NCBI GenBank assembly: GCA_005222975.1 | Contig: NJBI01000084.1 | Coordinates: 1-11,257 of the forward strand | DNA length: 11,257 nt | Direction: 5' to 3' | DNA from: Promethearchaeota archaeon Loki_b31 | GTDB taxonomy: Archaea > Asgardarchaeota > Lokiarchaeia > Sigyniarchaeales > SOKP01 | In this document: in pieces, positions 1 through 11,257 of the stretch | How positions within the stretch are numbered: the stretch's first letter is position 1 | Layout: each line of letters begins with the position of its first letter | Notes under the pieces: model-generated | Database searches by the model: none | The model's input: only the letters and a program-made list of their open reading frames with translations | Told to the model about the DNA's origin: nothing | Translations under genes and position numbers: made by a program

Positions 1-382
1 TCAGTTCTTTAAAGTAAAAATATAGAAAGGCTACCAGAAAAGGTGAAAGAATAACAATAAAGATCCATGTATCTTCCACGAGATCAAGAATAATACCGCC
101 GCCGATTACAACAAAAAGCGCTAAAATATGCCAAAAAATTTGGAGTTCTACCGCTAATTTTGCAGTATCCCAATTTTTTCTTAGATACGCGATTAAGGAA
201 GTTGAGCCATATGTCATTAAAGAAACACCAAGCATTCTTCCTACTATGGGATCATCAAAAGGCCAAGCTACAAATTCTATGTACCACTCGGTGAAAAAGA
301 GGTATGTTATGCCGTAAATATAACCTACAATGAATTCTAAAATAAATAAAATCTTTAATCCTTTTGATATTTCATTAACCAT
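1..382 (-). CDS. Hypothetical multi-pass (~4 TM) membrane protein, 3'-partial (runs off the left edge)
   Basis: Manual translation from ATG at 382: MVNEISKGLKILFILEFIVGYIYGITYLFFTEWYIEFVAWPFDDPIVGRMLGVSLMTYGSTSLIAYLRKNWDTAKLAVELQIFWHILALFVVIGGGIILDLVEDTWIFIVILSPFLVAFLYFYFKEL. It has 127 codons with no stop and four hydrophobic segments. It is absent from the ORF track, presumably because it has no stop in the window. Confidence 0.85.
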   Translation of the reverse strand, partial: MVNEISKGLKILFILEFIVGYIYGITYLFFTEWYIEFVAWPFDDPIVGRMLGVSLMTYGSTSLIAYLRKNWDTAKLAVELQIFWHILALFVVIGGGIILDLVEDTWIFIVILSPFLVAFLYFYFKEL

Positions 383-582
383 TATTATCTACACTCTTAT
401 TGAGATTTTTAATTTAATTTGATTTGGTTTGATCACTCGGTGAAAAAGAGGTATGTTACGCCATAAATATTAGCTACAATGAATTCTAAAATAAATAAAA
501 TCTTTAATCCTTTTGATATTTCATTAACCATTATTATCTACACTCTTATTGAGATTTTTAATTTAATTTGATTTGGTTTGAT
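285..582. repeat. 149-bp tandem direct duplication (285-433 and 434-582), 145/149 identical
   Basis: Both copies start cactcggtgaaaaagaggtatgtta and end aatttgatttggtttgat. The four mismatches are at 310/459, 314/463, 322/471 and 324/473. Confidence 0.95.
433..531 (-). pseudogene. Truncated 32-aa duplicate of the membrane protein N-terminus
   Basis: ATG at 531 gives MVNEISKGLKILFILEFIVANIYGVTYLFFTE, then a TGA created by the duplication junction (433-435). Confidence 0.65.
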
Positions 583-601
583 TGAAATTTATGTGAATAA
601 T

Positions 602-609
602 TATATAAA
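602..609 (-). promoter_or_regulatory. Candidate archaeal TATA box (TTTATATA) for the membrane protein gene
   Basis: Minus-strand TTTATATA lies just outside the duplicated unit. The AT-rich background makes this weak. Confidence 0.3.
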
Positions 610-646
610 GATTTACAGTTTTGTTAAAAATATCGAAAATTCTCTC

Positions 647-1994
647 TTATAGATCATTTATTTCAAAATCTCTTATAATTCGAATTAATTTATTTGAAGT
701 AGGATTTCTTATTGGTTTCTCAAAAATAACTTTTATATCAGGTTCAATACACTTATAGGAAGCAAACACATTTTTTACATTTCTTGAAATGCTATTAATT
801 ATTTGCTCTTTATCAATATTTTCAGCTTTAAGATAAATCCTAATTAAAATTGTTGTGTAATCTTTTTGAATTGCTTGATACTCTTCAATCTCATCTGAAC
901 TGGTAATAATGGCTCTTCGGATGTAATCAGGAAAAATACATTGCAACTCATCACAATCGATTCGCTGAGCCCAATATAAATCGTCAGTTCTACCTAAAAT
1001 TTTTTCAATTACTCTAAATGAAGAACCACATCTACATGAAGAATCTGATATTAAAATACTGTCATCTAATTCAAATCTTATAATAGGTTGTGATCGTTTG
1101 TTTAGATCCGTGATAATAATTTTATGTGGGTTCTCCTGGTTGTGTTAATTGTCCATCAAAACCTACAGTTTGAACATATATAAGATCCTCGTTTAGGTGC
1201 AGGCTAGCATATTTACATGACATAGCAATTGGCCCTTCACTACATTGATAAATTTGATGAACTTTTACACCAAAAATTTGTTCTAGTTCATCCTTAACAT
1301 CAGGAGAAAGTACTTCCGCGTAAGATACTATCCTTTTAGGTTTGATATTTAATCGGCTTGCATTCACCTCTTTAGCTAAAATTTGAAGCATAGAAGGTGG
1401 AGCAGATAAAATATTAGGATTTAATTCCTCCAACTGATCTTTAATATTTTCAAGAGTATTTAATTGGCTAATGTAAGTTAATCTCTGTCCAAATTTGCTC
1501 ACATTAAATGCGGGAGTAGAAATCCGAAGAATAAAAGCCCATTTTATTTTTAAAACCCTTGGAAGAGGAAATCGTGCAAAAAGTGCAGCTTGAAGATATT
1601 TCTCTTCTTGTGGACTGGTTATCACAATTCCTTTGTTCCCACTTGTACCTGAGGACATAGCGAGGTTATATCCATAAAATCGTTTATTATAGCTTTGGGT
1701 TTTTTCAATTTCTAAACAAAAATTAAGCATATCATGTTTAGTAAATCCAAGAGTGTTATAATCAGATAAGTTTTCCATCATCAGTTTCTTATTTGTAATA
1801 GGAAGAGACCATACATCTTTTAGATTAAATCCTCTAAAATGTTTATGAAAGTACTTTGAATTATTATATGCAAAATTTACAAGTGCTTGTGCCTTTTTTA
1901 GTTGGTAAATCTCCAATTTTTCCTTATTCATGAATTTGAATCTCCACTTACACGCTAAGAAAAAATTCAGAAAAGAATCTGTTTCGAGCCTCAT
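647..1994 (-). pseudogene. Phenylacetate-CoA ligase (PaaK)-like / F390-synthetase-related adenylate-forming enzyme, split by one frameshift near 1127 (about 448 aa if repaired)
   Basis: ORF 1122-1994 carries the P-loop MSSGTSGNKG, plus SYAEVL and HQIYQCSEG. The +1 frame from 1126 reads HKIIITDLNKRSQPIIRFELDD...CRCGSSFRVIEKILGRTDD and runs straight into ORF 647-946. These are the expected C-terminal motifs of the family. Confidence 0.85.
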
Positions 1995-2006
1995 CTCGGA
2001 TTCCGT

Positions 2007-2037
2007 TTTATATATGGTTAATATTTATATATGGTTA
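2007..2037 (-). promoter_or_regulatory. 14-bp direct repeat (tttatatatggtta x2, period 17), each copy with a minus-strand TATATAAA box upstream of the adenylate-forming gene
   Basis: Exact copies at 2007-2020 and 2024-2037. The TATATAAA at 2031-2024 is 30-37 nt upstream of the ATG at 1994. Confidence 0.45.
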
Positions 2038-2293
2038 TATAAGACAATGTAAAATATAAAATCATTATTCTTGAAGAAGAAAAAAATATATTACATCCCT
2101 AAAGAGTAAAAGTTGAGCTGGGCTATATGGTATTTTAAATTAAGTATGTAATAAAACTTTAAAAAAAGAAATATTTTTTCTGACAATGTTTTGTCTCTAT
2201 TTATAGAATTTAGCTATACAAAAAAGAAATTTATCAAATAGCATATTTTTGCTTCTTATAGTGAAAATTATATCTTTTGTACTATAATAAAAG

Positions 2294-2303
2294 TATATAT
2301 AAA
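2294..2303 (+). promoter_or_regulatory. Candidate TATA box (TATATATAAA) for the Hdr-like fusion gene
   Basis: Preceded by a purine run (aaaag) and about 50 nt upstream of the ATG at 2352. The background is AT-rich. Confidence 0.3.
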
Positions 2304-2351
2304 TTTCTGTAAATTATATTTAACAAGATTAAAGACTGAAAAGTAATTAAT

Positions 2352-5105
2352 ATGACTGAATCTAAAGAAACAAAAAGTGTTAAAAAAGAAAGGTCTAAAA
2401 TTTATAGTGAAATCATTAATAAAGTAATAGCTAACGCTAATTATTGTTACGATTGTAATCGTTGTGTTAACGTATGTCCTACAAGTTTTTTAGGTACATT
2501 TTTTCCAAGAAAATTGATTACTGATTTGACTTTCCTACCGCTAGAGGAAGCGTTAGAAAACAATAATATTTGGAACTGCTTGACTTGTGGGCAATGCATG
2601 GAGTATTGTCCTATGTTTAAGGATAATACTGGTGTAGATTTTGTAGAAATCATTAAAAGTCTCCGCACACTTACTTCCGAATCTGAAGTTTTACAGACGG
2701 AACAACTTGAATGTCATCACGATAGAGTATATTCAAGTTTACCTCAATTAATGGCAAATGACAATGTTAGTATCGATAACAAACTCGGGTTTTTAGATTA
2801 CACTAATTTAAAATTTACAGACAAAGGGGAAATCGCCTATTTTATGGGGTGCCTTCCTTTTATGAATTCCATTCCTCCGTGTTCTAATGCGTGTCCCGCA
2901 GGAGTTGATGTTCAAGGTTATATCTCATTAATTTCGGAAGGTAAATTTCAAGAAGCTATTGATTTAATTAGGGAAAGCAACCCTTTTCCTATGATATGTG
3001 CGCGAGTTTGTACGGAGCCTTGTGCGCTTGAATGTAATCGTAAAGATATCGATGAAGCTCTTGGTATTCGATCCTTAAAGAGATTCATCGCAGATTGGGA
3101 ATTAAACAACAAAGCAAAATCCAATATTAAACCAGTTAAGCAATTTAAGGACAAAATAGCGATAATAGGTGCTGGTCCCGGAGGGTTATCCGCAGCTTAC
3201 TTTTTAGCGAGACAAGGTTATAAACCTACTGTGTTTGAAGCAGAAATCTATAAAGGAGGGACTTTACGATCTGGGATTCCAAGATATCGTTTACCTGCCT
3301 ACATTTTAGATTATGAAATTGACTTTATCGAAAAAATGGGAGTTGAAATAAAATTAAATACTCCCATAGGACCTAAATTATCTTTTGAAAATTTAGAAAA
3401 ACAGGGCTATAAAGCCTTTTTTATCTCGATAGGGCAGCAGACTTGTTTAGGGCTCAAAATGGAAGGAGAGAACCTTAAGAACGTTTTATGCGGTCTAAAT
3501 TTTCTCAAAGATAAAAATTTAACAAAAAAACAATTTGATTTCAAAGATAAAATTATAGGCGTAGTAGGTGGAGGAAATGTTGCTATGGATTCTGCAAGAA
3601 CTGCTTTAAGATTAGGTGCTAAGAAAGTTGTAGTGATTTATCGTCGTTCTGAAAAGGAAATGCCCGCTCAAGAAGAAGAAATTGAAATGGCAAAGGAAGA
3701 AAATGTTGAGTTTCAATTTTTAACAAATCCAACAAAAGCAATCGGAGATCAAGAAGGAATTCTTAAAGAAATAGAATGTATTCGGATGGAGCTTGGTGAA
3801 CTAGATAAATCTGGTCGGAGAAGACCAATTCCTATAGAAGGATCAGAGTTTAAAATGAACCTTGATTTTCTGCTACTTGCTATTGGACAAGGTACAGAAT
3901 TAACGCTTTTAGAAGCTGCTCATGGCCAATTAGAAATAGATCGGTGGGGGAGAATTATAACGGACGAATTAACAATGCAAACTAATGTTCCTAACATTTT
4001 TGCAGGGGGAGATGTAATCCCAGGCGAAGGAATAGCTGTTAGAGCCATAGGAAATGGAAATAATGCAGCGATTTCTATTGATAAATATCTTAGAGGCGTT
4101 GATTTAAAGAAAAATAGAGTCATTAGAAAGTATTCTAAACTTGCTCCGATACCTAAAAAAGAAGCCAGTAAAATGCCCAAAGAATGTATAGACTTGTTGC
4201 CTATACAAGAAAGATTAAGAAGCTTTAATGAGGTCGAATTACCTCTCACGGAAGAAAGTGCAATCAAGGAAGCAAGTCGGTGTTTAAATTGCAATATTTG
4301 TTGTAGTACAGATCAAAAATTAGATGTTTATGTAAATTCATGCGATGAATCTAATGTTCAAGATTGTAGTTATGGTATACAACCCGTTGTTCCTTACTAT
4401 AACGCGTTGGATTTCCTTAAGATTCCAAGAGTAGTTATAGGTCTTTTAAACCAAAAAGAAATAGTGCCTGTAGTTCTTTCAAACGAAAAATGTTGTGGAC
4501 ACGATAGTTTATGGCAAGGAGATATTGATACATTTGAAAAGTTAGCAAGACACAATGTTCAGTTATTCAACGATGCTGGAGTAAAAACATTAATACTTAG
4601 TTGTGCTGAGGGTTATCATACATGGAAATACGAGTATCCAAAATTATTTAAAGGAACTGATGAGTTTAACTTTGAGATTTATCATGTAACAGAGTACATC
4701 CTAAAGGAACACTTAATAGACGATGTTAAATTCCCAATTTCTGAAAAAATTAGAGTTACATATCACGACGCATGTAGATTAGGACGATTGGGTAATGTTT
4801 ACGATGCACCCCGCGAAGTATTAAATAAGATTCCATTCATTGAACTAATTGAGATGGAGAGTAATAAAAAAGACGCTTTATGTTGTGGAGTTTCTGCTTA
4901 CATAAGTTGTAATGAGTACTCAAGAGAGATTCAAGCTACCCGTATTAAAGAGGCGATCGATACTGGTGCCGAATATCTAATTGTTAGTTGCCCCAAGTGT
5001 TTAGCCCACTTTAATTGTTATTTGAACGAAGAAAAAGAATTAAAAAACAAAATTAAAGTCGTGGATCTAACAAGCTTTATTGGTAAACTCTTGTTTCTCA
5101 ACTAA
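2352..5105 (+). CDS. Heterodisulfide-reductase-like (HdrC + 2 CCG domains, HdrD-type) protein with an inserted GltD/NfnB-like FAD/NADPH oxidoreductase module
   Basis: HdrC-type motifs CYDCNRCVNVCP and WNCLTCGQCMEYCP. CCG start YFMGC (C167). GltD-like motifs PPCSNACP, CARVCTEPCALEC, GAGPGG, GIPRYRLP, GGGNVAMD, YRR and EASRCLNC. CCG motifs EKCCGH...SCAEG and YHDAC...CCG...SCPKC. Confidence 0.9.
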   Translation: MTESKETKSVKKERSKIYSEIINKVIANANYCYDCNRCVNVCPTSFLGTFFPRKLITDLTFLPLEEALENNNIWNCLTCGQCMEYCPMFKDNTGVDFVEIIKSLRTLTSESEVLQTEQLECHHDRVYSSLPQLMANDNVSIDNKLGFLDYTNLKFTDKGEIAYFMGCLPFMNSIPPCSNACPAGVDVQGYISLISEGKFQEAIDLIRESNPFPMICARVCTEPCALECNRKDIDEALGIRSLKRFIADWELNNKAKSNIKPVKQFKDKIAIIGAGPGGLSAAYFLARQGYKPTVFEAEIYKGGTLRSGIPRYRLPAYILDYEIDFIEKMGVEIKLNTPIGPKLSFENLEKQGYKAFFISIGQQTCLGLKMEGENLKNVLCGLNFLKDKNLTKKQFDFKDKIIGVVGGGNVAMDSARTALRLGAKKVVVIYRRSEKEMPAQEEEIEMAKEENVEFQFLTNPTKAIGDQEGILKEIECIRMELGELDKSGRRRPIPIEGSEFKMNLDFLLLAIGQGTELTLLEAAHGQLEIDRWGRIITDELTMQTNVPNIFAGGDVIPGEGIAVRAIGNGNNAAISIDKYLRGVDLKKNRVIRKYSKLAPIPKKEASKMPKECIDLLPIQERLRSFNEVELPLTEESAIKEASRCLNCNICCSTDQKLDVYVNSCDESNVQDCSYGIQPVVPYYNALDFLKIPRVVIGLLNQKEIVPVVLSNEKCCGHDSLWQGDIDTFEKLARHNVQLFNDAGVKTLILSCAEGYHTWKYEYPKLFKGTDEFNFEIYHVTEYILKEHLIDDVKFPISEKIRVTYHDACRLGRLGNVYDAPREVLNKIPFIELIEMESNKKDALCCGVSAYISCNEYSREIQATRIKEAIDTGAEYLIVSCPKCLAHFNCYLNEEKELKNKIKVVDLTSFIGKLLFLN

Positions 5106-5194
5106 TTGATATTTTTAATATAATTTAGGACAAATTCTCGCTTGTCTATAATCCTTTTGTTCCCAAAGTTTTATCAGCAAATCCTAAATACATT

Positions 5195-5205
5195 AAAAAA
5201 AAAAA
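5195..5205 (-). terminator. Oligo-T (T11 on minus strand) archaeal-type terminator candidate
   Basis: An A11 run about 35 nt beyond the stop of the minus-strand mtd-like gene, in a gap between convergent genes. Confidence 0.45.
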
Positions 5206-5240
5206 GAAATTAGTTTATTTTATAAAAACAAAAATACTTT

Positions 5241-6902
5241 TTAAACTAAGATTTTTATTTCCTCGCCGAATACTATCTTATTAGCAATTTCAAAAGCGAT
5301 ATTGTAATCAAAGACTTTTTTACCTTTTGTCTTTAAAGCTTTCTTAAAGATTTCCCTCTCAATTTTGTATTTTAATCGTCCTATGTTAAGAGCACCTATC
5401 GCATAAATACCAGGATAGAACTCCGTATTATAATAGTCTGGTTTCATTCCTTCTATTCCATAGGGAGGAACCAAATTAATATCTACGACAATTTTATTTG
5501 GAGGAAGTTGGTTCATTAATTTTTTTGAGATCATTTGGACTCCTGCTTTACCAACAGACCATATTATATCTGCGTCCCTCACTATTTTCAGATATTGTTC
5601 ATCTGAATTTGCTGGCTCTCCTATAATCTTAGTGGCACCTCTTCCTGCCTTCTTAGTCAAATCTTTTGCCAATTCTTTTACGAATTGTTCTCTTCTTGAA
5701 GTAATGACTACTTTTGCTTTAAGTTTTGAAGCAATTAGAGCGGAAATTTGCCCTACAGGGCCAGTTCCTCCTAAACAAATTATCTTTTTACCTGATAAAT
5801 CTGAAAATCCATGTTTTCTTGCAACCTCTAGTGTTTTTGCAACTATTGCTGAAGCTGTTGTATGAGAACCACGTGGATCTATAATTACAGGAGATTCAAA
5901 TGGAGGAATAATTGTTTTCAAAACTTCCTCCGCAATTTTTTCACTTTCTATAACATCAGAACCACCAACAAAATAAACTGAAGAAGCTCCCGCTTTTCGA
6001 GAGAACATAGCATCTTGAACTAGCCTTGAGACGCTGTCTGCTTTCATTCTAGAATATGGTATTACTATATCAAATCCCGCATCATAGCCCATATTTGTAT
6101 CAAAAGGAGAACAATACTCATCCGTATCAAAAAAGTATAAAATTCTTTCTTCTTTTTCTTTTTTTATAACTTTTATAGGCATTATTTCAAGTATAGATCT
6201 ATTCAATAAGTCATTAATCGATGTTTCTTCATCAGGATATTCTGTAACTTTCTTAAGATTAATTATTTCAATTCCTATATCCAATTCTTTAGCTAAAAAT
6301 GTGATGCCATCAAAATGACTTTTATCAGTAATAAAAAATGCTTTTAATTGGTTTTTTTCTTGTTTTTTGGCTAATTCTAAGATAGTCATCATCATCCAAG
6401 CTTCACGGACTTTATATCTTATTTCATCTTCTTGTGCTTTGAAATCATCTTTTAATAATTGTTTCCAAATAATTAACTGTTGAAAATTAGGATCGTTATA
6501 ATGTACACGACCCATTTTTTTATAACTTTCAATCTCTTCTGTGATTTTTTTTATAAAACCTTTCTTATCCATTAGTGGTGCTGAAATTACATTTAATGCA
6601 TAATCCGGAATATCCACAAATTCATATGGGATATCTGCATTTAGAAAAATCGCTCCAAATTCATCATCAATAGATGGTTCTTCACTTGAACGCATTCCTT
6701 TATCTTCTACTACGAAATTAGGGCGGTATTTGTTCACTAAATCTTTAATAAATTCTATGTACGCCCTAGAAACAAAAAATAAATTACCCAGTATTCCTTC
6801 TTCTTTTGGTAATTCTAAAGCCCAATCTATCCTAAATTCACTCTCAACTAATATTAATTTAAGTTTTTTTTCTTTTAATCGTTTTAATTCTAAAACTTGC
6901 AT
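5241..6902 (-). CDS. NAD(P)-dependent methylene-H4MPT (or -H4F) dehydrogenase, MtdA/MtdB family, with an additional ~215-aa N-terminal domain
   Basis: The C-terminal ~300 aa (5241-~6150) has SPFDTNMGYDAGFD..IPY, VQDAMFSR, PPFESPVIIDPRGSHTTA, the Rossmann motif GGTGPVG and DINLVPPYGIEG. The start is placed at ATG 6902 (MQVLE) because GGAGG lies 10 nt upstream and it aligns with the paralog's MEVLE. The alternative ATG 6911 overlaps the upstream stop (ATGA). Confidence 0.88.
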   Translation of the reverse strand: MQVLELKRLKEKKLKLILVESEFRIDWALELPKEEGILGNLFFVSRAYIEFIKDLVNKYRPNFVVEDKGMRSSEEPSIDDEFGAIFLNADIPYEFVDIPDYALNVISAPLMDKKGFIKKITEEIESYKKMGRVHYNDPNFQQLIIWKQLLKDDFKAQEDEIRYKVREAWMMMTILELAKKQEKNQLKAFFITDKSHFDGITFLAKELDIGIEIINLKKVTEYPDEETSINDLLNRSILEIMPIKVIKKEKEERILYFFDTDEYCSPFDTNMGYDAGFDIVIPYSRMKADSVSRLVQDAMFSRKAGASSVYFVGGSDVIESEKIAEEVLKTIIPPFESPVIIDPRGSHTTASAIVAKTLEVARKHGFSDLSGKKIICLGGTGPVGQISALIASKLKAKVVITSRREQFVKELAKDLTKKAGRGATKIIGEPANSDEQYLKIVRDADIIWSVGKAGVQMISKKLMNQLPPNKIVVDINLVPPYGIEGMKPDYYNTEFYPGIYAIGALNIGRLKYKIEREIFKKALKTKGKKVFDYNIAFEIANKIVFGEEIKILV

Positions 6903-6907
6903 TATTT

Positions 6908-7537
6908 TCATCCCTCCTTTAACATTACGATTGATTTTAATTTCTCTTCTCGAATATCATATTTTATGACTTTGATATTATATTCTTCAAATAATTTTTT
7001 CAGTTCAGAAATTAAATCTTCATGAGCAAAATGGATTATAGATAAATTATCATTTTTGATGTTATTTACAACATCTAATATTTTTTTTACAATCCATTTT
7101 GGTTTTATGGTATATTCTAATAAGTTTTTAGTATATTCCACTTTATCTTTTAACAAATATATCCAAGAGTTTAAGCTCTGAGCTTTAAATGTGTCTTTTT
7201 TATTATTCAAAAGAAGTTTTTCATATTCTTGCTCTAATTCTTCTATCTGTACTTCCAAGTCTAAAAGCTCAACATAAAAATAAGATTTAATACTTTCAGG
7301 GATTTCAACTTCGTAATAAGGCAAATGGAATTTCTCTATAAACTCTGATAAAGGAGTTTGATAATATTTTTTAACATCGGGATCGTTAAAATCAACAATT
7401 GCAAACTTAAATTTTTCTGCTTCTATGATTTTTTCTAAATTACTATTATGTAAACTTAATAAATCTCTGTCTTCTCTTCTTATTAAATAGATATTAACCG
7501 TTTTATTTTTTATAGGATGAAACTCTAAAACTTCCAT
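6908..7537 (-). CDS. Hypothetical protein (209 aa), stand-alone paralog of the N-terminal domain of the downstream Mtd fusion
   Basis: Long ORF abutting the next gene, with collinear similarity by eye: MEVLE/MQVLE, LPYYEVEIPE/IPYEFVDIPD and QSLNSWIYLLKD/QQLIIWKQLLKD. Confidence 0.85.
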   Translation of the reverse strand: MEVLEFHPIKNKTVNIYLIRREDRDLLSLHNSNLEKIIEAEKFKFAIVDFNDPDVKKYYQTPLSEFIEKFHLPYYEVEIPESIKSYFYVELLDLEVQIEELEQEYEKLLLNNKKDTFKAQSLNSWIYLLKDKVEYTKNLLEYTIKPKWIVKKILDVVNNIKNDNLSIIHFAHEDLISELKKLFEEYNIKVIKYDIREEKLKSIVMLKEG

Positions 7538-7654
7538 TGAATTAACGCATTAATAATTAATTTAATTTCTTTTACTATAGAACAATTTTAGACAGAAATA
7601 TTATAAATATTCGGATAAACATATTTTTATCTCATTTGACAAGAATAATTGTTA

Positions 7655-7690
7655 TTATCAAAAATAAAATTATCATAATTTTTCTTATCA
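7655..7690. promoter_or_regulatory. Candidate operator in the divergent intergenic region: TTATCA x3 at 15-bp period, with an 8-1-8 palindrome
   Basis: TTATCA at 7655, 7670 and 7685. AAAATTAT-C-ATAATTTT at 7666-7682. Confidence 0.3.
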
Positions 7691-8026
7691 AGTTTTTTTA
7701 ATTGTTAAATGATGAAATTTAATAATCTAATCTTTTTTTCTATGATCTTTTTTAATTTTAATTATCTAAATGTGTTGTAGAAGATTTAAATTTTTCAAAA
7801 TATTGATTAAATCACAAATAGGAACGATTATACTAAGTTGGGAGACTTCTTCAGAGCTTAATCTTACTATCATCAACCTTCTAATATAATTCTTCTTTAT
7901 ATTATCGATTCTGAACTTTTAACTTCTTCTTATTAATAATCATTAATTTAAAAATATCTAAGTGATTCTAAATCCTATAAGAAGAGATTATAAACTTATA
8001 ATATTAAAAAATTTGATGACTTAAAA

Positions 8027-8911
8027 TTGCCATTCGAAATTTTAGAGAAAAGAGAACTTGGGACTAGTGGTATAGTGTTTGAAATGATAATATCTACTCC
8101 TTTAATCGCTCGAAAAGCGTATGCGGGAAATTTTATATTACTAAGAATCAATGAAACTGGAGAACGGTTTCCATTAACCATTGCAGATTACGATCGAGAG
8201 AAAGAAACGATAACTATAGTATTTCAAGTTGTTGGAAAAAGCACGAAATTACTCTCACATTTAGAAGTAGGGGATATGATACTTGATGTAGTGGGGCCTT
8301 TAGGAAATGAAATTCATATAAAAAAGTACCAATATCCCGTAGTGATAATTGGAGGTGGTGTGGGTATTGCACCATGCTACCCTCAAGCAAAAGAATTAAA
8401 GGAAGCAGGAAATAAAGTTATTTCGATATTAGGTGCTAGAAATACCGAATTATTGTTTTGGAAAGACAAAATGAGCTCAGTAAGCGATGAATTAATTATT
8501 TGTACAGATGACGGAAGCGAGGGGATTAAAGGAGTTGTCACTGTACCACTTACAGAAATAATGAAAAGAGAAAAAATAAGCATTGTTATCGCAATTGGAC
8601 CTTTAATAATGATGAAATTTGTTGCTCTTACAACTAAAGGGTCTGGCGATTTACCTAAAGTAAAAACATTTGTCTCCCTAAACACAATTATGATTGACGG
8701 AACTGGAATGTGTGGCGGTTGCCGCTTTTCAACGCTTAACGGAGGAGTTCAATTTGCGTGTGTTGATGGTCCCGATGTCGACGGTCATATCGTAGATTTT
8801 GATAATCTATTGAAACGCGCTAATAGATTTATTGATCAAGAGAAGGAGTCCTTAGAATGTTACAACGAAGAATGTAGAGCTTTAAAAAAACTTAGGAGTG
8901 AAGTGTCTTAA
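8027..8911 (+). CDS. nfnA: NfnA/SudB (FNR/PyrK-like FAD, NAD and [2Fe-2S] small subunit of NADH-dependent reduced ferredoxin:NADP+ oxidoreductase)
   Basis: Motifs GERFPLTIAD, VVGKST, DVVGPLG, GGGVGIAP, TDDGSEG, IGPLIMM and the Asp/Cys [2Fe-2S] motif MIDGTGMCGGCR...ACVDGP. TTG start, directly upstream of an NfnB-containing gene. Confidence 0.92.
   Translation: MPFEILEKRELGTSGIVFEMIISTPLIARKAYAGNFILLRINETGERFPLTIADYDREKETITIVFQVVGKSTKLLSHLEVGDMILDVVGPLGNEIHIKKYQYPVVIIGGGVGIAPCYPQAKELKEAGNKVISILGARNTELLFWKDKMSSVSDELIICTDDGSEGIKGVVTVPLTEIMKREKISIVIAIGPLIMMKFVALTTKGSGDLPKVKTFVSLNTIMIDGTGMCGGCRFSTLNGGVQFACVDGPDVDGHIVDFDNLLKRANRFIDQEKESLECYNEECRALKKLRSEVS
8894..8901 (+). promoter_or_regulatory. Shine-Dalgarno-like site AGGAGTGA for the gene starting at 8913
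   Basis: Lies 11 nt upstream of ATG 8913, inside the 3' end of nfnA. Confidence 0.55.
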
Positions 8912-8912
8912 A

Positions 8913-11257
8913 ATGGAAAAGCAAAGATCTTTAGTTAAAATATTACTTAAAAATAAAGAACAGATTCTGGAGTCAGGAAAATATAACGAGGCAGAATTTG
9001 GAGATTTAATTAGCGAGTTAACCGATGTAGAGCGTTCTAGACAAGAAATTCTAGAAAAAATAGAAGAACATGGCTCTATTGATATTCCTAAATTGAAAAA
9101 AGAACTACAATTATCAGAAAAAAATCTGTTATGTAATATTGAGTATCTAAAAGAGTTAGGCTTTTTAGGATTTATTGGGGAGAAACCAAGGTTTTTTCAA
9201 GATGTAGTAGAAATTTCTAAACAAAACGGTATTTTTCCTAATGTAACAATAATTAAAGACAAAAATCTGTGCAATGGTTGCGGTTTATGTGCTTCCATTT
9301 GTCCAGTTGGAGCAATAAACTATTCGGAGGGGACATTTGATTTTGACGAAGAAATGTGCATTGATTGCGGGTTATGCTATACTTGCTGTCCACGAACATT
9401 CTTTCCGAAGGTTTTAGAGGCCCCTGAAGAAAACAATGCTCCTGATATTAAATTTTTAGAGCAATTCAATTATTATCAGGAAATTTGTACTGCTCAAACA
9501 ACTGATGAAAGAATAATAGCAGTTGCTCAAGATGGAGGAATTGTGACTACGCTGCTGAAAATGGCGTTTCAACAAAAATTAATCGACGGTGCTTTAGCTG
9601 TAAAAGAAGGAGAAGAACCTCTAAAACCGTTACCACATTTAATTGAAGATGAAGATGAACTCCTACATACAGCAGGGACAAAATACACAAATGCTCCTAT
9701 TTTAAAAATATTTCAAGGCTGTAGGGGTCACGATAAATTTGCAGTAGTGGGTACCCCTTGTATCATGAAAGCGCTTAAAAAAATTTCATTTTTTCCGTTT
9801 AATAGACCATTTTGTGATAAGATTGCTTTAAAGATCGGATTGCTTTGCATGGAATCGTTTGATTACAAAAAAATTGGTGAACTTTTAAAAAATGAGTTTA
9901 AATCTACTCCTGCTGATGTTAAGAAAATGGATATTAATAAAGGGCGTTTTATAATCTACGATCATAACGGTTCTGCTTTTGATGTTCCAATAAAAAAAAT
10001 TAAAAAGTATGGTCGGTTCGGTTGCTTTTTTTGCGACGATTTGACATCGATACATGCTGATATTTCCGTAGGATCTATTGGTTCTGATCCTGGCTGGTCA
10101 ACGGTATTTATACGGACTAAACGAGGTGCTGAATTCTTTCAAAAAGCTTTGGATCTTAATATGATCGTTAAGAAGGAGATTAAAGAAGATAGTAAAAGTT
10201 TTGAATCTCTAAGTAGAATAGCAAAATCTAAATTAAAGAAGTTTGAAGAATATCATCGCCCAAAGATGATTGAACAAGACCCCAATATTAGGAAAAATAA
10301 CTTTGAAGAGGTTCCTAAGGGATTGACTATTGATATGGTCAAGTTAGAAACACATAGATGCTTACAGTGTGGAGACCCGCTCTGTGTTACTGGATGCCCC
10401 GTTAACATAAGAATTCCTCAATTTATAAAATTATTGAAGCAAGAAAAATATATTGGGGCTCTATACGAAATAAAATCATATAATTTATTGCCCGCTATTT
10501 GTGGAAGAGTTTGTCCGCAAGAATCTCAATGTGAAAAATATTGTTTATTAAGTGGTCTTGGGGAACCAATTGCAATAGGATATATGGAAAGATTCATCGC
10601 AGACTGGGAAAGAGAAAATAATCTTAAAGAGTGTCCCGAATGCGCAGCTCCTAAAGGTATTAAAGTTGCAGTTATAGGTTCTGGACCGGCGGGTTTAGCT
10701 TGTGCTGGAGAACTTGCGATGAATGGCTACGATGTCACTATATTTGAAGCGTTTCATGCTGGTGGAGGTGTATTAACTTACGGAATTCCAGAGTTTAGGT
10801 TGCCAAAAGATATAGTCAAAAGCGAAATTGAGACTTTAAAGATGTTAGATGTTAAAGTTGAATATAACGTAATTATTGGTAAAACTTTAACGATCGATGA
10901 TTTGAAAGAACTGGGATTTAAAGCCTTTTTTATTGGAGTTGGAGCAGGACTTCCAATATTTATAAAAATACCGGGAATAAACTTAAACGGCGTCTTAACT
11001 GCTAACGAATTCCTCACTCGATCGAATTTAATGAAAGGTTTTAAGTTCCCTGATTACGATACTCCTATTAAAATTGGAAAAATAGTAACTGTTATAGGAG
11101 GGGGAAATGTCACTTTAGATTCCGCTAGAACCGCTTTACGATTAGGTGCTGAAAAGGTTATTATTGTTTATCGTAGGTCCGAAGTAGAGATGCCTGCGAG
11201 AAGAGAAGAATATCATCACGCTTTAGAAGAAGGCGTTGTTTTTCAATTCTTAACAAA
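8913..11257 (+). CDS. nfnB: Fusion protein, 3'-partial (at least 781 aa): helical/wHTH domain + 2x[4Fe-4S] ferredoxin + FrhB (FpoF/FqoF-like F420-binding) + NfnB/SudA large subunit
   Basis: One open frame from ATG 8913 to the edge. Ferredoxin: CNGCGLCASICP (9270) and CIDCGLCYTCCP (9357). FrhB: AQDGGIVT, AGTKY, VVGTPC, IGLLCMESF and GCFFCDD..ADISVGSIG..GWSTV. NfnB from ~10257: RKNNFEEV, RCLQCGDPLCVTGCP, ICGRVCPQESQCE, GSGPAG, YGIPEFRLP, GGGNV and YRR. Confidence 0.92.
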   Translation, partial: MEKQRSLVKILLKNKEQILESGKYNEAEFGDLISELTDVERSRQEILEKIEEHGSIDIPKLKKELQLSEKNLLCNIEYLKELGFLGFIGEKPRFFQDVVEISKQNGIFPNVTIIKDKNLCNGCGLCASICPVGAINYSEGTFDFDEEMCIDCGLCYTCCPRTFFPKVLEAPEENNAPDIKFLEQFNYYQEICTAQTTDERIIAVAQDGGIVTTLLKMAFQQKLIDGALAVKEGEEPLKPLPHLIEDEDELLHTAGTKYTNAPILKIFQGCRGHDKFAVVGTPCIMKALKKISFFPFNRPFCDKIALKIGLLCMESFDYKKIGELLKNEFKSTPADVKKMDINKGRFIIYDHNGSAFDVPIKKIKKYGRFGCFFCDDLTSIHADISVGSIGSDPGWSTVFIRTKRGAEFFQKALDLNMIVKKEIKEDSKSFESLSRIAKSKLKKFEEYHRPKMIEQDPNIRKNNFEEVPKGLTIDMVKLETHRCLQCGDPLCVTGCPVNIRIPQFIKLLKQEKYIGALYEIKSYNLLPAICGRVCPQESQCEKYCLLSGLGEPIAIGYMERFIADWERENNLKECPECAAPKGIKVAVIGSGPAGLACAGELAMNGYDVTIFEAFHAGGGVLTYGIPEFRLPKDIVKSEIETLKMLDVKVEYNVIIGKTLTIDDLKELGFKAFFIGVGAGLPIFIKIPGINLNGVLTANEFLTRSNLMKGFKFPDYDTPIKIGKIVTVIGGGNVTLDSARTALRLGAEKVIIVYRRSEVEMPARREEYHHALEEGVVFQFLT

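Follow-up and report, generated by a model that had tools for sequence, protein, structure and literature searches.

In this study, we identified in an Asgard archaeon an HdrD-like protein whose first CCG domain is interrupted by a complete flavoprotein cassette. The window (the whole 11,257-nt stretch of DNA that was analysed) is an 11.3 kb contig of a metagenome-assembled genome with ~6% contamination, and public records annotate the gene only as 'FAD-dependent oxidoreductase'. Our analysis confirmed that the 917-aa product is HdrD-like and comprises an HdrC-type 2x[4Fe-4S] domain and two CCG domains, with a 506-aa insert of the NfnB/GltD type in CCG domain 1. In anaerobes, energy metabolism depends heavily on Hdr-type enzymes. 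We favour, with a probability of roughly 0.6, the reading that the nested cassette is a non-bifurcating NADPH input port wired into the Hdr-type clusters of the HdrD-like protein, for which we infer the cofactors, the direction of electron flow and the substrate. The features of the window are as follows.

2352..5105, + strand: whole gene, HdrD-like protein with nested NfnB/GltD-type cassette, 917 aa (ORF, Pfam, NCBIfam, full-length homologues at 52-97% identity).
2424..2615, + strand: HdrC-type 2x[4Fe-4S] ferredoxin domain, aa 25-88 (Fer4_8/9/10/17; HdrC chains 5odc_C and 9sfi_E at E ~1e-10).
2826..2870, + strand: CCG domain 1, first strand and first Cys (C167), aa 159-173 (short-form HMM ends at hmm 173/aa 174; residue 1 of HdrB 8rvu_B superimposes from model residue 159; strand E161-164 in the model).
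2871..4388, + strand: insert of 506 aa (aa 174-679, +/-1-2), a permuted NfnB/GltD-type NADPH-FAD-2x[4Fe-4S] cassette (boundary scan; PRK12771, 468 bits; StnC 8oh5_C, Z 46.4; 9n5v_A, Z 45.1; 57% identity to the cassette of HdrA-like P0114).
2874..3113, + strand: Fe-S part of the cassette, aa 175-254, with C177, C181, C216, C220, C224, C228 and K243 (Fer4_20 profile positions 30-112).
3153..4052, + strand: FAD and NADPH Rossmann folds, aa 268-567, with GAGPGG 273-278, GGGNVAMD 406-413, YRR 430-432 and EMP 436-438 (Pyr_redox_2, 4e-32; StnC/NfnB alignments).
4203..4301, + strand: permuted segment, aa 618-650, which canonical NfnB has at its N terminus and the cassette at its C-terminal end, with C644, C647 and C650 (Fer4_20 positions 2-57 = aa 622-672; NfnB 4ylf_B 14-44 and 5jca_L 16-47 align).
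4302..4388, + strand: variable linker of ~29 aa back to the CCG domain, aa 651-679 (poor conservation, variable length; pLDDT 61-71).
4389..4646, + strand: remainder of CCG domain 1, aa 680-765, with C714, C715, C751 and E753, the fifth Cys being absent (CCG profile; HMM resumes at hmm 175/aa 682).
4755..5012, + strand: CCG domain 2, complete, aa 802-887, with C808, C844, C845, C880 and C883 (CCG positions 1-84 of 85, 65.7 bits).
8027..8911, + strand: neighbouring gene, NfnA/PyrK-like Fe-S flavoprotein (DHODB_Fe-S_bind; overlaps the next ORF by 14 nt).
8898..11255, + strand: neighbouring gene, fusion of an FrhB-like protein with a canonical (unpermuted) NfnB, cut by the contig end (full-length orthologue at locus L039: FrhB_N/C, Fer4_20 positions 1-112, Pyr_redox_2).

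As in canonical HdrD (of HdrDE) and HdrB/HdrC (of HdrABC), an HdrC-type dicluster domain is followed in the window protein by two CCG domains. The N-terminal ferredoxin-like domain has the two CxxCxxCxxxC(P) motifs of the HdrD type (C32, C35, C38, C42, C76, C79, C82 and C86), and both CCG domains (PF02754) have an HdrB-like fold, the first being complete only when aa 159-173 and 680-765 are joined. Pfam detects this first domain in part, aa 691-752 matching profile positions 17-78 of 85, so that the match leaves out the first 16 positions and with them the first Cys. In HdrD, each CCG motif has five Cys in the pattern C-x31-39-CC-x33-36-C-xx-C. Motif 2 of the window protein fits this pattern (C808-x35-C844 C845-x34-C880-xx-C883), and C853 and C889 are further Cys around CCG domain 2 that are invariant in 68 interrupted proteins of this type (long forms). 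Motif 1 does not fit: it is split by the 506 aa of the insert, and C751-A-E-G stands in place of CxxC, so that, unlike in canonical HdrD, the fifth Cys is lacking; the organism, too, differs in being an Asgard archaeon and not a known methanogen. This four-Cys motif (CAEG) is common to the long forms and to their uninterrupted relatives (short forms). Having only four Cys, motif 1 is not a canonical HdrD site, and the presence of a canonical noncubane cluster there is uncertain.

The sequence-only reading had let CCG domain 1 start at YFMGCLPF (aa 163-170, with C167) and resume with C714/C715, followed by C751, and these positions held on the ORF translation. Its estimate of ~546 residues between the first Cys and the CC pair was exact: 546 residues intervene between C167 and C714, which become 40 once the insert is removed, compared with 39 in the short relatives. 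That this is a true insertion inside CCG domain 1, rather than an end-to-end fusion, was borne out by sequence alignment, profile search and HdrB superposition. MAFFT alignment with nine uninterrupted relatives of 388-416 aa gave a single large gap, from aa ~174 to ~681. A short-form HMM of 414 profile positions, built from 94 uninterrupted relatives of 388-418 aa, matched the intact protein in two parts (hmm 1-173/aa 1-174 and hmm 175-413/aa 682-916) and the excised protein (aa 1-173 plus 680-917) as one domain (hmm 1-413, 581.7 bits); with the insert removed, the sequence thus aligns continuously with HdrD-like short forms. The optimum of an excision-boundary scan was reached when aa 1-174/175 and 681/682-917 were kept, and the insert interrupts CCG domain 1 6-7 residues past its first Cys. 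The module had earlier been placed at aa ~175-651; it is indeed complete, but its limits proved wider (aa 174-679, nt 2871-4388), taking in the permuted segment and the linker.

An AlphaFold2 model of the 917-aa protein (pLDDT 86.2, pTM 0.87) provided evidence in the form of superposition ranges. HdrB 8rvu_B superimposed on the model over 237 residues spanning 159..917, across the insert (Z 20.6, rmsd 2.5 A), and the HdrD-like protein EtfD (9ojn_A) over 366 residues spanning 11..917 (Z 24.6). The best matches to the module were StnC 8oh5_C (Z 46.4) and NfnABC 9n5v_A and 9bov_A.

The insert has the FAD and NAD(P)H folds and the two-[4Fe-4S] domain of NfnB/GltD proteins (Fer4_20, 8e-25; 4ylf_B, E 4e-97, Z 37.9); Pfam, structure matches, StnC/NfnB alignments and conserved residues all show a complete FAD/NADPH/2x[4Fe-4S] unit, in line with the initial view of a complete GltD/NfnB-like module. 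The order of its parts is not that of canonical NfnB, in which the C-x2-C segment is N-terminal of, and contiguous with, C-x3-C-P; here the segment follows the flavoprotein core. Residues 14-44 of Thermotoga maritima NfnB align with aa 619-649 and residues 45 onward with aa 175 onward, and by this alignment order C644/C647 and C177/C181 are two halves of one motif. Canonical NfnB has C-x2-C-x4-C-x3-C-P as a single cluster motif. Since the cassette chain both begins and ends within this motif, a single [4Fe-4S] cluster at the base of the insert, ~10 residues from C167, is predicted to join its two ends. K243 aligns with K170 of StnC, the equivalent site being Glu in the NfnB of T. maritima and P. 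furiosus, and the combination that marks bifurcating NfnB (Glu at the FAD-proximal cluster, NfnA partner at the FAD) was not found. R313 is the equivalent of NfnB R201, and StnC has the same Arg. The YRR..EMPA stretch of the window protein is also present in StnC, which binds NADPH. The YRR..EMP stretch is retained in 24 of the 68 long forms, the window protein included, and lost in the other 44, so NADPH use may not be general in the family.

HdrL and HdrA9-11 of ANME-1 are large HdrA proteins with an NfnB/GltD-like insert of ~500 aa in the ferredoxin domain (PMC2702500, PMC9012536). Like the window protein, they have the cassette nested in a protein of an Hdr system, where its presumed role is to link NAD(P)H to Hdr chemistry. 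The window host, however, is HdrD, and the site of insertion is the catalytic CCG-domain loop beside a ligand of the CCG cluster, whereas in HdrL it is the HdrA ferredoxin domain; in addition, the window polypeptide has no HdrA flavin. Asgard proteins of the cassette-bearing HdrA-like type, namely P0114, P0116 and a 1648-aa HdrA-HdrA-MvhD giant (locus L035), are the nearest relatives of the insert (52-57% identity), and in the cassette tree their cassettes fall in its clade or in the sister clade.

The best matches to the insert were StnC, from the StnABC transhydrogenase, and the large subunit of NfnABC (8oh5_C, 9bov_A and 9n5u_A; E 1e-105 to 1e-119, Z 45-46). The StnC module occupies residues 102-565 within a NuoG-like domain, and its flavin was shown not to bifurcate (PMC10482914). 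The StnC module is also nested, starting after residue 101 of the NuoG/HydA-like part. In StnC/NfnABC, as in the window cassette, the order is permuted so that the flavoprotein core precedes the 'N-terminal' NfnB segment, and StnC and the window cassette both have Lys at the proximal cluster; in its nesting within a host Fe-S domain, its permuted order and its proximal Lys, the window cassette conforms to the StnC/NfnABC type. The two differ in that the StnC host is NuoG/FdhF-like, has HydBC-like StnAB as partners and lacks CCG domains, whereas the window host is HdrD-like; C114 of StnC is Val in the window protein. Neither a NuoG/FdhF-like host nor HydBC-like partners were found for the window protein, and no NuoE/F-like gene is present in the window or in the 27 long-form loci examined.

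The same set of modules is present in one chain of 860-950 aa in the GltD-HdrD end-to-end fusions of Syntropharchaeia and 'Ca. Methanoxibalbensis' (P0120, P0242 and P0244). Unlike the window protein, these fusions are linear (cassette, Fer4 dicluster, an intact CCG1, in most cases with CxxC, and CCG2), and both their cassette and their host are only distantly related to its own and branch outside its clade. On these sequence relationships, the Syntropharchaeia-type GltD-HdrD is an independent fusion. Our literature search found no paper describing an NfnB/GltD cassette nested in HdrD. The earlier impression that the architecture had not been described therefore stands for the HdrD host, but not for the design principle of a nested cassette, which is already known from HdrL, ANME-1 HdrA9-11 and StnC. 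HdrD is the fourth host of the permuted GltD/NfnB cassette, after NuoG-like, HdrA and FrhB-like proteins, and this recurring cassette, its two ends meeting at one predicted Fe-S cluster, probably serves as a plug-in NAD(P)H port.

Under the favoured reading, NADPH would reduce the cassette FAD, from which single electrons would pass through the Lys-ligated proximal cluster to the junction cluster and on to the CCG and HdrC-type clusters. The substrate reduced by these clusters, at the CCG site, would most plausibly be a disulfide. The cassette flavin would act as a non-bifurcating port, as in StnC. Ferredoxin, or the tungsten aldehyde:ferredoxin oxidoreductase (AFOR) and polyferredoxin often encoded alongside, may connect at the HdrC-type domain as a second port. 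The protein would offer a compact, HdrA-free link between the NADPH pool and clusters of the Hdr type. Being a single polypeptide, it should be tractable for expression, and work on it may reveal what Asgard Hdr systems act on, be it a thiol, a disulfide or something else.

It is most improbable that the gene is an assembly chimera, in which hdrD and a gltD-like gene were joined by artefact, or a decaying, non-functional gene. The shortness of the contig and the contamination of the genome would allow for a chimera, but a search for the architecture, which the sequence-only reading had proposed, recovered the same form, with its junctions in frame, in 40 genomes including that of the window. 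Within one Asgard family, 39 of the 68 genomes sampled have the long form; among 232 Asgard genomes from outside it, none does. More than 100 full-length homologues of 900-930 aa, down to 52% identity, came from independent sources (protein clusters from NCBI, JGI, ENA and Logan). Across the 68 long forms, no putative ligand varies: the 8 + 4 + 5 Cys of the host, the Cys of the module and K243 are invariant, as are R313 and E753; the fold prediction is confident, and the insert ends exactly at the borders of the host profile. Between the window protein (P0001) and P0005, the insert is 80% and the host 74% identical.

The genomic context bears on two further readings. A tungsten AFOR (PF01314/PF02730) and a ~185-aa polyferredoxin lie <=5 kb from the long form in 15 of the 27 loci, in three genera, and directly downstream on the same strand in two of these genera. 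This association, together with the fact that the CCG proteins EtfD, GlpC and LutA serve non-disulfide reactions, would fit an NADP+-reducing electron-exit subunit of a tungsten aldehyde oxidoreductase system. Electrons would then run from aldehyde via AFOR and polyferredoxin to the HdrC-type and CCG clusters, which would be wires only, without disulfide turnover, and on to the cassette FAD and NADP+; the window protein would presumably be a functional analogue of AorC, the FAD subunit of bacterial AorABC. We regard such an exit role as unlikely, although it is the strongest of the rivals. No AFOR adjoins the long form in the window, and this genome has its AFOR-polyferredoxin pair beside HdrA-like genes on another contig; the pair is missing from 12 of the 27 loci, and the counts come from related genomes and are not independent. 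The full conservation of both CCG Cys sets also argues for more than a wire. Clearly more doubtful is a single-chain, HdrA-free enzyme of flavin-based bifurcation or confurcation, in which HdrD replaces NfnA and the cassette FAD splits the NADPH electron pair between a disulfide at the CCG site and a low-potential ferredoxin, with either the HdrC-type domain or the AFOR polyferredoxin as the route to it. In its favour, bifurcation is known for the FAD of NfnB (PMC10482914), a homologue of the module, R313 is invariant, AFOR, to which the gene is linked, depends on ferredoxin, and the short-form paralogue adjoins HdrA-HdrA-MvhD giants typical of bifurcating Hdr systems. However, the proximal ligand is Lys, as in the non-bifurcating StnC, and not the Glu of NfnB, and the Arg does not discriminate, since StnC has it as well. 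If true, this would be the smallest known Hdr-type bifurcase, and it would have arisen through the nesting of domains in the archaea most closely related to eukaryotes.

Among the 27 loci, the NfnA/PyrK-like gene accompanies the long form only in the genus of the window, and its product is probably the partner of the FrhB-NfnB fusion and not of the HdrD-like protein. No hdrE-like or cytochrome-like gene is present in the 11-kb window. The window genome has at least 10 HdrA-like loci, and these many HdrA-like genes, together with the AFOR and polyferredoxin adjoining in relatives, suggest that the long-form protein may work in a complex, with another physiological partner. Two further points about neighbouring genes were discarded. 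An in-frame TAG seemed to occur in the FrhB-NfnB genes of relatives, but tblastn with the full protein found no internal stop, the signal coming from matches that run past the gene end; and the upstream PaaK-like gene has no similarity to the 396-aa gene upstream in locus L040, which had been considered its counterpart.

The short Asgard HdrD-like proteins (388-418 aa, annotated as '(Fe-S)-binding protein', e.g., P0142) are 52-59% identical to the window protein over the whole host part. They share with it the four-Cys first CCG motif, an extra Cys pair and the same family of genomes, but have no insert. Within this family, the occurrence of short and long forms is mostly complementary. At the edge of contig C84, the window genome has a fragment 69% identical to aa 17-101, which is too short to be assigned to either form. 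Neighbour genes common to both forms in one genus raised the idea of recent positional conversions, which was rejected because the host tree places all short forms in a separate clade with 100% SH-aLRT support. Judged from this tree, which is without a resolved root, short and long forms are old sister lineages, and the direction of change, a gain of the insert, rests on parsimony. The nearest relatives of the cassette are nested in HdrA-like and FrhB-like proteins, and the AU test spoke against (p 0.013) a cassette tree in which all HdrD inserts form one clade of single origin, a group that was named after the tree had been seen. At all five short-form loci examined, an HdrA-HdrA-MvhD giant lies downstream on the same strand, directly or one gene later, and two of the giants beside short forms carry the cassette themselves.

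The 917-aa HdrD-like protein P0001 is the product of the ORF at 2352-5105 (+) on the 11,257-bp contig C73, which comes from a 3.5-Mb metagenome-assembled genome (G+C 30%, completeness 92%, contamination 6%). The residue numbering of the sequence-only reading agreed with the translation. Pfam searches gave the following matches:

aa 25-88, ferredoxin-type dicluster domain
aa 175-254, Fer4_20
aa 268-567, Pyr_redox_2
aa 691-752, partial CCG match (only profile positions 17-78 of 85)
aa 802-887, complete CCG domain

The stretch E-I-A-Y-F-M-G-C(167)-L-P-F resembles the absent start of the partial CCG domain. As host comparison set we used short forms, uninterrupted 388-418-aa proteins that combine a Fer4 dicluster with two CCG domains and stem from organisms of the same kind. 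These were 54-62% identical to aa 680-917 of P0001, and MAFFT alignment matched them to aa 1-174 and ~681-917 with a single large gap between. A short-form profile HMM (94 sequences, 414 positions) hit the full P0001 in two pieces, hmm 1-173 at aa 1-174 (202 bits) and hmm 175-413 at aa 682-916 (361 bits), which are contiguous in hmm coordinates, and the excised protein (1-173 plus 680-917) aligned as a single domain over hmm 1-413 with 581.7 bits, as expected from the sequence-only reading. Among 408 boundary pairs tried, the score was maximal when aa 1-174/175 and 681/682-917 were kept. The profile matches and the peak of the boundary scan define an insert of 506 aa (aa 174-679, nt 2871-4388) that starts 6-7 residues past C167. 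Thus, the earlier placement of a module inside CCG domain 1 is borne out by profile and alignment, but the module is larger than the ~475 aa claimed. The 546 residues counted between C167 and C714 were correct; the spacing is 40 residues once the insert is excised and 39 in short relatives.

Within the insert, aa 618-650 (F-N-E-V...E-A-S-R-C-L-N-C) match Fer4_20 profile positions 2-57 as well as the N-termini of canonical NfnB (4ylf_B 14-44, 5jca_L 16-47), while 4ylf_B from residue 45 aligns with P0001 from aa 175 onward. Thermotoga maritima NfnB carries four Cys in one motif (C39-x2-C42-x4-C47-x3-C51-P); P0001 splits this motif, with C177 and C181 at the N-terminal end of the insert and C644 and C647 at the C-terminal end, and the chain therefore enters and exits the module inside one cluster-binding motif. 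The two insert ends should thereby come to lie together, in a geometry fit for nesting. Judged from sequence, the inserted module is an NfnB/GltD cassette in permuted, 'insertable' form. The same permuted order occurs in StnC, a subunit of the StnABC transhydrogenase, and in PDB chains 9bov_A and 9n5u_A; the GltD part of StnC (residues 102-565) itself lies inside a NuoG/HydA-like domain (PMC10482914).

An AlphaFold2 model of P0001 from a 74-sequence alignment (mean pLDDT 86.2, pTM 0.87) was compared with 48,161 chains by VIA-align:

Structural matches of the P0001 model (Z; rmsd; residues aligned; model range)
Insert, StnC 8oh5_C: 46.4; 2.1 A; 474; 170..893
Insert, NfnABC 9n5v_A: 45.1; 2.4 A; 476; 172..893
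Insert, T. maritima NfnB 4ylf_B: 37.9; 2.1 A; 410; 173..586
HdrD-like host, Mycobacterium smegmatis EtfD 9ojn_A: 24.6; 3.4 A; 366; 11..917
Host, HdrB 8rvu_B: 20.6; 2.5 A; 237; 159..917 (chain 1..271)

In the model, the HdrB superposition runs from the C167-bearing strand, over the insert, to the C-terminus, which indirectly supports a canonical place for C167 beside C714, C715 and C751.

Homologues matching over the full length number more than 100 (900-930 aa, 52-97% identity); they carry Promethearchaeota, Lokiarchaeota and other Asgard labels and are annotated only as 'FAD-dependent oxidoreductase' or 'heterodisulfide reductase-related iron-sulfur binding cluster'. In a sample of 300 further genomes of the phylum, the long form was present in 39 of 68 from the window's family and in none of 232 from 29 other families. 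Of 40 sampled family genomes, 28 had the short form; the two forms are mostly complementary, with both present in G101, G155 and G167. Across 68 long forms, all putative ligand residues, namely the eight HdrC-type Cys, CCG1 C167, C714, C715, C751 and E753, CCG2 C808, C844, C845, C880 and C883, module C177, C181, C216, C220, C224, C228, C644, C647 and C650, and K243 and R313 are invariant. Insert length ranges from 497 to 512 aa, the variation sitting in a ~29-aa linker past C650. The stretch Y-R-R-S-E-K-E-M-P-A of P0001 is similar to one in NADPH-binding StnC; the Y-R-R..E-M-P residues are retained in just 24 of the 68 long forms, P0001 among them, and D-I-L..L-K takes their place in the second Rossmann fold of the other 44 (equivalents of aa 430-438). 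This replacement suggests that NADPH specificity is changed or lost in the 920-aa proteins, which form the largest subgroup, and family members may differ in the nucleotide they use.

In the host-part tree, all 28 short forms made up one clade (SH-aLRT 100%), with the 18 long forms on the opposite side. Since every other CCG protein is uninterrupted, we infer by parsimony that the HdrD-like host gained the insert, although the tree does not fix the root position. In the cassette tree, one clade (97%) united the HdrD inserts with the cassettes nested in HdrA-like hosts (P0114 and P0116; cassette identity 57%) and FrhB-like hosts (P0245 and P0257, 817-821 aa), the latter branching within HdrD-insert diversity. 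FrhB_FdhB_C was matched in two stretches in P0245 and P0257, and the best (profile positions 79/89-148) comes after the cassette, suggesting that the cassette is nested inside this domain. A single clade of all HdrD inserts was disfavoured, at a cost of 46 log-likelihood units (AU p 0.013, for a group defined post hoc with the tree already seen). Sister to the 97% clade (95%) are the cassettes of 1648-aa HdrA-HdrA-MvhD giants, which two genomes belonging to the window's family encode directly after short hdrD. Within the lineage, the cassette seems to have passed from one host protein to another. The giants (L035:10482-15428 and L037:10742-15688) comprise an HdrA-like N-terminus, the nested NfnB cassette (aa 157-657), a second HdrA-like unit, Fer4 and MvhD (FlpD), and are an Asgard counterpart of HdrL; those of loci L038 and L044 are without the cassette. 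In Syntropharchaeia and 'Ca. Methanoxibalbensis', GltD and HdrD are fused end to end with CCG1 intact; these fusions branch elsewhere and arose independently.

The same kind of cassette has been described nested in HdrA, namely in HdrL (PMC2702500) and ANME-1 HdrA9-11 (PMC9012536), and in StnC (PMC10482914). Our full-text literature search found no description of such an insertion in a CCG domain of HdrD. The nested HdrD architecture is real, conserved and uncharacterised, and an artefact is hardly conceivable; its design principle is already familiar.

Our data place a complete StnC-type NADPH/FAD/2x[4Fe-4S] module in a loop adjoining a CCG1 cluster ligand of an otherwise intact, strongly conserved HdrD-like host. 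In the preferred reading, NADPH would reduce the FAD, and single electrons would then cross the Lys-ligated and junction clusters in turn, enter the CCG and HdrC-type clusters and finally reach a substrate at the CCG site. Given potentials of ~-320 mV for NADPH and ~-140 mV for a disulfide like CoM-S-S-CoB, such a route requires no bifurcation. CCG1, with its four Cys and an invariant Glu, may therefore hold a cluster different from that of HdrB. A single-chain bifurcase seems improbable: K243 corresponds in the alignment to StnC K170, a Lys that ligates the FAD-proximal cluster (PMC10482914), and bifurcating NfnB has Glu at this position. R313 aligns with both StnC R239 and NfnB R201 and, being Arg in both, does not discriminate between the types. 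An NADP+-reducing exit for a tungsten-type aldehyde:ferredoxin oxidoreductase (AFOR) system is somewhat more plausible, though still unlikely. Among 27 long-form loci (from related genomes, so that counts are not independent), AFOR and a ~185-aa polyferredoxin are the commonest neighbours (15 loci), lying directly downstream on the same strand in two genera. The AFOR-polyferredoxin pair of the window's genome is at the end of contig C61, adjoining HdrA-like genes, of which this genome has at least 10 loci. Within the window, the HdrD-like gene is alone on its strand, and its neighbours are:

1122-1994 (-), upstream, divergent: 290-aa ORF with an AMP-binding (PaaK/F390-synthetase-like) domain
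647-946 (-): 99-aa ORF behind the 290-aa ORF, same strand, 175-nt gap; the two may be one gene split by frameshift or stop
5241-6911 (-), downstream, convergent: 556-aa protein with Mpt_N (methylene-H4MPT dehydrogenase N-terminal domain) at aa 268-345 after ~260 aa without assignment
6908-7537 (-), downstream, convergent: 209-aa protein, no Pfam match, overlapping the Mpt_N gene
8027-8911, further downstream: NfnA/PyrK-like gene, overlapping the next by 14 nt
8898-11255: FrhB-NfnB fusion with winged-helix-like N-terminus, Fer4 dicluster, FrhB (N and C domains) and canonical unpermuted NfnB

The last two genes could encode an F420-linked Nfn-type enzyme; the pair shows linkage in 7 of the 27 loci, of which six belong to the window's own genus, where it is conserved beside the HdrD-like gene (the fusion orthologue of locus L039 has 916 aa). 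The Mpt_N gene and its 209-aa partner also lie upstream of short-form hdrD in L044. In another genus (L041, L058, L060-L064), the region just upstream of the long form carries arrays of Ras-family small GTPase genes, two to three in tandem, together with a gene for a 1200-aa SNF2-type helicase. A contig-edge fragment in the window's genome (C84:6-260, minus strand) shares 69% identity with P0001 aa 17-101 and probably comes from a second paralogue in this HdrD-like subfamily, compatible with either a short or a long form.

Follow-up and report, generated by a model that had tools for sequence, protein, structure and literature searches.

A methylene-H4MPT dehydrogenase with an Asgard-type accessory domain, encoded beside a free paralog of that domain in a lokiarchaeal genome

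Why a dehydrogenase of the H4MPT branch should carry a long additional domain, and why its gene should directly follow a small gene whose product has no Pfam domain, are the questions raised by an 11,257-nucleotide stretch (the window) of contig NJBI01000084.1 from Promethearchaeota archaeon Loki_b31. The longer gene encodes a 556-aa protein whose C-terminal ~300 aa are an MtdA-type NAD(P) methylene-H4MPT dehydrogenase. Specifically, aa 269-346 match PF09176 (Mpt_N) with E 5e-22 and 78.2 bits relative to a cut-off of 27, and aa 367-479 give sub-threshold matches to AlaDh_PNT_C, F420_oxidored and Shikimate_DH. An Mpt_N match above the gathering score that is followed by an NAD(P) Rossmann domain is the arrangement that characterizes MtdA/MtdB, and homologs of this protein are named methylene-tetrahydromethanopterin dehydrogenase in their sources. 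The bacterial MtdA/MtdB enzymes of methylotrophs, which are NAD(P)-dependent and act on methylene-H4MPT and H4F, share PF09176 and the Rossmann domain with the Loki enzyme. However, these bacterial enzymes are single-module proteins of ~290 aa, whereas the Loki enzyme has a 250-aa accessory domain and, in addition, a free paralog of that domain.

Layout of the two genes

The features of the locus are collected in Table 1. The preliminary description had stated that the two genes abut, and the TGA stop of the free copy (6908-6910) indeed overlaps an ATG of the fused gene (6909-6911) in an ATGA arrangement (6908-6911). A second ATG at 6900-6902 yields the MQVLEL start that is seen in homologs and has a GGAGG 10 nt before it; this second ATG is probably the true start of the fused gene. 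Read as GGAGG with a 5-nt spacer, or as the ATGA overlap, the spacing of the junction fits translational coupling, and the corresponding spacers in related cassettes range from -13 to +37 nt when overlaps are counted. The region upstream of the free copy has a GC content of ~22% and contains TTTATAA ~65 nt upstream of the free-copy ATG. From these sequence features it is presumed to be the promoter region of a two-gene operon. A search of sequencing runs detected this stretch in sediment, subsurface and cold-seep metagenomes.

Table 1. Features of the two-gene locus, in positions of the window
Feature	Position	Strand	Basis
Free 209-aa paralog of the MtdA accessory domain	6908..7537	(-)	ORF and translation, hhalign, dN/dS, AF2 model
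Fused gene, N-terminal accessory domain (aa 1-255)	6147..6911	(-)	Translation; first Pfam match only from aa 269
Linker strand and MtdA-type NAD(P)-dependent methylene-H4MPT dehydrogenase domain (aa 256-556, stop included)	5241..6146	(-)	PF09176
Gene junction (GGAGG, TGA, two ATGs)	6900..6925	(-)	Direct sequence reading
Divergent intergenic region, AT-rich, free copy to nfnA (other strand)	7538..8026	(.)	Composition and sequence

The free copy as a paralog and a real gene

The 209-aa ORF had been described as matching the N-terminal domain of its neighbor from end to end on the basis of collinear peptides. All of these peptides are present, with MEVLEFHPIKNKTVNIYLI, LPYYEVEIPE and QSLNSWIYLLKD...YTIKPKWIVKKILD located in the 209-aa ORF and MQVLELKRLKEKKLKLILV, IPYEFVDIPD, QQLIIWKQLLKD...YKVREAWMMMTILE, RPNFVVED and ITDKSHFDGI located in the 556-aa ORF. 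A BLASTP comparison of the free copy with the fused protein gave E 7e-5 with just 26% identity over 116 aa. This low identity, together with a genome GC content of ~30%, could suggest that the similarity is a product of chance or of the composition of a low-GC, Lys/Glu/Ile-rich proteome, or that the upstream ORF is spurious. We consider this exceedingly improbable, and four lines of evidence rule it out. One is that the Smith-Waterman score of 101 compares with 44 +/- 8 for shuffles that preserve composition, with 0 of 2000 shuffles reaching the score (Gumbel p 5e-5). A second is that hhalign of 19 free copies with 93 fused N-domains gave a probability of 99.6% and E 1.1e-23 over 197 columns, pairing residues 1-197 of the query with 4-221 of the target, as compared with E 0.12 for a reversed profile and E 0.28 for the MtdA domain. 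The other two are the presence of free-copy orthologs of constant length in 55 of the 68 genomes of the family and dN/dS values that are well under 1. HMMs of the free-copy and N-domain families also cross-match in all cassettes, and the AlphaFold models of both copies have an identical order of secondary-structure elements (AF2 pLDDT of 78 for the free copy and 83 for the fused N-domain). At the level of sequence these comparisons, which include the profile alignment and shuffle test that the preliminary description had called for, confirm that the 209-aa ORF product and residues 4-221 of the adjoining gene product are true paralogs.

The free copy is under purifying selection, and is therefore a real gene, as indicated by dN/dS values of 0.09 relative to a 98%-identical ortholog and 0.23-0.29 relative to orthologs of 50-60% identity. 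Its 20 homologs are 200-213 aa in length and have no Pfam domain; the fused protein has 98 homologs. The free copy evolves faster than either part of the fused protein (N-domain and MtdA). In the tree, one branch (SH-aLRT 90) sets all free copies apart, and their subclades mirror those of the partner N-domains, a pattern that linkage alone suffices to explain.

Fold and conserved polar residues of the accessory domain

The modeled accessory domain combines an alpha/beta core and a long hairpin of helices (aa 103-183). A TraB/Tiki/EreA-like fold had been suggested for it, and this suggestion is plausible. The superfamily fold is a parallel beta-sheet core with flanking helices that superposes on ChaN, Bcr135, HopBA1 or TraB. 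Specifically, the best Foldseek match of the N-domain in the PDB is the Tetrahymena ‘TraB family protein’ 8b6h_DQ (E 0.02, probability 0.77-0.82), which is the sole solved TraB family protein, and the nearest named cluster in the ESM Atlas is TraB/GumN (TM 0.49/0.53). The VIA matches of the N-domain with the longest coverage (at least 140 residues) are ChaN (2g5g, Z 7.7 over 147 aa), the same TraB protein (Z 7.6 over 151 aa) and HopBA1 (5t09, Z 7.1 over 141 aa), and the free copy is matched by ChaN (2g5g, Z 8.2 over 145 aa) and EreC (6xcq, Z 7.0 over 135 aa); Z values of 7-8 are in the noise range of this tool, and CbiL/CbiF-type domains reach Z 8-9 over fewer residues, which is as high as or above the ChaN and TraB matches. 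Neither ChaN nor TraB is among the top 50 of exhaustive VIA searches, where helical-hairpin matches dominate.

Family-level profiles did not carry the fold suggestion further. PF01963 (TraB/PrgY/GumN) has no match at E <= 1 in either protein and none among weak family members, Pfam gives nothing before aa 269 of the fused protein, and neither family profile found a match when the PDB was searched by HMM. When the N-domain was aligned with Asgard TraB profiles using hhalign, P was 0.0013 over 116 columns with the motifs in register (also P 0.003-0.01). However, the unrelated MtdA domain aligned with TraB at P 0.0058, and we dropped this link as evidence because the control is equally good. There are nonetheless structural likenesses. 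TraB/PrgY/GumN proteins, which belong to the TIKI/EreA/ChaN superfamily, have a helical insertion between the third and fourth strands of the alpha/beta core that is predicted in the accessory domain too, and the fused copy has collinear E-x4-R, hhD-h-P, R-x-x-[YW]-M and H-x-x-G motifs. The differences from TraB are that the first His (GTxH) is absent, that the Asn of R-N is replaced by Glu, that the spacing between strands 1-2 and 2-3 is different, that HMM-level similarity is missing and that the accessory domain is tied to MtdA. Judging from the models, a very divergent TIKI/TraB/ChaN-like fold is plausible.

We compared conserved sites in 170 N-domains with those in 79 free copies. The conserved set of the N-domain comprises E23/E25, E69-D70, G72, R74, R169-E170, W172, H199 and G202, with E69, R74, R169, E170, W172, H199 and G202 conserved at 85-100%. 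Position 69, the Glu after strand 2, has E/D in 97% of N-domains as against I/V in free copies; R74 is present in 91% and variable in free copies; R169 is present in 99%; E170 is present in 95% and is Pro in free copies; H199, the second His of the 2His/2Glu signature of the TIKI/EreA/ChaN superfamily, is present in 90% and is L/I/T in free copies; and G202 is present in 94% and is Glu in free copies. The preliminary observation that the named motif residues are kept in the fused copy and lost from the free copy thus extends to the larger set. In these alignments the free copy has lost most of the conserved polar set, and it retains the MEVLE(L) peptide at its N-terminus together with D49, K/R145 and W148 of the core.

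This differential conservation also bears on the proposal of an active TraB/Tiki/EreA-type hydrolase in the fused domain, with a C1-pterin intermediate such as methenyl-H4MPT as a possible substrate and with the free copy as its inactive partner in a heterodimer docked on the dehydrogenase. The residues E69, R74, R169, H199 and G202 are collinear with the TraB motifs E-x4-R, R-N-x-x-M and G-x-G-H, the E-to-R and R-to-H spacings equal those of TraB, and these residues are lost from the free copy. Furthermore, a hydrolase beside a dehydrogenase would parallel bifunctional FolD, and a search of this genome, which is 92% complete, yielded no FolD, Fch or FTHFS. However, the first His of the 2His/2Glu signature, which follows strand 1 and is reported to be essential in active members of the TIKI/EreA/ChaN group (PMC6254334), is absent. 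Its position is F in 74%, Y in 20% and H in only 3% of N-domains, and D/N/K in the free copy, so that with F/Y in 94% of N-domains the ‘active’ label given earlier to the fused copy is not supported in the form proposed. Thor/Hermod-type sequences moreover have K/R and A in place of E23/E25, some lineages have Q or T in place of H199, and there is the above-noted lack of a Pfam TraB match. The genome also contains a canonical Mch cyclohydrolase and an F420-dependent Mtd, and consequently there is no pathway gap that needs a new hydrolase; the idea of a ‘missing cyclohydrolase’ has no support, given the presence of Mch. Overall we think the hydrolase proposal unlikely, even though the strong conservation of the polar set could point to true catalysis rather than binding.

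Distribution, neighbors and proposed role of the pair

Among 301 Asgard genomes, 82 have both the domain and MtdA, three have the domain only (two of these at contig ends) and nine have MtdA only. Co-occurrence, which had been put forward as a check, is therefore seen in 82 of the 85 genomes that have the domain. Small MtdA-only genes (300-320 aa) are present in just a few Asgard genomes. In all of the linked cassettes that were mapped (>20 places), the gene directly downstream of the free copy, on the same strand, encodes an N-domain that is either fused or stand-alone. A second locus in the genome of the window, as well as G207 and G171, have a free copy, a stand-alone N-domain and a separate MtdA, with the MtdA ORF retaining the final helix and strand of the linker of the domain. 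Three further genomes (G040, G147 and G180) have free, stand-alone and fused forms, and in P0164 the domain comes after MtdA and not before it. The accessory domain is thus separable, yet remains with MtdA. Thor- and Hermod-type lineages have the fusion and no free copy, indicating that the partner is dispensable there. A search for related loci with a narrower alignment returned only Thor-, Hermod- and Promethearchaeota-labeled contigs.

The domain matches just 127 clusters among 1.84 billion representatives. Some ESM Atlas clusters bear Bathyarchaeota labels; all named homologs seen here are from Asgard. The earlier suggestion of a new family is apt in that the family is unnamed, since neither Pfam nor NCBIfam has a model for the accessory domain, and a literature search of a limited library turned up no account of either the domain or the pair.

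Roughly nine genomes have extra free-type copies away from any MtdA gene, indicating that the free lineage can work without an adjacent MtdA. One of the five that were mapped lies inside an hdrA-mvhD-X-polyferredoxin operon, between mvhD and the polyferredoxin gene. Given also that the divergent neighbor of the free copy is hdrA-mvhD in Loki-type cassettes and nfnA plus frhB-nfnB in the window, the free copy might be a small protein independent of the fused domain, one with other redox partners (HdrA-MvhD/Mvh or Nfn) that sits beside MtdA by tandem duplication only. We doubt this. Other unlinked copies adjoin unrelated genes such as those for TPR proteins, families with sequence differences of 40-50% still share the tight and putatively coupled junction, and adjacency survives cassette rearrangements into split, triple and duplicated forms, all of which makes history alone a hard explanation.

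We lean instead, with modest confidence, toward a bicistronic operon encoding MtdA with its accessory domain and a free, site-dead partner paralog that assembles with it and modulates or scaffolds MtdA. The two genes would probably be translationally coupled. The accessory domain would be an autonomous alpha/beta module of Asgard type, most likely very divergent TIKI/TraB/ChaN-like, and its polar pocket (two acidic positions, two Arg and one His), which differs from the canonical 2His/2Glu hydrolase site, would be a ligand-binding or non-canonical catalytic site. One old duplication would have given rise to the free copy, with the fold, MEVLE(L), D49, K/R145 and W148 retained and the rest of the pocket lost. 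The free copy would then form, as a partner subunit, a pseudo-symmetric heteromer with the fused domain that derives from an ancestral homomer, and this heteromer would modulate or scaffold MtdA. A complex prediction for the N-domain and the free copy scored 0.01, which is below the mark and has no bearing on binding either way. Adjacent genes for an enzyme and its pseudoenzyme paralog are a general pattern. As in such pairs, one Loki copy keeps the polar site and the adjoining paralog keeps the fold, loses the site and evolves faster; unlike them, the Loki pair has a putative activity in its ‘active’ copy and a putative complex.

An extension of this reading, which we regard as very unlikely, is that the accessory domain and the free paralog are an adaptor that docks MtdA onto an electron-bifurcating flavin module (MvhAG-HdrA/MvhD in most cassettes, NfnA/FrhB-NfnB in the window). 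The gene linkage is striking, in that in Thor/Hermod genomes hdrA-mvhD, mvhG, mvhA and then the fused mtdA follow one another on one strand. If the adaptor reading were true, the Asgard Wood-Ljungdahl pathway would have its methenyl/methylene-H4MPT step connected directly to a hydrogenase or Nfn supercomplex.

The pair is a clean example from nature of how a domain and a degenerate paralog of it can stay together while genes fuse, split and duplicate. MtdA acts in the H4MPT branch of the Wood-Ljungdahl pathway, around which models of Asgard metabolism, and also of the archaeal host of eukaryotes, are built. Asgard MtdA is almost never alone, as it comes with a lineage-restricted domain that has a conserved polar pocket, to which Loki-type lineages add a copy that appears site-dead. 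Together with the location of this cassette beside hydrogenase/HdrA or Nfn genes, this suggests that a core step of carbon and electron flow has an accessory or coupling component that is so far undescribed.

Paralogy and operon layout of the gene pair

The free copy, a 209-residue protein (P0001), and the N-domain, the accessory domain that opens the next gene downstream (the fused gene, P0002), are true paralogs. BLASTP aligns the two proteins at E 7e-5, and their Smith-Waterman score of 101 was reached by 0 of 2000 shuffles (mean 44, sd 8). Comparison of a profile of 19 free copies with one of 93 fused N-domains covered 197 columns (1-197 vs 4-221) at E 1.1e-23 and 99.6% probability, whereas controls with the target profile reversed or with the MtdA domain as target gave E 0.12 and 0.28, respectively. 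The hidden, end-to-end paralogy put forward in the preliminary description is thus borne out. AlphaFold models of the free copy and the N-domain (pLDDT 78 and 83) have the same order of elements, namely strand, helix, strand, helix, strand, long helical hairpin, strand, helix, strand.

Residues 269-556 of P0002 constitute an MtdA-type, NAD(P)-dependent methylene-H4MPT dehydrogenase (PF09176 match at E 5e-22, then a Rossmann domain); neither residues 1-255 nor full-length P0001 match any Pfam or NCBIfam model. At the junction (window 6900-6911), GGAGG is followed by the TGA stop of the free copy, which one ATG overlaps as ATGA, and a second ATG, located 10 nt past GGAGG and 9 nt beyond the first ATG, gives the start MQVLEL that is common to homologs. 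The annotated start (MKIM...) probably lies 9 nt too far upstream, given that homologs begin M(E/Q)VLEL and that the second ATG suits the spacing from GGAGG. The operon is bounded downstream by a convergent HdrD-like gene and upstream by a 490-bp AT-rich divergent region, beyond which the divergent neighbor of the free copy is nfnA with a frhB-nfnB fusion. The window has a low GC content (~30%), its host is a Loki-type Asgard archaeon, and named homologs of the pair come from Promethearchaeota, Lokiarchaeota and Thorarchaeota. Elsewhere in the window, a 290-aa ORF covers just the central portion of an AMP-binding enzyme model (positions 170-345 of the 384 in the profile) and could represent an acyl-CoA synthetase-like gene in truncated or fragmentary form.

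Coordinates of the gene pair and of related features in the window and in fetched loci (L-numbers)
Feature	Location	Strand	Remarks
Free copy P0001, 209 aa	window 6908-7537	minus	ORF translation
Fused gene P0002, 556 aa	window 5241-6911	minus	ORF translation; directly after P0001
AMP-binding-like ORF	window 1122-1994	minus
hdrA-mvhD (848 aa), mvhG, mvhA	L050 5828-10429	minus	divergent from second cassette
Second cassette of window genome	L050 10740-15517		contig C58; = L005
86-aa ORF	L050 15663-15923	plus	between Cdc48 gene and F420-Mtd gene
F420-dependent Mtd (PF01993)	L050 16020-16868	minus	3 kb downstream of second cassette
Unlinked free-type copy	L046 3870-4460	minus	between mvhD and polyferredoxin, downstream of hdrA-like gene
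Unlinked free-type copy	L047 3890-4438
Unlinked free-type copy	L048 3616-4278		neighbors are TPR proteins
Unlinked free-type copy	L049 3641-4255
Unlinked free-type copy	L052 3484-3990

Of the 68 genomes sampled from the window's family, 55 carry the free copy at a constant length of about 204-227 aa, and it occurs in three further Asgard families as well. Its dN/dS is 0.23-0.29 against 50-60% identical orthologs, and its dN (0.30-0.37) exceeds that of the fused N-domain (0.16-0.29) and of the MtdA part (0.13-0.20). When window 5241-7537 is compared with its closest relative (L007, contig C167 of genome G125), the free copy is 98% identical with a dN/dS of 0.09, and residues 1-325 of P0002 reach just 90% identity with a dN/dS of 0.46. 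Such unevenness over 2 kb could have arisen through recombination, or because selection on the fused N-domain is relaxed or positive.

Conserved site and predicted fold of the N-domain

The preliminary description also held that the fused copy keeps motifs that the free copy has lost, and the strong conservation of a polar set in the N-domains relative to the aligned free copies upholds this, as seen for example at E69 and H199. The best-conserved stretch of both families is an N-terminal M-E-V-L-E(-L) peptide, which is a candidate docking peptide since it is unstructured in the AlphaFold models.

Site residues (P0002 numbering) in 170 non-redundant N-domains and at the aligned positions of 79 free copies
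Position	N-domains	Free copies
E23	84%	variable
E25	86%	variable
E69	E/D 97%	I/V
70	acidic 99%	D49, 90%
G72	94%	variable (N 33%)
R74	91%	variable
R169	99%	K/R145, 91%
E170	95%	Pro 80%
W172	100%	W148, 85%
H199	90%	L/I/T
G202	94%	Glu 75%

Structural comparisons make a TIKI/TraB/ChaN-like fold of the modeled N-domain moderately probable, all within the score range that the tools flag as common: the best two Foldseek matches in the PDB are 8b6h_DQ and 8bqs_DQ (E ~0.02, probability 0.77-0.82); VIA re-alignment of the N-domain gives its longest coverage (over 140 residues) with ChaN 2g5g (Z 7.7, 147 aa), 8b6h_DQ (Z 7.6, 151 aa) and HopBA1 5t09 (Z 7.1, 141 aa), and of the free copy gives ChaN (Z 8.2, 145 aa) and EreC (Z 7.0, 135 aa); and the nearest named ESM Atlas cluster of both proteins is TraB/GumN (0.79 and 0.81), with a TraB cluster aligning to the N-domain at TM 0.49/0.53. 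Chain 8b6h_DQ, named 'TraB family protein' by its depositors, is matched at E 9e-7 by a profile of genuine Asgard TraB proteins, and ChaN and HopBA1 are counted among TIKI-superfamily folds (PMC6254334). Tetrapyrrole-methylase-type alpha/beta domains reach Z 8-9 over fewer residues, and the helical hairpin dominates the matches in exhaustive structure searches. The proposed TraB/Tiki/EreA-like fold retains these structural leads but gains nothing from Pfam, which has no match to the N-domain or the free copy in its support, or from hhalign. The latter aligns the N-domain with TraB at P 0.0013, keeping E..R, D-x-P, R-x-x-x-M and H-x-x-G in register across 116 columns (P 0.003-0.01 with a larger profile), and was set aside as fold support, since an unrelated domain, MtdA, matches TraB just as well (0.0058).

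The suggestion that the fused copy is the active one finds no support in its residues. Since F or Y stands in place of the first His of the 2His/2Glu catalytic set in 94% of N-domains, the N-domain is, judged by its residues, not a canonical hydrolase of the TIKI/TraB superfamily. Among 12 genomes from related orders, 8 carry canonical TraB/GumN (PF01963) genes; the PF01963 search found none in the window genome or in the 18 further members of its genus that were sampled.

Cassette types and distribution

An N-domain-only profile run against 1.84 billion representative proteins returned 127 clusters at E <= 0.001, and those inspected were all fused, stand-alone or free forms, bar one saposin-repeat false positive. 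HMM maps of the fetched loci distinguish four cassette types: free plus fused, as in the window; a split type of free copy, stand-alone N-domain (~242 aa) and separate MtdA (~335 aa); free plus stand-alone plus fused; and fused alone, in Thor- and Hermod-type lineages. The second locus of the window genome is of the split type, with a 209-aa free copy, a 242-aa stand-alone N-domain, a 337-aa MtdA and then a 757-aa Cdc48-type AAA ATPase, which is the 3' neighbor of split-type cassettes. G72 and R74 have been lost from the stand-alone N-domains of split-type cassettes, where EEKPNFW stands in place of EEKGMR. The separate MtdA ORF encodes the end of the domain's linker, its last helix and its last strand (equivalent to ...LEIMPIKVIKK), which suggests strand complementation in trans. 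Downstream of the ATPase gene, the 86-aa ORF aligns to positions 79-136 of the free-copy profile, the helical hairpin, at 30 bits and may be a remnant or mini-paralog.

Across 301 mutually related Asgard genomes, counted without a statistic, the domain occurs together with PF09176 in 82 and alone in 3 (two of these hits at contig ends), and a small MtdA lacks the domain in 9; the expected co-occurrence is thus seen. In P0164 (496 aa, NCBI-derived, 12.6-kb contig) the order is reversed, with MtdA first (aa 4-299) and the accessory domain last (aa 299-488); its motifs, KNSWM and FIGGISHWRGI, look nearer to TraB. In a maximum-likelihood tree every free copy falls on one side of a branch (SH-aLRT 90), and subclades of free copies mirror those of their partner N-domains, which shows inheritance as a cassette and is not proof of binding. 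The tree is unrooted, so loss of the free copy in Thor/Hermod and its never having been there look alike. Free-type copies of a third lineage (168-220 aa) lack an adjacent MtdA gene.

Redox neighborhood and role

The gene neighborhood of the cassettes is redox throughout. In Thor/Hermod genomes hdrA-mvhD, mvhG, mvhA and fused N-domain-MtdA follow one another on one strand, with neither a free copy nor hdrBC within these stretches (L053-L067, L028, L029, L039, L040). In Loki-type cassettes, including the second locus of the window genome, the divergent neighbor of the free copy is hdrA-mvhD. F420-dependent Mtd lies downstream of the MtdA cassette at that locus, so that the window genome has an F420-type as well as an NAD(P)-type dehydrogenase for one and the same step. 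It also has canonical Mch, so that, with Mch and F420-dependent Mtd both present, there is no gap in the H4MPT route that would require a new hydrolase; FolD, Fch and FTHFS were not found in this genome (92% completeness).

Our literature search found no description of the accessory domain or of the free/fused pair. The best-supported reading of these sequences is that the N-domain is a dedicated MtdA accessory module with a conserved putative pocket, for binding or non-canonical catalysis, and that the free copy would be its site-dead paralogous partner subunit. Possibly, the pair docks MtdA towards Mvh-HdrA or Nfn.

Follow-up and report, generated by a model that had tools for sequence, protein, structure and literature searches.

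A gene joining a ferredoxin–FrhB module to NfnB in Lokiarchaeia, a candidate F420-linked Nfn transhydrogenase

The window analysed here, the whole 11,257-nt contig NJBI01000084.1 of the uncultured Promethearchaeota archaeon Loki_b31, ends in a two-gene operon in which nfnA is followed by a gene that fuses a ferredoxin–FrhB module to the N-terminus of NfnB. NADPH, NADH and coenzyme F420 are probably all connected by the one complex that this operon would encode, as judged from its sequence. The TAA stop codon of nfnA (8909–8911) is separated by a single base (8912) from the ATG of the fusion gene at 8913, and the fusion frame is still open where the contig (C73) ends at 11257. The protein runs from a helical N-terminal domain through a 2x[4Fe-4S] ferredoxin domain and a complete FrhB domain into NfnB. 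A first-pass annotation of this DNA had described a single frame, 1 nt past nfnA, that joins an FrhB module to NfnB. The ORF and domain searches bear this out, and the borders then given (residues ~115–440 for the module and ~449 onwards for NfnB) are correct to a few residues according to the Pfam domains and the alignment with 4ylf_B. The conserved ~107-aa helical domain preceding the ferredoxin domain was absent from that description. The features of the locus are the following (Pfam coordinates of the fusion, here and below, count from an upstream GTG at 8898; ATG numbering is obtained by subtracting 5).

8027–8911, plus strand: nfnA, NfnS-type small subunit, FAD/NAD-binding, with a [2Fe-2S] cluster on Asp + 3 Cys; 294 aa, TTG start
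8913–11257, plus strand: fusion gene, long FrhB + NfnB; open frame, 781 of ~909 codons, 3' end lost to the contig end
8913–9233, plus strand: helical N-terminal domain of ~107 aa with an HTH/winged-helix-like sub-motif, conserved across the family
9249–9398, plus strand: ferredoxin-type domain, 2x[4Fe-4S], two CxxCxxCxxxCP motifs (Fer4_6, Fer4_7, Fer4_10)
9489–10250, plus strand: complete FrhB-type domain, FAD + [4Fe-4S], with C-terminal helix; FrhB_FdhB_N and FrhB_FdhB_C above Pfam cut-offs
10242–10289, plus strand: junction/linker from the FrhB tail to the NfnB N-terminus; the alignment with T. maritima NfnB begins with its residue 4 at residue 448 of a full-length relative
10290–10622, plus strand: NfnB Fer4_20 domain, predicted to carry the low-potential branch's two [4Fe-4S] clusters; 127.5 bits, residues 465–575 (GTG numbering)
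10662–11257, plus strand: NfnB FAD/NADPH-binding domains, predicted site of the bifurcating FAD; Pyr_redox_2 at 589–783 (GTG numbering), cut by the contig end

The fused frame is a genuine gene under selection. About 90 full-length relatives of ~902–935 aa retain the same single frame, those at 92–93% identity being 909 aa long, and all 20 cluster cysteines are invariant in full-length relatives of 57–93% identity. A stop or misjoin at 10200–10260, which the first-pass annotation had named as the case that would undo the fusion, is excluded by this shared frame and by contigs from three independent DNA studies that bridge the junction without indel or joint (X2, 9893–10613; X3, 9924–10489; X7, 9977–10416). 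A contig from an RNA library spans 10177–11033; coverage of the gene by the RNA-library contigs (X16) is partial, and these derive from a relative at ~96% identity and may include DNA. The operon is also conserved: nfnA and the fusion gene are adjacent and co-oriented with the same 1-nt gap in four complete relatives (L016, L017, L025 and L027), which go down to 57% identity and in which the upstream gene is a 294-aa NfnA orthologue. In a fifth relative, L026, the upstream nfnA position is taken by a frame of 130 aa that the contig end truncates.

Both Nfn subunits are genuine, as had been proposed. NfnA, a small subunit of the PyrK type, matches NCBIfam NF004862 with 362.7 bits, the P. furiosus NfnI small subunit (5jca_S) with 281.9 bits and 4ylf_A with 247.1 bits, and when aligned to 5jca_S it retains the DGTGMCGxCR...CVDGP motif, reading DGTGMCGGCR. 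The NfnB part, whose FAD and NADPH domains are of the GltD type, matches T. maritima NfnB (4ylf_B) with 548 bits, 54% identity and a TM score of 0.83, and P. furiosus 5jca_L with 506 bits. Cysteines 483, 486, 491, 495, 530, 534, 540 and 544 as well as E541 (P0003 numbering) are invariant in an alignment of 32 relatives, and a GxGxxG motif and an NADPH-type YRRS...EMPA motif are readable and likewise invariant among the aligned relatives. The last ~128 NfnB codons lie beyond the contig end and are present in relatives. We found no second canonical NfnB in this MAG.

The ferredoxin–FrhB module is complete, in agreement with the first reading of this DNA. Its Fer4 dicluster (residues 118–167, GTG numbering) has eight cysteines that are invariant in 32 relatives, and can be aligned to the ferredoxin domains of 8riu_B, 8rja_E and Fsr (7npa_A). 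FrhB_FdhB_N (198–271) reaches 77.8 bits (cut-off 22) and FrhB_FdhB_C (279–430) 137.3 bits (cut-off 23.3), both in GTG numbering. The domain aligns with M. barkeri FrhB (6qgr_B) at 190 bits over chain residues 10–271 of 291, including the four cluster cysteines (C283, C312, C371 and C374, invariant in 32 relatives), and the F420-reductase subunits 8riu_B (179 bits) and 8rja_E match at 171–179 bits. All 11 solved matches of the module are subunits or domains of F420-dependent enzymes, namely Frh, Fsr, FdhB and the Ethanoperedens reductases. Equivalog level was not reached for FrhB (PRK09325, 259.6 against a cut-off of 269; TIGR03289, 231.1 against 331.5) or for FpoF (NF040616, 154 against 475). 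These scores place the module in the FrhB family and indicate that it is an orthologue neither of the hydrogenase FrhB nor of FpoF.

The helical domain in front of the module is modelled by AF2 with a pLDDT of ~90. A Pfam search of this domain with E values up to 10 gave only sub-threshold matches to HTH_Mga, SelB-wing_3 and CggR_N, and Foldseek with the isolated domain model returned no match below E = 1.4. The domain also occurs in a stand-alone FrhB paralogue (G000:C17:21184-22566), which it matches from aa 13.

The fusion is found in 58 of the 135 genomes of the source organism's own family. The 265 genomes from other Asgard archaea lack it, among them large genomes of the sister family that consist of a single contig. 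A search of 1.84 billion representative proteins showed, within its 150 best matches, a single 50% cluster that spans the junction. Within the genus of the source organism there are orthologues in the same synteny that do not carry the module; unfused orthologues are 82% identical, and two of those from this genus carry a deletion scar. Unfused forms appear at ~10 places within the fused clade, a count of module losses that is approximate because it was read from a FastTree tree with midpoint root. The FrhB module is thus dispensable in close relatives. A TIGR01915 search of the 135 family genomes found sub-threshold Fno-like genes only. These follow genus g12 (48 of 54 genomes), including most of its fused genomes, and such coexistence rules out the fusion as a simple substitute for Fno; in the genus of the source organism 39 of 41 genomes lack the Fno-like gene, whether fused or unfused. 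Across the family genomes we saw no complementarity between fusion and Fno-like genes, and no association between loss of the module and loss of F420 synthesis, with cofH present in 51/58 fused and 65/77 other genomes.

Lokiarchaeia, a lineage of Asgard archaea, possess a Wood-Ljungdahl pathway of H4MPT type, some steps of which depend on F420. In this MAG (92% complete, 6% contamination) cofD, cofE, cofG and cofH all exceed their cut-offs, which settles the check on F420 biosynthesis that the first-pass annotation had called for, and an F420-dependent Mtd is found with 349 bits. We were not able to find Fno in this MAG (best match 25 bits), and FrhA had no match above cut-off; other routes of F420 reduction are therefore needed.

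On balance, and with modest confidence, we favour a model in which the fusion protein assembles with NfnA into a bifurcating complex of NfnSL type whose built-in module replaces or supplements free ferredoxin. The NfnB core would take NADPH at the bifurcating FAD; the first electron would travel through the [2Fe-2S] cluster and FAD of NfnA to NAD+, and the second through the two [4Fe-4S] clusters of NfnB. In the canonical enzyme, ferredoxin docks where this cluster chain ends. Here the tethered 2x[4Fe-4S] ferredoxin domain is the presumed electron acceptor, from which the electron would pass to the FrhB [4Fe-4S] cluster and on to the FrhB FAD, which would exchange hydride with F420. In sum this would amount to 2 NADPH + NAD+ + F420 <-> 2 NADP+ + NADH + F420H2. 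NADPH oxidation with F420 reduction is the more likely physiological direction, and the F420H2 produced could supply those steps of the H4MPT Wood-Ljungdahl pathway that depend on F420; the direction first proposed for this locus (F420H2 + NADH -> 2 NADPH) is thermodynamically less comfortable. Two observations hint at the direction: genes for NADP-type dehydrogenases adjoin the nfnA–fusion operon in relatives (GDH in L025, Iso_dh in L027), and this type of module is a sink for low-potential electrons in the Ethanoperedens enzymes (PMC11493965). We infer that the modules are in electrical contact, that F420 is the substrate, that the reaction is coupled to NAD+, and that it runs in this direction.

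Several points count against this proposal. The standard potentials of NADPH, NADH and F420 are nearly equal, about -320 to -340 mV, so that a bifurcating mechanism would waste the energy of the low-potential electron. Plain hydride transfer of the Fno type would give the same overall reaction. Close relatives do without the module, unfused forms recur within the fused clade, the other 265 Asgard genomes lack the fusion, and the presence of an Fno-like gene or of cofH is unrelated to the fused state. A stricter version, in which the enzyme is a tightly coupled three-way hydride exchanger, with F420 as third substrate rather than ferredoxin or flavodoxin, and the main route by which these Lokiarchaeia, where Frh and Fno are lacking, charge F420 for the Wood-Ljungdahl pathway, is one that we put forward only tentatively.

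It may be instead that this Nfn is still ferredoxin-dependent, with free ferredoxin docking on exposed clusters and FrhB adding a side branch. Reduced ferredoxin, F420, NAD and NADP could then all be interconverted, for example through an extra Fd(red):F420 oxidoreductase activity; a role as Fd:F420 oxidoreductase has been suggested for soluble FrhB/FqoF of related archaea (PMC10667645). The NfnB core is unaltered, with 54% identity to T. maritima NfnB, and the unfused orthologues presumably use ferredoxin, so that the docking surface need not be lost. However, a tethered ferredoxin domain would be expected to fill or compete for the docking site, and we consider such a four-way enzyme rather unlikely. 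It is more doubtful still that the module does not use F420 at all and serves as an extra FAD/Fe-S transfer unit, as a scaffold or with another acceptor. HCAR and BciB are FrhB-family enzymes that act on other acceptors, the best NCBIfam FrhB models (PRK09325 and TIGR03289) stay below their curated cut-offs, and 7 of the 58 fused genomes yield no cofH match; yet incomplete MAGs can account for these missing matches, the full-length alignment to M. barkeri FrhB shows all conserved motifs, every one of the 11 solved matches belongs to an F420-dependent enzyme, and the MAG has both cof genes and an F420-dependent Mtd.

The complex might also not be an Nfn, its GltD/NfnB-like part feeding electrons from NADPH or F420H2 to another catalytic partner, either the large subunit of a glutamate synthase (an F420-dependent GOGAT) or the product of a neighbouring gene, a 917-aa GltD/HdrD-like protein with Fer4_20, Pyr_redox_2 and CCG domains. 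The database name of the family, 'NADPH-dependent glutamate synthase', a match to TIGR01316 gltA at 414 bits, GS and GDH genes on either side of the operon in L025, and the synteny of the 917-aa gene in close relatives all speak for such a partner. On the other hand, nfnA keeps its 1-nt spacing in every complete relative examined (the upstream frame of L026 being cut), NfnB/NfnL is the best match in both structure and sequence, far above GltD (548 against 268 bits), and the 917-aa gene is missing from L025 and L027. We therefore hold a non-Nfn role to be highly improbable. The GOGAT variant is rejected for want of a convincing GltB in the MAG, where PF01645 has just a partial match of 32 bits, beside another GltD-like gene on C78. 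Finally, the position of the gene at the end of a contig, in a MAG with some contamination, could suggest an assembly artefact or a decaying pseudogene. This idea is refuted by the relatives, in which the same frame recurs in 58 genomes and ~90 protein clusters, and by the junction-bridging contigs of three independent studies; the frame in this DNA is free of stops, and the remaining probability of the idea is negligible.

Compared with known NfnAB, the system shares the two-gene operon, an NfnA with an Asp + 3 Cys [2Fe-2S] site, and an NfnB with the two-cluster Fer4_20 and FAD/NADPH domains, all with conserved ligands. It differs in ~447 additional N-terminal residues on NfnB (helical, 2x[4Fe-4S] ferredoxin and FrhB), which are placed at the usual site of ferredoxin interaction, and the fusion enzyme likely departs from the use of free ferredoxin as its low-potential substrate. 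A 2019 survey of Nfn enzymes recognised four architectures, none of which contains FrhB or F420 (PMC6405883). Among solved systems, the nearest precedent is the F420-reductase subunit of Ca. Ethanoperedens, where biochemistry and crystallography have established that such subunits let ferredoxin-linked CODH and Fwd reduce F420 (PMC11493965). CODH zeta (8RIU) and FwdI (8RJA) of Ca. Ethanoperedens thermophilum likewise combine an N-terminal 2x[4Fe-4S] ferredoxin domain with an FrhB-type FAD/[4Fe-4S] domain, but there the module is a separate subunit docked on a CO2-forming oxidoreductase, whereas here it is covalently attached to NfnB, in a predicted bifurcating transhydrogenase, and bears the extra N-terminal helical domain.

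Fsr, a sulfite reductase that depends on F420 (7NP8/7NPA; 144–159 bits), also places ferredoxin and FrhB N-terminal to a catalytic redox domain in one chain; unlike the fusion, its F420H2 donates to a high-potential siroheme site and it has no bifurcating flavin. An NfnB module is likewise joined to a flavin-based bifurcating enzyme in the HdrA–NfnB insertions of ANME-1 (PMC9012536), and F420 is paired with flavin-based bifurcation in F420H2-dependent HdrA2B2C2 (PMC6085437), but in these cases the host is HdrA, the partner is heterodisulfide and there is no FrhB–NfnB junction. Fno (F420H2:NADP+ oxidoreductase) would overlap with the fusion in net function, joining the F420 and NADP pools, although it is an unrelated, small Rossmann enzyme that transfers hydride directly. 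The first-pass annotation knew of no characterised Nfn of this kind, and we too found none in the PDB or in a literature collection with few subscription-journal papers; within the same scope, work on FrhB/FpoF together with NfnB/GltD, and on F420 and Nfn in Asgard archaea, yielded no description of the fusion.

The fusion would count as a fifth Nfn architecture. As the MAG would have to reduce F420 without an F420-reducing hydrogenase or Fno, the fusion provides a concrete candidate for the link, open to assay, at the ferredoxin exit of Nfn. If the reaction is coupled to NAD+, the low-potential branch of a bifurcating enzyme would here terminate at a hydride carrier whose potential is ordinary, which bears on ideas of why bifurcation is used at all. 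The natural unfused orthologues, some with the deletion scar, offer a ready control pair for biochemistry. As to the surroundings of the operon, an SNF2-type helicase gene follows the fusion gene in L016.

The window comprises contig C73 in full, which ends in an unusual gene arrangement. An nfnA gene, whose stop codon lies at 8909-8911, is followed after one base by the ATG (8913) of a frame that joins a ferredoxin domain and an FrhB to an NfnB. This layout had been described in the first-pass annotation and is borne out by ORF analysis, by Pfam and by the match of the nfnA product to the small subunit of P. furiosus NfnI (5jca_S, 281.9 bits), with which its [2Fe-2S]-carrying segment DGTGMCGxCR...CVDGP aligns. 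The second gene indeed runs off the edge, as no stop codon interrupts it from 8913 up to the contig's final base. The four Pfam domains that had been suggested for a scan (FrhB_FdhB_N, FrhB_FdhB_C, Fer4_20 and Pyr_redox_2) are all present on it, and the sole omission in that description was a conserved helical domain of ~107 residues at the extreme N-terminus. The MAG holding the locus measures 3.52 Mb in 99 contigs (92% complete, 6% contamination). The features are as follows, with Pfam residues numbered from an upstream GTG at 8898.

8027-8911, + strand: nfnA, 294 aa (NCBIfam NF004862, 362.7 bits)
Fusion frame residues 118-167, + strand: 2x[4Fe-4S] ferredoxin domain (Pfam)
Fusion frame residues 198-271, + strand: FrhB_FdhB_N (Pfam)
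Fusion frame residues 279-430, + strand: FrhB_FdhB_C (Pfam)
Fusion frame residues 465-575, + strand: Fer4_20 (Pfam)
Fusion frame residues 589 to contig end, + strand: Pyr_redox_2 (Pfam)

An assembly artefact is refuted by ~90 clusters of the same architecture, by invariant ligands and by junction-spanning contigs. The clusters, found by querying a word index of 5.8 billion proteins, hold proteins of ~902-935 aa with 57-93% identity. Those with a named source belong to Lokiarchaeota/Promethearchaeota MAGs, and their annotation goes no further than "NADPH-dependent glutamate synthase" or "F420 hydrogenase beta subunit C-terminal domain". Across 32 aligned full-length members, all eight cysteines of the ferredoxin domain, all four of the FrhB cluster and all eight of the NfnB Fer4_20 domain, plus a neighbouring Glu, are invariant, as are the GxGxxG motifs and the YRR NADPH motif. 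The FrhB/NfnB junction (~10242) is spanned by assembled contigs of three separate sequencing studies (9893-10613, 9924-10489 and 9977-10416), none of which shows an indel or a joint there; this excludes the stop or misjoin at 10200-10260 that the first-pass annotation had considered. Positions 10177-11033 are matched at ~96% identity by a metatranscriptome contig, a weak hint of expression.

The C-terminal half matches T. maritima NfnB (4ylf_B) at 548 bits versus 268 bits for true GltD, and its AlphaFold model superposes on 4ylf_B with a TM score of 0.83 at 54% identity; it is a bona fide NfnB/NfnL. The middle part is a complete FrhB: it aligns with M. barkeri FrhB at 190 bits, covering residues 10-271 of 291, and every conserved motif is in register, as are the four cysteines of the cluster. 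Together with the ferredoxin domain it matches 8riu_B (179 bits), 8rja_E (171 bits) and the N-terminal half of Fsr. On all sequence criteria tested, the fusion belongs to both the NfnB and the FrhB families; NCBIfam profiles do not place it as an equivalog of either hydrogenase FrhB or FpoF. The N-terminal ~107 residues are predicted to be helical (AlphaFold, pLDDT ~90) and gave only sub-threshold HTH/winged-helix matches in sequence-profile and structure searches. Residues 1-447 are the counterpart of a "long FrhB" protein that occurs on its own at ~480-510 aa. One such protein, encoded on contig C17 of the same MAG, matches aa 13-453 at 37%, and more proteins of this size appeared in an exhaustive HMMER scan.

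The taxonomic survey that had been proposed, made with a junction-spanning query against 400 Asgard-phylum species genomes, matched the fusion end-to-end in 58 of the 135 genomes of the window's own family (frames of 910-938 aa) and in none of the 265 genomes of other Asgard families, where only the NfnB part was found, in frames of ~460-500 aa. Within the family it occurs in 24/41 genomes of the window's genus and in 5/5, 4/6, 1/2, 1/1, 4/10 and 19/54 genomes of six others; genomes without it include sister-family single-contig genomes of 4.4 and 6.0 Mb. Of the 150 best matches in the exhaustive HMMER search, which covered 1.84 billion 50%-identity representatives, a single one spans the junction, and the rest are FrhB-only or NfnB-only. 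The fused proteins form one close-knit family confined to a single lineage.

The gene pair is also conserved: nfnA lies 1 nt upstream of the fusion in four complete relatives, the most distant at 57% identity, and in the fused relative L026 the upstream frame is reduced to 130 aa by a contig end. Three genomes of the same genus (loci L021-L023) carry an unfused nfnB, 82% identical to the NfnB part of the fusion, in the same locus order (a 917-aa GltD/HdrD-like gene, nfnA, nfnB). The long-FrhB module is not indispensable. In L021 and L022, in-frame DNA just upstream of nfnB still encodes ~35 residues from the very end of FrhB (IVKKKIEEDSKS..., the FrhB C-terminal helix), a deletion scar of secondary module loss. 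In a FastTree phylogeny of NfnB parts (midpoint root; 90 rows classed as fused), unfused rows nest at ~10 places within the fused clade; a single fusion event near the family base, then repeated loss, accounts for this most simply. Some family genomes (G175, G226, G239, G265 and G209) carry two fusion genes, with frames of ~915-922 and ~929-938 aa; the copies in G226 measure 929 and 913 aa, and those in G175 (C211:66284-69865), ~2.8 kb apart on the same strand, are tandem paralogues.

In NfnSL the bifurcating FAD sits in the large subunit and is reduced by NADPH. It is established from the T. maritima and P. furiosus structures that one electron passes via the small-subunit [2Fe-2S] cluster and FAD to NAD+, and that the other reaches ferredoxin via two [4Fe-4S] clusters of the N-terminal domain, the proximal and then the distal one. 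In the fusion, exactly this N-terminal end of NfnB carries a ferredoxin-type domain with two clusters, together with an F420 reductase. On the most economical reading, by analogy with the Ca. Ethanoperedens enzymes, the tethered ferredoxin domain would replace free ferredoxin and pass electrons to the FrhB FAD and then to F420, with the net reaction 2 NADPH + NAD+ + F420 <-> 2 NADP+ + NADH + F420H2. In Ca. Ethanoperedens such a module, made of a ferredoxin domain and an F420-reductase domain (FAD, one [4Fe-4S]), is attached to CODH and formyl-methanofuran dehydrogenase and makes these normally ferredoxin-linked enzymes reduce F420 (PMC11493965; 8RIU/8RJA). We favour the NADPH-oxidising, F420-reducing direction because low-potential electrons would flow downhill to F420, as in this precedent, because Wood-Ljungdahl steps consume F420H2, and because NADP-type dehydrogenase genes adjoin the operon in fused relatives (GDH in L025, Iso_dh in L027). 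Energetics is the weakness of the bifurcating reading: as the NADPH, NADH and F420 couples all lie near -320 to -340 mV, bifurcation gains nothing beyond an Fno-type enzyme. The reverse reaction (F420H2 + NADH to NADPH), as the first-pass annotation had written it, would be harder to drive than with ferredoxin.

A genome lacking F420 biosynthesis had been named as evidence against F420 coupling; the MAG contains cofD, cofE, cofG and cofH, all over curated cut-offs, and an F420-dependent methylene-H4MPT dehydrogenase (Mtd; contig C58, 349 bits). Profile searches of the MAG found no Fno (best match 25 bits), no FrhA over cut-off, only sub-threshold Mer-like genes and no second canonical NfnB. 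Judged by these genes, Loki_b31 makes and uses F420 but lacks the two textbook enzymes that reduce or exchange it. Two comparisons across the family that might have backed the proposed coupling came out neutral: Fno-like genes track genus rather than fusion state, and cofH is equally common in fused (51/58) and other (65/77) genomes.

A four-way hub, on which free ferredoxin would still dock, is a less probable reading that the sequence evidence fits equally well. A non-F420 role for the module is unlikely, as it resembles authentic FrhB and its solved relatives are exclusively F420-linked. The relatives' glutamate synthase annotation notwithstanding, a GOGAT-type role is disfavoured by the constant partnership with nfnA and by the lack of a convincing GltB in the MAG. 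The modules that the fusion brings together are known, and so is the principle of their wiring; the host enzyme is new. The FrhB-NfnB combination is not among the four architectures catalogued in a 2019 Nfn survey (PMC6405883); a sequence search of the PDB gave no solved or named counterpart, and no description was found in the literature searched, in which subscription journals were sparsely covered. The natural fused/unfused pairs make the role of the fusion directly testable.

Other genes of the window are the following.

2-382, - strand: 127-aa ORF, no Pfam match
647-946, - strand: 99-aa ORF, no Pfam match
1122-1994, - strand: 290-aa ORF, partial AMP-binding match only (profile positions 170-345 of 384)
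2352-5105, + strand: 917-aa protein with 2x[4Fe-4S], Fer4_20, Pyr_redox_2 and two CCG (HdrB/HdrD-type) domains
5241-6911, - strand: 556-aa protein with Mpt_N (methylene-H4MPT dehydrogenase N-terminal, MtdA/B type) at residues 269-346, preceded by ~250 N-terminal residues without assignment
6908-7537, - strand: 209-aa ORF, no Pfam match, overlapping the stop of the Mpt_N gene and conserved in the fused relative L016

The GltD/NfnB-like part of the 917-aa protein, which may be an NADPH-linked disulfide reductase, is 44% identical to the NfnB part of the fusion; its gene immediately precedes nfnA, in the same orientation, in L017 and unfused L021-L023, and is absent from L025 and L027. The 290-aa ORF may encode an acyl-CoA/adenylate-forming enzyme in truncated or split form. 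Between the divergent 209-aa gene and nfnA lies an intergenic region of ~490 bp and ~22% GC (7538-8026), presumably the promoter region for both. In L026 (3270-8953, - strand) the fusion operon adjoins the genes for both subunits, large and small, of a [NiFe]-hydrogenase and a gene for an 851-aa HdrA/MvhD(FlpD)-like protein. Elsewhere in the MAG, at G000:C78:116714-123096, two successive frames may encode a DPD/GltD-like oxidoreductase pair: the first, of 1035 aa, has a GltD-like domain that shares 35% identity with the NfnB part, and the second, of 527 aa, gives a weak and partial Glu_synthase (FMN barrel) match.
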